Positions 1 to 64,000 of a stretch of 64,000 bases of DNA are shown piece by piece; positions within the stretch are counted from its first letter, which is position 1, and the number at the start of each line of letters is the position of its first letter. The translations under genes were made by a program, and so were the position numbers. The stretch comes from an uncultured bacterium (GTDB lineage Bacteria; Patescibacteriota; Minisyncoccia; Phycocordibacterales; UBA9973). The stretch covers positions 32,033 through 96,032 of the forward strand of contig CAITQP010000006.1 in assembly GCA_903894565.1 (NCBI GenBank), written 5' to 3'. The notes under the pieces were generated by a model. That model worked only from the letters and a program-made list of their open reading frames with translations, had not been told where the DNA came from and did no database searches.

Positions 1-672
1 AATATGGTGTTCGATTTTTTCAATTCCGTTGATGAGCGATTTAGTCCATACAAAACAGGTAGTGAACTCTCGCGATTTAATCGTGGCGAAATCACCGAGA
101 ATAACGTGAGTACAGATTTGAAAACTATTTTTGCGCTCGCAGAAAAAACAAAACAAGATACGAATGGATATTTCGACATCATGCACAATGGTGTTTGTGA
201 TCCATCTGGCATTGTAAAAGGATGGGCGATTCGCGAAGGGGCAAATATCCTTCGCAAAAATGGATTCAAGAATTTCTATGTCGAGATTGCTGGTGATATT
301 GAAGTTTCAGGTCGCAATGGAGACGGTCATGCGTGGACCATCGGTATCCGCAATCCATTTAACCGCGACGAGATCGTAAAAGTAGTACACTTGAGTAATA
401 CCGGTATCGCGACGTCAGGCACGGCGGTTCGCGGAGACCATATTTATAATCCAAAAGGCGATGCGCGCCCGAATGAGATCGCAAGTATTACCGTGATCGG
501 TCCAAACGTGTATGAAGCAGATCGATTCGCGACCCCGGCGTTTGCCATGGGAAGCGAGGGAATTCAATTTCTCGAAGGACTTCCGAACATCGAAGGATAT
601 ATGATTGATACGAAGGGGATTGCGACAATGACGAGTGGATTTACTAAGTATACCCGTGCGCTCACATTCTAA
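1..672 (+). CDS. apbE: ApbE-family FAD:protein FMN transferase, C-terminal part (5' end lies outside the window)
   Basis: The reading frame is open to the window start. Motifs DPSGIVKGWA and GDHIYNPKG match the conserved ApbE/Ftp flavin-transferase signatures. Confidence 0.75.
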   Translation, partial: NMVFDFFNSVDERFSPYKTGSELSRFNRGEITENNVSTDLKTIFALAEKTKQDTNGYFDIMHNGVCDPSGIVKGWAIREGANILRKNGFKNFYVEIAGDIEVSGRNGDGHAWTIGIRNPFNRDEIVKVVHLSNTGIATSGTAVRGDHIYNPKGDARPNEIASITVIGPNVYEADRFATPAFAMGSEGIQFLEGLPNIEGYMIDTKGIATMTSGFTKYTRALTF

Positions 673-715
673 ATTTATGTTAAACAAAATTGATACTATT
701 TTAAACAAGATAACC

Positions 716-2200
716 ATGTACAAGGTCGTGCTCTACTACCTCGCGGGGTTGTGGGTGATTGCACTCGCACTCAGCTTTTTTGGTGTACTTCCATACACAC
801 CACTTGCGCTCGGTATCACATTTGCGATCTTACTTGCTGTCGCATGGGCAACGAACGCACTCTTTGCGTATATATTTGAAGTACCAGCGAACGTCGAATC
901 AATTTATATTACGACGTTTATTCTCGCGCTCATCATCACTCCAGGGCAATCTCCATCAGAATATATTTTCATTGGATGGGCGGCGGTCCTCGCCATGGCG
1001 TCAAAATACATTTTTGCGCTCAAACACAAACACATTTTCAATCCTGCTGCGCTTGCGGTTGCTATCACAGCGCTCGCCATCAATGGCTCGGCGAGTTGGT
1101 GGGTGGGCACACTCGTAATGATGCCATTCGTGCTCGTCGGGGGAGTGCTCGTTGTTCGCAAGATTGTGCGTGCCGATCTCACAATCGCATTTTTCCTCGC
1201 AGCACTTGTTACGACACTCGCGTTCACCTTTTTCTCAGGTGGAGATATGATGAGCACTTTGGTCCGCACGCTCACAAGTTCACCAATTTTATTTTTCACA
1301 TTCATCATGATCACGGAGCCACTCACGACTCCACCATCACGATCACTTCGTATTCTCTACGGAGCATTTGTCGGATTTTTGTTTGCCCCGCAGATTCATA
1401 TCGGTGGAGTATATCTCACTCCTGAACTCGCGCTCCTCATCGGAAACGTCTTTTCATATATTGTGAGTCCAAAGAGTCGTCTCACCCTTAAACTCAAAAA
1501 AGCGATTCAAGTCACAGCTGATACAGGTGAATTTGTGTTTCAGCCCGATAGTCGGATGCAGTTTCGCCCTGGGCAATATTTGGAATGGACACTTGGACAC
1601 GAGAGTCCTGATAGTCGAGGGAACAGACGCTACTTCACGATTGCCTCGTCACCGACAGAGGATGAACTTCGCCTCGGTGTGAAATTCTATCCGAATGCGA
1701 GTAGCTTCAAAACCAATCTTGCCAACATGCGCATCGGTGACACGATCATTGCGTCACAGCTCGCAGGGGACTTCGTCATGCCAAGCAATCCGAAAAAGAA
1801 ATTGGTATTCATCGCAGGTGGTATCGGAGTTACACCCTTTCGCTCGATGGTGAAATATCTCGTCGACACAAACGAACACCGCGATATCGCGATGGTCTAT
1901 GCAAACAAGACAGTGAGTGATATTGCGTACAAAGATTTTTTTGATCAAGCATCGGTCTCTCCGCTTGGACTGAAGATGGTTTACACGCTCAGCGACACCA
2001 AAGATCTACCTGCGACATGGAAAGGCTACACGGGCTATGTTACCGCTCCACTTATTCAAAAAGAAATTCCCGACTACGAAGATCGACTCTTCTATATCTC
2101 AGGTCCTCACAGTATGGTCTCGATGACCGAAGCCATGCTCAAACAGCTCGGCGTGCCAAGTAGCCACATTCGCACAGACTTTTTCCCCGGATTCGCTTAA
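716..2200 (+). CDS. Membrane-bound FAD/NAD(P)-binding oxidoreductase: polytopic N-terminal membrane domain plus ferredoxin-NADP-reductase-like C-terminal domain
   Basis: About 8 hydrophobic helices are followed by RYFTIASSP (RxYS FAD motif) and GGIGVTPF (NAD(P) motif). The start is taken at ATG 716; alternative starts at 677/635 would overlap the apbE stop. Confidence 0.6.
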   Translation: MYKVVLYYLAGLWVIALALSFFGVLPYTPLALGITFAILLAVAWATNALFAYIFEVPANVESIYITTFILALIITPGQSPSEYIFIGWAAVLAMASKYIFALKHKHIFNPAALAVAITALAINGSASWWVGTLVMMPFVLVGGVLVVRKIVRADLTIAFFLAALVTTLAFTFFSGGDMMSTLVRTLTSSPILFFTFIMITEPLTTPPSRSLRILYGAFVGFLFAPQIHIGGVYLTPELALLIGNVFSYIVSPKSRLTLKLKKAIQVTADTGEFVFQPDSRMQFRPGQYLEWTLGHESPDSRGNRRYFTIASSPTEDELRLGVKFYPNASSFKTNLANMRIGDTIIASQLAGDFVMPSNPKKKLVFIAGGIGVTPFRSMVKYLVDTNEHRDIAMVYANKTVSDIAYKDFFDQASVSPLGLKMVYTLSDTKDLPATWKGYTGYVTAPLIQKEIPDYEDRLFYISGPHSMVSMTEAMLKQLGVPSSHIRTDFFPGFA

Positions 2201-2202
2201 TC

Positions 2203-2994
2203 TTACTTTGTCGTTGCTTCTTTCCATGCGAGCTCGAAAATCATACGCATCATGTTGTGAATCGTTTCGTCTTCGATGATGACTCCGATTGGTGCGTGTT
2301 CGTCGAACTTCGCAAAGAACACTTTGTTTTTGCCGTAGACGATAATCTCACCAGGGAAGGGGAAGACTGCGTGTGAGACATAGCGCGCATTTGCGACGAG
2401 GCTCTTTTTCAGTCCTGAATGAGTTGTGTCGGTAAATTGTTTGGCGGTTGGTGTATCAGGGATGATACCGCGTGCGCGAATACCATTTTTTTCTTTGAGT
2501 TTAATAAATTCGTTCAGAACTTTCGGGGTCATGAATGCAAGCAACGCATCAGTGTTTGCAAACGCGAGAAGCTCATAATTTTTCTCGAGCGTTTGAGTCA
2601 TGTATGCAGAGATGACCTGTTCTTTTCCTTCATAGAAAGTGACGCGAGGTTTGTTGTTGTTTGATTGAAATAGCCCCTCAAGTTCTGGTACAAGTTCGGA
2701 AGCTTTTTTGTATGCATCTTCGGCGAAACTAATTTTCGATTTCATCGATCGGAGGAACTTTGCCGGTGATTCTGGAAAGTAAAAAAGTTTCTTCTTTTTC
2801 TCGACCTCGCCGACGAGTCCACGCACAGAAAGAATCCCGAGTGTCTTGTACACCGTACTGCGGTTGATTTTGGTCGCATCGGCGATCTCTGAAGGGAATG
2901 ACCCGCCAGTCTCGACAAGATACCCATATATCTGAGCCTCCTTTTCTTCGAGTCCCGTTCGCTTGAGCTTGTCTACAATGAATTCGTTTGTCAT
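2203..2994 (-). CDS. TrmB-family transcriptional regulator (winged-helix N-terminus)
   Basis: N-terminal wHTH (EAQIYGYLVETGGSFPSEIADATKINRSTVYKTLGIL) and a C-terminal TrmB-like sensor domain; paralogous to 52234..53010. Confidence 0.65.
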   Translation of the reverse strand: MTNEFIVDKLKRTGLEEKEAQIYGYLVETGGSFPSEIADATKINRSTVYKTLGILSVRGLVGEVEKKKKLFYFPESPAKFLRSMKSKISFAEDAYKKASELVPELEGLFQSNNNKPRVTFYEGKEQVISAYMTQTLEKNYELLAFANTDALLAFMTPKVLNEFIKLKEKNGIRARGIIPDTPTAKQFTDTTHSGLKKSLVANARYVSHAVFPFPGEIIVYGKNKVFFAKFDEHAPIGVIIEDETIHNMMRMIFELAWKEATTK

Positions 2995-3156
2995 ATAGTG
3001 TTATTTTTTCGTAACAAAAATCTTTTAGTATTGATTATACCTATATTATATAAGGATTTTTTACTAAATCAATGATATTATATTATGACATACTATACAT
3101 TTATATGCAATACTTGCACTGATAAAAGTTATTTAAAATTCAAAAAAACAAAAAGC

Positions 3157-3561
3157 ATGGATACTATTTTGTCAAAAAAGATTCCGCTCCTTGTCGATGC
3201 GGTTCATCGTAAACTGTTAGAAGATAAAGCACTCGTCAGTTCGTATATTGATGATGACGATTCTTCAAAAATGCGCATTAAAGTTGCATGCGGTGAGAAC
3301 TTTCCCCTGGATTTAAAAATGGTATGGTTGTCTTCACTTCTGAGTGAATACAGGATAACGCTTTACGTAGCGAGTGCTCATGGTAACGGAAGCAGTGTAA
3401 CACTCATCGCAACAGAAAAAAATATTCAAGTAAAAATTATTGGGCCCGAAGACAAAACTGAAAAAAAGACAGTCCCGCTAAGTAGTGAGGATGAAGTACT
3501 TGACGCCATTCAGATTTACGAACTATGGGTTCGTGAATTATTAGAGAGGGAGCTTTGGTAG
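3157..3561 (+). CDS. Hypothetical protein
   Basis: ORF with an internal ATG at 3157; faint resemblance to HATPase-like anti-sigma regulators; no firm assignment. Confidence 0.35.
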   Translation: MDTILSKKIPLLVDAVHRKLLEDKALVSSYIDDDDSSKMRIKVACGENFPLDLKMVWLSSLLSEYRITLYVASAHGNGSSVTLIATEKNIQVKIIGPEDKTEKKTVPLSSEDEVLDAIQIYELWVRELLERELW

Positions 3562-3651
3562 TTCGTATTTAAAAATGGAAACACTTGTCATGACGGCAGG
3601 TGTTTTTTGTAGCCTGGAGCAGAATTTTCGTGAGTGTGATAGATTGTCCTC

Positions 3652-4134
3652 ATGCAAAAGAAGCAATCTGATTCTGTGCTTATCCTTCCCGATATTCGAA
3701 GTACCTACAATGTGGGTGCGATTTTTCGCACGGCTGACGCTGTCGGTATTGCAAAAATATATCTCGTTGGTATCACACCTGCTCCACTTGATCGCTTTGG
3801 CAAAGTTCGCAGTGATATAGCGAAGTCGGCACTTGGAGCAGAGATGACTGTGCCATGGGAACAATGTGCTCGCATCATTCCGCTCATTACCCGACTTAAA
3901 AAGGCAGGGTATACTATTATTGCTATTGAACAATCGGAGCGCTCGGTTGATTACAAAAAGGTCCGCGTGAGCGGACCGACTGCATTCATTCTTGGGAATG
4001 AGGTGACGGGAATTTCTCAATCAGTGCTTTCGAAGTGTGACATCATTGCTGAAATTCCGATGCATGGCTCCAAAGAGTCGCTGAATGTATCAGTTGCGAC
4101 GGGTATTGCACTCTTTCGAATGCTCGGGCGATAG
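3652..4134 (+). CDS. SpoU/TrmH-family RNA 2'-O-methyltransferase (SPOUT class)
   Basis: IILPDIRSTYNVGAIFRTADAVG, AFILGNEVTGIS and LNVSVATGIALF are classic SpoU motifs. Confidence 0.8.
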   Translation: MQKKQSDSVLILPDIRSTYNVGAIFRTADAVGIAKIYLVGITPAPLDRFGKVRSDIAKSALGAEMTVPWEQCARIIPLITRLKKAGYTIIAIEQSERSVDYKKVRVSGPTAFILGNEVTGISQSVLSKCDIIAEIPMHGSKESLNVSVATGIALFRMLGR

Positions 4135-4320
4135 CTACTGGCCGGGACCATACGTCTTGCCGGTGCCTCCGATTGCAGTAGGATCAAGGAATGCTCCTGT
4201 CTGAGTTTGTGCTCGGTCAGGTCCGCCAGTGAAATACCACAGAACCCACAGTCCTGCGACAATCACAATAAACCACACGAGCACATCTCCACGATCCTTT
4301 TGAAAATAGTTTTTTGCCAT
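4135..4320 (-). CDS. Small membrane protein (hypothetical)
   Basis: Internal ATG (MAKNYFQKD...) followed by one strongly hydrophobic helix. Confidence 0.3.
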   Translation of the reverse strand: MAKNYFQKDRGDVLVWFIVIVAGLWVLWYFTGGPDRAQTQTGAFLDPTAIGGTGKTYGPGQ

Positions 4321-4322
4321 AG

Positions 4323-5258
4323 TTATTTCCACAATTGCTGATGAAGCGGACAGAAATGGGTACTTCTGCCGCCGACGACTATCCGAAGTATAGCACCTTT
4401 GCATCCAGATTTTTTGCACGGCGTGCCTTTGAGTCGATACGCATTATGTTCATGACTGAAATTGCCGCGGGTTCCATCAATTTGTCGGTAATCACTCGTC
4501 GAGTCGCCACCGAAATCAATTCCTTTTTCAAGGACTGTTCGTACTGCGCGGAAGAGGTTCTCGAGCATATCGAGCGGGATTTTACTTGTGATCGAGAGGG
4601 GATGAATACTTGCGAGCCATAATGCTTCATCTGAATATATATTACCAATACCGGCGACAACGTTTTGGTCCATCAACACAGATTTAATTTTTCCTTTTGG
4701 TTTGGTTGCGAGACGCGCAATGAATTCTTTTGCGGTGAAGTGTGTATCGAGTGGTTCTGGCCCAATACCATCGAGGTGCTTTGTCTTGTGAGCGACTTCA
4801 GTCGAGAGGAGAGTCACCTTGGCAAATTTGCGTACATCGGACAGGACGAGTTGTTTACTATTGGTGAAGGTAATTACGAGATGTAGGTGGCGGTTGAACG
4901 GATCACGCAAGGCATCATTTTTTTCGTCAGGACTCGGTGCCCATTCATTCGTTTTTGTGTCGAGCATGTAGTCCCCGTACATGAGATGTCCGGTCATTTT
5001 CATATGAATGAGGATTGTGTTTCCGTTGTTCAAATTGATTAGAATATTTTTGGCACGACGTTCAGCTGAAACGACAATCGCTCCATGAATTGTTTTTTGA
5101 AAATGCTCAAAAAATGGCGCGTATTTTATCGTGTCGTGATAGTCGGCACGCGCTACGCGCGCGCGAGGAAGATCGCTCCATACATCACGAATGGTGAGCC
5201 CGCGGACTGTTTTGTTGAGACCATTGACCGTTGTTTGGACTTCAGGAAGTTCGGGCAT
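4323..5258 (-). CDS. mutM: Formamidopyrimidine-DNA glycosylase (Fpg/MutM)
   Basis: N-terminus MPELPEVQTTV (catalytic Pro2/Glu3) and a C-terminal zinc finger CKKSGC...HFCPLHQ; start set at the internal Met that gives the canonical N-terminus. Confidence 0.85.
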   Translation of the reverse strand: MPELPEVQTTVNGLNKTVRGLTIRDVWSDLPRARVARADYHDTIKYAPFFEHFQKTIHGAIVVSAERRAKNILINLNNGNTILIHMKMTGHLMYGDYMLDTKTNEWAPSPDEKNDALRDPFNRHLHLVITFTNSKQLVLSDVRKFAKVTLLSTEVAHKTKHLDGIGPEPLDTHFTAKEFIARLATKPKGKIKSVLMDQNVVAGIGNIYSDEALWLASIHPLSITSKIPLDMLENLFRAVRTVLEKGIDFGGDSTSDYRQIDGTRGNFSHEHNAYRLKGTPCKKSGCKGAILRIVVGGRSTHFCPLHQQLWK

Positions 5259-5339
5259 GCGGGTAGTATAGCATTCTAAAAAGGTGACGATTTCATCCCC
5301 GCAGCTTGCTCGCTTCAAGAGTGGGGGAAGTGGTATGAT

Positions 5340-7874
5340 ATGCGGATGGAGAAACAACCTGATGCGAAAAAACCTCGTATTTTTGCTCGAGACCGAAAAC
5401 CGGCTCCATCCCCACACAATTTTCTCGAAGAAACGTTGACCAGTGAACGGAACTTACAGCAAGAAGCTGGAGTGAGTTTTGACGAGTCCCGACAGGAAAT
5501 TGAACCGCTTGATCAAACAGAAATTCAGTCAGAATTGAAACAATTGACCGGCCAATACGAGCGAACCAAAAAAATATTGAATTTGACGACTGAGCCATAC
5601 GCACGTGCGAATCTCATGCACGAACTGCTCACTCTTCGAGAGGCAGCACATGCTCTCAGTGATAAACCTGAAGACCTTGCAGAGTTTGGTCCAACGAAAG
5701 CTGAACGCAAAGAAGCTCGAGTGGCACTTGAGCGTTTGCGCATGGAAATGCTAGGTCATCTTTTGCAATTGACCGGTAGTATGAAAGGAGGACCTGAGGT
5801 TATTGAAGACTATGTTCGTCGAGCGGAAGAAATTCATCGCGAAGCAGGTCTCGGTGAAGAGGATTATCATCTCCTGAAGCCATTTCACGACGCACGAGCT
5901 GAACAGAAAAAAGAAACGCTCCCATCCGCTGGGGCTATCCTTGAGCATTCTTTTGCCAAAGAAATTCCGATGGCACCCGAGGATCTCCTTGGAAGCGCTG
6001 TTGTTCAGGAACGACAAATCGAGCAACCGAAAAAAGAACGCATGGAAAGTAGCGCGCTCTCACGCTGGGCCGGCAAGTTTTTCCTTGGCCGTGAACCTGA
6101 AGTTACGGAGCGCGTAGCGCGAGAGAAAAAAGAAGAGCAGAGGTCACTTCGTGAAAATCTCCCAGCTGTAAAAGAAAAGAAACAGTATGAAGCAAGTAGT
6201 GCGCTCTCACGCTGGGCCGGCAAGTTTTTCCTTGGCCGAGAACCTGAGGTTACTGAACGCGCGGCGCAAGAACGAAAGGCTGAACGCGAAATGGAGCGAG
6301 AGGCAAAGCATATGGAAAGTAGCACACTCTCACGCTGGGCAAGCAAATTTTTTCTTGGACGAGAACCTGAAGTTACGGAGCGTGTAGCACGAGAAGAAAA
6401 GAAAGAGAGAGAACAATCGGCCGCGCAAACAAAGGCACCACAAAAACAAGGAAGTGCCTTGGGTCGCTTTTTCCGCAAAACAGCTTTGGCTGGATTGCTT
6501 GGTTTTGCGTCCCTCCCAAGTAGTAACCAGAATCCAAATGAGGCTTTAGAAAAAATGAATCTTCCGAAGCAAGAAGTTGCGACAACGTATGTTATGCCGG
6601 CTCAAGAAAAACAAAAAGAAACGAAATCATCAGTGACGTATGTTCCGAAGAGAAATACATCCTCAGTTGAAAAGCTCGCACCGACCCCACGCATCGCCGA
6701 AGAAAGTCCAAAACAACAGGCCGCTCCAGTGAAACTTTTTGATTCTTTGGAAAAAGGCTATACCGTACGAACTCCAGACAAGAATCAGGATGCTCTGATG
6801 TTTTCAAAATTTCAAGAGTCGATGCAGGGCGTTCACTATTTTGAAGCAAATACATATTCAAAAGCACTTCAGACTATTATTCAGGAATACCACTTGAATG
6901 ATATTGCTCCCGAGTGGTTTATGAAACTAGAGCTTGAAGTTCCTCGCGGAACGAATGAAAAGAATTGGGATAATCCTCAAGAATTTTTTGAGACAGTTGA
7001 TTTCCCTGGTGGCGGAAGTACTGTCGGCTTACAAAATTATATGCAACTCTCTACCACTATGCTCAATTGGATGGCAAAGAGCCAAGAGAATTTTAATTGG
7101 GGAGTGGCATCACTCACGCATGAATATATCCATGCGTGGCAGAAGGCATCCGCTGGCATTGAGAGTCATAATGTACGAGAGGCGCAGGCACACTTTTTTA
7201 CGAGTCACCCAAATGCTTTTGCTAAGTTTCGTAACGAAAATTATGCTCCCCTTGGCAAAGATGGTAAGCCGAGCGCAACAGAAAAATATTCCGATGTTTC
7301 CGCTACTTTCCCTGAAGTCGACAACACACATAAGTTGATTGAAGCTTTGGAATTTGAGTCATACTACAAACAGTGCACAGAGGCTGAACGTGAGTCTCCG
7401 ATGATGAAGAAAATGCATCTTGTTTCATTACAAGAAACGCAGACACTTTTTGATAACGTTGATGACTCACACAAGTTTTGGTACGCGAGTGTGTTTGAGC
7501 AAGATTACAATACGGCCTCAGTTGAACGAAAAGGGGAGCTTCAAGCGGTACACGAAAAGGTTATGGGGTATGTTGGTGAGCTTGCCGGCATCACTGATCC
7601 GAATGAGTTCGGTGCTGTATCGCAGTACTTCTCTTTGTATCCAGAGACTTTTCCTGATTGGCTACAACAAAATGCCCAAGGCAAGACAGCTCCATCAATC
7701 ACGCTTACGAAGCGCAATTTTAGCGAGACACAGCGACAGCAAATCAGTGCAAACTTTGAGAAGTATTATGCTTCAGCAACTCCAGAAGCCAAGAACAAGT
7801 TGAATTCGATGCGCGAGAAACTTGTTCAGGCCCAAAATACGCTCGATGCCCGTGATATGATCGTGAGCCGATAG
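5340..7874 (+). CDS. Large hypothetical protein with three tandem 41–49-aa repeats and an HExxH motif
   Basis: Repeat SALSRWAGKFFLGREPEVTERVAREKKEE occurs three times (DNA about 6043–6400). C-terminal region contains THEYIHAWQ (HExxH). No signal peptide. Confidence 0.5.
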   Translation: MRMEKQPDAKKPRIFARDRKPAPSPHNFLEETLTSERNLQQEAGVSFDESRQEIEPLDQTEIQSELKQLTGQYERTKKILNLTTEPYARANLMHELLTLREAAHALSDKPEDLAEFGPTKAERKEARVALERLRMEMLGHLLQLTGSMKGGPEVIEDYVRRAEEIHREAGLGEEDYHLLKPFHDARAEQKKETLPSAGAILEHSFAKEIPMAPEDLLGSAVVQERQIEQPKKERMESSALSRWAGKFFLGREPEVTERVAREKKEEQRSLRENLPAVKEKKQYEASSALSRWAGKFFLGREPEVTERAAQERKAEREMEREAKHMESSTLSRWASKFFLGREPEVTERVAREEKKEREQSAAQTKAPQKQGSALGRFFRKTALAGLLGFASLPSSNQNPNEALEKMNLPKQEVATTYVMPAQEKQKETKSSVTYVPKRNTSSVEKLAPTPRIAEESPKQQAAPVKLFDSLEKGYTVRTPDKNQDALMFSKFQESMQGVHYFEANTYSKALQTIIQEYHLNDIAPEWFMKLELEVPRGTNEKNWDNPQEFFETVDFPGGGSTVGLQNYMQLSTTMLNWMAKSQENFNWGVASLTHEYIHAWQKASAGIESHNVREAQAHFFTSHPNAFAKFRNENYAPLGKDGKPSATEKYSDVSATFPEVDNTHKLIEALEFESYYKQCTEAERESPMMKKMHLVSLQETQTLFDNVDDSHKFWYASVFEQDYNTASVERKGELQAVHEKVMGYVGELAGITDPNEFGAVSQYFSLYPETFPDWLQQNAQGKTAPSITLTKRNFSETQRQQISANFEKYYASATPEAKNKLNSMREKLVQAQNTLDARDMIVSR

Positions 7875-7954
7875 GAGAAACGACCGAGGGAAAGGCCTTG
7901 ACTTTTTAGATCATATGTGCTAATATAGGACCAAATGTCTTTTGACATGCGTCT

Positions 7955-8008
7955 TTGGAAGGTGACTTAAAAAGGTCATATTTTAGGCCTTTTTGAGCCA
8001 CCTTCCAA
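7955..8008. terminator. Hairpin downstream of the 844-aa gene (10-bp inverted repeat TTGGAAGGTG / CACCTTCCAA with a nested AAAAAGG/CCTTTTT stem)
   Basis: Seen directly in the sequence; the large loop makes it an atypical terminator. Confidence 0.3.
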
Positions 8009-8041
8009 GATAAAAACCAAAGAGGAAGTGTGTTTTAGTTT

Positions 8042-8494
8042 ATGAAACGTTTCATGTTATTGCTCATAATGAGCACGATTACGTTATGCTTTGACGCAAA
8101 AGCAACAACAGTTACAGCAACTCCAAGCGCTGCTGAAATACTGTACCGTAGCGATACGGCACACTCCAAGGAGGTGTTCTACGCATTTCTGGCCAGAACA
8201 ATAATGGCCTTATCTGTGAACGAGGAGGAAACGGCTCAGAAGGAGCTCGAGGATGAGTTACTTTTGACAAGAATATTGCACTTGATGAACGAAGAGGAGG
8301 TTACGTACACCTGTGAGGCTCTTGATTTGTATGGCCACAAAAAGGGTGGCGAACTAAGCAACTCCAGGCGCATGAAAGTCCTTGAAGTACTACAGCGTAG
8401 GAAGGAGGAATTAGTTGAACAGGCGAAGGGCAAAGAGAAGCACAGGCTTTCCGACAAGTTCGGAATCAAAATCGGCCGAAACAAATGGCGTTAA
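8042..8494 (+). CDS. Small secreted hypothetical protein
   Basis: N-terminal signal-peptide-like segment MKRFMLLLIMSTITLCFDAKA. Confidence 0.4.
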   Translation: MKRFMLLLIMSTITLCFDAKATTVTATPSAAEILYRSDTAHSKEVFYAFLARTIMALSVNEEETAQKELEDELLLTRILHLMNEEEVTYTCEALDLYGHKKGGELSNSRRMKVLEVLQRRKEELVEQAKGKEKHRLSDKFGIKIGRNKWR

Positions 8495-8601
8495 AAAAGG
8501 GCTCCACATCGAGGTAACAAAGTTGCCTCATATATATGATGTGGGGCCTTTGTTATTTCTACCGCTTGACTTACTGCTTGAATGATTTATATACTTATGG
8601 C

Positions 8602-9303
8602 ATGAAAAATACATTTGAGGGAGGTAACAACGCTCCTCAGGCGGGTGAGGGGAAAGGAGGGTCTCCAGAAAAAAAACTCGCAAGCAACAACTATCTTAAG
8701 AGTCTTTTGACGGCAGGTACGATGCTTTTGACAATGACGGGAGTTCTTTCAAGCAAGGCAAACGCACAAACTGGCAAAACGAGCGCAAAGGATTCAATTG
8801 AAAATGTCTATCAAAATAAGCTCGATAGTTACAACGATAGTTTGACGCTCTACAATTTTTATAAAACCCAGTTAAAATATTTGGGAAAGGAAGGAGAAGC
8901 AGAACCTTTTGACGAGAATGCTTACAACCAAGATGAGCTTGCGTACAATCATCACCTTCTTGATTTGGCAGCCAAACACCGAACAGCGGTGGAAGACTCT
9001 CTTAAAAAAGAGTACGACGCAAAGAGAATTAACCAAGATCAATACCTGGCATATCTCGATCTCGCAAAGCGACTGACAGGAGACGAACGACTTCGCAGTC
9101 AGGCAGTAAAGGCAGTAGTGAAAGATCCAAAGCATTTTTCAAGAATTGCGGGAGGCAACCTACTGAATACTCAAATGATGCCAACAGAACAATTTACTGA
9201 TGCTGAGGGGCATAAGCACCCTGACTACCGAAACTACGAACCAAAGGTAAAACCAGAAGAGCCTAAAAAGGAATATATTGAAGTGAAGGACGAGCAACAG
9301 TAA
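8602..9303 (+). CDS. Hypothetical membrane-anchored / secreted protein
   Basis: Internal ATG 8602; single hydrophobic segment LLTAGTMLLTMTGVL followed by a hydrophilic domain. Confidence 0.4.
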   Translation: MKNTFEGGNNAPQAGEGKGGSPEKKLASNNYLKSLLTAGTMLLTMTGVLSSKANAQTGKTSAKDSIENVYQNKLDSYNDSLTLYNFYKTQLKYLGKEGEAEPFDENAYNQDELAYNHHLLDLAAKHRTAVEDSLKKEYDAKRINQDQYLAYLDLAKRLTGDERLRSQAVKAVVKDPKHFSRIAGGNLLNTQMMPTEQFTDAEGHKHPDYRNYEPKVKPEEPKKEYIEVKDEQQ

Positions 9304-9305
9304 GC

Positions 9306-9884
9306 CTATTTCTTCCCAAGCAGTTTCAGGGCTTCTTTGATTCGAGCGTTTGTTCCAACAATATCGTTTGGAATTTCTTTGACGACTTCGCGAGCTTCAT
9401 TTTGAGAATATCCGAGTGCCTTGAGGGCTTCGATGATATCGCTCTCGGCACGGAGGACACCAGGCGTTTCGCTCATGTTGCTATGAGCACGGAGTTTGTC
9501 GCGCAGTTCAAGCACAACTTTTTCTGCTGTTTTGCGACCAATGCCGGAGACTTTGGTGAGGTAGCTCGTATCGCCGGTGGCGATTGCTTTTTTGAGTGTT
9601 TCGGTTGATGTTGCACTCAAAATACCAAGTGCTGATTTGGGCCCGATACCACTGACTGAAATGAGGAGTTCAAAAAAATCTTTTTCGTCGCTTGTGTCGA
9701 ATCCGTAGAGATCGAGGGCGTCTTCGCGCACGGCGAGGTACGTATGCAGACTTGCGCGCGTATCGAGATCGAGCCGTGCGAGTGTGTCGCTTGAGCACGA
9801 GACTTTGTACCCAACACCATTCACGTCGAGGACGACGTACTTTTCTGCTTTGTCTATAATGGTGCCGGAGAGGTGAGCTATCAT
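9306..9884 (-). CDS. ruvA: Holliday junction DNA helicase subunit RuvA
   Basis: MIAHLSGTI...VLDVNGVGY N-terminus and tandem helix-hairpin-helix motifs VSGIGPKSA / VSGIGRKTA. Confidence 0.85.
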   Translation of the reverse strand: MIAHLSGTIIDKAEKYVVLDVNGVGYKVSCSSDTLARLDLDTRASLHTYLAVREDALDLYGFDTSDEKDFFELLISVSGIGPKSALGILSATSTETLKKAIATGDTSYLTKVSGIGRKTAEKVVLELRDKLRAHSNMSETPGVLRAESDIIEALKALGYSQNEAREVVKEIPNDIVGTNARIKEALKLLGKK

Positions 9885-10046
9885 AATCCATAGTATATAG
9901 GAAAGAGCCGAGCGCTGGTAGGGAAGCACGGGATTGCAAAAAAATGCTTTTCTGGTATAGTTTGCGGGTATTGCTTCTTAGCTGTGTCTCGGCGGAAGCG
10001 AGAAATCTTTGTATTCTATACACTATTAATCTATTAAGAACATACT

Positions 10047-10301
10047 ATGCCAATCACCAGTTCAGCCAAAAAGGCTATCCGTGTCAGTGCTCGCAAGAAG
10101 CTTGTTAATGATCGTCGCACACGCACGATGAAAGATGAGGTCAAGAAGATCGAAAAGGCAGTCAAAGCCGGAATGAAAGATGAAGCTTTGAAGATGATGT
10201 CAGTTACATTCGCTGCAATCGACAAGGCTGCGAAGCGTGGAGTCATCAAGAAGAACACTGCAAGTCGCAAAAAGGCTCGCATGGCTCGTCTTGTTAAATA
10301 G
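10047..10301 (+). CDS. rpsT: 30S ribosomal protein S20
   Basis: MPITSSAKKAIRVSARKKLVNDRRTRTMKDEVKK; length and composition typical of bS20. Confidence 0.85.
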   Translation: MPITSSAKKAIRVSARKKLVNDRRTRTMKDEVKKIEKAVKAGMKDEALKMMSVTFAAIDKAAKRGVIKKNTASRKKARMARLVK

Positions 10302-10303
10302 CT

Positions 10304-10392
10304 CGCAAAAGCACAAACAAAATATGCAGAAAAAAACACGGAGGAATGGGTCGACCGTGTTTTTTTCTGCATATTTTGTTTGTGCTTTTGCG
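10304..10392. repeat. 38-bp perfect inverted repeat with a 13-nt loop (left arm 10304–10341, right arm 10355–10392)
   Basis: CGCAAAAGCACAAACAAAATATGCAGAAAAAAACACGG ... CCGTGTTTTTTTCTGCATATTTTGTTTGTGCTTTTGCG; the arms are exact reverse complements. Confidence 0.9.
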
Positions 10393-10424
10393 AATTCTTT
10401 GCCGGACTGTATAATCAGGGGACT

Positions 10425-10682
10425 ATGTCATTATTGAATTTTTACGGACGCGAGTGCCCACACTGCCACACGATGGAACCATTAATCACGAAGCTCGAAG
10501 AGGAAACAGGAGTCAAAGTGGAACGTCTCGAGACATGGCACGACGAGAAGAACGCCAAACTACTCTCTGAATATGACAAGGATTTCTGCGGGGGAGTGCC
10601 ATTCTTCTTCAATACAGAAACCAAAAAATGGATTTGTGGCGAGGCGGATATGGACGAACTGAAGACTTGGGCAGGGAAATAG
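10425..10682 (+). CDS. Thioredoxin-fold protein (CPHC active site)
   Basis: MSLLNFYGRECPHCH... resembles glutaredoxin/thioredoxin-like small proteins. Confidence 0.6.
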   Translation: MSLLNFYGRECPHCHTMEPLITKLEEETGVKVERLETWHDEKNAKLLSEYDKDFCGGVPFFFNTETKKWICGEADMDELKTWAGK

Positions 10683-10724
10683 AATAAAGGCGCTCCAATT
10701 GTGAAGCGCCTTTATTGCACATTT

Positions 10725-11243
10725 TTATTTCGTTAGCATTCTCTTTTCGGGGATTGGCCCCATTTTCATTCCACTGAGACGATACACGAGCATTGATCCA
10801 TCAAATGCATCGGTTAATATCATGATCAGTTTTCCTCCCGTACCAGTCATTATTTCTGGGAGGATAGTTGCTGTATACCCATTTTTAATTAGGGTATCAA
10901 CGGTTCGCGCTGCGCTTTGACGGGGGTTGTCTACTGCAAGGGACAGTGCATTTGGGGGGAGCAAGTTGGTTGGCTCGTCGAGCCAACCGAGAACTGTCGT
11001 GTTATCTTTTAATAACATTTGGTTGCTGGGTCGTGGAGAAAAAGTGAACCTTTCTCCTAGTCCAGCTTCACGGTCAAAAATTTTAGCCAAAAGTATGGCC
11101 GTTTTTTGATTCTTTACCCCATAGTAGCGATGGCCTCTATCTGGAAGTAAAGTAAAATTGTTTACGAAATGAACGTAGCTTAGGGTCAAGCTGTATAGCA
11201 CAAGGGCTACTACTGCGACCTTACGTAAATTGATTTTCTTCAT
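10725..11243 (-). CDS. Hypothetical exported protein (possible SPOR-like C-terminus)
   Basis: N-terminal signal/anchor MKKINLRKVAVVALVLYSLTL; no firm domain match. Confidence 0.4.
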   Translation of the reverse strand: MKKINLRKVAVVALVLYSLTLSYVHFVNNFTLLPDRGHRYYGVKNQKTAILLAKIFDREAGLGERFTFSPRPSNQMLLKDNTTVLGWLDEPTNLLPPNALSLAVDNPRQSAARTVDTLIKNGYTATILPEIMTGTGGKLIMILTDAFDGSMLVYRLSGMKMGPIPEKRMLTK

Positions 11244-11378
11244 AAAGTACTTAAAATGGTTGACACTCAGTCTAACATATTAATTTAAAAAGTCAAATTT
11301 TGTATACCCAGAAACCCTGTATTCACAAGCTTGTTTGAGATATCTTTACTAATTTTCCAAAATAACGTATAGTCTAGC

Positions 11379-11465
11379 GGTCTTTCGACCAATGGTTTTG
11401 TCGTTCAATGGATAGGACACTCCCCTGCGAAGGGAGAAATGCAGGTTCGATTCCTGCCAAGACCA
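11379..11465 (+). tRNA. Aberrant tRNA-like element: canonical anticodon arm (loop CTGCGAA, anticodon GCG, Arg-like), canonical T-arm GCAGGTTCGATTCCTGC and pairing acceptor strands, but about 13 extra nt between the acceptor 5' strand and the D-stem. Possible pseudogene or att remnant.
   Basis: Acceptor GGTCTTT pairs with CAAGACC 6/7. The extra segment CGACCAATGGTT resembles a partial duplication of the D-arm GTCGTTCAATGG. Total length 87 nt versus about 74 expected. Confidence 0.35.
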
Positions 11466-11471
11466 CAACGT

Positions 11472-11861
11472 ATGCGTACCATCACCAATTTCTTTCTTGG
11501 TATCGAAGAGCGAGCACGGGTGTATTTTGAGCGGTTTCCTTTTATTCAGGCATTTATTGCCGGTATCGGTGTTATCATTTTTTGGCGTGGAGTCTGGGAG
11601 CTTCTTGATACCCATGGTATTTCGCCTATTTGGTCAATTGCCATTGGGATGATTTTGCTTGGTTCTGTTGGTGTATTCATTCAAACATTCATTGGTAATA
11701 CGATCATCATCAAGAACGTGAAGCAGGAAGAGAAAATGGAAAAGAAAGAATTAGAGAAAGTAGAAGGGGAGGTAGGAACAGAAGAAGTCACTGTTCAAGC
11801 GCTTTCAAAAAAACTCGACACTCTCATTCAGAAAGTTTCGGAAATTGAATCGAAAAAGTAG
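11472..11861 (+). CDS. Hypothetical membrane protein with a C-terminal coiled coil
   Basis: Two hydrophobic helices then a Glu/Lys-rich coiled coil; overlaps the 3' end of the convergent histidine kinase gene. Confidence 0.35.
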   Translation: MRTITNFFLGIEERARVYFERFPFIQAFIAGIGVIIFWRGVWELLDTHGISPIWSIAIGMILLGSVGVFIQTFIGNTIIIKNVKQEEKMEKKELEKVEGEVGTEEVTVQALSKKLDTLIQKVSEIESKK

Positions 11862-13821
11862 TTCCTTCGCCTAGTTTGCTCGTAACATTGATTGACCCAC
11901 TATGGCTCGCAACGATTTGCTTTGCAATTGCGAGACCGAGTCCACTTCCGGCAGGGCTTCCGGGTTTTTGTGGTGCTCGGTAGAATCGATCAAATATGTG
12001 AGGAATATCATTTTCTGCAATTCCGATGCCGTTGTCACTGACAGTGAGCGTAATGGAAGAATTCGTATCGGCAAGTGTGATCAAGACTTTTCCTGTTCTG
12101 TTTTTGGCGCGATAGTGCATCGCGTTTGCGACTAAGTTCGTGATCAATTCTTCGAGTAATTTTTTATTTCCCACGATATATCCGCACTCCTCTATCTTTG
12201 AAGAAAGGTGAATGTTTTTGTCTTCGGCGATAACTTCAAAATAATCAATTTGCTCTCGAAGGAGTGGAGTAAGTGCGATCGCAGTCATCTCGTGTTCATC
12301 GAGCGAATGTTCGAAGCGAACGACACGAAGGAGCTGACGTATAAAACCAGAAACACGGTCAATTGATTTTTGAACGATATGAAGCTGGCCTGAATTCTCA
12401 CTGTGGTAGCTGAGGAGTTCGATTTCTCCACGGATGACGGCAAGAGGTGTTTGAAGATTGTGTGAAATCGTAATCATTGCTTCTTTTTGCTCCTCTTGCA
12501 GTTTTTGTATCTCATTCGTGCGTTGCGTCACGAGTTGCTCAAGATGTACGCTGTAATTTTGCACTTTCTCATGAAGTTCGGCTTTGCTGAGCGCGATAGC
12601 TGCCTGAAACGCGAAAGTAGCAACAAGGTGGGCATCTTTTTGGGTGTATGCATCGCCAGATTTCTTTGGACCAAGTTTAAGCATCCCCACGATATTTTTT
12701 TCGAACACGATTGGTTGGTATGCGGTATAGAATCCCGCGACGCGGGGCACCTGGTGTATTTGCGTGCCCAAGTCAGTATCAAAGAGAAAACATACTTCGC
12801 TTGCTTTGAATGCTTCTTCAAGAATATGTGCGGTGCGCGTAATAATCTCGTTTCTTTCGAGACTTGTGTAGAGAATTCGACTGAGCGAGTGCACTACTTC
12901 CGCGTAGTTGTACGGGTTTTTAAAAAATATTGGGTCAGACCATATTTGAAAATATGTTTGAATGATTGGCATGCCGGTAATGCCGAGTGCTGTTGTCGTA
13001 CCCGCACTTAATATGATAGATGCATCAGTTGTTGCCCCGAGTATAAGTCCAAATAACGTAATGAGGAGGAGATACACCGTAATTATAAGTATGAGTACGA
13101 TCGTGTACATAAGACTCCGTTGAATAACAATACGGATGTCGAGAAGTTCGTGACGAATGATCGCGTATGCAGTGAGACTTATAAAAATAATTGAGGAAGC
13201 TGGCCCCAGAAAACTTAGTTGGAAAACACCCATTGCGGGCAGTACAACATCAAATATTCCAGCAGTCAGGAGAAAGACTGATAATCCGAAAAGGAGGTAG
13301 TTCATTTGGAGACGAGCTTGGCCGCAAGATTTTTTGTATGCGCGTATCGAGAGGAGAATACTTCCGACGATCATGAGGATTGATATGAAGGAAAACTCGG
13401 GGAACAAGGGTCCCTGTATCGGAATAATGGCCCCGCCCGCGAGAAATTCTGCGCGCTGGATGATGAGATGGAATGGGATTGTGAGGGCCAGAAGAATAAG
13501 GGGAATAAATACGAGAAAAAAATGTTTGTTTGGGTTTACTCCGTCTGGAAAGGTTTTGGCAAAAACAAGGAACCCAGTCAAGAGGACAAAGAATCCATAG
13601 GTTGCCATTTGGTTGAACGGTTCAAATTGATGATTTGTGACAATGAGCATGATACCGAGACTCCACAAGGAAACACCAATTACAGCAAGTGTAAATGATT
13701 GGTTGACGATATTGCGTGGCCTTCGTGCAAAAACAAAAATACCGATTAGAAGATTTAAAACAATGACTACGATAAGCAGTAATTCCTCAAGCGTAATTCC
13801 GATAGAAGATGACGGTATCAT
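11824..13821 (-). CDS. Sensor histidine kinase (polytopic membrane sensor + HisKA + HATPase_c)
   Basis: HisKA box ISHNLQTPLAVIRGEIELL; HATPase N/G boxes LVANAMHY, SDNGIGIAENDIPHIFDRFYRA, GSGLGLAIAKQIV. Confidence 0.8.
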   Translation of the reverse strand: MIPSSSIGITLEELLLIVVIVLNLLIGIFVFARRPRNIVNQSFTLAVIGVSLWSLGIMLIVTNHQFEPFNQMATYGFFVLLTGFLVFAKTFPDGVNPNKHFFLVFIPLILLALTIPFHLIIQRAEFLAGGAIIPIQGPLFPEFSFISILMIVGSILLSIRAYKKSCGQARLQMNYLLFGLSVFLLTAGIFDVVLPAMGVFQLSFLGPASSIIFISLTAYAIIRHELLDIRIVIQRSLMYTIVLILIITVYLLLITLFGLILGATTDASIILSAGTTTALGITGMPIIQTYFQIWSDPIFFKNPYNYAEVVHSLSRILYTSLERNEIITRTAHILEEAFKASEVCFLFDTDLGTQIHQVPRVAGFYTAYQPIVFEKNIVGMLKLGPKKSGDAYTQKDAHLVATFAFQAAIALSKAELHEKVQNYSVHLEQLVTQRTNEIQKLQEEQKEAMITISHNLQTPLAVIRGEIELLSYHSENSGQLHIVQKSIDRVSGFIRQLLRVVRFEHSLDEHEMTAIALTPLLREQIDYFEVIAEDKNIHLSSKIEECGYIVGNKKLLEELITNLVANAMHYRAKNRTGKVLITLADTNSSITLTVSDNGIGIAENDIPHIFDRFYRAPQKPGSPAGSGLGLAIAKQIVASHSGSINVTSKLGEGTTFSIQFPKLSE

Positions 13822-13829
13822 TATGAAAA

Positions 13830-14504
13830 TTATATGGTTCGATATGCTCCAAATCGATATCCTCGACGGGGGATCGTTTGAATGAAAGATTGTTTTCTTG
13901 TTTCAAGTTTTTTGCGGAGCAGTCGTATGTGGGTATCAACCGTGTTTGTAAATGGATCAATATTCATATCCCAAACGTGTTCGAGAATCATTTCTCTTGA
14001 GAGGACGGCTTCAGCATGTTGCATGAAATATTCTAAAAGTGCGAACTCCTTATTTCGTAGTTGAATATTTTTTCCATTGAGCGTAACCGTGTGTTTTCGA
14101 GAATCAAGAGTGAGTGGTCCTACTTTGATACTGTCGTTGTATAAAATATGGCCTCGGCGTGTAAGTGCTCGGAGTCGTACAACGAGCTCTCGAAGTGAGA
14201 ATGGCTTTGTTACATAATCATCACAGATGCTCAACATGTCTATTTTAATATCCATATTTTTTTCAGCCGAAAGTACAAGTATGGGTATTGATGGTTTGTA
14301 TTTTCTAATTGCAGATGAGATCTCGCTACCCATCATGTCAGGCAAGTGAAAATCAAGAATGATTACATCGAATCCACATTCAGATGCGAGAGACACTCCG
14401 AGTTCTCCTGTGTGTGCAACTGTTACGACACAGAGCTCAGACTCGAGTCCTTTTTTGATAAATTCGGAAATCTCAATTTCGTCTTCGATAATGAGAACTT
14501 TCAT
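13830..14504 (-). CDS. OmpR-family response regulator (REC + winged-helix DNA-binding domain)
   Basis: MKVLIIEDE...DVIILDFHLPD receiver domain; C-terminal trans_reg_C with LLRKKLE...PRRGYRF; forms an operon with the upstream histidine kinase. Confidence 0.85.
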   Translation of the reverse strand: MKVLIIEDEIEISEFIKKGLESELCVVTVAHTGELGVSLASECGFDVIILDFHLPDMMGSEISSAIRKYKPSIPILVLSAEKNMDIKIDMLSICDDYVTKPFSLRELVVRLRALTRRGHILYNDSIKVGPLTLDSRKHTVTLNGKNIQLRNKEFALLEYFMQHAEAVLSREMILEHVWDMNIDPFTNTVDTHIRLLRKKLETRKQSFIQTIPRRGYRFGAYRTI

Positions 14505-14606
14505 GGTAGTTAGCAGCGTTCAAATAGTATCACAAACAAGGTAATCGAAATCTAAACTCGCAATTGAAGAAACCGCCTTATTTTAAGCGGTTTTTCAAGA
14601 TTCATA

Positions 14607-15110
14607 TTAAAAACCAAGATGTTCCATGACCCGATGGGTGAGCTGCTCCTTGAAGTTTTTTTCTGTGAGACGAGTGAGGAGAAGCTGGCGAAGGGATTCT
14701 GGGTCGATTGTGTAGGGGAGTGCGATCGAAATCACTGGGGCCACGATGCGACTGGTCTCGATGATAAGGTGGTTGCCGAGATCGTGTTCGTCGATTGAGA
14801 AACCTTTTATTTTTTCGAAAGAATAAAAAAAGTTTTTGATACGCACGCCTTCGTCTGAAATGGAGATTTCGATAATTTCCGGTCTTCGTGCTGCGTAGAA
14901 TCCAAGAACGATAGCAGCAAGAATTATAAATATAGCAAAAAGTGTATCATGAAAAATCACAGCAATTGCAGCACTCGCAATTGCGATAACTCCAAGTGCC
15001 CAAAACCAGTCGGGACCTTTTTCTCGGTGATTGTATTCCTCAATCTCCCAAGAAATTCGGGGTTCTTTGTTTCCTTGTTTCATATACGTTTCTAGTGTAT
15101 CACGGAACAC
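14607..15110 (-). CDS. Hypothetical membrane protein
   Basis: Two hydrophobic helices; no recognisable motif. Confidence 0.4.
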   Translation of the reverse strand: MFRDTLETYMKQGNKEPRISWEIEEYNHREKGPDWFWALGVIAIASAAIAVIFHDTLFAIFIILAAIVLGFYAARRPEIIEISISDEGVRIKNFFYSFEKIKGFSIDEHDLGNHLIIETSRIVAPVISIALPYTIDPESLRQLLLTRLTEKNFKEQLTHRVMEHLGF

Positions 15111-15127
15111 ATGATGTGTGTGGTGAA

Positions 15128-15811
15128 TTACTCGATGATTCGGGGACTACCATGAGCTTCACCCCATACAAATGGATTTTGATACCATGCCTCAAGTTCG
15201 GTGATCGTTGCTTCATCAAGTAGTTTTTCAGTTCGTGCAGTTTCAAGGAGGTAAGGAAAATTGATGAGCGGAGAGAGCGCGCATGGTGGAGTCATCATAT
15301 TGAATTTATTTTCTTGATTTGGAAAATCGTAATAGTAGATGACAGAACAAGTGGAGACAACGGCTCCTTCTCGACGCATTGCTTCGACTGCATTTATGGC
15401 GCTACCACCTGTCGAGATCGTATCTTCAATGACGAGAACTTTTTTGCCTGCGAGACCACCGGGGATGTCTCCCTCGACTTGTCTGCCTGCTCCGTGGTCC
15501 TTGGCTTTTGCTCGAATATAGAGAAGGGGAAGGCCGAGTTTGTCAGCGAGTGTTGTTGCATGGGGTATTGCACCTGTCGCGACACCTGCAATAGCGTCGT
15601 ATGATGTACCGCTCTTTGTAATTTGTTCGGCGAAAGCTTCTGCGATGCTTGCGCGAACCTCTGGGTATCCGATGAGGCAACGGTTATCAATATATACGGG
15701 CATTGCATAGCCGGAGGCCCAACGAAATGGCTTTTCGGGCGAGACTTTGATAGCACCTCGGGTCAATATTGCTCGTGCAATAGCACTTCTTGGATCTATT
15801 TGGTCACTCAT
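15128..15811 (-). CDS. pyrE: Orotate phosphoribosyltransferase
   Basis: PRPP-binding motif VLVIEDTISTGGSA and overall PyrE-like sequence. Confidence 0.8.
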   Translation of the reverse strand: MSDQIDPRSAIARAILTRGAIKVSPEKPFRWASGYAMPVYIDNRCLIGYPEVRASIAEAFAEQITKSGTSYDAIAGVATGAIPHATTLADKLGLPLLYIRAKAKDHGAGRQVEGDIPGGLAGKKVLVIEDTISTGGSAINAVEAMRREGAVVSTCSVIYYYDFPNQENKFNMMTPPCALSPLINFPYLLETARTEKLLDEATITELEAWYQNPFVWGEAHGSPRIIE

Positions 15812-15840
15812 GCGTCATATGGTAGCATAGGAATGAAATT

Positions 15841-16794
15841 ATGAAACTACGTGGTATTGAATTTGGATCGTGTATTGGAGCCTCTGGTCTCAATGGCTGG
15901 TTTGGTGAAGGTTATCCATATCACAAGGTTTTACATCTCCTCCCCGGGTTTACCTTCGAAGGCGTGACGCTGACTGCCAAAACAACGACACTCGAGAGCC
16001 GTGAGGGCAATATGCCACTTCGTAAGGACAAGATTACTCCTCGCGAATTGAAGCCCGCGAGTATTGTAGTGAAGCCTGGAGCTGGGGTTGTGCTGAATGC
16101 GGTTGGACTTTCGGGCCCCGGGTTGCGCTATTTGCTCGATCTCGGAGAATGGCAGAAATTGGAGAAACCATTCCTCCTCTCATTCATGTCTGTCGGTGCG
16201 ACGAGCGCTGAACGTATTGAAGAATTGAGACAAGCGGTGGAGATTTTGAAAACGGAATTGCCGAAATTTAGAGCACCTGTTGGCCTACAATTGAATTTCT
16301 CATGTCCCAATGTCGGGCACGCACAAGCAGAAATGGTACAAGACATTCATGAGTCACTCGCAATCGCAAGCGTACTCAATATTCCGCTCATTCCAAAAAT
16401 TTCAGTTCTGATTCCACCCGACAAAGCAGGCGAGATCATTCGTGATCCAAATTGTGATGCGCTCGCTGTTTCAAATACGATTGCATGGAGTGATTTGCCG
16501 GAAGATGTGCAGAAAGTATTTTTCCGCACGACGAAGTCTCCGCTTGCGCGATTTGGTGGGGGAGGAATTTCGGGAAAATATTTGTTACCACTCGTGGAAC
16601 AATGGTTGTACCAATTCAAAAAGTTTTCTGGTGGCAAGCCAGTGATTGCAGGCGGTGGAATTATGCGTGCACGCGATGTAGATACGCTCGTAGCTGCTGG
16701 CGCGAATGCGGTGTCGCCAGGGAGTGTTGTGATTTTGCGACCATGGAAATTGAAGATGATTGTGGCGCGGGCAAAAAAGCTTCTCGAGAAATAA
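15841..16794 (+). CDS. pyrD: Dihydroorotate dehydrogenase (class 1 catalytic subunit-like)
   Basis: NAVGLSGPG and NFSCPNVGH motifs; divergent from pyrE. Confidence 0.8.
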   Translation: MKLRGIEFGSCIGASGLNGWFGEGYPYHKVLHLLPGFTFEGVTLTAKTTTLESREGNMPLRKDKITPRELKPASIVVKPGAGVVLNAVGLSGPGLRYLLDLGEWQKLEKPFLLSFMSVGATSAERIEELRQAVEILKTELPKFRAPVGLQLNFSCPNVGHAQAEMVQDIHESLAIASVLNIPLIPKISVLIPPDKAGEIIRDPNCDALAVSNTIAWSDLPEDVQKVFFRTTKSPLARFGGGGISGKYLLPLVEQWLYQFKKFSGGKPVIAGGGIMRARDVDTLVAAGANAVSPGSVVILRPWKLKMIVARAKKLLEK

Positions 16795-16802
16795 TTTTTT
16801 TC

Positions 16803-17441
16803 ATGTTTGAAACAATATTGGGCGCGTTTTTTCCTGATTCGTGTTTGGGGTGCGGGGAGAGAGGTTCTTTGTTGTGTGCGGAGTGCTTGCGGAGCTTGCC
16901 TCAGGCAAGCTCCGCTGAGTTCTCGTGGATCACTAGCCTTTATGCATACCAGGATTCTCGAGTGCGCAGTTTGATTAAAAAAATTAAATTTAAAAATACA
17001 CGACACGGGGTAGAAGTGTTTGCTGAAGCACTCGCGTGGGCGGTGACTGAATATGTGGGAGAGGAAGCGATGCTCATTGGCAAACGCACGATTTGTCTTG
17101 TGCCAATTCCACTTTCAAAGAAGCGTGCAAAAATGCGTGGGTATAATCAATCGGAACTTTTGGCGCGAGGTATGCTCAAATATCTTGATCGGGACCGCTT
17201 TTGTGTTGATACAAAACTTCTGGTGAAAGAAGTTGAAACGACGGCACAAGCAGATATAAAAAGGAAAAGTGAACGACTAATGAACCTTGGCGGGTGTTTT
17301 CGAGCGACGAGAGTCTCTCGAGGAGAGTGCATATTTTTGATTGATGATGTGACCACAACGGGAGCGACACTTAGGGCGGCGCGGAGCGAGCTCCGCGCCG
17401 CCCGCTTCAATCACATTCATGCCTTTACCATTGCACACTAA
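16803..17441 (+). CDS. comF: ComF-family protein (double zinc ribbon + phosphoribosyltransferase domain)
   Basis: CLGCG...LCAEC zinc ribbon and PRTase motif IFLIDDVTTTGATL; start at the internal ATG after the pyrD stop. Confidence 0.7.
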   Translation: MFETILGAFFPDSCLGCGERGSLLCAECLRSLPQASSAEFSWITSLYAYQDSRVRSLIKKIKFKNTRHGVEVFAEALAWAVTEYVGEEAMLIGKRTICLVPIPLSKKRAKMRGYNQSELLARGMLKYLDRDRFCVDTKLLVKEVETTAQADIKRKSERLMNLGGCFRATRVSRGECIFLIDDVTTTGATLRAARSELRAARFNHIHAFTIAH

Positions 17442-17656
17442 AAATAAATACCGTCGTCATGTATTTGCGTGAGCTTCTCTAATCGCGCAAGTACAATCGG
17501 GCGGTATCTATTCCATGGTCCAATTGAATTGTAAAAGAATTGTATTTTGACGGCGGTTTTTTGTGATGATGAGTAAATAAAGCGCATCACCCGACAAGTG
17601 ATACGTGGATCATAGCGAATGAGCGGTCAAGAAATAGTAAAGAAATTCGAAGGCTG

Positions 17657-18331
17657 TTATTTATTTGTATCAATTTTGTACCCACGCCCAGAAAGACAAT
17701 GGATGAGGTTACGTTTTCCATGAACGTTTAGTTTGTTTCGAAGATTTAAAATATGTGTTTCAATCGTACGTGAAAAAGCGTCAACGCGCGTATCCCAAAC
17801 ATGTTCAAGGAGTTCGCCTCGAGTTACGACATAGCCGATGTTTTGTAAAAGAATTTCGAGAATTGCGAATTCCTTTCTGGTGAGATACACAACACCGTTT
17901 CCACGTGTGACTTTTTGTGTTTCCATATTGAGAGTAATATCGTGGTAAGTGAGGATGGGGAGGATTCGTGCTTTTGGCCGACGAAGAATGGCTGTGATGC
18001 GTGCGTGGAGTTCTTCGAAGTAGAATGGCTTCATGAGGAAATCGTCGATACCTGCGGTAAAGCTTTTGAGTTTGTGTTCAAGACTACACATGTTTGAAAG
18101 CAAGATGACGGGTGTTTGGCACCCATTCATGCGAATGTACTGACAGAGATTGTGTCCCATTTGTCCGGGGAGAGAATTGTCGAGCACGATGAGGTCGTAT
18201 GGATTTGATTCCGCGAGTTCGGTAGCGCTCGAGGCATCACTCGCCACATCTACAGCAAAACACTTTTCCTCAAGACGGCGTTTGAGAAAAAGTTGGAAAC
18301 TCGCGTCGTTTTCAGCAATAAGTAATCGCAT
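17657..18331 (-). CDS. OmpR-family response regulator (no cognate kinase adjacent)
   Basis: MRLLIAEND...DLIVLDNSLPG receiver domain; C-terminal wHTH LRNKL...GRGYKI. Confidence 0.8.
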   Translation of the reverse strand: MRLLIAENDASFQLFLKRRLEEKCFAVDVASDASSATELAESNPYDLIVLDNSLPGQMGHNLCQYIRMNGCQTPVILLSNMCSLEHKLKSFTAGIDDFLMKPFYFEELHARITAILRRPKARILPILTYHDITLNMETQKVTRGNGVVYLTRKEFAILEILLQNIGYVVTRGELLEHVWDTRVDAFSRTIETHILNLRNKLNVHGKRNLIHCLSGRGYKIDTNK

Positions 18332-18468
18332 ACTGTTTCTGTAGTATATCGTGCACCTATTTGTTTGTGGTGAAGTAGTTTAAAAATAGGTTATCTCCAT
18401 TTTATCAATTTTTTATATAAAAAATGCCGTATTTGAAATACGGGTGAAAACAGTTAGAATACGCCCAT

Positions 18469-19857
18469 ATGGAATACCGTACAGAAAAAGATTCATTGGG
18501 TGAGGTTCAGGTCCCAGCGACTGCTTACTATGGCGCGCAAACACAGCGTTCGATACAGAATTTTCCGATTGGAGTCGGCACCCACACGATGCCGATTGAA
18601 GTCGTGCATGCAATCGCGCTCGTCAAAAAGGCTGTTGCGCAAGCGAATGGGAGCCTTGGCGTGCTTTCAAACGAGAAGGCAAGCGTGATCACTACTGTGT
18701 GTGATGAAATTCTTGCAGGGAAGCTCGACGGGGAATTTCCGCTTGTCGTTTGGCAAACTGGTTCTGGTACACAGACGAATATGAATGTGAATGAAGTGAT
18801 CGCCAATCGTGCGCAGGTACTCGCTGGGGGAGCGCTCACTGATGCGAAAAAAAGTATTCATCCAAACGACGACGTGAACATGTCGCAATCTTCAAACGAT
18901 GTTTTTCCGACGGCGATGCATATTGCCACGTACACGATGATCGCACGTACGACACTTCCTGCGCTCAAAAAACTTCGTGATACATTCGCACGGAAATCTG
19001 CCCAATATATGAGTGTTGTCAAAATTGGACGAACACATACGATGGATGCGACGCCGGTCACACTTGGCCAGGAATTTGGTGCGTACGTGGAGATGCTTGA
19101 TATGGGTATCACAAGTATTGAGCAGAAACTTCCCGCGCTCGCAAAGCTCGCGCTCGGAGCAACTGCGGTCGGCACAGGACTCAACGCTCCACAGGGCTAT
19201 GCACAAAAGGCAATCGCAAATATTGTGTCGCTTTCTGGTTTTCCATTCAATCAAGCACCGAATCTTTTTTCAGCTATTGCCTCACATGAAGCACTCGTCG
19301 ATATGCATGGTTCGCTCAAGACAGTCGCGACAAGTCTCATGAAGATATCAAATGATATTCGTTTTCTTGCCTCAGGCCCGCGCGCAGGTATTGCTGAAAT
19401 CAGTATTCCAGACAACGAGCCAGGCTCGTCTATTATGCCTGGCAAAGTAAACCCCACGCAGTGCGAAGCACTCGCCATGGTTTCGGCTCAGGTGATGGGT
19501 AACGATGTTGCAGTTAGTATTGGTAACGCGAACGGCCACCTTGAACTCAACGTCTATAAGCCACTCATTATTCGAAACGTACTCGAAAGCGCACGACTAC
19601 TCGGAGAGGCGAGCGCGTCCTTTAGCGACAATTGTGTCGCGGGTATCGAACCGCTTTATGAGAACATCAAGCGCAATCTTGATCGCTCAATTATGCTTGT
19701 TACCGCGCTCACACCGCACATTGGTTACGACAAATCTGCTGAAATTGCAAAGAAAGCTCAGGTAGAAAATACGACTCTTAAAGAATCAGCGCTTCTGCTT
19801 GGCTATGTTACCGAAGCAGATTTTGATGCGTGGGTTCGCCCCGAGCAAATGATTTAA
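18469..19857 (+). CDS. fumC: Fumarate hydratase class II
   Basis: Signature [17 protein letters not shown], identical to the FumC-type SS loop and distinct from aspartase. Confidence 0.85.
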
Positions 19858-19865
19858 CCACTTGG

Positions 19866-20537
19866 TTATTTCACGCTAAACGGATTGAAGTTTGTGCCGA
19901 CGTCGTAGTAGTCTTCGCTCTCGTGCTTTTTCAAAAAGCCGATGACCTTGTAGGTAAGTGGAGTAAAGAGTACTTCGACTGCTGTTTTGAAAATATAATT
20001 TGAAACAATGAGTGTGATGATGATTGATGTTGGAAAAACTCCCCAGAAAGCGATGACAATGAAAAGCATACTATCGAGCAACTCTCCAACGATGGTGGAG
20101 CCAATCGTGCGGGCCCAAAGCATTTTGCCCTTGGTCCAAATTTTCATTTTGGCGAGAATGTATGAGTTCGAAAATTCTCCAGCAAAGTAGGCGATGAGAC
20201 TTGCGATGACGATGCGTGGCGTGAGTCCGAGAATCGCGTCATATGCTGCTTGGTTGTCCCAGCCAGCCGCTGGTGGAAGTTTGCCAACGACGATGAAGAT
20301 AACTGACATGAGCAGGGTCATAGCGAATCCAAGCCAAATCGTCTGACGTGAACGCTTGTATCCGTATACTTCGGTAAGCACGTCTCCGAAGATATAGCTG
20401 AGGGGGAAGAGGAGTGTTCCACCATCAAAAGTAAACCATTTGAGATCGACAATTTTTGAAGATGCTACGTCCGAAATAAGAAGAATAGAAACAAAAAACA
20501 CACTAATTGCCCCGAGGTATTTGTAATTTTTTTGCAT
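19866..20537 (-). CDS. YhhQ/VUT-family (DUF165) queuosine-precursor transporter-like membrane protein
   Basis: FDGGTLLFPLSYIFGDVLTEVYGY motif and about 6 TM helices. Confidence 0.6.
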   Translation of the reverse strand: MQKNYKYLGAISVFFVSILLISDVASSKIVDLKWFTFDGGTLLFPLSYIFGDVLTEVYGYKRSRQTIWLGFAMTLLMSVIFIVVGKLPPAAGWDNQAAYDAILGLTPRIVIASLIAYFAGEFSNSYILAKMKIWTKGKMLWARTIGSTIVGELLDSMLFIVIAFWGVFPTSIIITLIVSNYIFKTAVEVLFTPLTYKVIGFLKKHESEDYYDVGTNFNPFSVK

Positions 20538-20590
20538 AGTAGCGACATGATAGCATATCCGAGAGATATAAATTATGGTACGCTTTAGGC

Positions 20591-21925
20591 ATGAAATTGC
20601 GAAAGTATTGGGATGTTTTGGTGATTACTGTGCTTGGTGTATTCATTCACATTCTTCCATTTTTTTTCTATGGTCGCGACTCGCTTGGATATGATGGAGG
20701 TTTCTACCGTCGCTATATTATCGAGCACACAAATTTTCTCCACAGCGTTCCTGGGCTCGGAAGTGAAGCCATTGTTCCTAAAATCACTTTTGATATTTTG
20801 AACTTTTTACACTTGCCGACGAATGTCATTTTGTATGGAAGTTTCATTGCCCTCTACTCGCTCACAGGAATCATGCTCTTTGTTGTGCTTTCAAAATATG
20901 CGAGTAGACAGGTAGCCTTGTTCGCGCTTGTTTTTTGGGTGCTCTCTCCTGTGCAGTATTTTGGATATTGGTGTGTGCTCTACAAAAATATTTACGGTAT
21001 TATGCTTCTTCTCATTGTCGCACTTCTTATTGAGAAGCGTTCTGCGTGGATGTATCTTGGTGCCGGTCTCATCGCGTGTACTCACCAAACGACGAGCGTT
21101 GTGTTTCTTATGTCACTTGCTGTGTTTGCCGTGATAAACAAAAAATACAGACGAGAAGCAGTGTTTATGTTTTGTATCGCTTCCTCAATACTCGTTGCGT
21201 TTCGCGCACAGAGTATCGGGGCAGATCTCGTGACGTTGCCACAAGCGAGTTTCTTGTCGTGGCATCAGTATCTAATACTCTCCGCACCTATTCTCGGGCT
21301 TTCCGCCATTGGTATCTACCCGTTTTTAAAAGCGATGCGTTTTAATTTTTTGTCCGCATTCTCTCTTGTTGCAATCATCTATCCGATATCACACTTGCCG
21401 TTCTATCAAAGAATATTTTTATTTTCCGATCTTGCACTCATTTTGATGGCATCATATGGGGCGACTCTGCTTGTGGGGGAGGATCTCGCAAAACGACTTG
21501 CTCCAGACAAGAATCTCGGCAAGATTTTTCTTGCGAGTTTTTTGATCGGGATGAGTCTTATGTTGACGTACAAAGTCTCAACACTTCGCGCGATGGTAAG
21601 TGTTGGCCAGCTTGTTGAACTTGAAAAGATTGATTTGGTCATGCCAAAGGGGAGCTACATCCTCACGACGTCACAACTCACTCCATGGGTTGAAGGATTC
21701 AGTCACATGCACGTGATTGCCCCAACACTGCTTTACGATCATCATACGAAAGCTGAATGGACAGAGTACTGGAATGCGACTCGGCTCACAGAACGCACGA
21801 GCTTTTTGGATAGTTTCCCTAAACCGCTGTATGCTTTCCTCCCTCATAATCAGCAAGATATTTTTATGCCCAAAGAATGTACACTAAAACTCACCACATA
21901 TATCTCAGTGTATACATGTCAGTAA
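20591..21925 (+). CDS. Polytopic integral membrane protein (hypothetical; possibly a glycosyltransferase-like membrane enzyme)
   Basis: More than 10 hydrophobic helices; no assignable motif. Confidence 0.45.
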   Translation: MKLRKYWDVLVITVLGVFIHILPFFFYGRDSLGYDGGFYRRYIIEHTNFLHSVPGLGSEAIVPKITFDILNFLHLPTNVILYGSFIALYSLTGIMLFVVLSKYASRQVALFALVFWVLSPVQYFGYWCVLYKNIYGIMLLLIVALLIEKRSAWMYLGAGLIACTHQTTSVVFLMSLAVFAVINKKYRREAVFMFCIASSILVAFRAQSIGADLVTLPQASFLSWHQYLILSAPILGLSAIGIYPFLKAMRFNFLSAFSLVAIIYPISHLPFYQRIFLFSDLALILMASYGATLLVGEDLAKRLAPDKNLGKIFLASFLIGMSLMLTYKVSTLRAMVSVGQLVELEKIDLVMPKGSYILTTSQLTPWVEGFSHMHVIAPTLLYDHHTKAEWTEYWNATRLTERTSFLDSFPKPLYAFLPHNQQDIFMPKECTLKLTTYISVYTCQ

Positions 21926-22161
21926 TTTTTACTGGATGCGAAGGGGACAATTGTCTATTACAAAGGTCTGTGTGATAATCTAAGGTATTATCACGCGTAT
22001 ATTCAAGCTCTCGGTATTGTTGGACCATTAACACGAAACGCCATGGCTAAGGTGCTCGGATCAATTCAATAAGAAGGCATTTCTGATGTAATTCAAAAGC
22101 ACCCTGTTGGGTGCTTTTGAATTGAGGGGAGGGGTAGCAAGGAGTAAATTTCTTGGGTCAA

Positions 22162-23031
22162 CTATCGTTGACCACTGCGATGTCGTAAGGTAAGTTTCTC
22201 AACCGACTCTAAAACAATCTTTTGAACATTTTTGTCGAAGATAATTTTGTGGTGTCCTTTTACGGGAACTTCGATGTTTTCAGCACCTTCGAGGAAACTC
22301 CCTTTTTCTGCCCAGACGTGGTTGTCGTATTTAGGGCGTATTGAAATGATTTTATGATTTATATCCTGATGTTTTTCTAGATCACGAATTATTTTGCTGT
22401 CATTATCCAACTCCTTGAGCGTGTCGAAAGGTAAAAGTTTCGCCATCGCCGAGCCGGAGAATGGTGTCGCAATGGCAACCATGCCCAGTACCTCGTTATC
22501 TTTGTTGTAATGGGCGAGAAAATATTTTCCAATAAGACCACCTTTGCTATGAGCGACAAATACGACACCTTTTAGACTATTCGCTTCAATAAACCTTTTG
22601 ATAACCTCAGTTCCTTTTTCGAGTCTTGGCACAATGTGTCCTCTTTTAGAAAAAATGTGTTTCAGGGAAGCACGAATAATTCTTGCTGAAGATGGAATAC
22701 TGAATACGTTATATCCAAGCTCTGGAACAACATATACAGGATGTCCATGGAGCGATATTTTGTCTCCAAGCGATTTCATGAAGCTCCATTTACCTAAGAT
22801 TCCCGGTATTAAAATAACAGGAACTCTCCCTTCCGCTGTGTAGTTAAGGTAGTGTTCGGGAGGCTTTCGGTATATCAAACCTTCGACTGCTCCGCGAAAC
22901 ATGTATTTGTAATCCGAGAGCCAGGCGGATACTTTTTTGTGGAAAATCATACGGTTAGCATTATACAAAAAGCCCTCACTATAAGGAAGAATGAGAGGTG
23001 CTGACGAAGAACCATTTTGTCTTCGATTCAC
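22162..23031 (-). CDS. Alpha/beta-hydrolase fold protein (esterase/lipase-like)
   Basis: Nucleophile elbow VFVAHSKGG (GxSxG-like). Confidence 0.6.
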   Translation of the reverse strand: MNRRQNGSSSAPLILPYSEGFLYNANRMIFHKKVSAWLSDYKYMFRGAVEGLIYRKPPEHYLNYTAEGRVPVILIPGILGKWSFMKSLGDKISLHGHPVYVVPELGYNVFSIPSSARIIRASLKHIFSKRGHIVPRLEKGTEVIKRFIEANSLKGVVFVAHSKGGLIGKYFLAHYNKDNEVLGMVAIATPFSGSAMAKLLPFDTLKELDNDSKIIRDLEKHQDINHKIISIRPKYDNHVWAEKGSFLEGAENIEVPVKGHHKIIFDKNVQKIVLESVEKLTLRHRSGQR

Positions 23032-23042
23032 TCGGATCAGAG

Positions 23043-24065
23043 CTATCTTTTCTCCAGACTTTTCAGTACCTGTAAGTATAGATTTTCAACTATTTTTTCC
23101 TGGGGTATTCCCAGTTTCACATAGTGGTCAAGACCTGGGGCTGCGTTGATTTCGAGAACCCAGTACTTGTTAGGTTCTTGAGAAATATCTCCATCGATCA
23201 TTACATCTACTCCACACAAACGGAGATTCATATCATTTGTTAAGCGGACTGCTATCTTTTTGAAATCAGGGTGGATCTCTTTCGTAACATCAACAGAATC
23301 TCCACCCGTCGAAAGATTTGCGTTATCCAAAAGATATACTCGCTCACCATCAGGAGGGATAGATCGTACTGTTTTGCCTTGGTGCGCGAGCTTTATTTTG
23401 ATCCGAGGATCAGTCATTTTTATTTGCGTATCGCGTTTTTCAGTAATAAACTTTTTCTGTTTTTCTTTCAGGAGTTTTTCGATTGTTGACTTTCCGTTAC
23501 CCGTCACGCTCAAGGGGATTCTTTCATATGCTGAAATTACTTGATCGTCCAACACGACGATTCTGTAATCCTTTCCTTGAAGGGCTTTCTGTACGAGAGC
23601 AACGCGATCTCTTTTGAATATTGAACGCAACGCTTGGTACAGCTCCTTCTTATTGCGAACAAGAGAAACTCCGGAACCCTGACTCCCGCTGTTTGGTTTT
23701 ACGATCACAGGGAAGCCGATTTTCTGTGCGAAAATATATGCGGCGTCAGTATTCTTGTGTTTACTGCCGATTGCCTCTGCCCACTCTTTTGAAAAGAATG
23801 TTTTGCTATTGGGCACAACGGGGTACCCTAATCGTTTCATAAATATACTCGCGTAGTCTTTGTCTTTGGCAATATCTGATGCTCCAACGGGGTTGAGATC
23901 GAGCGTGTTGTAACGAAAATATGATTTCCTTCCGTTCTTAAAGGTGATTTGTCCTGCGATATTCCACTCAGGCTCAAGAAAAACCGTTGCGCCGATTTTT
24001 GGAGCGATTTTTTTTAGCATTTTACCGAGAATGAGGGACTCTTTCTTATTTTTCATAGAGAACAA
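23043..24065 (-). CDS. ATP-grasp family ligase (RimK / cyanophycin-synthetase-like)
   Basis: ATP-grasp features FPVIVKPNSGSQGSGV and a C-terminal Mg-binding VLEINAAPGL. Confidence 0.6.
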   Translation of the reverse strand: MFSMKNKKESLILGKMLKKIAPKIGATVFLEPEWNIAGQITFKNGRKSYFRYNTLDLNPVGASDIAKDKDYASIFMKRLGYPVVPNSKTFFSKEWAEAIGSKHKNTDAAYIFAQKIGFPVIVKPNSGSQGSGVSLVRNKKELYQALRSIFKRDRVALVQKALQGKDYRIVVLDDQVISAYERIPLSVTGNGKSTIEKLLKEKQKKFITEKRDTQIKMTDPRIKIKLAHQGKTVRSIPPDGERVYLLDNANLSTGGDSVDVTKEIHPDFKKIAVRLTNDMNLRLCGVDVMIDGDISQEPNKYWVLEINAAPGLDHYVKLGIPQEKIVENLYLQVLKSLEKR

Positions 24066-24429
24066 ATACTCGAATCATAGGATAGTCCTAATTATTTTTG
24101 CGGAGAGCGTCGTGTTAGAACCAAACGGTTCCTTACCCTGTAAGGCTTTGGGGACTACTTTCAGTATATCATTTTGACGCGTCTCGTGCGGACTAAAAAG
24201 TGACAAAAGTGACACTGCATAACTAGGAAAATGAGACAAAATGGGACACAAATCTGGCATTCTGGGACTGTCCCATTTTATATTAAACAACGATTCTTAA
24301 CTTTGTAAATACTCTCGGGTCATCACGGGTTATGTTCGTTATTTTTGACTAAATTGAATATACGTTGTAATGTATTGGCGGATAGTTTTTTGAAAAATTA
24401 TATTTAGTGACCACAGCAGGTAGAGCCTT

Positions 24430-24768
24430 TTGTGGTCACTAAATATGACAAATATGGAATTTCATCCTTTAATAACGCACATTGTTTGCGAATCACTTCC
24501 TAACGTAGCTGGGATAAAAAAACAGGCATCTCCGATCTGTTCTTCAACAGAAGATATCGCTCAAAATCATTACTTTTTAGGATATGCGGGTTCACGAAGA
24601 TTGCATTCAGACGATCTAAACAGTTCCGAGATTTATGCTTTGAAGGAACCTCTGGCTGTCACGAGATTGGCTTCGGTATGGATAGACAGCGATCGTAATG
24701 TATATTTGGAAGAACCAAATGTCTCAAACGACCAATGGAAACCAGTAACTAATTTTGGTATAAAGTAA
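24430..24768 (+). CDS. Hypothetical protein
   Basis: ORF only. Confidence 0.3.
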   Translation: MWSLNMTNMEFHPLITHIVCESLPNVAGIKKQASPICSSTEDIAQNHYFLGYAGSRRLHSDDLNSSEIYALKEPLAVTRLASVWIDSDRNVYLEEPNVSNDQWKPVTNFGIK

Positions 24769-24816
24769 AAATTCACTAAAAAAATCCTTCGAGTAAAGTA
24801 GGAGGTACACAGACAA

Positions 24817-25140
24817 ATGAGAAGCATCTTGTTTATTATTATCGGACTTAGTGTTTCGTCCGCAATGTTTTCTGGTGTAGTTAGCCATGCGCTGGCTACC
24901 GATAACCAAAAGAGTAATTTCAGAAAAATTAATTCTGCTTATTACTCCTTCGTAAAAGCACGTGAGCACTATTATAATCACGAATCTCCATTGGACAGAA
25001 GTGCCAGCAAATTATTCTTGGCAAAGATGAATACTTCTGGAGAAGAATGCTTAAAAGAAATTCAAAGCGGATACGAAAGCGATGAGGCTTTCGAAATCGA
25101 ACAGGACATAAAAAACACAATGTCTTGGTCAACAATGTAG
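24817..25140 (+). CDS. Small secreted hypothetical protein
   Basis: Signal peptide MRSILFIIIGLSVSSAMFSG. Confidence 0.35.
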   Translation: MRSILFIIIGLSVSSAMFSGVVSHALATDNQKSNFRKINSAYYSFVKAREHYYNHESPLDRSASKLFLAKMNTSGEECLKEIQSGYESDEAFEIEQDIKNTMSWSTM

Positions 25141-25256
25141 TGTTGTGTTTAAAAAATTACTGAATCGGCGGATACAATATATCTGCCTTTTCTTTTACCT
25201 AAATTGTACAAAATGGTTATGTTTGTATCCAGATACACGAGAGTTGTACACACCCC

Positions 25257-26087
25257 TTGCGCGAGTCGCATACTAAGTATGGATTTTTAAAACAGGTTCT
25301 GTCTATCTCCGACATTGAATCAAAATTTTCCGTGTACCACACCGCTTGTATGCAAGGAAAAATCGCTGGCGGAATCATTGCTGAGGGATTCTCGTTTAAC
25401 ATTCTTCAATTCGTTGAAAACGCTATTACCTATCTTGAAAAGTCGGGAGTCCATTTTTTTTGGAATTCTGGTATTCAAAAAATAGAAATCAATAACGGAG
25501 TTGTTGAGGGCTTGGTAAATTCAAATGGAGAACTTCTTGTTGCTGACCACTATTCAATAAACCCCGGAGCATACGGCAATAGCATGCTCGACAATACCCC
25601 AGCAAAGGGCAAAATCGGTGGTGTCGCTGGAAGATGGATTATCATGCCCAGACCTAATGGATACGATATGCCCACTAAAATTCACGGCGGACAACGAGAG
25701 GGATTCCCTGTAACAGACAACAATCTGACACCGTTTATTCAAAACGGAAAACCCATGTGGGCTGTTGGTGGAGGGTATGTGTATGTTGGAAATAATAGTC
25801 AAAATTATCCCGACCAAGATTCATACGGAATCGTCGATTCAGAAAACGAAAGAACAATCAGGATTTTCACGGCTGATTTTTATGAATCAGCAAAAAAGAA
25901 TAATGGAATTATCGTTTGGCAAAAACCGTGTGTACGATCATTTAGCTACAACGATGCTCCTATTCATGAAATTTTACCGACTTCTCGCGGAGGTAAAATG
26001 ACAATTACGGCGGCTAGTAACACAGGAACTACAACTATTGCTCCTTATTTAGCTAAATGGACGGCGGACATTTTCAATCAAAGCTAA
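25257..26087 (+). CDS. Hypothetical protein
   Basis: ORF only. Confidence 0.3.
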   Translation: MRESHTKYGFLKQVLSISDIESKFSVYHTACMQGKIAGGIIAEGFSFNILQFVENAITYLEKSGVHFFWNSGIQKIEINNGVVEGLVNSNGELLVADHYSINPGAYGNSMLDNTPAKGKIGGVAGRWIIMPRPNGYDMPTKIHGGQREGFPVTDNNLTPFIQNGKPMWAVGGGYVYVGNNSQNYPDQDSYGIVDSENERTIRIFTADFYESAKKNNGIIVWQKPCVRSFSYNDAPIHEILPTSRGGKMTITAASNTGTTTIAPYLAKWTADIFNQS

Positions 26088-26226
26088 GCACAAGTACTAT
26101 CATATAGCCCGAGGAATTTTCCTTGGGCTATTTTATTTACAAAAATTACCAACACCCTGTTGCTGGGTTGGGTATCAAAAGTTTGAATGCAGAACGAAAC
26201 ATACACAGACAAGTCAGTGTATAAAA

Positions 26227-27471
26227 TTAATCTTTTTTGGAATTTGAAACTATGAATCGCGCTCGTTCGAGCAGTTCGTCAAAGGTAATCACCTCTGGTG
26301 ATGTCATGTTTTTACGGAGCAATTCAAAAGAAGAAAATTTCTCCTTGTTAATTCCATGCTCGGTAATGAACTCTGATAGGCAACCAACTATCAGATATGA
26401 TTTCGGTTGATAGGAGTACACTATCTCACCGTTCGGGTTGCCGGCATCATCCTGACCGTGAAGTTCTGTGCTCAAGTTCTCAACTGTCTTTTGTGCTGTC
26501 TTCTGTGCCTGTGCAATTCCTCCATTGAACTCATCCGATGCTTGCCAGCAATCCGCTCTATAGGCTTCTTTGACGAGTTTAATAAGGGGTGTCTTATGGG
26601 TCTTGAGTTCCACGAGGCATAGCGAATTAACCGCTCCTGTCGTTTTGAGCACGGCATCCGATCGTTTTCCAGACCGTGAAAGATCCGATCCTTGCACAAC
26701 CTGTTCAAGCTTCTTGCCCTCGAGGGGCTGGTTGAAAATGAAGTTGAGGCCATAGCCGAAAATCCATGGATTCGCCTCAAAGAAGTGTTGCCACACTGGT
26801 TCGATGCCGGCCTTCTTGATGTCGTGCTCCTTGCGATACACCTCAATGAGAGCGTCATCAGTCATGAGCTTCTCAAACACCTCGAGCTGTGCCTTTCGGT
26901 ACCCGATGTTCACGATGTCCATGGTTGTAATGTTTCCGCTCCCTATTGCTTCAACCATAAGTGCTTGACCCTCTGCTGTGGACATGACGTTGTTGAACTG
27001 CTTCACCGTCTCAGGGTCTAAACTGGGACTGTTGCCGAGTGGAATTCTGCGTTCGTTGATATCATTGAGATTAAGTTTATCCAACGACTGGAGAAAGCCG
27101 ATGAGTTCCTTAAAAAAGCGAAATGAGAATACAATCTGTTCATCTTGTTCAGCCCACCCCTTCTTGTAGTACTTGAATCGCTTGAATGAAATATCCTTAA
27201 TGTAACCATCACCTGCTTTCAGGAATGTGAGAGTGGTTTTGATTTTGTTTCGTATTGGCCATGGGTGTTCTGCTTCTACAGAATTTGGAACGTCGGTGTC
27301 GTCAGAAGACACAACAGTAAAATATTTACCGTCGCCTCTGCCAAAAGGATTAGTATAGAGATTATCTACACGATAGTTGTTGACTATCTCCGCCTCGCCT
27401 GGCTCAGTCAAGGTAGCAGGCATGTCTTCCGTTTCTGAAAAATCTATAAATATTGGTTCGTCGTCGTTCAC
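26227..27471 (-). CDS. PD-(D/E)xK nuclease-fold protein, possibly Shedu (DUF4263)-like defence protein
   Basis: C-terminal motif ...KRSDAVL...LCLVELKTHK (D...ExK); sits beside the recombinase in the island. Confidence 0.4.
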   Translation of the reverse strand: MNDDEPIFIDFSETEDMPATLTEPGEAEIVNNYRVDNLYTNPFGRGDGKYFTVVSSDDTDVPNSVEAEHPWPIRNKIKTTLTFLKAGDGYIKDISFKRFKYYKKGWAEQDEQIVFSFRFFKELIGFLQSLDKLNLNDINERRIPLGNSPSLDPETVKQFNNVMSTAEGQALMVEAIGSGNITTMDIVNIGYRKAQLEVFEKLMTDDALIEVYRKEHDIKKAGIEPVWQHFFEANPWIFGYGLNFIFNQPLEGKKLEQVVQGSDLSRSGKRSDAVLKTTGAVNSLCLVELKTHKTPLIKLVKEAYRADCWQASDEFNGGIAQAQKTAQKTVENLSTELHGQDDAGNPNGEIVYSYQPKSYLIVGCLSEFITEHGINKEKFSSFELLRKNMTSPEVITFDELLERARFIVSNSKKD

Positions 27472-27594
27472 ACCCGAAGCATATCACTCATACTGACCAT
27501 TCTCAAATTTGCACCTAATTGTGTTCTGAAAGTTACCAACAAATAGGAATTTCAGGGTCTATACTTTCCAGCCGTTCTGCGTCATCCATTAGAT

Positions 27595-27945
27595 GTGGAC
27601 GACATCGACGAGGTCATAAAAAGAGCCGATCATTACCGTTTTGACGATGCGCCCCGCGCGACGGTTCTGAACGCTATTTCGTCGCTGTCGTCGTCCAAGA
27701 AGAATCTCAAACGGTCTATAAAAGAAAGAATCCGATTGCTCGCAGGAGCATATGTTTCGCTAGCGACTTTCGTATCCGATGAAGACTTTGAATATGTGAA
27801 CGGCTTGCACGGTGAACCAGATCAAGAAAAAGTAAAGGAGGTTTTCGGAAAAGTATTAGTTGAAATGGACAAGCTCCGTAAGGACATTGAGGGCTTCGCT
27901 CTTACCGAGACAATAGAAACGTCGCCGACTGCTGAACGCTCTTAG
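27595..27945 (+). CDS. Hypothetical protein
   Basis: ORF only; immediately upstream of the recombinase. Confidence 0.3.
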   Translation: MDDIDEVIKRADHYRFDDAPRATVLNAISSLSSSKKNLKRSIKERIRLLAGAYVSLATFVSDEDFEYVNGLHGEPDQEKVKEVFGKVLVEMDKLRKDIEGFALTETIETSPTAERS

Positions 27946-27976
27946 CAGACCTAGTGTTCTCTGTCATTAATTATAT

Positions 27977-29296
27977 ATGGAGACATATACCACAGCTCGT
28001 ATTGGAAAAGAGATCATCGCACCAGTTCAAAAAATTAAGTACGTTCTGTATGCTCGTAAATCGACTGAATCAGAAGAACGGCAGGTTCTGTCGATTGATT
28101 CGCAGATCAAGGAAATGCTAGATCTCGCTGAACGAGAGAAACTTGAAATTGTCGAGATCAGGCGAGAATCGCACTCGGCAAAAGAATCGGGTCAGCGACC
28201 TGTATATAAAGAAATTTTGGAGGACGTACGGCGAGGACGGTTTAATGGAATTCTGACATGGGCACCTGATAGATTAAGTAGAAACGCTGGCGACCTCGGA
28301 AGCATTGTCGATTTAATGGATCAGCAACTACTCATGGAAATCCGTACGTACGGACAGCAGTTCAAAAATTCACCAAATGAAAAGTTTCTTCTAATGATTC
28401 TTTGTTCTCAAGCAAAACTGGAGAACGACAACAAAAGTGTAAATGTAAAACGAGGACTGCGAACGAGAGTTGAGATGGGATTATGGCCTGGACCCGCCCC
28501 GACTGGCTATATGAAAGAAAAACGAATGGATAGAAAGTGCGAAACACTTCTTGACCCAGAACGAGCTCCCATCATTAAGAAGATGTTTGAAAAAGTCGCA
28601 TACGAACATTGGAGCGGACGAAAGATATATAACTGGCTCAAGTTTGATCTTAATATGAGAACCGCCGCAGGAAAGAAGCATTTAAGCTTAGGAAATATCT
28701 ACAAGATTTTGGACAATACTTTCTACTATGGCGTTTTTGAATATCCGAGAAAATCAGGCAACTGGTACACGGGAAAGCATGAAGCGATAGTCACCAAGGA
28801 ATTATTTGACCTTGTTCAAGCACAAATAAAAAGCAATGTGCTGAGAGTAGAAAACAAAGAATTCGCATTTACTAAAATGATGACCTGCGGATTATGCGGT
28901 TCGGGTATATCGGCAGACGAGAAATTCAAGAAGCTCAAGAATGGCGGTGTCGCTCGGTACGTCTACTACGGCTGTACTAAGGCGAGAGGAGTTGAGTGCA
29001 AATGCGGATACACCGAGGAAAAAGAAATTTTGAAACAATTTAATGAACTGATAGAAAAAATCAATTTGAACGAGATAGAAGTTAAAGAAAAAATAAAGGC
29101 TGATGTGGAGAAATTCACTAAGCTACAGAAATTCCTTTTGGGAACGAAAGAAAAAGTCAGCACCAACAGCGTTGATGTTCGAGGATATGCAAAATTTGTC
29201 CTGAAAGAAGGAAGCGATATTGAGAAGCGAGAATTGCTTGGTTGTTTGAAGAGTAGAATCTGTTTAGCGAATAAGAAAATCACCTTGAAACAATAA
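27977..29296 (+). CDS. Large serine recombinase (resolvase catalytic domain + recombinase domain + zinc ribbon)
   Basis: YARKSTESEERQVLSIDSQ (catalytic Ser), GILTWAPDRLSRN, and C-terminal CGLCGS...YYGC...C.C; paralogue of 40135–41454. Confidence 0.85.
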   Translation: METYTTARIGKEIIAPVQKIKYVLYARKSTESEERQVLSIDSQIKEMLDLAEREKLEIVEIRRESHSAKESGQRPVYKEILEDVRRGRFNGILTWAPDRLSRNAGDLGSIVDLMDQQLLMEIRTYGQQFKNSPNEKFLLMILCSQAKLENDNKSVNVKRGLRTRVEMGLWPGPAPTGYMKEKRMDRKCETLLDPERAPIIKKMFEKVAYEHWSGRKIYNWLKFDLNMRTAAGKKHLSLGNIYKILDNTFYYGVFEYPRKSGNWYTGKHEAIVTKELFDLVQAQIKSNVLRVENKEFAFTKMMTCGLCGSGISADEKFKKLKNGGVARYVYYGCTKARGVECKCGYTEEKEILKQFNELIEKINLNEIEVKEKIKADVEKFTKLQKFLLGTKEKVSTNSVDVRGYAKFVLKEGSDIEKRELLGCLKSRICLANKKITLKQ

Positions 29297-29300
29297 CGAC

Positions 29301-29975
29301 TTATTTTAATTCAGGTATCATAGTCATGATGTCGTTTGTGGTGCTGTCAGACTTTTTTATCACAGTACTTCTTTCCATATCCACAAAATTCCTTTGACCG
29401 CCAGTCTTGCAGAATGCTCCCCAGTCACATTTATACTTGAAGCAATCGGGAAATATTCCAATGAAACTAAAGTTCGTATTGTTTTCTTCGTTTACTATTA
29501 AATACACGGCACCTGAGTTCGGATTCATCTTTTTTATGTAATCTGAAACCAAAACGTGATCAAAATGCTCTTGTCTTCTGACAAAGCCAACCACCATATT
29601 CCCCGCATAATCTTTATCTTGAAGTTTTCTTTTAATTGATTCTTCTATCTTCTCGCCCTTATCAAACTCGCTGATCTCAAATATCTCAACTGGTTGCTCT
29701 GATAGGCTGTTTCCTTTGCCGTCAGCGCGGGGTATCAAACGCATCGCCAAAACATCAGGCGGATCTTTTTCAGGTATTTGAATCCACCATTCAGCAGGCT
29801 CTGCTTTTGCTCGGCAAATCAAAGCAACCGCACAAACCCATGCTTCCTTGTTTTTATCTATTTTCTTTTGATTTCCCGATTGTACAGTTCTCGCAATTTC
29901 ACTGATTACGTAATTGGGAGAAAACCAGATATTTTTACTATAGGGTCGAATTGCCATAATTTTATTATAAGACAC
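29301..29975 (-). CDS. Hypothetical protein (island 1 cargo, gene 2 of a two-gene operon)
   Basis: Overlaps the upstream gene by 11 nt; weak PD...E-like motif (KDPPDVLAM...EIFEISEFDK); no firm assignment. Confidence 0.4.
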   Translation of the reverse strand: MSYNKIMAIRPYSKNIWFSPNYVISEIARTVQSGNQKKIDKNKEAWVCAVALICRAKAEPAEWWIQIPEKDPPDVLAMRLIPRADGKGNSLSEQPVEIFEISEFDKGEKIEESIKRKLQDKDYAGNMVVGFVRRQEHFDHVLVSDYIKKMNPNSGAVYLIVNEENNTNFSFIGIFPDCFKYKCDWGAFCKTGGQRNFVDMERSTVIKKSDSTTNDIMTMIPELK

Positions 29976-31212
29976 TCTTTGGTTTGCTGGAAAGCCAGTT
30001 AATCAAAGCCCTGAAAACCAGATTTGAAATTGCCCTATGAAAAGCATCTTCGTAAGATTTCTGATACCCCAAAAACCCCATTGGTTCAAAATCTCTAGCA
30101 AATACTTTTTCTCCATGAAGCATGGTAGATCTAATATCGTAGATATAACTTTTCTCTTCTTTGGATAGTTTAGAATATTCCTCATTGGAGTATTTTTCCA
30201 AAAAGTCCTTGAAGCTTTTTCCTAACCTATATTTGGGTTCGCCACATATATCACATTTTTCTATGGATTTGTCAGTGAGAGCTGATCCGCATTTACATTT
30301 TTCTACGTCGTTCATGAGGCATTCAATACTCGTTACTAAACAAACATACGAAACAGAATGTGAAGTTTTCCAGACCTCGCTTGCTGTATACAACCAGTAA
30401 CAAGAAGTAATGAATTTTGGATAGTCGTCAGTATCCAACGTAAAAATAATATCTAGCAATTTACTGGCGTCTTCAACAAGAGTTAATTCATTGCTTTTAC
30501 TTTTTCCAAACTCGAGATCTCTTATGTGTTTTGTTGATGAAAATGAATTGTCCGCTTGGAATTTTTTACCGTAAAAATAACCCATTTGCTTAAACTCGCT
30601 GGTTGTCATTTCTATGTCTTCGTTGTTTATAACGACCCAGTCAAACTGACCGAATCGGGAAGGGCCATAAAACCTTCTTTGCGATAATAAATGTAACAAC
30701 GTGATTAGTTCTCGAGATTTCTTATTTTTTCTAAATGCGTTAACTTGAGCGTTCTTTGACGAAATATATTTGTATTCCAATAAAATTGGGTGATGTCCCC
30801 ACATCTGATTCTCTATTTGAGGTGCCCCAGACGGCATGGGCAGTATCTGAAATAGGTCTTTATATGTAAAATACTCCTCAGCTTTAGAGCCTGTCACGAA
30901 GCAAATATCTCTGCCGACCATTACATCCTGAGCATCAATTAGCTCATCCTGTATTCTTTGTTGAATTTCATTTATATCTTTCTCGCTGAGTTTTGAACCA
31001 TTTTCGATCGACCGAATCTTTCCTTTTGGATCATAAAATATAGTTACAGAAAAATCGTAATCAGTTTCTTCTTTATGATATAGAGATTTGCCCTCATATG
31101 GACCACTACCTCTTCCGAAATATGACAAGAGCACCATTTCTAGTTCGTCTTGCTTTATCTTATTTAAATAAAATTTTTCTTTCAGTTCCATGTTATTTCC
31201 TGTTTCTCCCAT
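29965..31212 (-). CDS. Hypothetical protein with a C-terminal CxC...CxxC zinc-ribbon (island 1 cargo, gene 1 of the operon)
   Basis: KCKCGSALTDKSIEKCDICGEPKY; no recognisable catalytic motif. Confidence 0.45.
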   Translation of the reverse strand: MGETGNNMELKEKFYLNKIKQDELEMVLLSYFGRGSGPYEGKSLYHKEETDYDFSVTIFYDPKGKIRSIENGSKLSEKDINEIQQRIQDELIDAQDVMVGRDICFVTGSKAEEYFTYKDLFQILPMPSGAPQIENQMWGHHPILLEYKYISSKNAQVNAFRKNKKSRELITLLHLLSQRRFYGPSRFGQFDWVVINNEDIEMTTSEFKQMGYFYGKKFQADNSFSSTKHIRDLEFGKSKSNELTLVEDASKLLDIIFTLDTDDYPKFITSCYWLYTASEVWKTSHSVSYVCLVTSIECLMNDVEKCKCGSALTDKSIEKCDICGEPKYRLGKSFKDFLEKYSNEEYSKLSKEEKSYIYDIRSTMLHGEKVFARDFEPMGFLGYQKSYEDAFHRAISNLVFRALINWLSSKPKSVL

Positions 31213-31235
31213 ACCATTCTAACAAAAAGAACGGC

Positions 31236-31263
31236 AATTGCCGTTCTTTTTGTTTATCCATAT
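31236..31263. terminator. Perfect palindromic hairpin AAAAAGAACGGCAATTGCCGTTCTTTTT downstream of tRNA-Ser
   Basis: Seen directly; could act as a bidirectional terminator. Confidence 0.5.
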
Positions 31264-31290
31264 TTGATAGCATCTCGTGCTACCTGTCAA

Positions 31291-31380
31291 TGGCGGAGGC
31301 GGTGAGATTCGAACTCACGGTACCCTTTCGGATACGACAGTTTTCAAGACTGTTGCCTTCAACCACTCAGCCACGCCTCC
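31291..31380 (-). tRNA. tRNA-Ser (anticodon TGA), type II with long variable arm, CCA encoded
   Basis: The reverse complement folds as GGAGGCG/CGCCTCC acceptor, anticodon loop CTTGAAA, variable arm, and T-arm GAGTTCGAATCTC. Confidence 0.85.
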
Positions 31381-31461
31381 GTATGCGTTATTTTGTTCTG
31401 CTTGATTACATTACCTTATTTCTCTCTTTTTTTCAATTTTTTGAGTATACTAGACATATAT

Positions 31462-31878
31462 ATGAAATATCTTGGTATCGATTACGGGACGAAACGGATC
31501 GGGATTGCGGTGAGTGATTCTGATGGAATGCTCGCTCGACCAGTAGCTGTGGTGAAGAATATGACCGGTTTTCTTGATGAAATTGAGGGTATTATCGCTC
31601 GCGAAGGGGTAGAGGGGATCGTTGTTGGAAGCTCGGAAGGCAATAAAGTCCAGCGGGATATTGAGGAGCTCATTGGGCAATTGACGCTCACTACATTTTT
31701 GCCAGTTGAGACTATCACGGAGGCTTTTAGTTCTATGGAGGCACATGGGAAGAAGGGCAAGGAACAGATGGCGGCGCGGGCGACCAAGGCTCCAACCAAG
31801 CCCGCTGACCTCGACGCCCGCGCCGCAGCCGTCATCCTCCAGCGATATCTCGACACCAATAGCAAAAAGAAAAAATAG
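31462..31878 (+). CDS. ruvX: Holliday-junction resolvase-like RuvX/YqgF
   Basis: MKYLGIDYGTKRIGIAVSD N-terminus. Confidence 0.8.
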   Translation: MKYLGIDYGTKRIGIAVSDSDGMLARPVAVVKNMTGFLDEIEGIIAREGVEGIVVGSSEGNKVQRDIEELIGQLTLTTFLPVETITEAFSSMEAHGKKGKEQMAARATKAPTKPADLDARAAAVILQRYLDTNSKKKK

Positions 31879-31890
31879 GTTTTTAGATCT

Positions 31891-33609
31891 ATGGAATCTC
31901 GCGTCTGCAAAAATTGCACAAAAGTATTTGAGATCACTTCAGATGATTTTGGATTTTATACAAAGCTCAATGTACCGGCACCAACGTTCTGTCCTGATTG
32001 TCGAGCACAGCGTCGTCTCGTTTGGCGCAACAACATGTCGCTCTATACACGTCCGTGTGATGCATGTCAGAAGTCTACCGTGTCTGCATATGCACCGACG
32101 ACCTCAATCGTACAATACTGTAACAAGTGTTGGTGGGGTGATTCATGGGACGCAAAAAGTTTTGGAAGAGAATACGATTTTCAAAAACCATTTTTTACTC
32201 AGTTCAAAGAACTCCTTTCCGTCGTTCCGCATATTGCGATGGTGAATGATAATGGTATCGCAAGTATTAATTGCGAGTACACATACGATTGGTGGTTTGC
32301 GAAAAATTGCTACATGGCTTTTTCCGGGTGGCAGGTTGAAAATGTTATGTACAGTTTTTATGTTCTTGCAGGTCGTGACATGATGGATTGCACAAGTATT
32401 ACTGATAAAAATGAATGGCTATACGAATGTATTGATTGTGAGCGATGTTATCAGTTGAAATACTCGCAATTCGCAGTATCCTGTACGGACTCGCAATTTT
32501 TGTATGATTGCCGTGGTTGTAGCGATTGCTTCCTTTCTGCTGGGTTGAGAAATAAAAAATACTGTTTTAAAAATGAACAATATTCGAAGGAGGAGTATGA
32601 ATCAATTCTCGCATCGTATCGCCTTGATACATATTCAGGTGTTGAACGAGCGAGGCAGGAATACCATGCGTTCATACTTTTGTACCCACGCCGTTACGCG
32701 CATATTGTGCACAGCACCAATTCCACGGGAGATCTTTTGACGAACTGTAAAAACACTCATCAAGCATTTAACGTTCAAGGAGCAGAGAACTGCAAGTTTT
32801 ATGACTTTGGGACAATGCCAAAAGATTCCTATGATATTTCAATGACGGGGGAGATGAGTGAATGCTATGAGGGATCGGTAGTAGACCATTCAAGCAGAAA
32901 TGTATTTGGAGTGTTTAGTGTAAAAAGTCAGGATATTCGATACACACAGCATTGTCACTCAGGGAAACATTTGTTTGGATGCGTTGGTTTGCGAAACGCT
33001 GAATATTGTATTTTGAATAAGCAATATACGAAAGAAGAATATGAAGCATTGGTTCCTCGAATTAGTGATCACATGAATGTGATGCCGTATGAAGACAAAA
33101 ACGGATGTTTCTATCCATACGGAGAAAATTACCCGATTGAATTATCTCCATTTGGGTACAACGAAACATTTGCGAATGAGCGCTTTCCATTACCGCGCGA
33201 AGTTGCGGTTGAAAAAGGGTATGCATGGCAAGATGGGCAGCAACGTACAACAGGACGAGAAACGATAGGGAGCGAGGCGATTCCTGAGACTATTGCAGAG
33301 ACGAGTGACACGATAACAAAAGAAATTTTGGCGTGTTGTACCTGCGGAAGGAATTATAAAATCGTTGCACAAGAGTATGTGTTCTATACAAAAATGAATA
33401 TTCCGATTCCGCGGAATTGTTTTCATTGTCGGCATGCGGCGCGCTCCGCGCGCCGCAACCCCTTCCACTTGTGGAAGCGACAGTGCATGTGCGAAGAAAC
33501 AATTCATGGACACGATACAAGCTGTGCGAACGAGTTTGAGACATCATACGCGCCATCTCGCAAGGAAATAGTGTACTGCGAATCGTGCTACCAAAAGCAC
33601 ACCAACTAG
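31891..33609 (+). CDS. Cysteine-rich hypothetical protein with internal repeats and zinc-ribbon-like termini
   Basis: More than 40 Cys. Repeated modules such as GCSDCFLSAGLRNKKYCFKNEQYSKEEYE and GCVGLRNAEYCILNKQYTKEEYE. N- and C-termini show similar CxxC...C motifs with FYTKLN/FYTKMN. Confidence 0.5.
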   Translation: MESRVCKNCTKVFEITSDDFGFYTKLNVPAPTFCPDCRAQRRLVWRNNMSLYTRPCDACQKSTVSAYAPTTSIVQYCNKCWWGDSWDAKSFGREYDFQKPFFTQFKELLSVVPHIAMVNDNGIASINCEYTYDWWFAKNCYMAFSGWQVENVMYSFYVLAGRDMMDCTSITDKNEWLYECIDCERCYQLKYSQFAVSCTDSQFLYDCRGCSDCFLSAGLRNKKYCFKNEQYSKEEYESILASYRLDTYSGVERARQEYHAFILLYPRRYAHIVHSTNSTGDLLTNCKNTHQAFNVQGAENCKFYDFGTMPKDSYDISMTGEMSECYEGSVVDHSSRNVFGVFSVKSQDIRYTQHCHSGKHLFGCVGLRNAEYCILNKQYTKEEYEALVPRISDHMNVMPYEDKNGCFYPYGENYPIELSPFGYNETFANERFPLPREVAVEKGYAWQDGQQRTTGRETIGSEAIPETIAETSDTITKEILACCTCGRNYKIVAQEYVFYTKMNIPIPRNCFHCRHAARSARRNPFHLWKRQCMCEETIHGHDTSCANEFETSYAPSRKEIVYCESCYQKHTN

Positions 33610-33625
33610 GATATACTCCCCATAT

Positions 33626-34051
33626 ATGGAATACGTTTCGTACGATGAATTTAAAAAGATGGATATGCGCGTGGGCACGATCCGTGCTGTCGAGCCAGTT
33701 GAGGGGACTGACAAACTTTTGAAGTGTCAGATTGATTTCGGAGAATTCGAAGCGGTCGAACTGAGCGCTGCTGTCACAAGCGACGAATCTGCCGAAGCAA
33801 GTACTGAAATTGTGGCCGAAGCGCCTGCCCTTGTTCCTAAACTCCGCCAGATTGTCTCAGGTATTCGTGAATTTTTTCCTGAATACGAAAAGCTCGTGGG
33901 CAAACAAGTTCTCTATATTGTAAATCTTGAACCACGTATGATTCGCGGAGTGGAGAGTAGAGGCATGCTCATGGCTGTTGACGGCAAAGACGGTAAGCCC
34001 GTGTTTCTTTCTCCTGAAGTCGAAGTAAACGCTGGATCACACGTTCGTTAA
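33626..34051 (+). CDS. tRNA-binding domain protein (CsaA/Trbp111, EMAP/Myf fold)
   Basis: MDMRVGTIRAVEPVEGTDKLLKCQIDFGE. Confidence 0.7.
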   Translation: MEYVSYDEFKKMDMRVGTIRAVEPVEGTDKLLKCQIDFGEFEAVELSAAVTSDESAEASTEIVAEAPALVPKLRQIVSGIREFFPEYEKLVGKQVLYIVNLEPRMIRGVESRGMLMAVDGKDGKPVFLSPEVEVNAGSHVR

Positions 34052-34060
34052 TCTATCAGA

Positions 34061-34648
34061 ATGGAAAAACTTATCCCGCTTATCGAGACAGTTGGTTATA
34101 TCGGAATATTCGGTATGATTTTTGCTGAGACTGGCTTGTTGGTCGGATTTTTCTTTCCAGGAGACACGTTACTTTTCGCGGCGGGAATTCTTGCTTCGAA
34201 AGGAATTTTTAATATCGGTATTCTGCTTGCGGGGGCGTCGCTCATGGCGATACTCGGTGATACGACGGGGTACATGATTGGAAAGAAGATTGGTCCGCGA
34301 ATTTTCGTTCGAGAAGATTCTCTCTTCTTTAAACAAGCATACGTAGTTCGAGCTCAACATTTTTTCCAAAAGCACGGACGCAAAACAATTTTTTTGTCAC
34401 GCTACATTCCTATCGTACGAACCTTTGCTCCTGTGGTTGCTGGTGTAGGGGAGATGCCGTATCATACGTTTCTTCTTTTTAATATTCTCGGAGGAGTTGT
34501 CTGGTGTTTTTCTATTGGTCTCGCCGGATATTTTTTAGGTGCAAAAATCCCCAATATCGACACCTACATACTTCCAATCGTTGTTGGTATTTTTGTGTTG
34601 TCGTTCCTCCCTGTCGTTCGGCAATTTTTACCACGGAAGAAAAAATAG
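34061..34648 (+). CDS. DedA-family (VTT domain) membrane protein
   Basis: FFPGDTLLFAAGILASKG and GRKTIFLSRYIPIVRTFAPVVAG. Confidence 0.75.
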   Translation: MEKLIPLIETVGYIGIFGMIFAETGLLVGFFFPGDTLLFAAGILASKGIFNIGILLAGASLMAILGDTTGYMIGKKIGPRIFVREDSLFFKQAYVVRAQHFFQKHGRKTIFLSRYIPIVRTFAPVVAGVGEMPYHTFLLFNILGGVVWCFSIGLAGYFLGAKIPNIDTYILPIVVGIFVLSFLPVVRQFLPRKKK

Positions 34649-34707
34649 CTTGAATATGCACAGGATTGTTTCTTTCAAAGCTCATTTGTCGTATACTAGT
34701 GTTTAGT

Positions 34708-35802
34708 ATGACTGAAGCACGTCCACGGAATTTTCTTTTTTCTCCGCCATCATTTATTTTGATGCCAGCGGTTGGAATTGATATCTCTGACCGAAGTATA
34801 AAATACGCTCGACTCGTTCCAGCAGGCGAAGGCTACAACCTTGGTGATTTCGGTTCTGTTCCACTTGCTCCAGGTATTGTTGAGGCAGGAAGGATTATTT
34901 CACCTGAGATGCTTGAAGCAGCACTTGGTAATCTCAGACGCGATCACGATATTTCGTTTGTACGTGCGGCACTTCCTGAAGAACAAATGTACTTTTTCCG
35001 CATGACAATTCCTACGGGCCCTCGTGATGTGCTCCGAGATACAATCGAACTTTCACTTGAAGAACACGTACCAATTGCTGGACCAGATGCTGTCTTTGAT
35101 TTTGAAGTAGTGAGTAGTACAGATGCTGATGTTGAGGTCGCTGTTACTGCCGCACCTCGATCAATCGTCGAGAGTTACAGTGATACGTTCTCACGTGCTG
35201 GGTTAACGCTCCTTTCACTTGAGCTTGAGGCTGAAGCAATTGCGCGTACCGTTATTCACAACGAAGATACATTTGCTCACCTTATTGTTGATTTTGGAGA
35301 AACTCGAACTGGTATAGCGATTAGCTACAAGGGCGAAGTGTACTTTACTTCTACGATTGCGATTGGAGGCCGTATGCTCACTGAGACACTTGCGAAGCAT
35401 TTTAGTGTGTCAATGGAAGAAGCAGAAAAAATGAAACACGATTTCGGTTTGGATCGTAATGCTGAACACCAGGATCTTTTTGCTCTTCTGTTGAACAACG
35501 TCGCCGTGCTTCGTGACGAAATCAACAAACACTTTATCTATTGGCACACACACCCAGATGAAAACGGGAACGCTCGACCAACAATCGAAGAGATTGTTTT
35601 GGTTGGCGGGGGATCAAATCTTGCGGGTCTTCCTGACTATCTGTCTGCATCCTTGCGTGTAAAAACATCTGTTGCGAATATTTGGACAAACGTTACCATG
35701 CCTGTCGGTGGAGTACCTGAATTATCTCGAAGTGAATCAGTTGGATACGCGACAGCTGTCGGGCTTTCGCTCCATGAAGCATCAAGTGATCAAATCATAT
35801 GA
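34708..35802 (+). CDS. pilM: Type IV pilus assembly protein PilM (actin-like ATPase fold)
   Basis: VGIDISDRSIKYARL and LIVDFGETRTGIAI motifs. The start is uncertain: 34666, 34708 or 34762. Confidence 0.7.
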   Translation: MTEARPRNFLFSPPSFILMPAVGIDISDRSIKYARLVPAGEGYNLGDFGSVPLAPGIVEAGRIISPEMLEAALGNLRRDHDISFVRAALPEEQMYFFRMTIPTGPRDVLRDTIELSLEEHVPIAGPDAVFDFEVVSSTDADVEVAVTAAPRSIVESYSDTFSRAGLTLLSLELEAEAIARTVIHNEDTFAHLIVDFGETRTGIAISYKGEVYFTSTIAIGGRMLTETLAKHFSVSMEEAEKMKHDFGLDRNAEHQDLFALLLNNVAVLRDEINKHFIYWHTHPDENGNARPTIEEIVLVGGGSNLAGLPDYLSASLRVKTSVANIWTNVTMPVGGVPELSRSESVGYATAVGLSLHEASSDQII

Positions 35803-36347
35803 GTAATCTTCTTCCTCCATCTCAAAAACAGGATATTCTTCGTTTGTATCGTAAGCGACTCGTTTCGATCGCGCTGCTTACTTTTGTTGGGTTGCTCATG
35901 TCTGCCTTTGTTCTCGCAATGCCGTCGTTGTTATATCTAAAATCAAGTGAAATCGTATTGACTGCAAAACGCGATACACTTTCGGGATATGAAACAAGCT
36001 CGATTGCTCGCACGTTGAGTACTGCTGTCGCCGATGTAAATTCTCGCCTTGCAGTATTTCCTGCTACCGAGACAGCCTCACCGCTCATTGCTGATTTTGT
36101 AAATCCCGTCTTGCTCGCAAAATCAAATTCGATTCATCTCGTTGGTTTTTCATACGAAAAGGGAGCAAAACTAAACGAGGCAAAAGTAAAAGTAACCGGA
36201 ACAGCTGATAGCAGAGTAGCGCTCCTTGCGTTTACTGATAGACTCAAGAAGGTAGGAAGTTTTAGCGATGTGAATGTTCCGATTACGAATTTTATTTTGG
36301 ATACAAACGTTCCATTCACAGTGAGTGCAACGGTTTCGCTTCAGTAA
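35799..36347 (+). CDS. pilN: PilN-like pilus assembly protein
   Basis: Begins MSNLLPP (PilN N-terminus) then a single TM helix; follows pilM with a 4-nt overlap. Confidence 0.55.
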   Translation: MSNLLPPSQKQDILRLYRKRLVSIALLTFVGLLMSAFVLAMPSLLYLKSSEIVLTAKRDTLSGYETSSIARTLSTAVADVNSRLAVFPATETASPLIADFVNPVLLAKSNSIHLVGFSYEKGAKLNEAKVKVTGTADSRVALLAFTDRLKKVGSFSDVNVPITNFILDTNVPFTVSATVSLQ

Positions 36348-36358
36348 TAGAGAATTGT

Positions 36359-36952
36359 ATGAATAATCAATCAGAAAAACCAATCAGAGTTACGAATACT
36401 ATTTTTATAGGCACAGTGCTTCTTGCTCTATTCGTCGTTGGCGCGTATGTGTATCTTTTTAATACCATCAAAACAGTTGGAGAACAAAACGCAGCACTTG
36501 AAGTAGAAACGACGACACTCGAGGCGCAAGCATCTCAAGTGGGGGAGTTGAAAAAGAATTTGGCTTTAATTCAAGCACGTCGTCCGGTTCTCGTTTCGTA
36601 TTTTATTGACGCAAGCGACATCGTTCCATTCCTTGAGACAATTGAAGGGTATGGGAAACAAACAAATGTAACAACAAAATTTAACACATTTGTATTCAAA
36701 AAATCACCAGACATGCTTGCTGTTTCTATGGTTGCTGATGGTTCTTTTACCGACCTCTATCACTTTATGGCTTTGCTTGAGGCTGCACCCTACGAGATCG
36801 GTATGACGAATGTGAACGTCCAAGCACAAAAACCAAAAGGACTCGATTCTGCAAAGGGGCAGGCAGTAGCTCAAGCGGTATGGGAGGCGCAGATTTCACT
36901 CGCGGTTACCAGTATTACGGGCGTTCCAAAAGATGCCGTAAAATCAAAATAA
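36359..36952 (+). CDS. pilO: PilO-like pilus assembly protein
   Basis: Single TM helix then a coiled coil; positioned after pilN. Confidence 0.5.
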   Translation: MNNQSEKPIRVTNTIFIGTVLLALFVVGAYVYLFNTIKTVGEQNAALEVETTTLEAQASQVGELKKNLALIQARRPVLVSYFIDASDIVPFLETIEGYGKQTNVTTKFNTFVFKKSPDMLAVSMVADGSFTDLYHFMALLEAAPYEIGMTNVNVQAQKPKGLDSAKGQAVAQAVWEAQISLAVTSITGVPKDAVKSK

Positions 36953-36953
36953 T

Positions 36954-37277
36954 ATGAATGAAATTCGAGCAAAATTACATAACTCAAAAAAATTCCTAGC
37001 GAGCACTTTTATATTTCCAATCAATCCTCGCATGCAGTTTCGTCGTTTGATGATCGGGGGAATGATCTTGTTTATTTTTGTATTTCTCGTGCACATGTAT
37101 TTGTTCTACAAAATTGAATCGCATTCAATTTTTCAGACAACAGATACCTCCCCAATGAGTGTTCCTGTCGTAAATGAAACGAAACTTGCGACCGTACTTT
37201 TGCGTTTTGAGGATAAGGCTGTGATTCGTTCTGCTGCATTGAATCTTGTGCCTGCAGTAGCTGATCCGAGTCAGTAA
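36954..37277 (+). CDS. Small single-pass membrane protein (possibly a PilP-like accessory protein)
   Basis: Position in the pil operon plus one TM helix; no motif. Confidence 0.3.
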   Translation: MNEIRAKLHNSKKFLASTFIFPINPRMQFRRLMIGGMILFIFVFLVHMYLFYKIESHSIFQTTDTSPMSVPVVNETKLATVLLRFEDKAVIRSAALNLVPAVADPSQ

Positions 37278-37282
37278 GAACT

Positions 37283-38389
37283 ATGGAACACTTTTCTTCT
37301 GAAAATAGTACCGCCGAAGAAAAACTTTCTCCAGAGGAAAGAGATTCTCGCCGTAAAGAAAAAAGAAAAAAGGAACTGAAAGAAAAAAAGAAAAAACGAG
37401 AGAAAGAAAAAAAGGAAAAAGAAAAAATTGAAAACCGCGAAAAAGCGCGTGTTGCAGGTGTTCGAAAAGGGAAGGAGAGCTATGCTCGACGTGTCCTTGA
37501 AGAAAAGAACCTCTTTAAGAAGTCGTTTCGAATTGGGTATATGGTTGGGTCGTGGATCGCAAAACGATCAACAGCACGTCTTGATACGAGCACTCTTGCA
37601 CATCCCAATGTTCATGAAGACGAAACGGATTTTACAAATAAAACAGCAGCTTTTGCTCAAGAGCTAAACAAGGACGAACTTCTGGATCGTACTATAAAGG
37701 CGGAGGAGGTAGCCCCAGCAGCGAACGAGATGCAAAAAAAAGAGCAAGTGGCCCCCGCCTTTCAAGAGCGTGATTTTGTAATGGAAGAAATCGATAGAGA
37801 ACTTCGAGATCTTGGTTCAGAGGATCATAATATTCAAACGATGGATCCAGCTGAAGCATTGAATCTTGTTCGAGTAAAAGAGTTGGAGAAGGAGCTAAAA
37901 GGTGAGCAGAAAAAAGAACAGCGGATAACTCCAGATGAGTTGAGCCGTGAACTTGGCATTCTTCGAAAGCTCTGGGGGCAGGCGCTCGACTCGATGGAAG
38001 ATACGAGTAGCGATGTTCGGATCGTTGAGTTACTTACGTTGACTGCTCGCGCAAAATCAAACCCGAAACTTCTCGAAGAATATCTTAAGAATGAAGGCAA
38101 AATGCTTAGTTCTGAAGAACGATTTTTTATTGAGATGTCGATTGAACTTAATTCTTTTAAGACAAAGGCAAAAGAGTTGTTACGTAAGGATCGACAAGGA
38201 GATACACAAAGTCTCTCTCCGGAAGAATTTCATACATTTGTAAATGAAAATACAGTTGATGAAAATGTTCTTGATAGGCTCGCACAAAAAATCGCTTCAG
38301 GCGGACAGATGACACCGGAAGAGATCGCCCTGTTTCAAGGGAGGCATTCTGATATTGAGAAACGACTTAGAGAGATTAAAGAAAAGTAA
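37283..38389 (+). CDS. Hypothetical highly charged protein (Lys/Glu-rich N-terminus), last gene of the pil cluster
   Basis: KEKRKKELKEKKKKREKEKKEKEKIENREK low-complexity stretch, then a helical domain. Confidence 0.4.
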   Translation: MEHFSSENSTAEEKLSPEERDSRRKEKRKKELKEKKKKREKEKKEKEKIENREKARVAGVRKGKESYARRVLEEKNLFKKSFRIGYMVGSWIAKRSTARLDTSTLAHPNVHEDETDFTNKTAAFAQELNKDELLDRTIKAEEVAPAANEMQKKEQVAPAFQERDFVMEEIDRELRDLGSEDHNIQTMDPAEALNLVRVKELEKELKGEQKKEQRITPDELSRELGILRKLWGQALDSMEDTSSDVRIVELLTLTARAKSNPKLLEEYLKNEGKMLSSEERFFIEMSIELNSFKTKAKELLRKDRQGDTQSLSPEEFHTFVNENTVDENVLDRLAQKIASGGQMTPEEIALFQGRHSDIEKRLREIKEK

Positions 38390-39491
38390 TTTCTACGATT
38401 TCGCAATTTGAACCAACACGAAGTGGCGGACCCCATCCTCCGATACCGCTTGAGACATACACTTGAAGATTACCAAGTGGTTTTAAGCCATACCCGAATC
38501 CTTTATAAGCAATATCTGCGAGATAATTAAAAGGCCACTGTTGTCCGCGGTGGGTGTGTCCAGAAATCTGGAATGAGATTCCCGCCTGCTCTGCGACTTC
38601 AAGATCTTTTGGTTCATGCTTCAGGAGAATTGATGGAAGGGTCGTCGTATGAGCGAGTTTCTCGAGAAGCACTTTGAAAGCTTCTTTTTTTGTTGCGTGT
38701 TGGTAGTCAACGCCGAGAATTTGGAGTCCGTCGAGTGTGATGAGTTTGTCGTTTAAAATGGTGATACCAAGTTTCTCGACTGCCTGTACAAAGGGAGTTG
38801 GGTCACCAAATTCTTCATGATTACCAGAAATAAAATATACGCCGCGTGGAGCGATAAGTTCTGAGAGCGGTCGTGCTATTGCGTACGGATCAGGCGCATG
38901 GGTTCCGTCGTATAAATCACCACCAATGAAGACGATGTCAGGGGAGAGCGAATTAGAAAGAGCGGTTACTTTTTTAGAAAATGGCGCTCCACGTACTGAG
39001 CCAAGATGGAGGTCGCTCATCCACACTGCGGTTCGTCCACGCCACGCCTCTGGAAGATTGGAGAGAGTTACAGATATTTTTTTTGTTACGATCCTTCTTC
39101 CGTTCATGTATCCATAGATACTGACGAGAATCGCAATGCCAAAGAATACAAAACCGAATGGGCGAGCATCTGAGACGAATACGGCACTGATATCATACAA
39201 AATTCCTGCAATGAGAAGATATGCAAATGAACCAGTCCAAATCGCAGTGAGTCGATACAAGAAACGAGTGAGATAACTTTTTGAAAATCGTTCAATCACA
39301 AGCATACCCAGGAATCCCCCCGAAAGGAATGCAAGCATGATTGCCCCAGTAGCACGCGTCGTATGATTGGTGATTGAAAGTAACGAAACGACTGCCATAT
39401 AGACGACGATATTTGCTTCAATGAGAAGTACAAATGCGACGCTAATAAAGGTAACGAGTGCTTTGAGTGAATGCGGTTTATTTTTATCCAT
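38376..39491 (-). CDS. Membrane-anchored metallophosphoesterase (calcineurin-like)
   Basis: Several TM helices, then motifs VWMSDLHLG, GGDLYDG and GNHE. Confidence 0.7.
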   Translation of the reverse strand: MDKNKPHSLKALVTFISVAFVLLIEANIVVYMAVVSLLSITNHTTRATGAIMLAFLSGGFLGMLVIERFSKSYLTRFLYRLTAIWTGSFAYLLIAGILYDISAVFVSDARPFGFVFFGIAILVSIYGYMNGRRIVTKKISVTLSNLPEAWRGRTAVWMSDLHLGSVRGAPFSKKVTALSNSLSPDIVFIGGDLYDGTHAPDPYAIARPLSELIAPRGVYFISGNHEEFGDPTPFVQAVEKLGITILNDKLITLDGLQILGVDYQHATKKEAFKVLLEKLAHTTTLPSILLKHEPKDLEVAEQAGISFQISGHTHRGQQWPFNYLADIAYKGFGYGLKPLGNLQVYVSSGIGGWGPPLRVGSNCEIVEITFL

Positions 39492-39630
39492 GATTTATGT
39501 TGTGCCCCAACCGCGTCTCGGACGAAGTGGTATCAACCAGTGTAAGCGTTCTTTGGTGATTTTCCAAGCGTAATTCTGAGGCACCCGCATAGGGGTCAAT
39601 TTTCCCAAAATCAGCAGTTTCAAAGAAATT

Positions 39631-47901: not shown

Positions 47902-48699
47902 ATGGAATATACAGACTACCTTCCGTTTGCGCTCGACCTTGCTCGTGATGCCGGTGGCATCATGCGACAAAATTTCATGCTTGGCATGAAAAAAGAATGG
48001 AAGAGCGATGCAACTCCGCTAACAGAAACGGATACCAAGATTCATACACTTGTATGCGATTCGATTGCACGTGAATTTCCAAGTCACTCCGTGCTCTCCG
48101 AAGAGGGGGATGAGGAAGCCAAAAATCCAACTACTGAATATGTGTGGGTGTGTGATCCAGTTGATGGCACACACAATTTTGCTCATGGTATTCCGACCGC
48201 TACGTTTGCACTCGCACTTGTACAGAACGGTAAACCAATCGTCGCTGTTATCTACGATCCGTTTATGGACCGATTGTTTTATGCAGAGAAAGGTAAGGGT
48301 GCGTTCATGAACAACAAGCAGATTCATGTATCCGACAACCAGACCGTCAAAAAAACAGTCATCGGTATTGGCAAGTGGTCAAACGAAACAACGAATCTTT
48401 TTCCGGTTGGTGAACAATTGCGCGAGCGTGGCGTACGTCTCGTTACAGGACTTTCGATTGACTATATGGGAGCACTCGTTGCAGCAGGAGAGTTTTCCGC
48501 CACAATATTTGGGGGCACATCTCCGTTTGATACGGTCGCAATCCAGCTTCTCGTGGAAGAGGCAGGGGGCAAGGCAACAGACCTCACTGGAAGCACTGTA
48601 GAGCGCTACGATCGGGAAGTTCCTGGACAGCTTGCAACGAATGGCTTGGTTCATGACGAAATTTTGCAACTCATAAAGGAATATGGAGCACGATCCTAA
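47902..48699 (+). CDS. Inositol monophosphatase family protein (SuhB/IMPase-like)
   Basis: Motifs WVCDPVDGT and LSEEG. Confidence 0.7.
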   Translation: MEYTDYLPFALDLARDAGGIMRQNFMLGMKKEWKSDATPLTETDTKIHTLVCDSIAREFPSHSVLSEEGDEEAKNPTTEYVWVCDPVDGTHNFAHGIPTATFALALVQNGKPIVAVIYDPFMDRLFYAEKGKGAFMNNKQIHVSDNQTVKKTVIGIGKWSNETTNLFPVGEQLRERGVRLVTGLSIDYMGALVAAGEFSATIFGGTSPFDTVAIQLLVEEAGGKATDLTGSTVERYDREVPGQLATNGLVHDEILQLIKEYGARS

Positions 48700-49483
48700 A
48701 ATCGAAGTAAACATTCCCATCCTCTACGAGGATGCGTACTGTATGTGCATCAACAAACCTGCCGGACTTGCAGTTCACGGTGATGGAAAAGCAGATGAGT
48801 TTACGCTTGCTGATTGGATTCTTGAATATCACCCAACGCTTGCTCCTGTGGGTGAGCCACTACGTGTTCGAATTGGAGGAGAAGAGATTACGGTCCCGAA
48901 GCCAGGGATCGTGCACCGACTCGACAAAGATACCTCGGGAGTCATGGTGCTCACAAAAACTCACGAAGCATATGAATTTTTCAAACAGCAGTTTCAAGAA
49001 CGAGAGATACAAAAAATGTATCTCGCCTTTGTGTATGGATGGATCAAAGAAGATGCGATGGAAATTACAGGTTCGATCGGTCGTGATTCGAGTAACATCA
49101 GGCGCTGGACTGTTTCCAAAAACGCACGTGGGACTCTGCGTGATGCTGTAACAAATATTCGTGTTGTGAAGCGATTTGGTCATTCTACGAATGGGGGAGA
49201 ATATGATGGCAAGGGAAGTACCGAAGAGGGAACGTTTTCAATCGTTGAGGCTCGTCCAAAGACAGGAAGAACACACCAAATTCGCGTGCATATGCGCTCT
49301 GTGAACCACCCAATCGTCGGAGATTCACTGTATGCGCCAAAGCGTGCTCAAGGGCTTGGGTTCGTGCGTCAGGCGCTCCACGCACGCGAGCTAACGCTCG
49401 CGCTCCCGTCCGGCCAAACCATTACAGTACAAGCCCCATACCCCGAAGACTTCCAAAAAGCCCTCGAGGTTGCAAATGCATAA
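48683..49483 (+). CDS. RluA-family pseudouridine synthase
   Basis: Catalytic motif [12 protein letters not shown]. Confidence 0.75.
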
Positions 49484-49508
49484 GCAGTGTGTTAAAGTAC
49501 GCCCTGTT

Positions 49509-49919
49509 ATGGCATTACAGCTCACACCAGTAAAAAAAGCAGATCGCACAGCAGTCGATTTTTCTTCAGGCGACACAGTGCGCGTCTGGGTCAAAATTCC
49601 TGAAAAAGGCAAATTTCGCCTCCAGGCTTTTGAAGGTCTCGTACTTGCTCGCAAGCACGGCACAGAAATCGGCGCGACTTTCACTGTCCGCAAAGTAGCC
49701 TCAGGTGTTGGAGTAGAGCGTATCTTTCCTCTCTTCTCACCAATGATTGATTCAATCGAGGTCATCAAGCGTTCTGGTGCTCGTCGCAGTAAACTTTACT
49801 ATGTTCGAGAGAAGGCAGTCCGCGACATCCGCAAGAAAATGAAGAGTGTCCGCGTCGTCGCAAGTGACGAAGCAGATGTTCCGGAAGTCGAAGCAGTAGC
49901 CGAGAAAACAGAAGCCTAG
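49509..49919 (+). CDS. rplS: 50S ribosomal protein L19
   Basis: [15 protein letters not shown]...[13 protein letters not shown]; start at the internal ATG after the rluA-family stop. Confidence 0.8.
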
Positions 49920-49953
49920 TATACTAGGGAAGCTGTCCGCAAGGATGGCACAT

Positions 49954-50037
49954 GCGCAGGTGGCGAAACTGGTAGACGCACTACCTTGAGGTGGTAGCAC
50001 CCGCAAGGGTATGGAAGTTCAAGTCTTCTCCTGCGCA
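49954..50037 (+). tRNA. tRNA-Leu (anticodon GAG), type II
   Basis: Acceptor GCGCAGG/CCTGCGC, anticodon stem-loop CTACC-TTGAGGT-GGTAG, long variable arm, T-arm GGAAGTTCAAGTCTTCT. Confidence 0.85.
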
Positions 50038-50045
50038 CAAGGAAA

Positions 50046-50075
50046 ATAACTCTTACATTGTAAGGGTTATTTTTT
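50046..50075 (+). terminator. Terminator hairpin ATAACTCTTAC-ATT-GTAAGGGTTAT + TTTTT (member of a repeated hairpin family)
   Basis: 11-bp stem with one G·U, followed by a T tract, directly after tRNA-Leu. Confidence 0.6.
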
Positions 50076-50115
50076 ATCCCTAAAACAAAGTTTGAATTTT
50101 TGATATACTAAGAAC

Positions 50116-51093
50116 ATGGAACAATTTCCTGGAAAAAATCGTCTAGAAAAGGCTACAGATTTTTTAAAAGAACAAAAAAAGAAAACCATTATATATGGTA
50201 GTCTTGTTGCTACTCTTGGAGGTCTCGCTGTCCCGGAAAAGACCCAAGCACAACAAAGTTCTGTCGACACTAGCATCTTTAAAAAAGTCGACATGAGGAA
50301 TGAATATAGATTTACCGATCAGGACTCTTTAGTAAGTGACAGTGCTTTTCGTTCAAAATTAGAATATTTTGAGAATAATCCTCATTTGATTTTAGATGAA
50401 TCAATAGACTCATTAGAAAAACAGCGTGATTGGGTTTTGGATAAAATGGATGACCCTGTGTATTTGATGCGTGCTACAAAATACGAAGGACTTTTAATTC
50501 AAGATATTAATAAAAGAAAAGAATATCTTAAGAATGCAAAGATTGTTTTTGTTGAGTCGGATAAAATTCGCTCTACTGAAGTTGGCGATGCGGCAGGACA
50601 TACATATGGATATAGAGATAATGCAATTATAGCGGTGGCCACTAAGTCTAAAAACTTGAAAAATAAAGTTCCTGTTGTTGTTCATGAATCTGCTCATGCA
50701 AGACCAACAATGTCTGCTTATGCATATAATCTTTATCAATCTGCATTTTTTCACGTCGAGGACTCAATTGCAGCTTCGAAAAATAAAACATACGGCACAC
50801 CTGATTGGGGTTTTACAGAAACATCCATGGACACAAAAGAAGAGCTTATTGCGTATCAGAAATATTTTTCTCAGGCAGAAGAATTGGATGCATCAAGACA
50901 TGTATTTGAGTACGAGATTGAAAAATTGGGTATTAAAAAATATGGAGATGAATTCACGGATGAAACTTTTGATAAGGTTTTACGCGCGATAAAAGAAGGC
51001 AAGTTGAGCAATAATGCCGTTGAATTTTTTACCCATATTAATCCAGAAGAGCATGGTAAATGGATTAAGCTTATAATGAATACGATTGCATAG
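50116..51093 (+). CDS. Hypothetical exported protein
   Basis: Signal/anchor IIYGSLVATLGGLAVPEKTQAQQ; contains VVVHESAHA (possible HExxH-like). Confidence 0.4.
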   Translation: MEQFPGKNRLEKATDFLKEQKKKTIIYGSLVATLGGLAVPEKTQAQQSSVDTSIFKKVDMRNEYRFTDQDSLVSDSAFRSKLEYFENNPHLILDESIDSLEKQRDWVLDKMDDPVYLMRATKYEGLLIQDINKRKEYLKNAKIVFVESDKIRSTEVGDAAGHTYGYRDNAIIAVATKSKNLKNKVPVVVHESAHARPTMSAYAYNLYQSAFFHVEDSIAASKNKTYGTPDWGFTETSMDTKEELIAYQKYFSQAEELDASRHVFEYEIEKLGIKKYGDEFTDETFDKVLRAIKEGKLSNNAVEFFTHINPEEHGKWIKLIMNTIA

Positions 51094-51197
51094 GAGTTTG
51101 CTGACAGATAAGAGTGATTTTTTTTACGATACTGACGATATTTTCTCAGTCCTCCATATATCCACGATAGGAAACCAAGTATGATCTGGGTTTCTAA

Positions 51198-51267
51198 TGA
51201 AATAATTCCTAACGTCGTCTAGTAGGGAGCACAACGAAAAACACCCTTACATTGTAAGGGTGTTTTT
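51198..51267 (+). repeat. About 70-bp intergenic repeat element ending in a perfect terminator hairpin (copy 1)
   Basis: TGAAATAATTCCTAACGTCGTCTAGTAGGGAGCACAACGAAAAA + ACACCCTTAC-ATT-GTAAGGGTGT-TTTTT; second copy at 54993–55067. Confidence 0.8.
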
Positions 51268-51308
51268 CTATACAAAATTGAGGTTGGAACCTGTGTTAGA
51301 ATTTATAT

Positions 51309-51962
51309 ATGGAAGAATTTAAACCTGATTTAAACAATGCGCAACCAAAACCAGAGGAATCATCCCAGGTAAATGAAAGGCCTATTAGTCCCGAGGATTT
51401 TTTTTCAACTAAAATTGAGACCTATCGTCTTACCAAAGATAACTTCTATAAGCTCATCAAACAGCGGAATCCTGAAATGGATGACGACAAGATATGGCAA
51501 GCAAAGGGAGTTAACATGGAGATGAACGGAAAAGTTATAATACTTCTGAGAACAGATAAATACCCTGAACAGTATATGCCGTACTTGGAGACCCATGAAA
51601 AATGGGAAGCATATATTGCTCGAAAAAACGGATTTAATTTATGGGACAGATCTGTGAGGCGATACAAGGAAGACAAGGAAATTGATTCTTTGGAGGGTGA
51701 CAAGCTGAAAGAATTTTTTAAGGAGCTGGAAGTTTATAATTATGATTTTCGTCATGAATACGCAATATACAAAGAATATCAGCAAGCTCTAAGTGATGGC
51801 AGGTTGGAGGAGTATCATAAATGGTTTATGGAGCTGCGTGAGACAGAAAAATCGGGATCGAGTGAAGCAAATTTAAAGTTGATAGAGAATGACACCAACA
51901 TACGAGAATCAATCTATAAAAAACTAACTGAAGGCGGTACTCATATATTTACGCGTAATTAG
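51309..51962 (+). CDS. Hypothetical protein
   Basis: ORF with acidic/aromatic composition; followed by a repeated downstream motif at 51974–52010 (also seen at 51134–51170). Confidence 0.4.
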   Translation: MEEFKPDLNNAQPKPEESSQVNERPISPEDFFSTKIETYRLTKDNFYKLIKQRNPEMDDDKIWQAKGVNMEMNGKVIILLRTDKYPEQYMPYLETHEKWEAYIARKNGFNLWDRSVRRYKEDKEIDSLEGDKLKEFFKELEVYNYDFRHEYAIYKEYQQALSDGRLEEYHKWFMELRETEKSGSSEANLKLIENDTNIRESIYKKLTEGGTHIFTRN

Positions 51963-52233
51963 TAATCGGTGCAGACGATATTTTTTCAGCTCTCCATAGA
52001 TCCACAATAAAAATGCTTCAATAGTGATTGTTTCTTGTTCGACTGGAAAAGCTCACGGAATAGCTCAACATATTTCGAAAACATATGACACGGGCGTGGT
52101 CGGTCCGAAAGTGACGACAAGTCTCAGGAGTCTCAGCGCTTCTTTCGATGAAGAAGGGAAAATAAAAATCGATGGGACATACCAGGAGGAAAAAGGCATA
52201 GACCCCAAGCAAGTATATTCAAAAGGAAGACCA

Positions 52234-53010
52234 TTATAAACTTTTATGTAATCTCTGAGCTTCAGCCCAAGCAAGTTCATATATTTTTTTCATAGCATCA
52301 GCAATCTCAGTACTTTCAATAATGATGCCAAGCTTTTCTCTCCACGAAGCTATCATGACTTTGTTGTCATAGATATTGATTTCTGGATGGAATCCAAATT
52401 GACTTGAGGGCACTATCAATGATTGACGGAGTTCTTGTTTGTCTAAGCTTGCTCGTTCTCGAGCATCAGCAGATTCAGGGAAAATTGCTCGGATTGAGAT
52501 TCCTTTCTTTGCGCGTCGTTTATAGTAGTCAGGAAAATAATGGGGCAGGGTAGGCTTTATATCCTCTACACTGGCGAAAGCTCGAATTTCTTCATGTGAA
52601 GTCAGAGTGTCTTCGTACACTTTTTGCAGACCTTCTTTTCCTTCGTAAAAAAGTACTTTCGGGCGGTTGTTTATATTGTGTATTGATTTCAATTCGGGAA
52701 TGACAAGACGCGCCTCTTCAAGATATTTTTTTTGCTTTTCTAATTGCTCTGATATAAGAACCTCGATCTTATCGGGAGATTCTGCTACGAACTCTTGTTT
52801 CGGTTCTTTGCCGGATACCTGAACAAGCCCTTTCGCGGTGAGGGAGGCGAGCACATGGTAACCACTTGGACGATTTATTCCAGCTTTTCTTGAGATCTGA
52901 GTGACACTACCCGCGCCTAATTCTAAAAGAGCTATATATACAAGGATTTCTTTTTCACTAAAACCAATGAATTCAAGGCTTTTTTCGATGTGTAAGGTTT
53001 GGTTAGACAT
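52234..53010 (-). CDS. TrmB-family transcriptional regulator
   Basis: wHTH EKEILVYIALLELGAGSVTQISRKAGINRPSGYHVLASL; start at the internal Met (53010) or at 53049. Confidence 0.65.
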   Translation of the reverse strand: MSNQTLHIEKSLEFIGFSEKEILVYIALLELGAGSVTQISRKAGINRPSGYHVLASLTAKGLVQVSGKEPKQEFVAESPDKIEVLISEQLEKQKKYLEEARLVIPELKSIHNINNRPKVLFYEGKEGLQKVYEDTLTSHEEIRAFASVEDIKPTLPHYFPDYYKRRAKKGISIRAIFPESADARERASLDKQELRQSLIVPSSQFGFHPEINIYDNKVMIASWREKLGIIIESTEIADAMKKIYELAWAEAQRLHKSL

Positions 53011-53125
53011 AATATAAGTATATAGGAAAGGATAGTTATTTGTCAACAACTATCAACAGAATTTTAATCTAACTTAAATACACATACAAATTAAGGCTAT
53101 TTAGCAAGTATATTGATTATACTTA

Positions 53126-53153
53126 TTGACAATATGTATATTATATATATAAT
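53126..53153 (+). promoter_or_regulatory. Sigma70-like promoter TTGACA-16-TATAAT upstream of the radical SAM gene
   Basis: TTGACA at 53126–53131 and TATAAT at 53148–53153. Nearby TTGTCAA/TTGACAA inverted motifs could be an operator for the divergent TrmB regulator. Confidence 0.4.
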
Positions 53154-53193
53154 ATGGTCGAATTTTGTTAACTTTTAAAACCAAATAAGACAA

Positions 53194-54951
53194 ATGAAAA
53201 AAGCAAAAAGTATCATCGGAAACGCTGTACAGCGTATGGGGATAATCATATGTATTATCTCAGTTGCCCTCATGGGTATGTCGTTCACTCCTGAGAAAGT
53301 ACTTGTGCTTTCGGGGAGTGGGTATGAAATGAGTATAGAGCATTATTTACCATCAGGAGAACGCGTTCGTGTTCCTAACGGATGTAAGCGCGAAGTCGTC
53401 GGATTTGACTCTTGTATGTCAGCTGTTCGTTTGTGGGGAAGTGGATGGACTACAAATACCCGACATTCAGAAAAAAGGATTAAGGTGGGATTTAAATCGT
53501 CTTATTTTAAAAGACAGGAGAAGATGCTATTCGCTGTTGCTCCTGTTCTTGGACTAAGGCAAAAGCGTATCCTAGTCATTCATTTAAAATACCCGTATGG
53601 AAAATCTCAAATTTACATGGGTGGTTCAACTATCTCTGTTATGGCGCGATTTAAACACATGGGTTACGAGGTTGATTATCTCGACTTAAATTTTGATCCT
53701 ACTCCTGGTGATGATATTGGTTCATTTCACAAAGCCAAAAATGCTGACATTATTGCAATCTCTGTGACTGGGGCGCCGTATGTTCCTTCACTTATTGATT
53801 TGACCTGGGAGCTCTCTCACTTTGGTCGGGGGAAGCAGATACTACTTGGTGGGCAGGTAATTGAAAGACTTGATTCTGCGCAATTCGAATCTCTTTTCGG
53901 TAGTAAAATGTTTGGCAATGTGAAGCAAATTGTAACAGACGCTGATTTTGCAAAAGCACTTGATTGTACTGTCGGTGAGTTGCCGAACCCGTACGCCATA
54001 TCTTTTGTTCCTGCATGGGAAAGTATTGGTAACGAGCGACTCAAGAAATATCTCTCAAACGAGATGACACTGGTTCTTTCGCAAGGGTGTCACTTTCAGT
54101 GTGCGTTCTGCGCTGCGAGTAAGGCCGAGAGGGAGAAATTCAAAATGATGGATTGCTTCTCAACAGATCTTTTGTTTTTGACTTCAAAAGCAAAAGAATT
54201 TGGCCTAAAGGAATTACAGTTCTACGCAACATCTTTGGATTTTTTTCAGAATCCTAAAATTGTAGCGGGTTACCTTGAGGAAGTGGGGAGGATTCAGTCA
54301 GAAACAGGAATCAAGATTAAGATTCGCTGTCTATGTTGCGCTTCTTCATTTCTGCACGCTGCGAAGGTTGTGGGTGAACTGCGGCTTAAGACGTTGATAC
54401 AGGAATCAGGGCTATGGTGTATTGGTTTTGGAGTGGATGGAGCGGACGCAGATGTCTGGAAAGCTCAAAAGAAGCGTCAGAACAATCTTAATGAAATTAA
54501 GGACTGCCTCGATCTCGCTACAAGAATGAATATACGCTCTGAGATCTTGCTTGTTATGGGTTTTCCTCAGGATACCCTAAAGACCCTCGCAAAATGCGTT
54601 ATCAATTCAGTACGATATGTTTCGCATTGGCCAAACATAATGCTCAGACCGTATCTTGCAAAGGAGCTTGTTCCTGGTAACGACGGATGGAAATCCGGCA
54701 ATCCCGCCGTGAATACTTTTATCTCAGACCCTAAGAAATTCTACAATTTGGATTTCTGTGCGATTGGCTCGAAGAGTACACATCCGAGTTTCATGCATCG
54801 TATGTGGAGTAATCTTTCCTACCTGACTATTATCGGCATCTTTACTCCGTTAGGTAAGTGTTGCACGTCTCCATTATTACCACAGGGCGATGCAGGTCTG
54901 TATGGAAGGTTCGCAAAGTTCTTTAATCGCATCGTTCCGATGGACCGTTAA
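53194..54951 (+). CDS. B12-binding-domain radical SAM protein (with an N-terminal hydrophobic extension)
   Basis: CHFQCAFC (Cx3Cx2C) radical SAM cluster motif preceded by a Rossmann-like B12-binding region KRILVIHLKYP; start may be the internal Met at about 53524. Confidence 0.6.
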   Translation: MKKAKSIIGNAVQRMGIIICIISVALMGMSFTPEKVLVLSGSGYEMSIEHYLPSGERVRVPNGCKREVVGFDSCMSAVRLWGSGWTTNTRHSEKRIKVGFKSSYFKRQEKMLFAVAPVLGLRQKRILVIHLKYPYGKSQIYMGGSTISVMARFKHMGYEVDYLDLNFDPTPGDDIGSFHKAKNADIIAISVTGAPYVPSLIDLTWELSHFGRGKQILLGGQVIERLDSAQFESLFGSKMFGNVKQIVTDADFAKALDCTVGELPNPYAISFVPAWESIGNERLKKYLSNEMTLVLSQGCHFQCAFCAASKAEREKFKMMDCFSTDLLFLTSKAKEFGLKELQFYATSLDFFQNPKIVAGYLEEVGRIQSETGIKIKIRCLCCASSFLHAAKVVGELRLKTLIQESGLWCIGFGVDGADADVWKAQKKRQNNLNEIKDCLDLATRMNIRSEILLVMGFPQDTLKTLAKCVINSVRYVSHWPNIMLRPYLAKELVPGNDGWKSGNPAVNTFISDPKKFYNLDFCAIGSKSTHPSFMHRMWSNLSYLTIIGIFTPLGKCCTSPLLPQGDAGLYGRFAKFFNRIVPMDR

Positions 54952-54966
54952 ATTAATCTATTCCAA

Positions 54967-54988
54967 CAGCCCCGATTTCTCGGGGCTG
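54967..54988 (+). terminator. Hairpin CAGCCCCG-ATTTCT-CGGGGCTG after the radical SAM gene
   Basis: 8-bp GC-rich stem then TTTAT. Confidence 0.5.
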
Positions 54989-54992
54989 TTTA

Positions 54993-55067
54993 TGAAATAA
55001 TTCCTAATCTCGTCTAGTAGGGAGCACTACAAAAAATAACTCTTATTTATAAGGGTTATTTTTTTAC
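54993..55067 (+). repeat. About 70-bp intergenic repeat element with terminator hairpin (copy 2)
   Basis: TGAAATAATTCCTAATCTCGTCTAGTAGGGAGCACTACAAAAAATAACTCTTAT-TTA-TAAGGGTTAT-TTTTTTT. Confidence 0.8.
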
Positions 55068-55768
55068 TGCCCAATACCCGCGTATTCGTTTTCTATAAAT
55101 GAATACAAATGGGCATCATTGAATCGGTCGAGTTTTACTCCGTTTGCCGGACAGAGGTCACAACGACTCATAAGGTCGGACAATACTTGTATTCTCGATG
55201 CAGAAGTATTTTCGAGCGAACGGAAATAGAGGTCCCTCGTTTTTCCACGGAGCTCGATATACTCATTAGCAAAAGTTGCAAGTTGTGCCTCGCTTAGTAC
55301 GTTCAGTGCGAATAACTCGGAGGTAAATTTTCTGCTTTTTGATTTTCTGATTACCTTCTCCACAGTTCGTGGATCCGTAAGATACTGAGATTCGAGTATC
55401 TTTTTTAAGAGGGGATTTGGAGACGTTCTGCCGTTGGATCGGGAGAAGACTGCGTCCATGAGGTCATAAAACCCATTCGGGGTTTCATGGTAAAGTCCGC
55501 CAGAATATTTGTATTCCATACCGGGCTTTAGGAGAGCACTTACCTTACAAGCAAGTCGAGCGAGGTCGTTCGCTTCCATTGTTTTGTAATGCCGAACTAG
55601 GAGCTCGGCTATGAGATCTGGACACTCACTTGCGTCCGCGATTGCAACAATGTCCGGTGTTTCCGCGTCTTTTGTAAGAGCGATTACCACTGACTTAAGG
55701 GTTACGTTCGAATTTTCGAACCCCTTGATCTTCTTTAATGTCGAGAAAATACTTACTACCGTATGCAT
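55064..55768 (-). CDS. Hypothetical protein
   Basis: ORF only. Confidence 0.4.
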   Translation of the reverse strand: MHTVVSIFSTLKKIKGFENSNVTLKSVVIALTKDAETPDIVAIADASECPDLIAELLVRHYKTMEANDLARLACKVSALLKPGMEYKYSGGLYHETPNGFYDLMDAVFSRSNGRTSPNPLLKKILESQYLTDPRTVEKVIRKSKSRKFTSELFALNVLSEAQLATFANEYIELRGKTRDLYFRSLENTSASRIQVLSDLMSRCDLCPANGVKLDRFNDAHLYSFIENEYAGIGQ

Positions 55769-55800
55769 ATGGAGTTGTTAGAGAATGTTTAAAAATGAAA

Positions 55801-55829
55801 ACCCTGTCCCAAAACAATTGGGACAGGGT
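55801..55829. promoter_or_regulatory. Perfect 10-bp-stem palindrome ACCCTGTCCC-AAAACAATT-GGGACAGGGT in the divergent intergenic region
   Basis: Seen directly; the arms resemble the TGGGACAG / CTGTCCCA half-sites of island site A. Confidence 0.4.
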
Positions 55830-55940
55830 TACGTTCGAGCTCGAGTGTTGCTACGAATACAATCCTTTCCCAACTGAAGAGGGAAAGTGGCGATGGCTTT
55901 TGAGTATTTTCGGTGTGCCTTCTGTAAACATAGGACAACT

Positions 55941-55968
55941 TTAGCAAATCAAATTACTTTAGTCAAGT
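55941..55968. promoter_or_regulatory. Palindrome AAATTACTTTA-GTCAAG-TAAAGTAATTT about 60 bp upstream of msrB (candidate operator)
   Basis: 11-bp inverted repeat seen directly. Confidence 0.35.
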
Positions 55969-56029
55969 AAAGTAATTTTGGCTGCCGTGTGTGCTTATAG
56001 TTGAAGCCTAGAGCTGGTATACTTCACTT

Positions 56030-56386
56030 ATGGAGGAATTAACCACAGAAGAAAAAAGAGTCATCCTTGAAAAGGGCACAGAAGCTCCATTTACGGGGGA
56101 GTATGTGAACACCAAGGAAACTGGTGTGTATGTGTGTCGCCAGTGTGGCGCGCCGCTCTATGATTCAAAAGACAAATTTGAATCGACTTGTGGTTGGCCG
56201 AGTTTTGATGACGAGATCGCTGGTGCAGTACACAAAAATATTGATGCTGATGGTATGCGTACTGAAATTACGTGCGCGAAATGCGGGGGACATCTTGGCC
56301 ATGTATTCAAAGGGGAGCATTTAACAGAAAAGGATATTCGTCACTGTGTGAATTCGATTTCACTTCGATTTATCCCTGGGAAATAA
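56030..56386 (+). CDS. msrB: Peptide methionine-(R)-S-oxide reductase MsrB
   Basis: Zinc-binding CRQCGAPL...[10 protein letters not shown], plus CGWPSF and RHCVNSISL. Confidence 0.85.
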
Positions 56387-56389
56387 TAT

Positions 56390-56878
56390 ATGATACAAAA
56401 AGCTGTATTCGCGGGAGGATGTTTTTGGGGGTTGCAGGATTTGATTCGCACACAACCAGGAGTTGTTTCGACGCGTGTGGGGTATACCGGTGGAAGCATT
56501 CCAAACCCGACATTCGAACGCCATACCGGGCACGCCGAGGCTGTGGAGATCACCTACGATACAGAAAAAACATCGTACAAAAAACTGCTTGATTTTTTCT
56601 TTCAGATACATAATCCGACCACACTGAATCAGCAAGGGAACGATCGTGGTACTTCGTACCGCTCCGCTATTTTCTATGCAAATGATGAGGAAAAGCAAGA
56701 AGCTGAATCTTTTATCAAAATCGTAAATGATTCAAAGCGTTGGAAAGACCCAGTTGTTACAACGCTCGAACCACTCACCGAGTTTTATCTCGCCGAAGAC
56801 TATCACCAAGATTATCTACAGAAGCATCCAGGTGGCTATACCTGTCATGCAATTTGGTTTGAGAGTTATCTCGCATAA
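56390..56878 (+). CDS. msrA: Peptide methionine-(S)-S-oxide reductase MsrA
   Basis: Active-site GCFWG. Confidence 0.85.
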
Positions 56879-56991
56879 AAAAGGAGAACAAAGCCCGCCG
56901 GAGATATCTCCGGCGGGCTTTGTTGACAGGGGAGACAGAACCCTGTATATTGTTAGTATAACTAATAGTTAGATAAACTAACAATATTGCC

Positions 56992-57411
56992 ATGTCACTA
57001 CCAAACCAATCATTCCTCGAGGATCTGATCCTCACCTTTCGAAGGAAAATTCTCGAGAGCATGAGAACAGAATCGTTGAAACACGATCTATCGTTCTCTC
57101 AAACTGAAATTCTTCGGTTCATTGGCCTCAATGAACAAAAGACAATGAAGAGCATCGCCGATCATTTAAAGATCACTCCTCCCTCAGCAAGTGTACTTGT
57201 CGCTCAAATGGAGAAGCGGGGGCTGGTTCGAAGAAGGAGCGATCCTATTGATCGCCGAATTGTTTGGATCACGCTCGTACCGAAGACCAAGAAATTGATC
57301 GACAGTGCCTGCAAAAAGAAACAACTCATCTTTAAAGGAATGCTTTCGAAATTGACTGAGAAAGACCAAAAAGAACTTGAGCGAATTATCAATATCCTTA
57401 TTAAAGAATAA
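56992..57411 (+). CDS. MarR-family transcriptional regulator
   Basis: wHTH LSFSQTEILRFIG...IADHLKITPPSASVLVAQMEKRGLVRR. Confidence 0.75.
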   Translation: MSLPNQSFLEDLILTFRRKILESMRTESLKHDLSFSQTEILRFIGLNEQKTMKSIADHLKITPPSASVLVAQMEKRGLVRRRSDPIDRRIVWITLVPKTKKLIDSACKKKQLIFKGMLSKLTEKDQKELERIINILIKE

Positions 57412-57430
57412 ATAGTAGTAATCAGTATTT

Positions 57431-58687
57431 ATGAACACATCACTTATCCATCAACCAAAGAAAGTTATTGCCATTTCACTCGTGCTCGCACTTGTGATTG
57501 GTATTTTTGTATACGTTCGGATTAATCGTGCTCCATCGTACACATTTGTCACGGTAACGAGTGGTAAGATTAGCGGCACAGAAGGAGGCACGGCTCGTCA
57601 GAGTAATTTTAGTCTCGGATTTCTCGCGAGTGGGCGAATTCAAACGGTCGCAGTAAAGACTGGTGATATGGTCAGTACCGGACAGGTTCTCGCTACGCTT
57701 GATGCAGGGAACGCACTTGGTATACTCGCACAGGCAAAAGCTGCTCTCTCAAGTGCTGAAGCAAATTACCAGAAAATTATAAATGGAGCGACAAGTCCGG
57801 CCATTGACGTTGCAAAAGCCGCGGTCAACACTGCTCAAGTGAATGTTGATCAAACCGCGAAACAACAGGATGTTCTTGTTTCAAACGCATACAAAAATCT
57901 TTTGAATTCGACACCAGAAGCGGTTCCTGTGACGAGTGGCAACACTGACACAACTGCTCCTGTGCTTTCAGGTAGCTATACTCTTGGGCAAGAGGGGACA
58001 ATGACTATTAATACATACTCGACTGGTGACGGAGCATATTTTAGTGTTTCAGGTCTTGTGAGCGCTTCGGGTATTGTTTCAAAAACAGTTGCTGAGCCAA
58101 TTGGAAACTCTGGACTTTTGATAAAGTTTCCATCTGGTTTCGGTTCAACCACGAGTTGGACAATTTCTATACCAAACACAAACGCTGCGAATTATCTCTC
58201 AAATTTTAATGCGTATCAGACTGCGCTTCAGTCCAAGAGTCAGGTGACAGCAGGAGCGCAGGCTACACTTGATCAGGCGAAAGCGTCACTTGCAGCTCTT
58301 GTTGCGACAGCACGACCAGAAGATATCGCTACAGCAAAAGCTCAAGTTGATACGGCGCAAGGTGCAGTTACGATCGCGCAAGCTTCATACGGAAATACTG
58401 TGATCACTGCTCCGAGCGCAGGTACTGTTACTTCTGTCGCTATTACTGTTGGTCAAATCGCAACGCCAAATATACCAGTGATTCAAATGCTGGGTACCAG
58501 TATCACAAAAGATGTTACTGCAATGATCCCAAACACAGCAATCTATACTCGTGATGGTGTGTCATACGTACACAAAAAATCAGGAAGTGGGGTCGTCGAG
58601 GTGCCTGTCGTTACCGGTATAACTGATGGTACACATATGGAGATCGTGAGTGGATTAACAATTAGTGATGCAGTCGTTACTCAATAA
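57431..58687 (+). CDS. Membrane-fusion (HlyD / periplasmic adaptor-like) protein with a long Thr/Ala/Ser-rich central region
   Basis: N-terminal TM helix, lipoyl-like VKTGDMVSTGQVLATLD, helical hairpin, C-terminal beta domain. Confidence 0.55.
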   Translation: MNTSLIHQPKKVIAISLVLALVIGIFVYVRINRAPSYTFVTVTSGKISGTEGGTARQSNFSLGFLASGRIQTVAVKTGDMVSTGQVLATLDAGNALGILAQAKAALSSAEANYQKIINGATSPAIDVAKAAVNTAQVNVDQTAKQQDVLVSNAYKNLLNSTPEAVPVTSGNTDTTAPVLSGSYTLGQEGTMTINTYSTGDGAYFSVSGLVSASGIVSKTVAEPIGNSGLLIKFPSGFGSTTSWTISIPNTNAANYLSNFNAYQTALQSKSQVTAGAQATLDQAKASLAALVATARPEDIATAKAQVDTAQGAVTIAQASYGNTVITAPSAGTVTSVAITVGQIATPNIPVIQMLGTSITKDVTAMIPNTAIYTRDGVSYVHKKSGSGVVEVPVVTGITDGTHMEIVSGLTISDAVVTQ

Positions 58688-58698
58688 GAAATACTTTT

Positions 58699-59340
58699 AT
58701 GCAAGAACAAGAAACAAAAAAAGAATCAATTTTGAAGAAGCCATGGTTCCAGAGTGTTACGGCTCTTGTCGTTATTTTCGGAACATTACTCGTGTTTATT
58801 TTTTGGCAAACTGGTCGCAACACAGTTTTGATTGAAAACTCAATACTCCAAGCTCCTGTCATTTCACTCTCACCAATGACTCCTGGGGTATTGAATGCGC
58901 TCTATGTGAAAGAAGGAGATCATGTCGCGCCGAACACTCAGATCGCACTCGTGGGCTCACAAGTTATTACTGCCCAAGAAGACGGTGTTATTTTTTCAGC
59001 ATCGAATGTTATCGGCACCTATTTTGCACCGGGACAACCTGTTGTTTCGATGGTAAAGACAGGGGAGATGAAAGTCGTCGGAACTATTGACGAGACAAAG
59101 GGATTGAAAGACATTGCTGGGGGTCAGCTCGCTACCTTTACAGTCGACGCATATCCAGGCAAGAAATATGTTGGCGTTGTTGATTCAGTAAGTGCTGCTG
59201 CAGATAATACTGGAGTGGTATTTTCAATCTCTGACAAACGTCCTATCCAGAAATTTGATGTGAAGGTTCGTTTTGATACAACAGCATATCCTGAACTCAA
59301 GAGTGGAATGTCTGCGAAGATCACGGTCAGTACAAAATAA
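58699..59340 (+). CDS. Short HlyD-family secretion/adaptor protein
   Basis: TM helix + lipoyl-like VKEGDHVAPNTQIALV + beta-barrel region. Confidence 0.55.
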   Translation: MQEQETKKESILKKPWFQSVTALVVIFGTLLVFIFWQTGRNTVLIENSILQAPVISLSPMTPGVLNALYVKEGDHVAPNTQIALVGSQVITAQEDGVIFSASNVIGTYFAPGQPVVSMVKTGEMKVVGTIDETKGLKDIAGGQLATFTVDAYPGKKYVGVVDSVSAAADNTGVVFSISDKRPIQKFDVKVRFDTTAYPELKSGMSAKITVSTK

Positions 59341-59343
59341 TTC

Positions 59344-60825
59344 ATGGAAAACAAAGGATCAAAACTGCGTTGGTGGATTCTCATCACCGTTATTGTCGGT
59401 ACATTCTTAGGTCGTCTTGATCAGACGATTGTGAATCTTGCGCTTCCAAAAATCATCAACGATTTTAGTATTAGCGTGAGTGCTGCTGGATGGATTGCGA
59501 CTGCTTACATTCTCGCGAATGCAGTGTTTGTGCCTATCTGGGGCAAACTCGGCGATACGATTGGCCGCAAGAAAGTGTACATGATCGGATTTGGTCTTTT
59601 TATTTTTGGATCGGTGCTTGCTGGGCTCGCGTGGAATCTTCCCTCAATGATTGTGTTTCGCGTCATTCAAGCGATTGCAGGATCAGCTGATTATCCGACA
59701 GCCATGGCAATCATCGCCGTAACATTTCGCGAAGGAAAGGAACGTGCACAAGCGCTCGGTATTTGGTCCTCATCATTTGCTGCGGCGTCGGTATTTGGCC
59801 CGCTCCTCGGTGGTCCACTGATCGACAATTTCGGCTGGCGCTCAGTGTTTTTGATCAATCTTCCAATTGGTATTCTTGGCATGCTTATGGCAATGCGATT
59901 CATTAATGAATCACGTGAAGAAAAGAAGACACATTACTTCGATTGGTGGGGTGCTTCAGTCCTTGGAGGAATGTTGTCATCACTCGTGTTGGTACTCGAC
60001 AAGGGAATGGATTGGGGCTGGATGTCAGCATCAAGTCTTATTTGTTATTTCCTTGTCGTTATTCTCACGGGAATTTTTATTCGTATCGAAAATACTGTTC
60101 CTGAACCAATCGTTGATCTGAAGTTTTTCAAAATCCCTGCGTTCGTCAATACGCTCCTCAATAATTTCGTCGTCTTTATGGGAATGATGGGTGCGCTCTT
60201 TTTGATTCCTATTTTTGCACAAACATTTCTCGGCTATGATGCGACCGAGACCGGTTATCTTTTTATGCCGATGGCCGCAGCACTCATGCTCGGAGCTCCT
60301 ATCGGGGGAGCGCTAACTGGTCGCATACAATCTCGCTATGTTATTTTTGCAAGTACACTCGTCGCCGCGGTTGGTGTATTTCTCTTTTCACATCTCGATC
60401 CTCGCTCTGGTCCGCTCGATATCATTATTCCGCTTTCGATCATGGCGTTTGGACTTGGCTTTGGAATGGCGCAACGTACCAACGTGATCGCCTCAGTCGT
60501 CGACCAACACGAAATTGGTATTGCCTCATCTGTACTTGCGCTCACGCGTAATGTCGCTGGTGCCTTTGGTATTGCGATATTTGGATCACTGCTTACGAAT
60601 CGTATCGAAGAGAATGTCCTTAGTATCAACGGGTTCAGTCATTTGTATAGCCACAAGCTTGCGGATATAAAGACATATATTGCACTCATCGAACTCAAGG
60701 CCCAGGTGAACGCGTATGACTATGTATTCCTTGTTGCTTCTGCCCTTATATTCGTTGGCTCCTTTGCTGTTTTGTTCATGAAAATCAAGAACGAAAAAAT
60801 TGGTGTGACCGTACACGTGGAATAA
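59344..60825 (+). CDS. MFS transporter, DHA2 (EmrB/QacA-like, 14-TM) family
   Basis: WGKLGDTIGRKKVY motif A-like; 14 hydrophobic segments; follows the MarR regulator and adaptor genes (EmrAB-like operon). Confidence 0.8.
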   Translation: MENKGSKLRWWILITVIVGTFLGRLDQTIVNLALPKIINDFSISVSAAGWIATAYILANAVFVPIWGKLGDTIGRKKVYMIGFGLFIFGSVLAGLAWNLPSMIVFRVIQAIAGSADYPTAMAIIAVTFREGKERAQALGIWSSSFAAASVFGPLLGGPLIDNFGWRSVFLINLPIGILGMLMAMRFINESREEKKTHYFDWWGASVLGGMLSSLVLVLDKGMDWGWMSASSLICYFLVVILTGIFIRIENTVPEPIVDLKFFKIPAFVNTLLNNFVVFMGMMGALFLIPIFAQTFLGYDATETGYLFMPMAAALMLGAPIGGALTGRIQSRYVIFASTLVAAVGVFLFSHLDPRSGPLDIIIPLSIMAFGLGFGMAQRTNVIASVVDQHEIGIASSVLALTRNVAGAFGIAIFGSLLTNRIEENVLSINGFSHLYSHKLADIKTYIALIELKAQVNAYDYVFLVASALIFVGSFAVLFMKIKNEKIGVTVHVE

Positions 60826-60902
60826 GCGAGAAGCGATCTTTTTGTGTATAAAAAAGCGGGGGGGGATTGTAATCTCCCCGCTTTGTCGTACAATATTGAA
60901 GT

Positions 60903-63191
60903 ATGTCACTATTTGATCGAATAAAAGGCAAAACATTAGAATTAGAAGAACAAGAAAAAGAGCGTGAGCTCCAGAAGGAGCTTGAGCGTAAGGAACAGGA
61001 GAGGCTTTTAAAAGAGGCTGAGGAGAGACGAAAGCAATTGGAAGAGATCGAGAAGGCTGGAGAGAAGGAGCAACTAGATGTTGCCGAAGCTGTTCGCCAA
61101 GCCGAAGAAAAAGAGCAGCAAGAAGCAGAGATACTCCCAATTCGCCAAAAAATCAAAGAACTTCAAACTTCGATGAGTCAACTGCAACTCATTAAGAACT
61201 CTATGCAAGATCAGCATGTTGCTGATTCCGATGGAGCTTATACTGCTGAAGGAATGAAGACTTACGCCGTAAAAACGGGACAAAAATGGAGTACAAAAAA
61301 GCAAGAATTAGAAAAACTTTTCACTACAGACAAGAAGGCTCTCGATTCAATGGGCATAAAGAGTTTTGACCAGTTGGTCGGGGCAGAAGATTTTCAGGAG
61401 GAGCCAGAAATAAAAGATTACAAGCAAGCAGACAAGGAAGTTATTCATCTTCTGGGTGCGGATGAGGCTCTCGTCCATAGGCTCGGTGATCTTAAAGTTG
61501 TCCTGCCTGAAAATCAATTATTTTCATATGAGGCTGTCACAAGGGCGATTGATGCAAAAATTGAAACACTCAAAAACGAGTTAGTAGCAGAAAATCTCAA
61601 GACCCCTGAAGGAAAGGCGGAGGCTGTTAAAGCGAAAGTTGAAAAATTTGCGAACTCAATTCCTTCCATCGAATTTAAAAGAATTCCGAACCCGAAAGCC
61701 GGAGCTCCTACCGCCGAACTCCTTCTTTTTCCGAAGGATTCTGTTCGTCATGTGCCGATTGAGCTGTCGCCAAAAGGTGTTAATTTTAATAATTGGGAAA
61801 ACACACGTTTGCTCCCGCCTGAATTTGCGACAATTGAAACGGAAGTTGGTTTTTCTGTCGCACGGGCCGTGGTTCAAAAAGCGTACGAAGATAAGATTGA
61901 TAAGGCGTTCAAACACTTTGATTCGATGAACGATCAATTGGGAATTGCTCCCGAGATTTTGGCAAAGGCAGATCCTGAAAAGGCAAAAGGTGCCCAAAAA
62001 GCTTTTGACCAATTTAATACGATGTATGGTCGCGAAGCCTTTAAACAGGAAGTCGAAAATAAAAAAAAGGCAATTGAGGATAAGGGAATTAATACGCTTG
62101 GAAGATATTTGGGAGATACCAAAAACGAGTTGGCCGGTATTTCGAATGAAAAGGACCTCCTTGAGGCGTTTCGAGACACGAATCGATTTCCGCCACTCTA
62201 TGAATGGGAGTCCCTTCAGAAAAAAATCGAGAAACGCATAGAGCTCAATAAACGATTTTTGGAATCATTTGACGCTGTTTCGAACCAAGAGGAATTCAAT
62301 AATTTTATAGAGGTGACTGTGGAAGCAATCATGAAGGAGTATCGAAATAACGATAGTTTTAGTCCATATCGAGATGATTATGACGAAATGAAGGTCTCGT
62401 TTCAGAAAATTATTGGCGTTAAGTACGGGAACGGAGCACTTGAGAATATAAAAAAACAAGGAGAGAACTATTATGATATAAAGCGTTCAGTCGCGGAGAA
62501 GCAGAAAAATCTTGATGAACAAAAGGACCTTGTTTCAGAATCTCTTTCAAATGTGCTTGAAGCGAAATTGCTGCAATACGAAATGGCAAAAGTCCTGAAG
62601 GAGAATGGTTTCAAAAATTCGGTAAATGAAGAACTTAGAAGTATTGAAAACAATAGAAAGGAGGGTATCGCCATCCTCAGTGAGCTGACGAAGATAGAAC
62701 AAGGACTGCCTGAGAACGAGGAATTAAGACTCACCGGTGATTATTTGGTACGTCCAGATATCGAAAAGCAAATTTCAGAACATAAGGCCAAAATTCCCGG
62801 AAAAGAAAAGGAGCTTGCGAATGCGCAGGCTGTACTCGACGGAGAGGGATCTCGACCAAAAGTATTTGGTAGAGAAGCATGGGACATAGATCATAATCGC
62901 AGAGTGTTGGACCGTGATACCTTGAGTACGCAGCTTTTTGAGATGAAAAATACTGAGCTGAATGAGCTTAATAGGAAACGTTTGATTTCGACATCTGGGT
63001 TGAAAAACTATGTTGCCTGGGGCTCATATTCTGACTTAATAAAGAACCAGAATGTTACTGGAACAAAAGAAACAATCTTTACGGCACTTCGATCGGGAGT
63101 TGAAGTTATAATGAACAAAAAACTTCCTGAGGAAGTGATAAAACTTCAAGAAAAATACACGGAGCTCGAAAAAATAATTAATAAAAAATAA
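60903..63191 (+). CDS. Large coiled-coil hypothetical protein
   Basis: Glu/Lys-rich heptad-like sequence throughout. Confidence 0.45.
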   Translation: MSLFDRIKGKTLELEEQEKERELQKELERKEQERLLKEAEERRKQLEEIEKAGEKEQLDVAEAVRQAEEKEQQEAEILPIRQKIKELQTSMSQLQLIKNSMQDQHVADSDGAYTAEGMKTYAVKTGQKWSTKKQELEKLFTTDKKALDSMGIKSFDQLVGAEDFQEEPEIKDYKQADKEVIHLLGADEALVHRLGDLKVVLPENQLFSYEAVTRAIDAKIETLKNELVAENLKTPEGKAEAVKAKVEKFANSIPSIEFKRIPNPKAGAPTAELLLFPKDSVRHVPIELSPKGVNFNNWENTRLLPPEFATIETEVGFSVARAVVQKAYEDKIDKAFKHFDSMNDQLGIAPEILAKADPEKAKGAQKAFDQFNTMYGREAFKQEVENKKKAIEDKGINTLGRYLGDTKNELAGISNEKDLLEAFRDTNRFPPLYEWESLQKKIEKRIELNKRFLESFDAVSNQEEFNNFIEVTVEAIMKEYRNNDSFSPYRDDYDEMKVSFQKIIGVKYGNGALENIKKQGENYYDIKRSVAEKQKNLDEQKDLVSESLSNVLEAKLLQYEMAKVLKENGFKNSVNEELRSIENNRKEGIAILSELTKIEQGLPENEELRLTGDYLVRPDIEKQISEHKAKIPGKEKELANAQAVLDGEGSRPKVFGREAWDIDHNRRVLDRDTLSTQLFEMKNTELNELNRKRLISTSGLKNYVAWGSYSDLIKNQNVTGTKETIFTALRSGVEVIMNKKLPEEVIKLQEKYTELEKIINKK

Positions 63192-63206
63192 AAACATTTC
63201 CGTTCT

Positions 63207-63641
63207 ATGAGAAAAGAAGTTCTTGATTTTGTCGAAACACAACGAGTGTGTGTGCTCGCGGTTGAAATGATGGATGGGTCTCCTCACGCAGCTACGGTGC
63301 ATGTGGCAAAGAATAGTAACGCGTCTGCATTTTATATTGAAACGTTTCGCTCGTATCGCAAAGCCGAAGCACTCTTTGGGCGCAGAACATCACGTGCCTC
63401 GATGGTTATTGGTTTTGACGAACTCGACATGAAAACACTTCAGATAGATGGGGAAGTTCGGTTGCTCGAAACAGAATTGGAAAAAACTGAGTTTGAGAAA
63501 TACTATTTTGAAAAATTTCCAAACAAGAAGACAAGTACTCCAAATCCAGATTTCGTCCCCTTTATATTCGTTCCCTCGTGGTGGCGATTTACTGATTGGA
63601 CTGATCCGAGTGGAAAAATTGTTTATAACACTGTTTCGTAG
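63207..63641 (+). CDS. Pyridoxamine 5'-phosphate oxidase-like FMN-binding split-barrel protein
   Basis: VLDFVETQRVCVLAVEMMDGSPHAATVHV pattern typical of the PNPOx-like / general stress protein 26 family. Confidence 0.55.
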   Translation: MRKEVLDFVETQRVCVLAVEMMDGSPHAATVHVAKNSNASAFYIETFRSYRKAEALFGRRTSRASMVIGFDELDMKTLQIDGEVRLLETELEKTEFEKYYFEKFPNKKTSTPNPDFVPFIFVPSWWRFTDWTDPSGKIVYNTVS

Positions 63642-63680
63642 ATAGTTTCCAGAGACCCGTTTTTTGCGTATACTAGTCGT

Positions 63681-64000
63681 ATGTTGAAACTAAAAGAAGC
63701 ACAATGCGTGAGTTGTGAAGGGGGAGTGGAACCACTCGCAAAGTCTGCGGTCACACGTCTCATGACTGAGCTTACTGGCTGGATGCTCTTGAAGGATGGA
63801 CGATCGATTGAGAAAAACGTAGAATTCAAGAACTTCGACAAGGCGATGGATTTTGTTAACCTTGTTGCTGATCTTGCAGAATTCGCAGGACATCATCCTG
63901 ATATTGATATTCGGTATAACAAAGTAAAGCTCGTACTTTCGACTCATGCGATTGGAGGGCTTTCTCAAAATGATTTTATTCTCGCGTCGAAGATTGATAC
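63681..64000 (+). CDS. Pterin-4a-carbinolamine dehydratase (PCD/DCoH), 3' end outside the window
   Basis: EFAGHHPDIDIRYNKV matches the PCD signature [ED]-x3-HHP; open to the window end; not in the supplied ORF table. Confidence 0.7.
   Translation, partial: MLKLKEAQCVSCEGGVEPLAKSAVTRLMTELTGWMLLKDGRSIEKNVEFKNFDKAMDFVNLVADLAEFAGHHPDIDIRYNKVKLVLSTHAIGGLSQNDFILASKID

Follow-up and report, generated by a model that had tools for sequence, protein, structure and literature searches.

A 39-bp perfect palindrome after rpsT in an uncultivated member of the Patescibacteria, with mirrored arm changes and an inverted loop, as a probable terminator-type hairpin

In a 64-kb window (the whole stretch that we analyzed) of a metagenome-assembled genome from an uncultivated, Paceibacteria/'Nomurabacteria'-like member of the Patescibacteria, the gap between the stop codon of rpsT and the predicted promoter of a thioredoxin-like (trx-like) gene is occupied by an inverted repeat with perfect 39-nt arms. 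We think it fairly probable that this is an rpsT hairpin of the terminator type that has grown into a 39-bp perfect palindrome and been kept perfect by template switching. The evidence comes from the layout of the hairpin, from homologous hairpins whose two arms have changed in step, and from a loop that is found in both orientations.

Results

A long perfect palindrome lies between rpsT and a trx-like gene

The initial annotation of this locus had described a perfect 38-bp inverted repeat with a 13-nt loop. The repeat was present and its loop had the length given, but the perfect arms are in fact 39 nt long (Table 1). The 5' arm (TCGCAAAAGCACAAACAAAATATGCAGAAAAAAACACGG) is the exact reverse complement of the 3' arm, the loop between them (10342-10354) reads AGGAATGGGTCGA, and the 5' arm begins after a single nucleotide that follows the rpsT stop codon (TAG, 10299-10301). 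The claim that the palindrome far exceeds an ordinary terminator stem also held, as the runner-up among perfect inverted repeats in the window has 17-nt arms; the longest perfect arm in 20 shuffles was 11 nt. Folding, which had been put forward as a check on the repeat, gave a minimum free energy of -69.2 kcal/mol for RNA of the + strand (z = -12.8) and -67.5 kcal/mol for the - strand (z = -13.4), both relative to dinucleotide-preserving shuffles, and none of the shuffles (0/200) folded as stably. Two mirror-image ORFs containing VFFSAYFVCAF had been reported on opposite strands; we located both (10034-10372 on the - strand and 10237-10437 on the + strand), and they are artefacts, by-products of the palindrome.

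Table 1. Features of the rpsT-trx-like region in window coordinates, and the five hairpin haplotypes with their sources
Feature	Position or source	Strand	Basis or detail
ruvA	9306-9929	-	neighbor upstream of rpsT
rpsT (30S ribosomal protein S20, 84 aa)	10047-10301	+	ORF; Pfam PF01649 Ribosomal_S20p; 80 homologous loci
Imperfect inverted repeat, full extent	10296-10400		46-nt arms, 3 mismatches, 93% complementary; rpsT stop codon inside
5' arm of perfect 39-nt inverted repeat	10303-10341	+	sequence
A7 tract of 5' arm, pairs with T7/U7	10330-10336	+	sequence; fold
Core hairpin, CACGG / 13-nt loop / CCGTG	10337-10359	+	stem identical in all five lineages
3' arm of perfect 39-nt inverted repeat	10355-10393	+	sequence
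T7 (U7) tract directly after core stem; inferred rpsT termination point	10360-10366	+	sequence; standard intrinsic-termination model
Predicted sigma-70-like promoter of trx-like gene	10388-10415	+	-35 TTGCGA 10388-10393, 16-nt spacer, -10 TATAAT 10410-10415
Thioredoxin/glutaredoxin-like CxxC protein, 85 aa	10425-10682	+	ORF; weak Pfam Thioredoxin match
Ordinary terminator hairpin of trx-like gene	10683-10716		12-nt perfect arms, -17.6 kcal/mol; comparison
Haplotype W	the window		loop AGGAATGGGTCGA; 39-nt perfect arms
Haplotype G1	L085, L087-L090, L092, L094 (at least 8 sample assemblies)		loop TCGACCCATTCCT; core arm AAAATCGCAAAAACAAAATACGTACTAAAAAACACGG
Haplotype G3	L093, L096-L100		loop CTGGCCCTCCT
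Haplotype E	L003 (MAG ELA106)		loop CTCCTCCT; one bulge and one G-U pair
Haplotype G2	L086		loop AGGACTGGGTCGA; diverged right arm

The two flanking genes were as first identified, an S20 gene and a gene for a thioredoxin-like CxxC protein. The gene order across the region is ruvA (-), rpsT (+), the hairpin, the trx-like gene (+), a 172-aa ORF (-), tRNA-Arg (+), and a histidine kinase with a response regulator (-). The promoter predicted for the trx-like gene scores 10 of 12 consensus matches, and the last 6 nt of the 3' arm, at its outer end, double as its -35 hexamer. Haplotypes W, G1, G3, and E all retain the two hexamers 16 nt apart, with a spacer of varying sequence that in G1 and G3 lies wholly inside the 3' arm.

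The conserved -10 box ends 9 nt before the trx-like ATG. If this box is used, the trx-like mRNA would have a leader of ~3 nt and would be effectively leaderless, unless AGGGGA (10417-10422) acts as a Shine-Dalgarno sequence on read-through transcripts. Further downstream, the segment from the trx-like gene to tRNA-Arg(GCG) (window 10683-11343, L085:2141-2660, L093:756-1350) is wholly different among lineages: the window has the 172-aa ORF (-) there, G1 and G3 have other ORFs, and the flanks align at 81-92%. This segment is a small variable island beside the tRNA gene.

The core of the hairpin has the layout of an intrinsic terminator

Intrinsic terminators usually have a G+C-rich stem of ~5-14 bp, a loop of 3-8 nt, and at least 5 U in the 8 nt just 3' of the stem. 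The core stem of the palindrome, taken alone, has 5 bp (4 of them G-C pairs) and a predicted stability of -7.6 kcal/mol, which becomes -14.6 kcal/mol with the A7:U7 extension; the end of this core stem lies 58 nt past the rpsT stop codon. A consensus terminator scan made no call on this core, with its 13-nt loop and a stem of only 5 bp; judged by its parts, it appears to be a weak yet recognizable intrinsic terminator. The outer ~27 bp are superfluous to the intrinsic-terminator model, and the tail beyond the full 39-bp stem, AATTCTTTG, is only moderately T-rich.

We compared this layout with 80 related rpsT loci, collected as S20 relatives from a genome collection and all from metagenome-assembled genomes (MAGs) of Patescibacteria (Paceibacteria/'Nomurabacteria'-like). 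In most of these 80 species, a hairpin with an A-tract, a GC stem, and a T-tract lies no more than ~80 nt past the rpsT stop codon; over the whole set, the best perfect hairpin there has arms of 11 nt at the median and 26 nt at most. Because most of these rpsT hairpins share its form at such arm lengths, the hairpin in the window is the extreme of a continuum. A short conventional terminator in relatives had been named in the initial annotation as grounds against an unusual element; that is what the distant relatives have, but the closest ones have kept the long hairpin, which is restricted to a small group of related species.

Three other Paceibacteria species (L061, L049, and L060) have perfect arms of 24-26 nt after rpsT, so long perfect terminator palindromes seem to recur at this gene in the clade. 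Perfectly symmetric terminators also seem to be the norm in this genome, where other hairpins of the window with 12-17-nt perfect arms repeat the design of an A-rich 5' arm, a GC core, and a T-rich 3' arm. Perfect palindromes with 15-17-nt arms lie at window positions 56887-56924, 51236-51268, 31221-31254, and 22090-22123.

Among the functions first proposed for the palindrome, a very stable terminator for rpsT fits best, as a prediction from its position after the stop codon, the U7 tract, and the terminators of relatives. An attenuator, proposed alongside it, is unlikely, given that the downstream trx-like gene has its own conserved promoter right after the hairpin, and none of our results pointed to a protein-binding site. 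From these features we consider the hairpin most likely to be the intrinsic terminator of rpsT and an insulator.

The palindrome is recovered in independent assemblies

The initial annotation had raised the concern that the repeat could be an assembly or sequencing error, such as a palindromic chimera. Foldback chimeras can indeed yield perfect palindromes, and the orientation of the loop in a long inverted repeat can be ambiguous for a de Bruijn assembler. However, a different assembler recovered each arm separately with its own unique flank: in the Logan k=31 assembly of run ERR4193932, one contig stops at window position 10332 and the next begins at 10364, and the two carry S20 and Trx-like proteins identical to those of the window. 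The ends of these contigs (L001:1-30 and L002:3257-3286; window 10302-10332 and 10364-10394) are reverse complements of each other, a symmetric break inside the arms of the kind that arises when both arms are in the reads and each is longer than k. Moreover, the NCBI MAG ELA106 has a homologous long hairpin at the same site, as do over 15 contigs assembled separately from GROS21-1 samples, giving at least four related lineages from independent assemblies. The arms are lineage-specific and mutually consistent across many independent samples and projects, and the flanking genes are intact. The independent assemblies exclude the suspected error, and we see hardly any chance that the palindrome is an artefact.

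A more distant Logan contig, L095, terminates 33 nt past its rpsT stop codon, which suggests another palindrome-induced break.

The two arms change in step

Relatives carrying the long hairpin were gathered through 90%-identity clusters of S20 and the Trx-like protein (the GROS21-1 contigs) and through a genome scan (MAG ELA106), and they define, with the window, the five haplotypes of Table 1. Predicted folding is comparably strong across these lineages, from -65 to -80 kcal/mol; the G1 hairpin reaches ~51 nt with 2 mismatches, at -78 kcal/mol. For counting pairs we aligned the left arms jointly with the reverse-complemented right arms and set aside a whole-hairpin MAFFT alignment, in which gaps fell differently in the two arms.

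Between W and G1, 9-10 of the 39 aligned arm positions are different; among these changes are a cluster in which ATATGCAGA is replaced by ATACGTACT and a mirrored indel or shift of ~5-6 nt. Every one of these differences is mirrored in the other arm and always exchanges one Watson-Crick pair for another, leaving no arm mismatches in W or in the G1 core. G3 differs from G1 by one further mirrored change, from A-T to T-A, and no G-U or mismatch intermediates were seen in the arms of W, G1, and G3. The single G-U pair of lineage E is the only hint of tolerance at the RNA level. At the outer ends of the arms, TCGCAA/TTGCGA is unchanged in W, G1, G3, and E.

To place these changes on a scale, we counted the differences between W and G1 at 4-fold degenerate sites in three genes, rpsT, ruvA, and the trx-like gene; there were 52 in 166 sites (31%), compared with an arm divergence of ~25%. 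With 9-10 mirrored changes in 39 positions set against 31% at 4-fold sites, the arms change at an approximately neutral rate and yet stay complementary; under independent drift, by our own calculation, ~11 of the 39 pairs would be expected to be broken in each lineage. Because stepwise compensation should be slower and should leave G-U intermediates, which W, G1, and G3 do not contain, we favor copying between the arms at the DNA level. The length and perfection of the arms likewise point to a DNA-level process and not to base-by-base selection, as far as the compared sequences allow us to judge.

Two contigs show further features of their own. In L088 (1500-2140), a G1-type rpsT, hairpin, and promoter are joined to a G3-type trx-like gene, with the change-over between the -10 box and about codon 9, pointing to homologous recombination among strains present together, or to a mix of strains in the assembly, just past the hairpin. 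In MAG ELA106 (L003:4255-4320), the rpsT stop codon is followed directly by GAGGAGGAGGG, which complements the loop CTCCTCCTCC of the hairpin; this complementarity, absent from the window, would allow an alternative pairing or a pseudoknot.

The loop occurs in both orientations

The 13-nt loops of W and G1 are exact reverse complements of each other (13/13), with the length preserved. The G1 orientation was reproduced in at least eight independent sample assemblies, and because these agree we take it to be determined by the data. The W orientation comes from a single assembly and should be resolved if the arms are shorter than the assembler's largest k. Across 997 nt covering ruvA, the intergenic region, and rpsT, G2 matches G1 at 100% identity, yet its loop has the opposite orientation and is identical to that of W at 12 of 13 positions, with one substitution. 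The 'TCCT-CCGTG' orientation is common to G1, G3, and E, so the flips in W and G2 were probably separate events.

The G2 contig (L086:1750-1970, compared with L085:1750-1890) also switches, from the 3' arm onward, to DNA with a KH/KhpA-like gene in place of the trx-like gene. The nearest cluster of such KH genes (P0016) belongs to a different organism, at 84% nucleotide identity, in which the gene follows rpsP and is not accompanied by a similar hairpin. L086 could thus be either a genuine rearrangement with its breakpoint inside the palindrome or a chimeric assembly.

Searches for known RNAs, small ORFs, and further copies

At gathering thresholds, Rfam identified only tRNAs in the window. 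A permissive search of 9900-10800 gave only sub-threshold matches to models of miRNA precursors and sRNAs, with 44 bits against gathering thresholds of 120-211, and we rejected a known RNA family at this site; the matches, of which plant and animal miRNA precursors were the best, reflect a generic long hairpin. A small ORF initiated in the loop (GGAGGAATG..., 22 aa, hydrophobic) was also considered and rejected, as its ATG lies ~1 nt from the Shine-Dalgarno-like motif and is lost in G2 and as the flip alters the downstream frame. Scanning metagenomes with the trx-like protein yielded just two loci, both of them distant and without the hairpin core.

Discussion

A proposed origin and function

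If the hairpin works as its layout predicts, RNA polymerase leaving rpsT would transcribe A7-CACGG-loop-CCGUG-U7, the core stem would form, the A-tract would zip onto the U-tract, and the transcript would be released at or just after U7, whereas a read-through transcript would fold into the complete -69 kcal/mol hairpin. The trx-like promoter, with its -35 box in the 3' arm, would be insulated from rpsT transcription, and the rpsT mRNA is probably shielded by the hairpin at its 3' end. A nascent strand folding back during replication would copy one arm from the other, by intra-hairpin template switching or gene conversion, so that substitutions and indels in one arm would be passed to the other. 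The stem would extend outward in this manner until the stop codon and the -10 box were reached, and the loop would now and then be copied in reverse, producing a flip between strains. Perfect stems, compensatory changes of several bases, and inverted loops are documented products of template switching, in bacteria as elsewhere (PMC8794818), and a survey of perfect inverted repeats describes conserved arms and fast-changing spacers near terminators (PMC13155455). We infer template switching here from its footprints, and very strong selection for pairing or recombination of a cruciform could leave similar patterns. We take the outer ~27 bp to be length added by the same copying, mostly neutral or of mild use, and they may or may not serve a function of their own.

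Alternative explanations

The long terminal inverted repeats around a short center, and the downstream regions that differ between strains, would suit a MITE-like or REP-like mobile insertion, which the initial annotation had listed among its candidates together with a search for the element elsewhere. However, the arm sequence has no second copy in the 64-kb window, a k-mer search of related loci (639 kb) located the element nowhere but at the orthologous site, and neither viral contigs (exact-arm search) nor phages and plasmids (blastn) gave a match. Comparison of the flanks, ...AAATAGC and AATTCTT..., showed no direct repeat that could be a target-site duplication. The element instead keeps its site in lineages that have diverged by 31% at 4-fold sites, and its core resembles the local type of terminator, all of which makes a mobile insertion very improbable. 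The presence of both loop orientations in near-identical backgrounds (G1 and G2) raises instead the prospect of a miniature inverton, a phase-variation switch whose loop is flipped by a recombinase, and one orientation reads GGAGGAAUG, like a Shine-Dalgarno sequence plus a start codon. This we judge highly improbable: a Pfam scan of 10 neighboring proteins (4.3-15.1 kb) identified no recombinase, invertase, or transposase, with matches to Fpg, RuvA, Trx-like, response regulator, and others, so that within ~5 kb the palindrome is surrounded by Fpg, RuvA, S20, the Trx-like protein, and a two-component system. In addition, recombination sites on either side of a segment of 13 bp would be too close together for synapsis, the segment has no promoter, the spacing of the Shine-Dalgarno-like motif to the ATG is ill suited to a start site, the G2 loop has ACTGGG in place of the ATG, and the eight G1 assemblies have one orientation, with no mixing seen among them.

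Other explanations keep the hairpin at its site and give it a different role. Selection at the RNA level only, for a long double-stranded element at the 3' end of rpsT that serves as an RNase III site or blocks 3' exonucleases, would draw on the facts that RNase III needs a duplex of roughly 20 bp, which 39 perfect pairs exceed, that a site between co-directional genes recalls the intercistronic rpsO-pnp hairpin of E. coli, that the G-U pair of lineage E is tolerated only in + strand RNA, and that folding is equally strong in all lineages. It is nonetheless unlikely, as the arms change almost neutrally (~25% vs 31%) and with a mirrored indel but without intermediates in W, G1, and G3, whereas compensation one base at a time should be much slower and leave wobble pairs; the loop inversion is an event at the DNA level, and with termination at U7 most transcripts would lack the outer 3' arm. 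We find it distinctly unlikely that the palindrome is a DNA-level regulator, either a cruciform that negative supercoiling extrudes to hide the trx-like -35 box or a site for a dimeric protein. Its arms are perfect Watson-Crick complements and AT-rich, which favors extrusion, its 3' arm contains the -35 hexamer and, in G1 and G3, the whole promoter spacer, and its outermost hexamers are conserved in four lineages. But the inner arm sequence varies freely among lineages, unlike an operator, the conservation of TTGCGA is explained by the -35 box itself together with mirroring, the 13-nt spacer slows extrusion, and ordinary terminators across the window have much the same design in a shorter form. 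A bolder version, in which a cruciform switches the promoter of a redox gene off and on, or in which the orientation of the loop (GGAGG-like or CCUCC-like in RNA) acts as a heritable two-state switch on the fate of rpsT mRNA, is a long shot; if true, it would be a natural regulator based on structural DNA or on a minute inversion in a minimal CPR genome.

Likeness to known systems

A hairpin of the kind proposed here has parallels in several known systems. With intrinsic terminators that have a paired A- and U-tract ('bidirectional-type') it shares the position after a stop codon, the G+C core, the U7 tract, and the upstream pairing A-tract. It differs from them in its 5-bp core, its 13-nt loop, and ~27 bp of extra pairing beyond the A:U tracts, with 39 perfect pairs here vs 12-17 elsewhere in the window and at most 26 in the 80 relatives, and the co-directional flanking genes make bidirectional termination needless. 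The RNase III hairpin of E. coli rpsO-pnp is likewise a long stem-loop just 3' of a small ribosomal-protein gene with a co-directional gene next to it, whereas here the next gene is trx-like and has its own promoter directly after the hairpin.

The flip of the loop is matched by minute inversions in chloroplasts, a subject of many plastome papers, in which a short loop downstream of genes flips between close relatives with the stems intact; Kelchner and Wendel reportedly described such minute hairpin-loop inversions in chloroplast non-coding DNA in 1996. The chloroplast cases are in plastids and their stems are usually shorter and imperfect, whereas the present one is bacterial. The flips at rpsT likewise probably happened more than once. 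Invertons also have inverted repeats around a segment that is found both ways, but the segment here is 13 bp long and without a promoter, none of the 10 neighboring proteins scanned is an invertase, and no mixture within a population was seen in the assemblies.

Earlier work on quasipalindrome mutagenesis is said to be that of Ripley and Lovett. The closest match is to hairpins attributed to template switching (Monttinen and Loytynoja 2022, PMC8794818), which share with ours perfect stems, clustered mirrored changes, mirrored indels, stem extension, and loop inversion. The events reconstructed in that work concern chiefly genes for rRNAs and microRNAs, where the stems are short and the loops have 4 nt, whereas the hairpin described here has a 39-bp stem and an asymmetric 13-nt loop, lies in the intergenic spacer of protein genes in an uncultivated member of the CPR, and is interpreted from a comparison of five lineages. 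Template switching is thus already known, and no new system is revealed; what is new here, as read from the aligned haplotypes, is the mirrored evolution of the arms together with the flip of the loop at an rpsT hairpin.

Implications

Palindromes of this kind break k=31 assemblies such as those of Logan, spawn spurious mirror ORFs, and can be mistaken for MITEs, invertons, or 'microRNA-like' RNAs. Contigs that end symmetrically inside the arms are, conversely, of practical use in recognizing a perfect inverted repeat (31 nt or longer) as genuine. For the Patescibacteria, the rpsT hairpin offers a clean natural case from an uncultivated lineage in which the arms change at about the neutral rate and yet remain perfectly complementary while the loop flips, and it supports template switching during replication over stepwise compensatory mutation as a process that shapes long terminator stems.

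Follow-up and report, generated by a model that had tools for sequence, protein, structure and literature searches.

Two genomic islands lie in the window, the 64,000-nucleotide stretch of DNA analysed here, and the left end of each carries a cluster of related short repeats, which raises the question of what these repeats do. The original prediction had taken the cluster at 24196–24278 as the far boundary of island 1 and its motifs as att sites recognised by paralogous recombinases, one in each island. On direct reading of the window all three motif strings of the cluster were present as quoted: AAAAGTGACAAAAGTGACAC at 24196–24215, AAAATGAGACAAAATGGGACAC at 24228–24249, and the palindrome AAATGGGACA-N20-TGTCCCATTT at 24239–24278, designated site A. 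Each island indeed carries a large serine recombinase (LSR), and the two, LSR1 and LSR2, are paralogues with 54% identity; the closest solved relative of LSR1 is the SPbeta protein YokA (SprA/YokA, PDB 9dxh; E = 6e-14). The right boundary of each island is a tRNA gene. The comparisons reported here indicate that the cluster marks the tRNA-distal end of a family of Patescibacteria serine-recombinase islands, and that its motifs are subterminal, about 100 bp inside the island, and not the crossover core of an att site. The features on which this account is based are compiled in Table 1.

Table 1. Features of the two islands and their surroundings, in window coordinates.
Feature	Position	Strand	Basis or comment
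ATP-grasp enzyme	23043–24065	-	
Left junction of island 1 (putative attL core), TGCGGAG	24099–24105	+	Copy of tRNA-Ser 3' end (TGGCGGAGG at 31291)
Flank element type A (putative P' arm)	24099–24195	+	nhmmer
Tandem doublet AAAAGTGAC AAAAGTGAC AC	24196–24215	+	Sequence and Tandem Repeats Finder
Site A doublet, AAAATGAGACA (unit 1) and AAATGGGACAC (unit 2)	24228–24249	+	Sequence, Tandem Repeats Finder, site alignment
Site A inverted repeat	24239–24278	.	Sequence, alignment, terminator scan, pairing, folding
Inverted repeat with 21-nt arms, ATATTTAGTGACCAC...GTGGTCACTAAATAT	24400–24446	.	Inverted-repeat scan; folding z = -8.6
Shedu SduA defence protein	26227–27471	-	
Conserved LSR leader, AAGTTACCAAC...CTGCGTCATC	27529–27590	+	Sequence comparison
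116-aa ORF, directly 5' of LSR genes in 9 loci	27595–27945	+	Locus comparison
LSR1 (Resolvase + Recombinase + Zn_ribbon_recom)	27977–29296	+	Pfam domain matches
X arm, Ser type, right junction, GATAGCATCTCGTGCTACCTGTCAA	31266–31290	+	Junction comparison
tRNA-Ser(tga), island 1 integration target	31291–31380	-	tRNA and Rfam scans
Flank element type B, starting TGTGCCCC and ending GAGGCACCCGCATAGGGGTCA	39497–39609	+	Profile comparison; empty site in L067
Array: B, C, D, E, everted site, F, AAATGCC doublet, G	39626–40070	+	Sequence, unit scan, alignment
LSR2 (Resolvase, Recombinase, zinc-ribbon); conserved leader 40074–40134	40135–41454	+	Pfam; LSR comparisons
Internal junction of tandem islands	44074–44178	+	Copy of 47513–47617; repeat search
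tRNA-Arg(tct), island 2 integration target	47595–47667	-	tRNA scan; X arm at ~47560–47594

Island junctions and the position of the motifs

A search with the recombinases recovered 65 related loci, nearly all of them from Patescibacteria MAGs and labelled Paceibacteria, Nomurabacteria, Taylorbacteria or 'Saccharibacteria'. When the LSR loci were scanned for tRNAs, the LSR gene, taken as the plus strand, was almost always followed by a tRNA gene on the opposite strand, usually at a distance of ~0.1–4 kb and often of 80–600 bp. The targets include tRNA-Arg (tct, cct, ccg and gcg) as well as Leu, Glu, Met, Ser, Lys and Gly tRNAs. As had been predicted for the two islands of the window, the motif clusters lie at the tRNA-distal (left) end, and the same position was found in the islands of many other genomes.

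One close relative (L067, assembly GCA_037143195.1), whose ATP-grasp protein is 90% identical, allows the junctions to be placed. In this genome tRNA-Arg(tct) lies 19 nt from the start codon of the metallophosphatase gene, at the point where the window has 8.1 kb (39501–47594), and the locus is therefore an empty site for island 2. A relative with an uninterrupted tRNA-Ser locus, lacking 24.2–31.3 kb, had been proposed as a check on island 1; L067 does lack the island genes, but it holds a 1.3-kb islet (one 245-aa gene and no LSR) in place of 24.1–31.3 kb, so that for island 1 it offers a replacement islet and no clean empty site. The islet is bounded by the direct repeat CTGCGGAGG, the same short repeat that bounds island 1. 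On the strength of the L067 empty site and the tRNA-end repeats, the left junctions lie at about 24099 and about 39501, where TGTGCCCC is a copy of the tRNA-Arg 3' end. The target repeats at the outer ends are short (7–8 nt), and no direct repeat of the tRNA-Ser end exceeding the 7-nt core emerged from a sensitive self-BLAST of island 1. From these junctions it is 97 bp (island 1) and about 130 bp (island 2) inward to the start of the motif clusters. The predicted far boundary of island 1 was thus right to within 100 bp, but the motifs themselves are not the junction, which falls at ~24099.

Immediately to the left of each motif cluster lies a flank element of ~100–110 nt (24095–24217 and 39497–39609 in the window), which is also present in L001, L002, L017, L019, L029, L034, L048, L059 and L062; flank elements were followed by doublets in all 11 of 11 cases. 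Type A was matched by nhmmer in the window (E=4e-37), in L048, L034, L071 and L075, and in ~15 metagenome loci. Its first ~35 nt mimic the acceptor and T-arm of tRNA-Ser (TTGCGGAGAGCG..GTTAGAACC, compared with TGGCGGAGGCGG..ATTCGAAC in the tRNA), as the start of type B, TGTGCCCC, mimics tRNA-Arg (TGTGCCCCC). The last bases of the element repeat the core of the X arm described below (GCCTCCGCAT in type B and TCTCGTGC in type A), and the 3' part of type A, GCGTCTCGTGCGGAC at 24181–24194, repeats the motif that adjoins tRNA-Ser at 31266–31290. Within the flank element ARAGORN with lowered thresholds detected no tRNA, Rfam gave no match, and no consensus RNA fold was found on either strand.

The tRNA-proximal junction carries the X motif GGCCTCCGCATCGACCTTGG, with CATCTCGTGCTACC as its Ser-type equivalent. 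Directly 3' of the tRNAs it reads GGCCTCCGCATC(G/T)(A/G)CCTTGG and is followed by the tRNA end TGTGC..., and it adjoins Glu, Arg, Gly and Leu tRNAs. We infer that the X arm is an LSR half-site (of the CCTCCGCAT or TCTCGTGC type); judged by eye, X and the 5' part of the flank may together form a partly dyad-symmetric sequence of ~43 bp. The X motif is also seen inside the region downstream of LSR2, since 44074–44178 is 81% identical over 105 nt to 47513–47617 and consists of an X arm and ~23 nt of a decayed tRNA-Arg 3' end. This copy marks the joint between the LSR2 island and a second island, which carries Fic and helicase genes.

The half-site motif of the X arm is unrelated in sequence to the repeat unit of the clusters, AATGNNACA, and the unit scan of the window found no copy of AATGNNACA near 31.2–31.3 kb or 47.5–47.6 kb. 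With the junctions ~100–130 bp further left, a tRNA-proximal X (GGCCTCCGCATCGACCTTGG or CATCTCGTGCTACC) unlike AATGNNACA, no unit at that end of either island, and a core dinucleotide that does not follow the recombinase lineage (see below), the proposal of att sites bound by the recombinases is not supported, and as an account of the island junction it is largely refuted.

Architecture and conservation of the sites

The unit has the form (A)AATG-NN-ACA and a length of 9–10 bp. A scan of the 64-kb window for AATGNNACA gave 22 matches, compared with 12.6 +/- 3.3 in shuffled sequence, and 16 of the 22 fall within two stretches of ~500 bp in total, with three matches at 24230–24277 and 13 at 39634–40067. 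Tandem Repeats Finder reported the doublets at 24196–24214 (period 9) and 24228–24253 (period 10), their island 2 counterparts at 39634–39651 and 40018–40036, and a 57-bp tandem duplication that spans sites B and C. Since the window holds 84 short inverted repeats, a lone 10-bp inverted repeat is unremarkable; the significance of the motif lies in a unit and an architecture that the sites share, and in its recurrence in other genomes. The predicted kinship with the sites upstream of recombinase 2 is borne out in both sequence and architecture, in that site A matches site B (39642–39682) position by position, and the alignment extends in every column to C, D, E and G. The columns invariant across A–E and G are AATG..A...ATG..A..C......A...T..CA.T.

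Each of the sites A, B, C, D, E and G has two tandem units ([AATGNNAC][AATGNNACAC]); after a spacer of ~14 nt come an incomplete unit in forward orientation and a unit in inverted orientation (..NNAC-T-GTNNCATTT). The two arms of the inverted repeat measure 10 bp each (AAATGNNACA / TGTNNCATTT) and have 20–21 bp between them, which sets them ~31 bp apart from center to center, or three helical turns, and the extra direct unit lies 9–10 bp upstream, or one helical turn. The resulting inverted repeat measures 40–41 bp, and site G 51 bp. Site G (>> .. <<) and one internal, everted site (<< .. >>) are symmetric variants, and in L001 the units are interleaved (1> 2> ... <1 <2). Site A has in addition an inner palindrome, TGGGAC-T-GTCCCA, at 24263–24275. 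The inverted repeat at 24400–24446 has a GTGAC-like core and ends where a small ORF starts, and its membership of the array is uncertain. Six to seven sites follow each other back to back at intervals of 57–80 bp with no DNA between them.

The two-nucleotide core of the unit varies among sites (GG, GC, AG, TT, TG) and matches between the arms of a site. Core classes GAGAC, GGGAC, GGCAC, GTTAC and GTGAC were distinguished, and cores were identical in 32 of 54 unit pairs, a pattern-defined set with both strands counted, compared with 14.2 +/- 2.8 in shuffles. A correlation of core type with LSR clade was looked for and not seen: LSRs that are 78–87% identical to LSR2 have different first doublets.

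The conservation of the array is best seen in an orthologous array in L029 (12026–12415, reverse strand), which is 79% identical to B–G of the window. There the array has its canonical place within a second island, followed by cargo, an LSR gene at 9581–8259 and tRNA-Leu(taa). The units of the two arrays are 90% identical and the spacers and other columns 75%, while the LSR genes are 65% identical in nucleotides and 60% in amino acids, and the cargo is unrelated. By this comparison conservation is higher in the array than in the LSR gene. The 22-nt doublet string AAAAAGTGACAAAAGTGACACT is likewise invariant in the window, L048 and L034, in a surrounding flank that is only ~70% identical. The invariant doublet amid a diverging flank and the conservation of the array above that of the LSR genes are signs of selection, and the latter, together with the fixed geometry of the array, makes it very probable that the array has a function of some kind.

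Little else is shared between islands. The cargo between array and LSR differs in each island examined (a TrmB regulator, CoaE, PPDK and other proteins), the LSR is the only gene in common, and comparison of the cargo between islands found no conserved DNA-binding partner or accessory gene beside the arrays. The 116-aa ORF is confined to the LSR1-type subset and is missing from the minimal island L048, which consists of flank A, a GTGAC doublet, 115 bp and an LSR1 ortholog. An unbiased sample, 120 metagenome contigs with the GAGAC doublet AATGAGACAAATGAGACAC, gave the same picture of polarity. An LSR was present within the stretch examined around the doublet in 16 of these loci, on the same strand and downstream in 14 of the 16, and the first downstream tRNA was on the opposite strand in 15 of 15. 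A recognisable flank element was found in 17 loci, most of them with the element ending at or just before the doublet, and the inverted partner GTCTCATT followed at a gap of 23–25 nt in 27 loci and of 15–16 nt in eight. The module also occurs on IMG/VR contigs, namely L071 and L075, the latter with an LSR that is 64% identical to LSR1. LSR relatives in IMG/VR were also sought as a possible excised form, and none was found; exact-protein look-ups for another contig of the strain returned only the same arrangement (L066).

Candidate functions of the array

We tentatively favor, with somewhat less than even confidence, the explanation that the array, in the P' arm of attP, is a set of protein-binding sites with an accessory or regulatory role. 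The LSR inserts the islands at the 3' end of tRNA genes. An integrated island begins at the junction with the 7–8-nt copy of the tRNA 3' end and continues with the conserved arm of ~100 nt, which first mimics the tRNA T-arm and has another copy of the LSR arm motif at its end; after the arm come the unit array, variable cargo, the leader and LSR gene, a terminator, the X arm and the tRNA. The segment 24196–24278 is the innermost part of this conserved end module. In the excised circle the array would lie 100–550 bp from the crossover on the P' side of attP, and after integration it would remain with attL. The units would be candidate double-stranded DNA binding sites, with two copies of a protein on the doublet, one helical turn apart, and a third at the inverted unit, three turns distant, and the bound copies might form an accessory or regulatory nucleoprotein structure that controls recombination or expression of the island.

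The array lies beside the crossover on the element-borne arm, is conserved with the integration module, and has a fixed polarity with respect to both the LSR and the tRNA. From the helical-turn geometry, the direct and inverted copies, the fixed polarity and the conservation above that of the LSR gene we infer protein binding, and with it a binder and an effect on recombination. The binder could be the LSR itself or a conserved host factor. The LSR would need a second specificity, because AATGNNACA bears no relation to its probable half-site (of the CCTCCGCAT or the TCTCGTGC type); a host factor is equally possible, because that half-site differs although only the LSR is shared between islands. 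LSR-less islets that keep the junction, flank and site were found in L140 and L129, and some viral contigs have doublets with no LSR nearby, observations that count against this explanation. To our knowledge, no need for an accessory DNA site has been reported for large serine integrases.

The main rival is base pairing in RNA or single-stranded DNA, which accounts directly for the covariation of the cores. According to this explanation, which we regard as possible but unlikely, a single strand (of a transcript, or of DNA in replication or transfer) would fold into stem-loops with a 10-bp stem and a conserved loop of ~20 nt, serving as terminators or insulators, processing sites, priming signals or integron attC-type recombination substrates. 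Over 15 sites, partly hand-picked as canonical, a point against this reading, the arms are 94% complementary, compared with 84% in shuffles and 27–46% with a slid partner. Core column one has nine AU, four GC and two UA pairs with zero mismatches, and column two has nine GC, two CG and two UA pairs and two mismatches, so that compensatory covariation is seen at both positions, with 10 double changes among the 15 sites; the distal unit pairs less well with the inverted one. The length of the loop is conserved and its sequence partly so (CAAAA..GG.GGTATTT). Folding is strong, with z-scores of about -7 (array) and of -3.9 to -4.1 (site A), and the inner palindrome of site A with its T-run scores as terminator-like.

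Several features fit single-stranded folding less well. Arm mismatches become G-U pairs on the plus strand in site C and the everted site, as read from the sequences, and on the minus strand in site B and the D site of L029, and the array folds equally well on both strands (z = -7.2 and -7.1). This lack of strand preference points to a symmetry at the level of DNA. Nested hairpins do not fit the interleaved units of L001 or the everted site of the window (<< ... >>); stem-loops leave both orders unexplained, along with the extra direct copies (units 1 and 3), which have no role in a simple stem-loop. In the terminator scan, terminator-like hits beyond those in shuffles numbered one in each scanned region, and at site A only the inner palindrome scored; the main repeat has A/T-rich arms and a loop of 20 nt, which makes for a poor terminator, and the array sites are not at gene ends. 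Rfam searches of the whole window gave only the tRNAs at the gathering threshold, with chance-level matches at E < 1 in both regions, and thus no family for the stem-loops. As for integron attC sites, the recombinases present are all serine recombinases and the aligned sites show no GTTRRRY boxes, and this candidate was rejected.

The covariation in the core is the pattern that base pairing predicts, and as such it counts against a protein-binding array. Template switching in quasi-palindromes is an established mutational mechanism that could also yield such covariation. With a single protein, the core might be left uncontacted and be kept symmetric by template switching; with more than one protein, the core classes might correspond to several paralogous binders.

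A different possibility is that the sites serve the swap or capture of cargo as secondary exchange sites, in the manner of an integron, or are hot spots of illegitimate recombination, which we consider improbable. The 79% identical arrays of the window and L029 stand beside unrelated cargo and LSRs that are only 60% identical, homology breaks at site edges (that of L029 stops directly after site G), and the arrays of L001, L002 and L019 end with a left half-site abutting the cargo. However, the matching right half-sites beyond the cargo were not found, single cargo genes have no flanking sites, island 1 has none beyond 24446, and conservation would be expected to stop at the edge of a functional element of any kind.

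It is more doubtful still that the array is an origin of replication (iterons) or a packaging signal of the excised circle, used by proteins of the host or of a helper phage. Clusters very similar to the array, with AAAGTGACA(C), lie by primase/helicase and ssDNA-binding genes on the AT-rich viral contigs L072–L074, an IMG/VR contig (L070) has a junction and doublet upstream of a ParB-methylase/terminase operon, and the different core types could correspond to several helpers. The viral arrays may nevertheless be unrelated look-alikes, the query being short, A-rich and repeat-like; no replication, packaging or initiator gene is conserved in the islands, and neither an AT-rich unwinding element nor DnaA boxes were noted beside the arrays.

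Least credible, and in our view very improbable, is that the motifs are att crossover sites of the two paralogous LSRs: the 40–41-bp repeat does resemble an attB in size and the 51-bp site G an attP, the center of the spacer is partly conserved, synteny breaks at some sites (inside site B in L062, and in L029, where B and C are fused), and several arrays end in a left half-site beside cargo, but the empty site and tRNA-end repeats put the junction 100–130 bp to the left, the tRNA-proximal end has no unit, the X arm conserved beside many tRNAs has an unrelated sequence, the six to seven sites are contiguous with no intervening DNA, core type does not follow LSR lineage, and the L062 junction, considered as a site-specific event, resembles a simple deletion that reaches into the LSR gene.

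Two further candidates were set aside. An outward promoter restoring a host gene severed from its tRNA was dropped, as in other loci the gene beyond the flank may face in either direction. A scan for sigma-70-type promoters showed no excess over shuffles in either region and is uninformative here. Likenesses to sigma-54, DnaA-box, parS, dif and CRP/OmpR-type sites, judged by eye, were partial or had the wrong spacing.

Returning to the protein-binding array, a stronger version of it can be envisaged, which we think unlikely as it stands. The LSR system would depend on an element-borne accessory array with several core classes, symmetric within each site, that acts either as a res-like or arm-like directionality device or as a multi-specificity docking platform by which islands or helpers recognise, exchange and mobilise cargo at the tRNA hot spots of Patescibacteria.

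Relation to known systems

The genomes of Patescibacteria are tiny, and descriptions of gene exchange among these bacteria are few. We know of no description of this island family, and none was found for Patescibacteria in the literature searched; nor do we know of a counterpart of the subterminal array among large serine integrases, and the same search found none. The island type is widespread and simple, with only one LSR and a non-coding end module of ~0.3–0.6 kb conserved. Across the family many tRNA genes serve as targets, islands are stacked in tandem, and the cargo includes functions in defence (Shedu, Fic) and metabolism. Large serine integrases are used as tools for genome engineering, for which control of directionality is a practical problem, and an array that proved to control recombination would add a new level of regulation to these enzymes. 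If it is only an operator or insulator, it would still be a useful marker for delimiting island ends.

In position, the array resembles the arm-type sites of lambda attP and the accessory sites of resolvases (res II–III of Tn3/gamma-delta, and site II of Sin with its direct-repeat motifs), where units also lie beside the crossover. The likeness extends to short direct and inverted units, their presence on one partner only and whole-turn spacing. In those systems, however, all units share one sequence and correspond to a known DNA-binding domain in the recombinase or to a named host factor, whereas here the core dinucleotide varies among sites. Integron attC sites are imperfect palindromes of ~57 bp with paired arms, a conserved architecture and variable sequence, and they too stand in arrays on a recombination platform. 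They differ in being recombined as folded single strands by a tyrosine integrase and in that each follows a cassette ORF; IntI, an R/L box consensus (GTTRRRY) and ORFs between the sites are all missing here.

Among serine recombinases, LSR1 shares the Resolvase-Recombinase-zinc ribbon architecture of SPbeta SprA/YokA (PDB 9dxh), with distant sequence similarity. Phage LSRs use attP and attB of ~40–50 bp in protein-coding or intergenic targets, without a 100-nt arm or repeat arrays. At the level of the whole island, the LSR domains, the absence of the insertion in L067 (for island 2) and the repeat of the target end at the distal boundary are those of an LSR-mediated genomic island that targets tRNAs. 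Two known groups of elements are similar. The tycheposons and cryptic elements of Prochlorococcus are cargo islands at tRNAs, with partial tRNA end repeats and tandem accretion, and a minority of the tRNA-targeting elements have a large serine recombinase; most use tyrosine recombinases, and many have replication genes (bioRxiv 10.1101/2020.12.28.424599). In the parts of that description available to us, no comparable repeat array was noted (bioRxiv 10.1101/2020.12.28.424599).

The ssrA islands of Dehalococcoides encode a CcrB-like serine recombinase, DsiB, and target the 3' end of tmRNA (PMC3146451). In common with the islands described here they have a serine recombinase at a tRNA-like 3' end, a tandem arrangement, short direct repeats (of 20 bp in that case) adjoined by a conserved motif, and variable cargo (PMC3146451). 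They differ in using tmRNA only and in having a six-gene module that includes a second small recombinase, and no subterminal array of 9–10-bp units is described for them (PMC3146451), whereas the present islands use many tRNA targets and have a single LSR as their sole conserved gene. The islands thus resemble those of Dehalococcoides and the LSR-bearing elements of Prochlorococcus, here in a phylum for which no such elements were found described.

Tandem islands at tRNA-Arg and probable ones at tRNA-Leu

Between the island of the large serine recombinase (LSR) LSR2 and tRNA-Arg lies a second island (44074-47617), which carries no recombinase. Its edges are formed by a 105-nt direct repeat consisting of the X arm, the conserved motif beside the target tRNA that we take as an LSR half-site, and a decayed tRNA end. 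In the related LSR locus L062 the Fic/DOC and 710-aa helicase genes are found on the opposite side of the LSR module from that seen in the window, so that the order of the tandem islands varies among genomes. Directly 5' of the Fic gene (44269-44313) there are three copies of TAATCTAATA followed by an inverted TTAGATT. These repeats are a family distinct from the units of the island array, and together with the inverted motif they are probably the Fic gene's own operator.

The 3' end of tRNA-Leu(gag) with a hairpin (50035-50077) recurs at 51229-51271 and 55024-55066 (region 49954-55066), and an 83-nt repeat has copies at 51185 and 54980. Both sets of repeats probably mark more tandem islands, on the other strand. 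Elsewhere, an inverted repeat of unusual length occupies 10296-10400, with 46-nt arms that are 93% complementary and a 13-nt loop.

Features of the second island at tRNA-Arg and of the LSR upstream regions (window coordinates)
Feature	Position	Location
Fic/DOC protein	44314-45363	second island
Helicase, 710 aa	45375-47507	second island
Conserved LSR leader, window copies	27529-27590 and 40074-40134	
116-aa ORF	27595-27945	between leader and LSR1

The LSR leader and neighboring genes

A conserved leader of ~60-90 nt (AAGTTACCAAC ... CCTGGACTCC..GGAGGGGTTGCGTCATC) precedes every LSR gene in all of the LSR loci. In some loci GTTACCAAC within the leader itself forms a tandem doublet whose period is 11 bp, and a degenerate copy is found at 26139-26154. 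The 116-aa ORF gave no match in a family search; in 9 other loci, homologs with 35-45% identity lie directly 5' of the LSR. Its product may serve as a directionality factor or a regulator.

At L062 6082-6113 a homolog of site B, which is part of the subterminal repeat array, retains only its left half, joined to codon ~165 of an LSR gene. This fusion is a deletion that removed the remainder of the array together with the LSR gene's 5' part. The source MAG, JAHFNO01, also carries two or more further LSR islands (L029).

Within island 1, the ORF at 25257-26087 matches an FAD-dependent oxidoreductase (DAO) over the C-terminal two thirds only and below the Pfam cut-off, and probably represents a cargo gene that has been truncated. 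The interval from LSR1 to tRNA-Ser (29301-31212) holds two overlapping minus-strand ORFs of 224 and 415 aa adjacent to Shedu, for which a Pfam search returned no match; they may be an additional defence pair.

Similar motifs in LSR genes and viral contigs

CTCCGCATGACCTTCTAC, which is similar to the X arm CTCCGCATCGACCTTGG, occurs inside the LSR ORF of three related loci (L001 6673, L017 6736 and L019 6755). The likeness may be a coincidence, or the motif a pseudo-site.

In the IMG/VR contig L070 (IMGVR_UViG_3300020195_001307), a tRNA-Ser-like junction and a doublet of the GAGAC core class are flanked by a NUDIX gene and a ParB-methylase / terminase-like operon. The examined stretch is 100% self-identical with a period of 9117 nt, a pattern that points to a concatemer, to a circular element or to an artefact of assembly. 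In three further IMG/VR contigs (L072-L074), AAAGTGACA(C) and AAAGTG(G/C)CAC units are densely clustered in both orientations and adjoin genes for either a primase-helicase (Prim-Pol/DUF3987) or a helicase and ssDNA-binding protein. These clusters may be origin iterons that merely resemble the island units.

What the first reader, a model, noticed from the sequence alone, without database searches (positions are those of the whole stretch)
26227..31380. Island 1 cargo: Shedu-like nuclease gene plus an unannotatable two-gene operon beside a large serine recombinase at tRNA-Ser
The segment holds a 414-aa protein with a C-terminal PD-(D/E)xK-type motif (D...ELK), a small unknown ORF and the recombinase. 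It also holds a tightly overlapped two-gene operon (415 aa with a CxC...CxxC zinc ribbon, 224 aa) for which I recognise no family. Recombinase, tRNA anchor and a nuclease-fold gene together are the classic context of anti-phage defence islands, so the unknown pair is a plausible novel defence or abortive-infection module.
Basis: partly seen in the sequence, partly recalled or inferred. Interest (0 to 1): 0.72.

Follow-up and report, generated by a model that had tools for sequence, protein, structure and literature searches.

The report
Mobile defence island, three separate nucleases
A roughly 7-kb mobile island beside a tRNA-Ser gene of a Patescibacteria (CPR) genome carries a known Shedu defence nuclease and two unnamed nuclease-type genes; these two are not a fixed pair, since one is a stand-alone HEPN RNase and the other is a restriction-endonuclease-fold gene that recurs at the tRNA edge of related serine-recombinase islands carrying different defence systems.

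Summary
All the described features are present. The 414-aa protein is SduA/Shedu, the 439-aa protein is a large serine recombinase (LSR), and tRNA-Ser(TGA) flanks them. The 415- and 224-aa proteins match no family in Pfam, NCBIfam, PADLOC or PHROGs.

Both can be placed by fold.
- **415-aa protein:** an N-terminal alpha/beta region followed by a C-terminal HEPN domain. The Rx4H motif is invariant and a Cys4 zinc ribbon is inserted. Its layout weakly resembles RnlA.
- **224-aa protein (probably 218 aa):** a PD-(D/E)xK-fold protein with the rare "PD-ExxK" active-site variant of its best structural match, Pa4535.

The "two-gene operon" is not conserved. The pair occurs only in close copies of this island. 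An 82%-identical 415 homologue and more than 30 distant ones lack the 224 gene. The 224 gene occurs in about 10 other lineages without the 415 gene. There it usually sits just after a tRNA gene and stop-to-stop with an LSR, in islands carrying Type III R-M, MmeI-like, CBASS or DGR cargo.

An 11-nt core (GCACGAGAYGC) occurs exactly twice in the window and bounds a 7.1-kb island (24179-31280). A sister island with the same ends carries different cargo.

The defence-island reading holds. The pair-as-module reading does not.

The parts
24179..24189 (-). Far-end copy of the 11-nt core repeat GCACGAGACGC; candidate attR-type junction and the far boundary of the island.
   Evidence: The pattern GCACGASAYGC occurs exactly twice in the 64-kb window, in the same orientation; 0.06 matches are expected and 0 of 100 shuffles give two or more. 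It also occurs twice in L045-L047, where it flanks different cargo. The surrounding ~35 nt form an imperfect direct repeat.
24099..24279 (.). Conserved non-coding piece around the far-end core.
   Evidence: It is 76% identical to L045 15262-15473, although the neighbouring genes differ. No Rfam or tRNA match was found. The fold z-score is -1.7.
24430..25140 (+). Two small ORFs (112 aa and 107 aa) of unknown function inside the island; possibly not genes.
   Evidence: ORF list. They lie in the low-GC stretch, 0.37. They were not examined further.
25257..26087 (+). 276-aa ORF resembling the C-terminal two thirds of an FAD-dependent oxidoreductase (DAO), below the Pfam cut-off; followed by a hairpin terminator at 26104-26131.
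   Evidence: Pfam DAO, E 1.6e-5, profile positions 133-352 of 353. Terminator scan.
26227..27471 (-). SduA (Shedu) nuclease, 414 aa; island cargo.
   Evidence: Pfam SduA_C, 3.5e-27, residues 224-401. PADLOC SduA PDLC00394, 1.1e-104, residues 81-413. D272 and E288-L-K290 are present. It is absent from all 62 related loci, so it is cargo specific to this island.
27595..27945 (+). orf116; doubtful as a gene. Its 3' third belongs to the conserved region upstream of the recombinase gene.
   Evidence: No family match. The conserved block shared with L045 starts at 27794. That stretch is 92% identical in DNA but 80% in protein, and no ORF was called in L045.
27977..29296 (+). Large serine recombinase (LSR), 439 aa; the island's integrase.
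   Evidence: Resolvase, Recombinase and Zn_ribbon_recom domains. PHROG 95 integrase, 1e-61. NCBIfam CcrB/XisF-like matches below cut-off. 93-97% amino-acid identity in L009, L014 and L045, although dS is saturated against L009 and L014 and 1.0 against L045.
29301..29957 (-). p224 (218 aa from the ATG at 29957): a PD-(D/E)xK-fold protein with a "PD-ExxK"-type site (E44, P73-D74, E97, K117 in 224-aa numbering). It is a backbone or edge gene of this island family.
29965..31212 (-). p415: N-terminal alpha/beta region (about residues 20-245) plus a C-terminal HEPN domain; a stand-alone HEPN RNase-type cargo gene.
29983..30468 (-). HEPN domain of p415 (residues ~249-410). It includes TSIECL (30316-30333), the Cys4 zinc ribbon (C306, C308, C320, C323; 30241-30300) and RSTMLHG, the Rx4H motif (30112-30132).
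   Evidence: R361 and H366 are invariant in 15 sequences and at least 90% conserved in 30. C320 and C323 are at least 90% conserved in 30. The ribbon loop has low pLDDT, residues 305-316.
31224..31251 (-). Hairpin plus U-run just downstream of tRNA-Ser, 12 nt before the p415 start codon.
   Evidence: Read directly from the sequence. The equivalent hairpin in L009 and L010 has a different stem sequence but keeps the pairing.
31270..31280 (-). tRNA-proximal copy of the core repeat GCACGAGATGC, 11-21 nt downstream of the tRNA 3' end; candidate attL-type junction.
   Evidence: The same core follows the tRNA 3' end in L009, L010, L045-L049 and L053, and follows a non-tRNA sequence in L014.
31291..31380 (-). 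tRNA-Ser (anticodon TGA); the integration landmark.
   Evidence: ARAGORN. Rfam tRNA, 59 bits.

Best explanation
The flagged segment is the tRNA-proximal 5 kb of a 7.1-kb integrative island (window ~24179-31280). A large serine recombinase inserted the island just downstream of tRNA-Ser. The segment holds three separate modules, not one system.

**1. Backbone: the LSR plus p224.**
- p224 is a small PD-(D/E)xK-fold protein with an intact "PD-ExxK" metal-nuclease site.
- Across at least five island lineages with unrelated cargo, it sits directly after the tRNA/att junction and next to the LSR. The two genes end 1-4 nt apart, or overlap when co-directional.
- I infer that it serves the element itself, with about 0.45 probability. 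It could be a recombination accessory or directionality factor, like XisH with XisF or the enzyme-derived RDFs of phage LSRs. It could also act by convergent transcription into the LSR gene.
- Otherwise it is a solitary restriction-like nuclease that travels with the LSR (about 0.35).

**2. Cargo: p415.**
- It is a single-protein HEPN RNase. The N-terminal alpha/beta region would bind substrate or sense a signal. The C-terminal HEPN domain would dimerise to form a composite Rx4H site and cleave RNA. This would be abortive-infection-type defence, as in RnlA or ApeA.
- The fold and motif are shown. The activity and its trigger are inferred.

**3. Cargo: SduA (Shedu).** This is a known DNA-targeting defence nuclease.

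p415 and p224 are adjacent, and probably co-transcribed, only in this lineage.
For: **Island ends and mobility.**
- The 11-nt core occurs exactly twice in the window (0.06 expected) and twice in L045-L047, around different cargo: SduA here, an HD_4 protein there.
- The tRNA-p415-p224-LSR block is 92% identical in DNA between the window and L045. The flanking RuvX gene is only 71% identical in DNA and 68% in protein.

**Independence of the two genes.**
- p415, p224 and the LSR occur together only in L007, L014 and L045-L049.
- 33 loci have p415 only. 22 have p224 only.

**p224 with the LSR or a tRNA.**
- The order tRNA, p224, then a convergent LSR is seen in L009, L010 and L053. L050 and L052 add one upstream gene, and L052 also has a 286-aa gene between p224 and the LSR.
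- In L056 the LSR stop overlaps the p224 start.
- In L062 and L057 the LSR lies 4-7 kb away in the same island.
- The p224 and LSR trees agree for the pairs L050/L052 and L056/L062.

**Folds.**

**Conserved residues.**

**Active-site precedent.** Pa4535 has the same PD-ExxK variant (PMC3424549).

**Selection.** Both genes are under purifying selection, with dN/dS of 0.05-0.18.

**RDF precedent.** RDFs of LSRs are structurally unrelated, and some are active enzymes that moonlight in this role (10.1101/2024.08.21.608926).

**SduA.**
Against: - No empty attB site or excised circle was observed. The att assignment rests on repeats and on comparison with one sister island. An 11-nt shared core is longer than an LSR needs.
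- p224 also occurs with no LSR within 7-10 kb (L004, L054, L059, L060). The most populous p224 clade is of this kind.
- Between the window and L009, the LSR is 94% identical but p224 only 55%. That is unexpected for a co-adapted cofactor.
- The window's second LSR (54% identical) has no p224.
- The N-terminal region of p415 has no significant structural match. The RnlA similarity is weak (E 0.014, probability 0.28).
- No RNase or DNase activity, toxicity or phage phenotype has been tested.
- Defence enrichment around distant p415 relatives is modest: about 7 of 51 neighbours.
Confidence: 0.6

Rival explanations
1. p415 and p224 form a real two-component system in this lineage. p415 would be a HEPN RNase toxin or effector. 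The gene immediately downstream (p224) would be its antitoxin, regulator or second effector, as rnlB follows rnlA. The result would be an RNase plus DNase abortive-infection module.
For: - The genes share a strand with a 7-nt gap, and the arrangement is kept in three sequence variants: the window/L045 group, L014 and L007.
- Between the window and L045, both genes have low dS (0.26 and 0.13) while the LSR has 1.0. This suggests they moved together.
- p415's best full-length structural matches are RnlA chains, and the RnlA antitoxin gene lies directly downstream of rnlA (PMC8266594).
- The window-lineage p224 is strongly diverged from the p224 of the sister LSR clade (55%). That could reflect adaptation to p415.
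Against: - An 82%-identical p415 homologue stands alone on a 180-kb contig. Its neighbours are FtsX and a methyltransferase, and no p224 lies within 10 kb.
- None of the 30-plus distant p415 relatives has p224 nearby.
- p224 occurs in about 10 lineages with unrelated or no upstream partners: a KAP NTPase, proteins of 188, 194 and 261 aa, or none.
- A sigma-70-like promoter (10 of 12 matches) ends 7 nt before the p224 ATG.
- p224 keeps an invariant catalytic site, which is unusual for a pure antitoxin.
Confidence: 0.15
2. p224 is a stand-alone restriction-like defence nuclease, comparable to a Type IV enzyme. It has no functional tie to the recombinase. It stays next to the LSR and tRNA only because the short stretch between the att site and the integrase gene rarely undergoes cargo exchange.
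For: - A catalytic-type E, PD, E, K set is conserved in 99 relatives.
- The structural neighbours are restriction enzymes, NucC and CdiA nuclease toxins.
- It is always found in variable regions, often with R-M, CBASS or KAP NTPases.
- It is present without an LSR in L004, L054, L059 and L060.
- It evolves quickly relative to the LSR.
Against: - It matches no model in PADLOC or PHROGs.
- It is a 218-aa single domain with no evident sensor, methylase or immunity partner.
- Its fixed position and its 1-4-nt stop-to-stop or overlapping junction with the LSR persist down to 44-60% LSR identity, while all other cargo has turned over.
- It was not found in phage, plasmid or viral-contig collections.
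Confidence: 0.3
3. The 415- and 224-aa proteins are ordinary chromosomal genes with housekeeping roles, such as RNA or DNA processing. On this reading they only happen to lie beside a recombinase.
For: - Some p224 and p415 homologues have housekeeping-type neighbours. L004 has pilus genes. L059 has guanylate kinase and glyoxalase. Some distant p415 loci have RecA or PFK.
Against: - Both genes are patchily distributed: 14-29 and 70 clusters among 5.8 billion proteins in the indexed search.
- They lie inside a block that is 92% identical between genomes whose flanking genes are about 70% identical.
- One p224-family protein is identical in MAGs of two CPR phyla.
- GC content is lower than in the flanks.
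Confidence: 0.05

Closest known systems
Shedu (SduA, DUF4263)
   Same: The 414-aa protein matches SduA_C and full-length PADLOC SduA profiles. It has the D...ExK site.
   Different: No difference was detected at this level. It is an ordinary member, carried here as island cargo.
RnlA/LsoA (RNase LS) HEPN toxins of the rnlAB/lsoAB anti-phage toxin-antitoxin systems
   Same: - The predicted order is two N-terminal alpha/beta subdomains followed by a C-terminal HEPN domain with Rx4-6H.
- The top seven Foldseek PDB hits are RnlA chains aligned over the full length.
- RnlA is TBP1-TBP2-HEPN, and its partner gene lies directly downstream (PMC8266594).
   Different: - There is no sequence similarity; the profile search of PDB found 0 hits.
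- Foldseek E-values are only 0.014-0.38, with TM about 0.15.
- p415 has an extra beta-rich stretch and a Cys4 zinc ribbon inside the HEPN domain.
- There is no RnlB-like antitoxin, and homologues stand alone.
ApeA (Apea-like HEPN single-gene anti-phage system)
   Same: - It is a single protein with N-terminal domains plus a HEPN domain carrying insertions.
- One source names a homologue "Apea-like HEPN".
- 4 of 30 relatives give marginal HEPN_Apea matches, best E 0.021.
- ApeA is a tRNA-cleaving, ligand-activated HEPN defence protein (10.64898/2026.01.26.701840).
   Different: - ApeA is described as predominantly alpha-helical, with N-terminal, Mid and split-HEPN domains running to at least residue 583 in Ec2ApeA. 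The p415 N-terminal region is a beta-rich alpha/beta region and the protein is 415 aa.
- No PADLOC ApeA match appears for any of 30 relatives.
Pa4535 / DUF1780 (PDB 1y0k), a PD-(D/E)XK superfamily member of unknown function
   Same: - It has the same rare active-site variant, with the lysine moved to the second core helix (PD-EXX-K; PMC3424549).
- In p224 this corresponds to P73-D74, E97 and K117.
   Different: - Identity is 18%, and there is no Pfam DUF1780 match.
- DUF1780 is reported as restricted to Pseudomonadales, with a conserved context and no HGT.
- p224 is in CPR mobile islands and has an extra C-terminal beta subdomain.
XisF-XisH-XisI (excision of the Anabaena fdxN element) and enzyme-derived RDFs of phage LSRs
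   Same: - An LSR is accompanied by a small PD-(D/E)XK-fold protein. XisH is listed in that superfamily.
- The LSR here gives a sub-threshold XisF match.
- p224 hits the XisH-like structure 2okf.
- Known RDFs are structurally diverse enzymes that moonlight in this role.
   Different: - No XisI-like gene is present.
- p224 also occurs without an LSR.
- No effect on recombination has been tested.
LSR-mobilised defence islands such as SCCmec-associated defence cassettes
   Same: A large serine recombinase carries interchangeable anti-phage cargo at a fixed chromosomal site (title and abstract of PMC11470126).
   Different: - The host phylum differs (Patescibacteria).
- The target site differs: just downstream of tRNA-Ser, -Gln or -Asn.
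- There is a single LSR rather than a CcrAB pair.
- A conserved PD-(D/E)xK edge gene is present.

Membership tests
Shedu / SduA | C-terminal DUF4263 (SduA_C) PD-(D/E)xK nuclease domain above the curated cut-off | tested here: met
   Pfam SduA_C scores 95.9 bits against a cut-off of 27. PADLOC SduA scores 348.6 bits over residues 81-413.
Shedu / SduA | Catalytic D...ExK residues present | tested here: met
   D272 (RSDAVL) and E288-L-K290 (VELK) are present.
Shedu / SduA | Confers phage resistance | not testable with these tools
   This needs a phage-challenge experiment.
Large serine recombinase (integrase type) | Resolvase catalytic domain, Recombinase domain and zinc-ribbon domain | tested here: met
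   Resolvase 4.2e-20, Recombinase 4.3e-15, and Zn_ribbon_recom 2.1e-5 (exactly at cut-off). PHROG 95 integrase, 1e-61.
Large serine recombinase (integrase type) | Element bounded by attL/attR at a specific target site | tested here: inconclusive
   An 11-nt core lies within an imperfect ~35-nt repeat at 24179-24189 and 31270-31280, and recurs in the sister island. No empty site or circular junction was found.
HEPN superfamily (p415) | Four-helix HEPN fold | tested here: met
   [not shown]
HEPN superfamily (p415) | Conserved Rx4-6H motif | tested here: met
   R361-STML-H366 is invariant in 15 sequences and at least 90% conserved in 30.
HEPN superfamily (p415) | RNase activity | not testable with these tools
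   This needs biochemistry or a toxicity assay.
ApeA defence system (p415) | Match to HEPN_Apea / ApeA profiles above threshold | tested here: not met
   The query itself has no Pfam hit. 4 of 30 relatives give marginal hits, best E 0.021. There is no PADLOC ApeA hit.
ApeA defence system (p415) | N-terminal and Mid domains, mostly alpha-helical, as in the ApeA cryo-EM structures | tested here: not met
   The predicted N-terminal region is a beta-rich alpha/beta region. ApeA is described as predominantly alpha-helical with three domains. The coordinates were not compared directly.
RnlA/LsoA toxin family (p415) | TBP1-TBP2-HEPN architecture | tested here: inconclusive
   The top seven Foldseek hits are RnlA chains, but with E 0.014-0.38, probability 0.08-0.28 and TM about 0.15. 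The order of secondary-structure elements is compatible.
RnlA/LsoA toxin family (p415) | Cognate antitoxin (RnlB/LsoB-like) encoded directly downstream and conserved with the toxin | tested here: not met
   The downstream gene, p224, is absent from 33 p415-only loci. L001 has a methyltransferase downstream instead.
PD-(D/E)XK phosphodiesterase superfamily (p224) | Restriction-endonuclease-like alpha-beta-beta-beta-alpha-beta core | tested here: met
   [not shown]
PD-(D/E)XK phosphodiesterase superfamily (p224) | Conserved acidic and lysine active-site residues on the core elements | tested here: met
   E44 and D74 are invariant. P73, E97 and K117 are at least 90% conserved in 99 sequences. Their placement on helix 1, the start of strand 2, strand 3 and helix 2 follows. 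Their closeness in space was not checked on the coordinates.
Recombination directionality factor / LSR accessory protein (p224) | Genetic linkage to an LSR across elements | tested here: inconclusive
   p224 is adjacent to an LSR in 5 of about 10 independent lineages and in the same island in 7. It is absent-LSR in L004, L054, L059 and L060.
Recombination directionality factor / LSR accessory protein (p224) | Binds the LSR and switches it towards attL x attR recombination | not testable with these tools
Two-gene defence or toxin-antitoxin operon (p415 + p224) | Conserved co-occurrence of the two genes across diverged genomes | tested here: not met
   7 loci have both genes, and all are close copies. 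33 have p415 only and 22 have p224 only.

The most novel reading that the evidence does not exclude
The p224 family (about 246 clusters at 50% identity, no entry in Pfam, NCBIfam, PADLOC or PHROGs) may be a new kind of partner for large serine recombinases. It would be an active PD-ExxK nuclease placed at the tRNA/att edge that controls the excision or integration of a family of defence-carrying islands in Patescibacteria. It could do this as a nuclease-derived directionality factor. It could also do it through read-through from the tRNA gene and convergent transcription into the LSR gene, which would let the element sense whether it is integrated.
Probability: 0.2. Interest if true: 0.65.

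Novelty: new variant of a known kind. Interest (0 to 1): 0.45.

Why it matters
The result replaces "unknown two-gene defence operon" with a testable anatomy: a small serine-recombinase island with proposed ends and swappable cargo, found in bacteria (CPR/Patescibacteria) that cannot be cultured easily.

It yields two unnamed protein families with clear catalytic predictions.
- One is a HEPN RNase with a new N-terminal region and an inserted zinc ribbon. It is a candidate single-gene abortive-infection protein.
- The other is a PD-ExxK nuclease that marks the tRNA edge of these islands. It could be used as a bait to find defence cargo in CPR genomes.

If the second protein is a recombinase cofactor, it would add a new class of directionality factor. 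It would also supply a compact LSR with candidate att sites for genome engineering. If it is not, it is a candidate minimal defence nuclease.

Tried and rejected
- **Generic direct-repeat search, 20-33 kb.** It gave only chance-level short repeats. The att-like core was found only by comparison with the sister island L045.
- **p224-like gene beside the second LSR in the window.** A weak tblastn hit (E 0.14) lay in the 371-aa ORF at 38376..39491. Profile comparison rejected it (probability 0.1%), and that ORF is a metallophosphoesterase.
- **Viral contigs.** No relatives of p224 or p415 were found. The broad alignment A6 was too divergent to scan with.
- **tblastn against phage and plasmid records.** p224 had no match in either collection, and p415 had none in plasmids.
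- **Profile searches of PDB sequences.** Nothing significant was found.
- **AFDB Foldseek library.** It was unavailable.
- **tRNA or Rfam identity for the far-end conserved piece.** None was found. Its cloverleaf-like fold is not significant, z -1.7.
- **Relatedness of p224's upstream partners.** I tested whether they (188, 194 and 261 aa, and the KAP NTPase) are related to p415 or to each other. They are not. The only exception is a weak HEPN-like RSNFAHG motif in a 356-aa protein beside the LSR in L050.
- **ApeA membership for p415.** Rejected on profiles and on N-terminal architecture.
- **Source names for distant p224 relatives.** All are "hypothetical".

Full report
**1. Observation**

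- The 414-aa protein is SduA/Shedu. It matches Pfam SduA_C at 3.5e-27 and a full-length PADLOC SduA profile at 1e-104. D272 and E288-L-K290 are present.
- The 439-aa protein is a large serine recombinase (LSR) with Resolvase, Recombinase and zinc-ribbon domains. It matches PHROG 95 integrase at 1e-61.
- The 415-aa protein (p415) and the 224-aa protein (p224) match nothing in Pfam, NCBIfam, PADLOC or PHROGs. That remains true when 30 and 99 of their relatives are scanned one by one.
- The CxC...CxxC motif is C306, C308, C320 and C323.

Two details need correcting.
- Homologues of p224 begin at the ATG at 29957 (MAIRP..., 218 aa). That start is 7 nt after the p415 stop, so the 11-nt overlap is probably an artefact of taking the longest ORF.
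- orf116 is doubtful. The part it shares with a sister island is 92% identical in DNA but only 80% in protein, and no gene was called there.

**2. What the two unknown proteins are**

*p415.* It has 14 close relatives and about 15 distant ones among 5.8 billion protein clusters. Another 31 loci were found in metagenome contigs, with identity down to about 21-24%.
- R361-x4-H366 is invariant in the 15-sequence alignment and at least 90% conserved in the 30-sequence one.
- The AlphaFold model has pLDDT 79.7.
- The Cys4 ribbon is an insertion inside the HEPN domain and is modelled with low confidence.
- The N-terminal ~245 residues form two alpha/beta subdomains plus a beta-rich stretch. They carry an invariant Y117...F121-Q122...P125 motif.
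- Foldseek against the PDB puts seven RnlA chains on top, aligned over the full length, but weakly (E 0.014-0.38, TM about 0.15). RnlA is TBP1-TBP2-HEPN (PMC8266594).
- ApeA was considered as a relative. One source calls a homologue "Apea-like HEPN", and 4 of 30 relatives give marginal HEPN_Apea hits. However, ApeA is described as mostly alpha-helical with three domains, and no ApeA profile matches.

I therefore file p415 as an unnamed HEPN family. It most likely works like RnlA or ApeA: a single-chain RNase whose N-terminal part binds substrate or senses a signal. It is not shown to be a member of either family.

*p224.* It has 70 relatives in the indexed search and 246 clusters (E <= 0.001) in the exhaustive profile search. 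All are single-domain proteins of about 210-260 aa.
- Across 99 of them (14-55% identity), E44 and D74 are invariant. P73, E97 and K117 are at least 90% conserved.
- The model is good (pLDDT 87.8, pTM 0.86).
- The survey of the PD-(D/E)XK superfamily lists 1y0k as a member in which the lysine has moved to the second core helix (motif PD-EXX-K; PMC3424549).
- p224 shows the same pattern: P73-D74 before strand 2, E97 on strand 3, and K117 on the next helix.

p224 is therefore a new sequence family of the restriction-endonuclease-fold superfamily, with an apparently intact catalytic site.

**3. The pair is not a conserved module**

I ran tblastn with all five proteins against 62 related loci.
- p415 and p224 occur together only in L007, L014 and L045-L049. 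All of these are close copies: at least 83% identity for p415 and at least 89% for p224.
- 33 loci have p415 alone. One of them is an 82%-identical homologue on a 180-kb Patescibacteria contig, flanked by FtsX and a methyltransferase.
- 22 loci have p224 alone.
- The genes upstream of p224 elsewhere are unrelated to p415 and to each other. They are a KAP-type NTPase that overlaps p224 by 8 nt, proteins of 188, 194 and 261 aa, or nothing.

**4. What p224 does track**

*Position after a tRNA gene.* The count is 9 of about 12 lineages, the window's own lineage included. In 8 of them p224 lies zero or one gene downstream of the tRNA and reads away from it:
- the window's own lineage (tRNA-Ser, then p415, then p224);
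- tRNA-Ser in L009, L010 and L053;
- tRNA-Gln in L050, L052 and L059;
- tRNA-Asn in L060.

In the ninth, L054, a tRNA-Glu lies just downstream of p224 on the opposite strand.

*Position next to an LSR of the same clade (44-97% identity).*
- The two genes converge with stops 1-4 nt apart in the window, L009, L045 and L050.
- In L056 they are co-directional and the LSR stop overlaps the p224 start.
- In L052 one gene lies between them.
- In L057 and L062 the LSR is 4-7 kb away in the same island.

*Cargo on the far side of the LSR.* It is different each time:
- Type III R-M plus a reverse transcriptase (L009); the same set with a bAvd-type gene, i.e. a DGR, in L053;
- ParB-methylase plus an AAA_15/DUF4435 ATPase (L050);
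- a T5orf172 protein, a DEAD helicase and an MmeI-like enzyme (L052);
- HsdR and methylases (L056);
- SMODS plus SAVED (L062).

*Tree agreement.* The p224 and LSR trees agree for L050/L052 and for L056/L062. They disagree for the window versus L009: LSR 94%, p224 55%.

*Exceptions.* L004, L054, L059 and L060 have no LSR or LSR remnant within 7-10 kb. The window's second LSR has no p224.

**5. Island borders and mobility**

- The window and L045-L047 share a 3.6-kb block that is 92% identical (window 27794-31388). It spans tRNA-Ser, p415, p224, the LSR and ~180 bp upstream of the LSR. The neighbouring RuvX gene is only 71% identical in DNA and 68% in protein.
- Beyond the LSR the cargo differs. 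The window has SduA. L045 has a single 557-aa HD_4 protein.
- A second short conserved piece (window 24099-24279, matching L045 15262-15473) contains GCACGAGAYGC. The same 11-mer lies 11-21 nt downstream of the tRNA 3' end.
- That pattern occurs exactly twice in the window, in the same orientation. 0.06 matches are expected, and no shuffle gave two. It also occurs twice in L045-L047.
- About 35 nt around the core align imperfectly between the two ends.

I take these as the attL- and attR-type junctions of a 7.1-kb island (24179-31280). Besides the flagged genes, the island holds a truncated DAO-like ORF and two small ORFs. No empty site or circle junction was found, so this step is inferred.

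Selection analysis:
- Against L009 and L014 the LSR keeps 93-94% protein identity although synonymous sites are saturated. Against L045 it keeps 97% at dS 1.0. It is therefore under very strong constraint.
- p415 and p224 are under purifying selection (dN/dS 0.05-0.18).
- Between the window and L045, dS is 1.0 for the LSR but 0.13-0.26 for p224 and p415. The island is therefore mosaic.

**6. Most likely mechanism**

*Shown.*
- The domain and fold assignments, and the conserved catalytic residues.
- The independence of p415 and p224.
- The recurrent order tRNA, p224, LSR.
- The repeat-bounded block with exchangeable cargo.

*Inferred.*
- The LSR integrates the island next to tRNA-Ser.
- SduA acts as in Shedu.
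- p415 acts as a stand-alone HEPN RNase of the abortive-infection type.
- p224 is a backbone gene serving the element (about 0.45). The precedents are XisF/XisH and RDFs that are active enzymes with another job.
- The alternative is that p224 is a solitary restriction-like nuclease that hitch-hikes in the rarely exchanged stretch between the att site and the integrase gene (about 0.35).

One regulatory observation fits the backbone reading.
- The first island gene starts 12-45 nt after the tRNA terminator hairpin, which leaves no room for a promoter of its own.
- p224 and the LSR converge with no terminator between them.
- Transcription from the tRNA side could therefore reach p224 and run antisense into the LSR gene, but only while the island is integrated.
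- This is speculation. The promoter scan was at chance level overall (17 found, 19 expected). It did show one good sigma-70-like site ending 7 nt before the p224 ATG.

**7. Verdict**

The defence-island context is supported. The claim that the 415/224 pair is a novel two-gene module is not supported.

What remains is of moderate interest:
- two unnamed families with clear fold-level assignments;
- a defined family of small LSR islands that shuttle defence systems among Patescibacteria;
- an edge nuclease whose link to the recombinase can be tested.

Noticed in passing
window 38376-47808: A second recombinase island. LSR2 (40114..41454, 54% identical to the first LSR) has a divergently oriented 371-aa calcineurin-like metallophosphoesterase (38376..39491). 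That is the enzyme class of the Bxb1 directionality factor. The island also holds a Fic/DOC+HTH protein (44314..45363) and a TOTE-type AEP primase-helicase (45375..47507). It ends at tRNA-Arg/tRNA-Val (47595-47808). No p224 homologue is present.
   Followed up: partly
window 24099-24279; L045 15262-15473: A ~180-nt non-coding piece at the far end of the island is conserved between two genomes whose neighbouring genes differ. Its outer half starts at the core repeat and folds into a three-hairpin, cloverleaf-like shape ending in ...CUCUCCGCA. ARAGORN and Rfam find no tRNA, and the fold is not significant (z -1.7).
   Followed up: yes
window 27977-29296 versus L009 2810-4126: The recombinase keeps 94% protein identity while synonymous sites are saturated (dS about 3.3, dN 0.045). 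This is unusually strong constraint for an integrase spread across different CPR lineages.
   Followed up: partly
window 27794-31388 versus L045 9825-13419: Mosaic divergence within one conserved block. dS is 1.0 for the LSR but 0.13 for p224 and 0.26 for p415. The p415-p224 stretch was therefore exchanged more recently than the recombinase gene.
   Followed up: partly
L045 13523-15196: In the sister island the only cargo between the LSR and the far-end repeat is a 557-aa protein with an HD_4 (RelA/SpoT-type HD) domain. It is a candidate defence or signalling gene.
   Followed up: no
L009 4359-10206; L053 10275-16329: Islands with the same LSR/p224 backbone carry a Type III R-M pair, a small protein with a weak PycTM-like match, and a reverse transcriptase. 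In L053 a bAvd-type accessory gene is also present, so this is a diversity-generating retroelement. The LSR in L053 is broken into fragments.
   Followed up: partly
L050 10028-11098: A 356-aa protein directly upstream of the LSR has an RSNFAHG (Rx4H) motif that aligns weakly with the HEPN motif region of the p415 profile. This may be a second, unrelated HEPN cargo in the same island family.
   Followed up: partly
L057 6359-9733; L058: A 549-aa KAP-type NTPase overlaps the p224 start by 8 nt. A SMODS nucleotidyltransferase gene follows p224. This is another apparent operon partner for p224.
   Followed up: no
L056 6622-8600: Here the LSR and p224 are co-directional, and the LSR stop overlaps the full-length p224 start (7938 versus 7944). 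This suggests translational coupling.
   Followed up: partly
protein P0257 (p224 family): The identical protein sequence is recorded in MAGs assigned to Candidatus Moranbacteria and Candidatus Amesbacteria. This is consistent with recent transfer between CPR phyla, or with binning error.
   Followed up: no
window 31224-31251; L009 ~2102-2130: The hairpin after the tRNA is kept in different islands with different stem sequences, so the pairing is maintained. The first island gene starts only 12-45 nt after it.
   Followed up: partly
window 25257-26087: Inside the island there is an ORF matching only the C-terminal two thirds of an FAD-dependent oxidoreductase, below the Pfam cut-off. It is probably a gene remnant.
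   Followed up: no
L007 (record title): A 2.5-kb contig carrying the p415-p224-LSR block at 83% DNA identity is deposited as part of an "uncultured Gammaproteobacteria" MAG. This is probably a binning error. If not, the island occurs outside the CPR.
   Followed up: no

What the first reader, a model, noticed from the sequence alone, without database searches (positions are those of the whole stretch)
31891..33609. Cysteine-rich 572-aa protein with internal repeats and mirrored zinc-ribbon termini
The protein has more than 40 cysteines arranged in recurring modules (...GC.DCFLSAGLRNKKYCFKNEQYSKEEYE...; ...GCVGLRNAEYCILNKQYTKEEYE...). The N- and C-terminal segments share CxxC...FYTK(L/M)N(V/I)P motifs. 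There is no signal peptide or TM helix. It sits between ruvX and a tRNA-binding protein. I cannot place it in a known family. It could be a multi-zinc-binding nucleic-acid-binding or redox protein specific to this lineage.
Basis: seen in the sequence. Interest (0 to 1): 0.55.

Follow-up and report, generated by a model that had tools for sequence, protein, structure and literature searches.

The report
Patescibacterial four-zinc-finger beta-solenoid protein family
This gene encodes a real, highly conserved but uncharacterised protein of ultra-small (Patescibacteria/CPR) bacteria, with two zinc-finger pairs flanking a duplicated beta-solenoid core; in related genomes its paralogs form long tandem arrays bracketed by two orphan conjugation-type motor ATPases whose role is currently unknown.

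Summary
The ORF (31891-33609, +, 572 aa) is real and lies between ruvX and a tRNA_bind gene. It has 36 cysteines, not more than 40.

Both repeat claims hold. The N- and C-terminal two-finger modules are homologous (hhalign 99.8%), as are two ~120-aa core blocks (99.9%). The fingers are treble-clef types (PF13451-like and PF23477-like). Their Cys quartets are kept or lost all-or-none across 403 relatives, so they are genuine metal sites.

The core has a 12-residue periodicity with Cys at every third position. These Cys are freely replaced by S/V/L/I/A and show no pair coupling, so they are packing residues, not Fe-S or redox ligands. AF2 (pLDDT 86.7) finds no significant PDB or viral fold match, and no Pfam, NCBIfam, PHROG or PADLOC family covers the core.

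The family is large (1,881 50%-identity clusters at E<=1e-30) and almost entirely patescibacterial. Elsewhere it forms operon-like arrays of 2-10 paralogs bracketed by two soluble TraD/VirD4-like ATPases, an association confirmed reciprocally (73% vs 17%, p=4e-6). The window holds one copy and no such ATPase.

Function is inferred only: probably a zinc-finger adaptor working with these ATPases.

The parts
31891..33609 (+). Complete ORF, 572 aa, orthogroup A of the family
   Evidence: ORF; identical P0001, >7000 homologous 90% clusters; orthogroup A, 93 members, mean 58% identity
31891..32040 (+). N-terminal zinc finger type a (res 1-50; Cys 6, 9, 34, 37; Arg-rich helix CRAQRRLVWRN), PF13451 zf_Tbcl-like
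   Evidence: invariant Cys; CCCC in 380/403; PF13451 at 4-43 in the 68%-identical P0004, 30.7 bits > GA 24; hairpin + helix; net +3
32041..32148 (+). N-terminal zinc finger type b (res 51-86; Cys 56, 59, 77, 80; CxxC-x17-CxxC), PF23477 zf_Tbcl_2-like
   Evidence: CCCC 293, C--- 67, ---- 42: all-or-none; PF23477 at 59-91 in P0128; homologous to the ATPase finger, hhalign 96.7%
32149..32232 (+). Helical connector (res 87-114)
   Evidence: H88-91, H101-111; pLDDT 95-98
32233..32586 (+). Beta-solenoid block 1 (res 115-232): ~9 turns of 12 residues, Cys at every third position, ending in the cap GLRNKKYCFKNEQYSKEEYE
   Evidence: lag-12 periodicity, 12-mer layout; homologous to block 2, E 4e-35; pLDDT only ~60 here; Cys substitutable
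32587..32706 (+). Two helices after block 1 (res 233-272)
   Evidence: H233-242, H248-262
32707..33030 (+). Beta-solenoid block 2 (res 273-380), ending in the cap GLRNAEYCILNKQYTKEEYE
   Evidence: strands recurring every 12 residues from 287 to 371, pLDDT 83-98
33031..33084 (+). Capping helix after block 2 (res 381-398)
   Evidence: H381-397, pLDDT 98
33085..33315 (+). Acidic conserved linker domain (res 399-475; motif YGE.YP.ELSPFGYNET.A...PL; W446-Q447), no known family
   Evidence: near-invariant G411 P415 S419 Y423 N424 A428 W446; net -8; no match
33316..33468 (+). C-terminal zinc finger type a (res 476-526; Cys 482, 485, 510, 513; Arg-rich helix), duplicate of the N-terminal finger a
   Evidence: N1 vs C1, E 4e-22; CCCC 356, C--- 32; PF13451 at ~468-507 in P0140/P0188; net +7, pI 9.7
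33469..33606 (+). C-terminal zinc finger type b (res 527-572; Cys 532, 545, 563, 566, plus Cys 534), PF23477-like
   Evidence: PF23477 at 544-570, 16.3 bits, below GA 27; N2 vs C2, E 1.6e-11; CCCC 393/403; ATPase finger, 92.8%
31462..31878 (+). Upstream gene ruvX, 12 nt before the ORF (probably the same transcription unit; context only)
33626..34051 (+). Downstream tRNA_bind (CsaA/Trbp111-type) gene, 16 nt after the stop codon (context only)

Best explanation
SHOWN: The gene encodes a soluble 572-aa protein. It is the most conserved orthogroup of a very large, essentially Patescibacteria-restricted family. Its architecture runs in this order: a zinc-finger pair (type a, PF13451-like, followed by an Arg-rich helix; type b, PF23477-like); two homologous capped beta-solenoid blocks of 12-residue turns; an acidic conserved domain; then a second copy of the same finger pair. 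The four Cys4 sites behave as obligate metal sites. The many core cysteines are interchangeable interior packing residues, not Fe-S, disulfide or redox centres. In other genomes, 2-10 paralogs sit in tight same-strand arrays. These arrays are bracketed by a ~490-aa and a ~600-1000-aa soluble TraD/VirD4/HerA-type P-loop ATPase. The longer ATPase ends in a finger homologous to the family's type-b finger.

INFERRED: The protein is a rigid bivalent adaptor. The basic type-a fingers at its two ends grip a polyanionic ligand, most likely DNA or RNA. The type-b fingers engage the same partner or surface as the ATPase's own finger. The paralog-specific solenoid surfaces provide specificity. The family therefore works together with these orphan coupling-protein-like motors in nucleic-acid (or protein) handling. 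In this window the gene is a stand-alone copy, probably co-transcribed with ruvX and a tRNA-binding protein, and any ATPase partner would be encoded elsewhere in the genome.

The confidence given (0.35) is for the inferred mechanism. The structural and genomic description marked SHOWN is held at about 0.85.
For: Architecture and duplications. Metal sites: finger Cys are 89-98% conserved, and quartets are lost as units (56/59/77/80: CCCC 293, C--- 67, ---- 42). Finger identity. Core Cys are non-essential. Soluble. Family size and taxonomy. Arrays: (up to 10 copies in 21.7 kb; gaps of 5-60 bp). ATPase link, forward: an ATPase lies within 500 bp in 11/14 loci with four or more copies versus 2/32 single-copy loci. 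ATPase link, reverse: 22/30 loci seeded on close orthologues of the short ATPase carry a family gene versus 6/36 for distant homologues, Fisher p 4e-6. Shared finger: hhalign 96.7%/92.8% to type b, 9-11% to type a. ATPase identity. Charge: finger a is +3 and +7, the core is acidic. Conservation is uniform across all domains in orthologues (0.59-0.68), as expected for a protein with extensive interaction surfaces. Literature: orphan VirD4-like T4CPs are abundant in Patescibacteria and unexplained (PMC12102498).
Against: No binding, metal-content or interaction data exist. Nucleic-acid binding rests only on charge and on the general behaviour of such fingers, and PF13451/PF23477 have no demonstrated function. 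The window's 64 kb contains no such ATPase and no paralog. Single-copy orthogroup-A genes are usually not next to an ATPase (2/32), so this copy may act independently. About a third of the loci place the gene between scpAB and mraY-ftsW-murG, which may just be inherited synteny. Solenoid block 1 is modelled at only pLDDT ~60. Model coordinates could not be inspected, so the solenoid geometry is inferred from periodicity, DSSP strings and weak Foldseek hits.
Confidence: 0.35

Rival explanations
1. The family members are translocated substrates (effector-like cargo) of the coupling-protein-like ATPases. They would be exported or injected into host cells during the epibiotic lifestyle, and the paralog arrays would be an effector repertoire.
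For: The arrays are bracketed by VirD4/TraD-type ATPases. T4CPs classically recognise secretion substrates (established knowledge; PMC12102498). Cys- and Zn-rich folds are robust outside cells. There is no Sec signal, so any export would be non-classical. Rare members occur in MAGs labelled Oligoflexia, a class that includes predators.
Against: The ATPases lack the N-terminal membrane anchor of true T4CPs (max KD 1.0-1.35) and no virB4 or channel genes appear among the recurrent neighbours. Orthologues are ~60% identical across lineages with uniform constraint, unlike fast-evolving effectors. Four tightly folded zinc sites would hinder unfolding-dependent T4SS transit.
Confidence: 0.15
2. The paralogs are subunits of a hetero-oligomeric intracellular structure (a scaffold or cytoskeleton-like body), with the ATPases acting as assembly or remodelling factors.
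For: Several ancient paralogs sit in a partly conserved order within one operon. Conservation is uniform over the whole surface. Beta-solenoids are common building blocks of filaments (established knowledge).
Against: Both solenoid blocks end in strongly conserved capping motifs and helices, which argues against open-ended stacking. Copy number varies from 1 to 10 between genomes, which is unlike a fixed-stoichiometry complex. The window genome region has a single copy.
Confidence: 0.15
3. The arrays plus ATPases form a conflict or defence system, with the paralogs as diversified sensors and HerA/FtsK-type ATPases as effectors.
For: The ATPases give weak PADLOC hits to mad8 and HerA (E 5e-11 to 3e-7). 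In L005 and L011, methylase, GmrSD/HNH and PemK genes lie between the two ATPase types.
Against: The query has no PADLOC hit. The family is slowly evolving, chromosomal, and absent from phage, IMG/VR and plasmid collections. Orthogroup A often lies in a housekeeping context.
Confidence: 0.1
4. It is a redox, Fe-S or metal-storage protein that uses the CxxCxxC-rich core.
For: There are 17 core cysteines at every third residue, and the CxxCxxCxxC turn at 207-216 is 81-93% conserved. CutA1 and a P-type ATPase are neighbours in a few loci.
Against: Core Cys occupancy is 15-96%, with substitution by Ser/Val/Leu/Ile/Ala. i/i+6 pairs are slightly anti-correlated (phi -0.12). The 207/210/213/216 quartet loses single members in all combinations, unlike the fingers. 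There is no ferredoxin, radical-SAM or SPASM match by sequence or fold.
Confidence: 0.05
5. It is an enzyme whose active site lies on the beta-helix, by analogy with left-handed beta-helix acyltransferases or gamma-carbonic anhydrases.
For: All top Foldseek PDB hits are LpxD, GlmU, PglD and gamma-CA. Several polar residues are near-invariant family-wide (N127, E150, D166, D315, N376, K377).
Against: Those hits are non-significant (E >= 0.09, prob <= 0.13, TM <= 0.21). The periodicity is 12, not 18. There is no Hexapep Pfam hit. The conserved polar residues recur in register in both blocks, as ladder residues would.
Confidence: 0.05

Closest known systems
Pfam PF13451 (zf_Tbcl) and PF23477 (zf_Tbcl_2) / NCBIfam TIGR04272 (CxxC-x17-CxxC) 'probable treble clef' zinc fingers
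   Same: The four terminal units have the hairpin-knuckle plus helix-start CxxC...CxxC arrangement and hit these models (28/72 and 26/72 diverse members; P0004 is above the gathering score). BFVD 'zinc-ribbon domain' proteins superpose at rmsd 0.5-0.8 A over 36-43 residues.
   Different: These models describe ~40-residue domains of unknown function. They cover only about 180 of 572 residues, and the query itself scores below the cut-offs. The a-b ... a-b arrangement around a solenoid core is not part of any described family.
Type IV coupling proteins (VirD4/TraD/TrwB) and their orphan homologues in Patescibacteria (PMC12102498)
   Same: The ATPases flanking the family's arrays carry the TrwB_AAD_bind, TraG-D_C and DUF87 domains. 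Patescibacteria are reported to hold about two VirD4-like genes per genome, mostly far from virB4. That figure is compatible with the short/long pair seen here.
   Different: The ATPases here have no membrane anchor, score far below every NCBIfam equivalog cut-off, carry a zinc finger and long disordered tails, and are associated with this family rather than with relaxases or T4SS channels. No such ATPase is in the window.
Tenebrio molitor antifreeze protein type of 12-residue, Cys-rich beta-helix (resemblance recalled from knowledge, not tested by superposition)
   Same: A 12-residue turn with inward-facing small residues at every third position, many of them cysteines.
   Different: TmAFP is secreted and about 84 residues long, with obligatory i/i+6 disulfides and a Thr-Cys-Thr ice-binding face. 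Here there is no signal peptide, no i/i+6 Cys coupling, and two ~110-residue capped blocks. TmAFP was not among the Foldseek hits.
Left-handed beta-helix (hexapeptide-repeat) proteins: LpxD, GlmU, gamma-carbonic anhydrase
   Same: They are the only class of fold returned for the core by Foldseek, which supports a solenoid topology.
   Different: The matches are non-significant (E 0.09-2, TM <= 0.21). Those proteins have an 18-residue turn against 12 here, and there is no Hexapep sequence signature.
LIM-domain cysteine-rich proteins (CRP1/CRP2)
   Same: They are the best PDB sequence-profile hit, to the last finger.
   Different: E 0.076-0.25 over ~40 residues, so this is only generic zinc-finger similarity.

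Membership tests
PF13451 zf_Tbcl (treble-clef finger), for fingers 1-50 and 476-526 | HMM score at or above the gathering cut-off (24 bits) | tested here: inconclusive
   The query gives no reported hit. The 68%-identical orthologue P0004 scores 30.7 bits at 4-43, and 26/72 diverse members hit at E<=0.01, at both the N- and C-terminal positions.
PF13451 / PF23477 treble-clef fingers | Four zinc ligands from a beta-hairpin knuckle and the start of a helix, conserved as a unit | tested here: met
   In the AF2 DSSP, E2-5/E12-15 are followed by H35-43, E52-55/E62-65 by H78-82, and likewise at the C-terminus. Cys quartets are all-or-none in 403 members. Zinc itself was not measured.
PF23477 zf_Tbcl_2 / TIGR04272, for fingers 51-86 and 527-572 | HMM score at or above the cut-off (27 bits / 36 bits) | tested here: not met
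   The query scores 16.3 bits (PF23477) and 13.7 bits (TIGR04272) at 544-570. Homology is nevertheless supported by hhalign to the ATPase fingers, which score 46-53 bits: 96.7% and 92.8%.
4Fe-4S ferredoxin / radical-SAM / SPASM | Conserved cluster-binding Cys motif and a family HMM match | tested here: not met
   No Pfam, NCBIfam or PDB hit for the query or for 72 members. Core Cys are variably occupied and uncoupled.
Hexapeptide-repeat left-handed beta-helix | 18-residue turn of three hexapeptides, a Hexapep HMM hit, and a significant fold match | tested here: not met
   The periodicity is 12. There is no Hexapep hit. Foldseek gives E>=0.09 and TM<=0.21.
TmAFP-type disulfide-bonded 12-residue beta-helix | 12-residue repeat with inward residues at every third position | tested here: met
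   Lag-12 autocorrelation is the best in both blocks, and Cys fall at positions 3/6/9/12 of the 12-mers.
TmAFP-type disulfide-bonded 12-residue beta-helix | Obligatory intra-turn i/i+6 disulfide pairs, and secretion | tested here: not met
   Separation-6 Cys pairs have mean phi -0.12. There is no signal peptide.
Type IV coupling protein system (applies to the array-flanking ATPases, not to the query) | VirD4/TraD nucleotide-binding domain | tested here: met
   TrwB_AAD_bind E 1e-14, with TraG-D_C and DUF87.
Type IV coupling protein system (applies to the array-flanking ATPases, not to the query) | N-terminal transmembrane anchor, and linkage to a T4SS channel or relaxase | tested here: not met
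   No hydrophobic segment. NCBIfam equivalog scores are far below the cut-offs. No T4SS components appear among the recurrent neighbours.
Known anti-phage defence systems (PADLOC) | HMM match of the query to a defence-system component | tested here: not met
   The query has zero hits.

The most novel reading that the evidence does not exclude
The family and the two soluble VirD4/TraD-like ATPases would together form a previously undescribed machinery, widespread in Patescibacteria and carried in multiple copies. Operons of up to ten paralogous zinc-finger beta-solenoid adaptors or substrates would be driven by a pair of hexameric motors. The machinery would be used for nucleic-acid scavenging or handling, or for host interaction. 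This would explain the thousands of 'orphan' coupling-protein genes reported in these genomes. The window's gene would be the universal core subunit of that machinery.
Probability: 0.3. Interest if true: 0.8.

Novelty: categorically new. Interest (0 to 1): 0.62.

Why it matters
Patescibacteria/CPR make up a large share of bacterial diversity, have tiny genomes, and are mostly uncultured. Most of their lineage-specific proteins are blank 'hypotheticals'.

This family is among the most conserved of them: about 60% identity across candidate phyla, and thousands of clusters. It can occupy about 17 kb of a genome of roughly 1 Mb. It has an architecture and core fold with no counterpart in the PDB.

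Its reciprocal linkage to one subfamily of soluble VirD4/TraD-like ATPases gives a concrete, testable context for an open observation in the literature. Patescibacteria carry about two coupling-protein homologues per genome that are not part of their type IV secretion system (PMC12102498).

The work also settles a practical point. The abundant core cysteines should not be annotated as Fe-S or redox sites. Only the four terminal Cys4 fingers behave as metal sites.

Tried and rejected
- **Family scans of the query.** Pfam, NCBIfam, PHROGs and PADLOC gave nothing above cut-off.
- **PDB sequence searches.** A single-sequence search and a 72-sequence profile found only LIM-finger noise.
- **First AF2 run.** With 37 close orthologues the core was unusable (pLDDT 67). 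It was replaced by a run with 72 diverse members (pLDDT 86.7).
- **Foldseek.** Searches against PDB and BFVD gave no hit at E<=1e-3.
- **Conserved gene context as a functional clue.** The ruvX/tRNA_bind context of the window is not conserved elsewhere. The scpAB...mraY-ftsW-murG context seen in about a third of loci may be plain synteny.
- **Disulfide or metal-pair hypothesis for the core Cys.** Rejected by the covariation test.
- **Phage, plasmid or mobile-element origin.** No homologues in INPHARED, IMG/VR or PLSDB.
- **Literature.** Searches on PF13451, treble clef, cysteine-rich, zinc ribbon and Parcubacteria found no description of the family.
- **Failed or uninformative steps.** The search for related loci with the diverse alignment A2 failed for lack of conserved peptides and was rerun with A1. 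The organism name for the exact protein could not be retrieved.
Full report
**1. The observation**

The ORF is exactly where stated: 31891-33609, + strand, ATG start, 572 aa. It has 36 cysteines (6.3%), not more than 40.

CxxC pairs lie at 6/9, 34/37, 56/59 and 77/80 in the N-terminal part, and at 482/485, 510/513 and 563/566 in the C-terminal part. CxxCxxC motifs lie at 180-186 and 207-213. FYTK occurs at residues 22 and 498, and GLRN at 218 and 366.

No 19-residue window exceeds a Kyte-Doolittle mean of 1.15, and the N-terminus is hydrophilic. So there is no TM helix or signal peptide.

RuvX (PF03652, E 1.6e-24) ends 12 nt upstream. A tRNA_bind protein (PF01588, E 3e-23) starts 16 nt downstream, followed by a DedA/VTT protein and pilM. 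No intergenic promoter-like or terminator-like site separates these genes, and consensus hits in the region are no more frequent than in shuffles. A ruvX-X-tRNA_bind transcription unit is therefore likely.

**2. The repeats are real duplications**

I ran profile-profile alignment (hhalign) on slices of a 72-sequence family alignment:
- N-terminal residues 2-83 match C-terminal residues 478-569 at 99.8% probability, E 7e-28.
- The first fingers match each other (E 4e-22), and so do the second fingers (E 1.6e-11).
- The first and second fingers do not match each other (4-14%).

The termini are therefore direct a-b ... a-b duplicates, not mirror images.

Residues 123-243 match 273-391 at 99.9%, E 4e-35.

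Within each block, profile autocorrelation peaks at lag 12, with harmonics at 3, 6, 9 and 24. The flanking control regions show nothing comparable. Laid out in 12-mers, both blocks show in-register ladders (KN / EN / KD at the start of successive turns). Family-wide, cysteines sit at positions 3, 6, 9 and 12 of each turn.

**3. Structure**

| AF2 run | Alignment | Mean pLDDT | pTM |
|---|---|---|---|
| First | 37 close orthologues | 67 | 0.63 |
| Second | 72 diverse representatives (36-51% identity) | 86.7 | 0.88 |

The first run left the core unresolved. In the second run the termini, block 2 and residues 381-572 are mostly above 85, while block 1 is only about 60.

The DSSP string shows a beta-hairpin followed by a helix at each CxxC...CxxC unit, which is treble-clef geometry. 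In block 2, strands recur every 12 residues from 287 to 371. Helices follow each block, at 233-262 and 381-397.

Foldseek found no match at E<=1e-3 in the PDB or BFVD. The weak PDB hits (E 0.09-2, TM <= 0.21) are all beta-helix proteins: LpxD, GlmU, PglD and gamma-carbonic anhydrases. That is consistent with a solenoid topology but does not establish homology. The viral hits with probability 0.92-1.0 are 36-65-residue 'zinc-ribbon domain' matches to the fingers.

I could not access coordinates. Handedness and interior geometry therefore remain inferred.

**4. Which cysteines matter**

I aligned 465 family sequences and reduced them to 403 at below 80% identity.

Finger cysteines are 89-98% conserved, except the second N-terminal finger at 73%. 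When they are lost, they are lost together:

| Cys quartet | Pattern counts among 403 members |
|---|---|
| 6/9/34/37 | CCCC 380 |
| 56/59/77/80 | CCCC 293, C--- 67, ---- 42 |
| 482/485/510/513 | CCCC 356, C--- 32 |
| 532/545/563/566 | CCCC 393 |

This is the expected signature of four-ligand metal sites.

Core cysteines behave differently:
- Occupancy ranges from 15% to 96%.
- Replacements are Ser, Val, Leu, Ile, Thr and Ala.
- Cys pairs six residues apart are slightly anti-correlated (mean phi -0.12), while pairs twelve apart are weakly positive (+0.09).
- The best-conserved turn (207/210/213/216) loses single members in every combination.

The core cysteines are therefore small interior residues of the solenoid. 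They are not disulfide partners or Fe-S/redox ligands.

**5. Family, taxonomy and known domains**

No Pfam, NCBIfam, PHROG, PADLOC or PDB-sequence family covers the protein.

Only the fingers are recognised:
- Type a matches PF13451 zf_Tbcl. P0004 scores 30.7 bits against a cut-off of 24, and hits fall at both the N- and C-terminal positions.
- Type b matches PF23477 zf_Tbcl_2 / TIGR04272, below threshold in the family.

The family is large. More than 7,000 90%-identity clusters were scored in the word-indexed search, and the top 120 are 59-82% identical over the full length. An exhaustive profile search found 4,397 50%-identity clusters at E<=1e-3 and 1,881 at E<=1e-30. The best 150 are mostly full-length, about 520-610 aa.

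Named members come from Nomura-, Azam-, Harrison-, Staskawicz-, Sung-, Jorgensen- and Falkow-bacteria, Paceibacterota, Minisyncoccia and Peribacteraceae. All of these are Patescibacteria. The exceptions are one MAG labelled Oligoflexia (two contigs) and one labelled Deltaproteobacteria. In the Oligoflexia contig a tandem pair sits beside HDOD, TlyA-like and EamA genes. I could not decide between true presence and mis-binning.

There are no homologues in phage genomes, IMG/VR contigs or plasmids. I found no paper describing the family. Meheust et al. 2019 only note that Parcubacteria-enriched families are mostly hypothetical proteins (PMC6744442).

**6. Genomic behaviour of the family**

The window's ruvX/tRNA_bind context is not conserved.

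Two patterns recur in 85 loci from other genomes:

(a) In about 30 loci the gene sits between scpA-scpB (with or without a VanY-like gene on the opposite strand) and mraY-ftsW-murG-gltX (Pfam labels). This may simply be inherited synteny.

(b) The family forms same-strand arrays of diverged paralogs (32-41% identity). Fifty of 85 loci have two or more copies. There are up to 10 copies in 21.7 kb (L009), 8 in L013, and 7 each in L007 and L073, with gaps of 5-60 bp.

At a 50% identity threshold the window's gene falls in orthogroup A, which has 93 members at a mean of 58% identity. Order within the arrays is partly conserved: group E follows the short ATPase, and groups B or F precede the long one.

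The 64-kb window contains only this one copy.

**7. The ATPase association**

The most frequent non-family neighbour is a P-loop ATPase with DUF87, TrwB_AAD_bind, TraG-D_C and T4SS-DNA_transf domains. Its NCBIfam hits to TraD, VirD4 and CedD fall far below the equivalog cut-offs.

It comes in two forms:
- a ~490-aa form;
- a ~600-1000-aa form, which carries a strong zf_Tbcl_2 finger (E 3e-12 to 4e-14) and a long low-complexity or coiled tail.

Neither form has a membrane anchor. The typical cassette is short ATPase, then 5-8 family genes, then long ATPase.

The ATPase finger is homologous to the family's type-b fingers (96.7% and 92.8%) and not to type a (9-11%).

The association scales with array size:

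| Family copies in locus | Loci with an ATPase within 500 bp |
|---|---|
| 4 or more | 11 of 14 |
| 3 | 6 of 16 |
| 2 | 5 of 24 |
| 1 | 2 of 32 |

Those loci were seeded on the family, so I ran the reverse experiment. I collected 80 metagenome loci seeded on the short ATPase and counted those with at least 2 kb of flank:
- 22 of 30 carrying an ATPase at least 60% identical to the short form also carry a family gene, 21 of them within 1 kb.
- Only 6 of 36 carrying a more distant homologue do so.
- Fisher p = 4e-6.

The short ATPase is itself extremely conserved, at 74-97% identity in 14 of 15 comparisons.

A 2025 survey reported 5,713 VirD4-like T4CP homologues in 2,918 Patescibacteria genomes. 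Only 148 are near virB4, and their role was left open (PMC12102498). The cassettes described here give at least some of these orphans a context. No such ATPase is present in the window.

**8. Interpretation**

Shown:
- the domain architecture;
- four obligate Cys4 sites;
- a duplicated, capped 12-residue solenoid;
- solubility;
- lineage restriction and strong, uniform purifying selection (0.59-0.68 identity in every domain among orthologues);
- paralog arrays;
- specific, reciprocal linkage to one subfamily of soluble coupling-protein-like ATPases that shares the type-b finger.

Inferred: the basic type-a fingers (net +3 and +7, with conserved Arg-rich helices) bind a polyanion such as DNA or RNA at both ends of a rigid acidic scaffold. 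The family would then act as adaptors, or as substrates, for the ATPases.

I rate this mechanism at about 0.35. Rivals are listed with their evidence in the rival-explanations section: translocated effector-like cargo, a hetero-oligomeric structure, a conflict system, redox or metal storage, and a beta-helix enzyme. The redox/Fe-S reading is the one the data most clearly disfavour.

**9. Novelty and verdict**

The sequences already exist in databases as 'hypothetical protein', so this is not a new sequence. I found no described family, fold or system that covers the core, the overall architecture, or the cassette with the two ATPases. By that measure it lies outside every known kind.

The window itself shows only a single stand-alone gene with no experimental handle, and the function remains inferred. 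Interest is therefore moderate to high (0.62) rather than very high.

Noticed in passing
window 27977-31380: A large serine recombinase (27977-29296, Resolvase+Recombinase+Zn_ribbon_recom) and two opposite-strand genes with no Pfam match (29301-29975, 29965-31212) abut tRNA-Ser(tga) at 31291-31380, immediately upstream of ruvX. GC dips to 0.395-0.40 here. This is probably an integrated element at the tRNA.
   Followed up: partly
window 45375-47808: A 710-aa protein has an AEP-TOTE primase domain (PF22548, E 6e-80) fused to a ResIII/DEAD helicase, which is a TOTE conflict-system component. It lies next to tRNA-Arg and tRNA-Val.
   Followed up: no
window 40114-41454: A second large serine recombinase (Resolvase + Recombinase domains) lies about 10 kb from the first.
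   Followed up: no
window 18469-19857: A class II fumarase (Lyase_1 E 6.5e-103 plus FumaraseC_C) is present. This is a somewhat unexpected metabolic enzyme for a reduced patescibacterial genome.
   Followed up: no
window 34666-38389: pilM is followed by three small genes with no Pfam match (182, 197 and 107 aa; possibly pilN/O-like) and a 368-aa Lys/Glu-rich low-complexity protein.
   Followed up: no
L086 1-8082 (GCA_028352935.1, labelled Oligoflexia): A tandem pair of family genes (541 and 553 aa) lies beside HDOD, S4/FtsJ (TlyA-like) and EamA genes. A second contig of the same MAG (P0357) and a MAG labelled Deltaproteobacteria (P0294) also carry members. This is either a rare occurrence outside Patescibacteria or mis-binning.
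   Followed up: partly
L005 7777-13725; L011 11768-18926: Between the long and short ATPase types lie EcoRI-type methylase fragments, a GmrSD_N/HNH protein and a PemK toxin. This is a small defence islet inserted in the cassette.
   Followed up: no
L007-L081 (short ATPase genes, e.g. L008 3797-5269): The ~490-aa soluble TraD/VirD4-like ATPase is extraordinarily conserved between different patescibacterial MAGs, at 74-97% identity in 14 of 15 comparisons. This is higher than for the family proteins themselves.
   Followed up: partly
L003 5610-5951, L005 1277-1582, L009 7000-9907, L011 5268-9965: CutA1, DnaK (HSP70) and a P-type (E1-E2) ATPase recur next to or inside some arrays, in 8-9 loci each. 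It was not determined whether this is shared synteny or a functional link.
   Followed up: no
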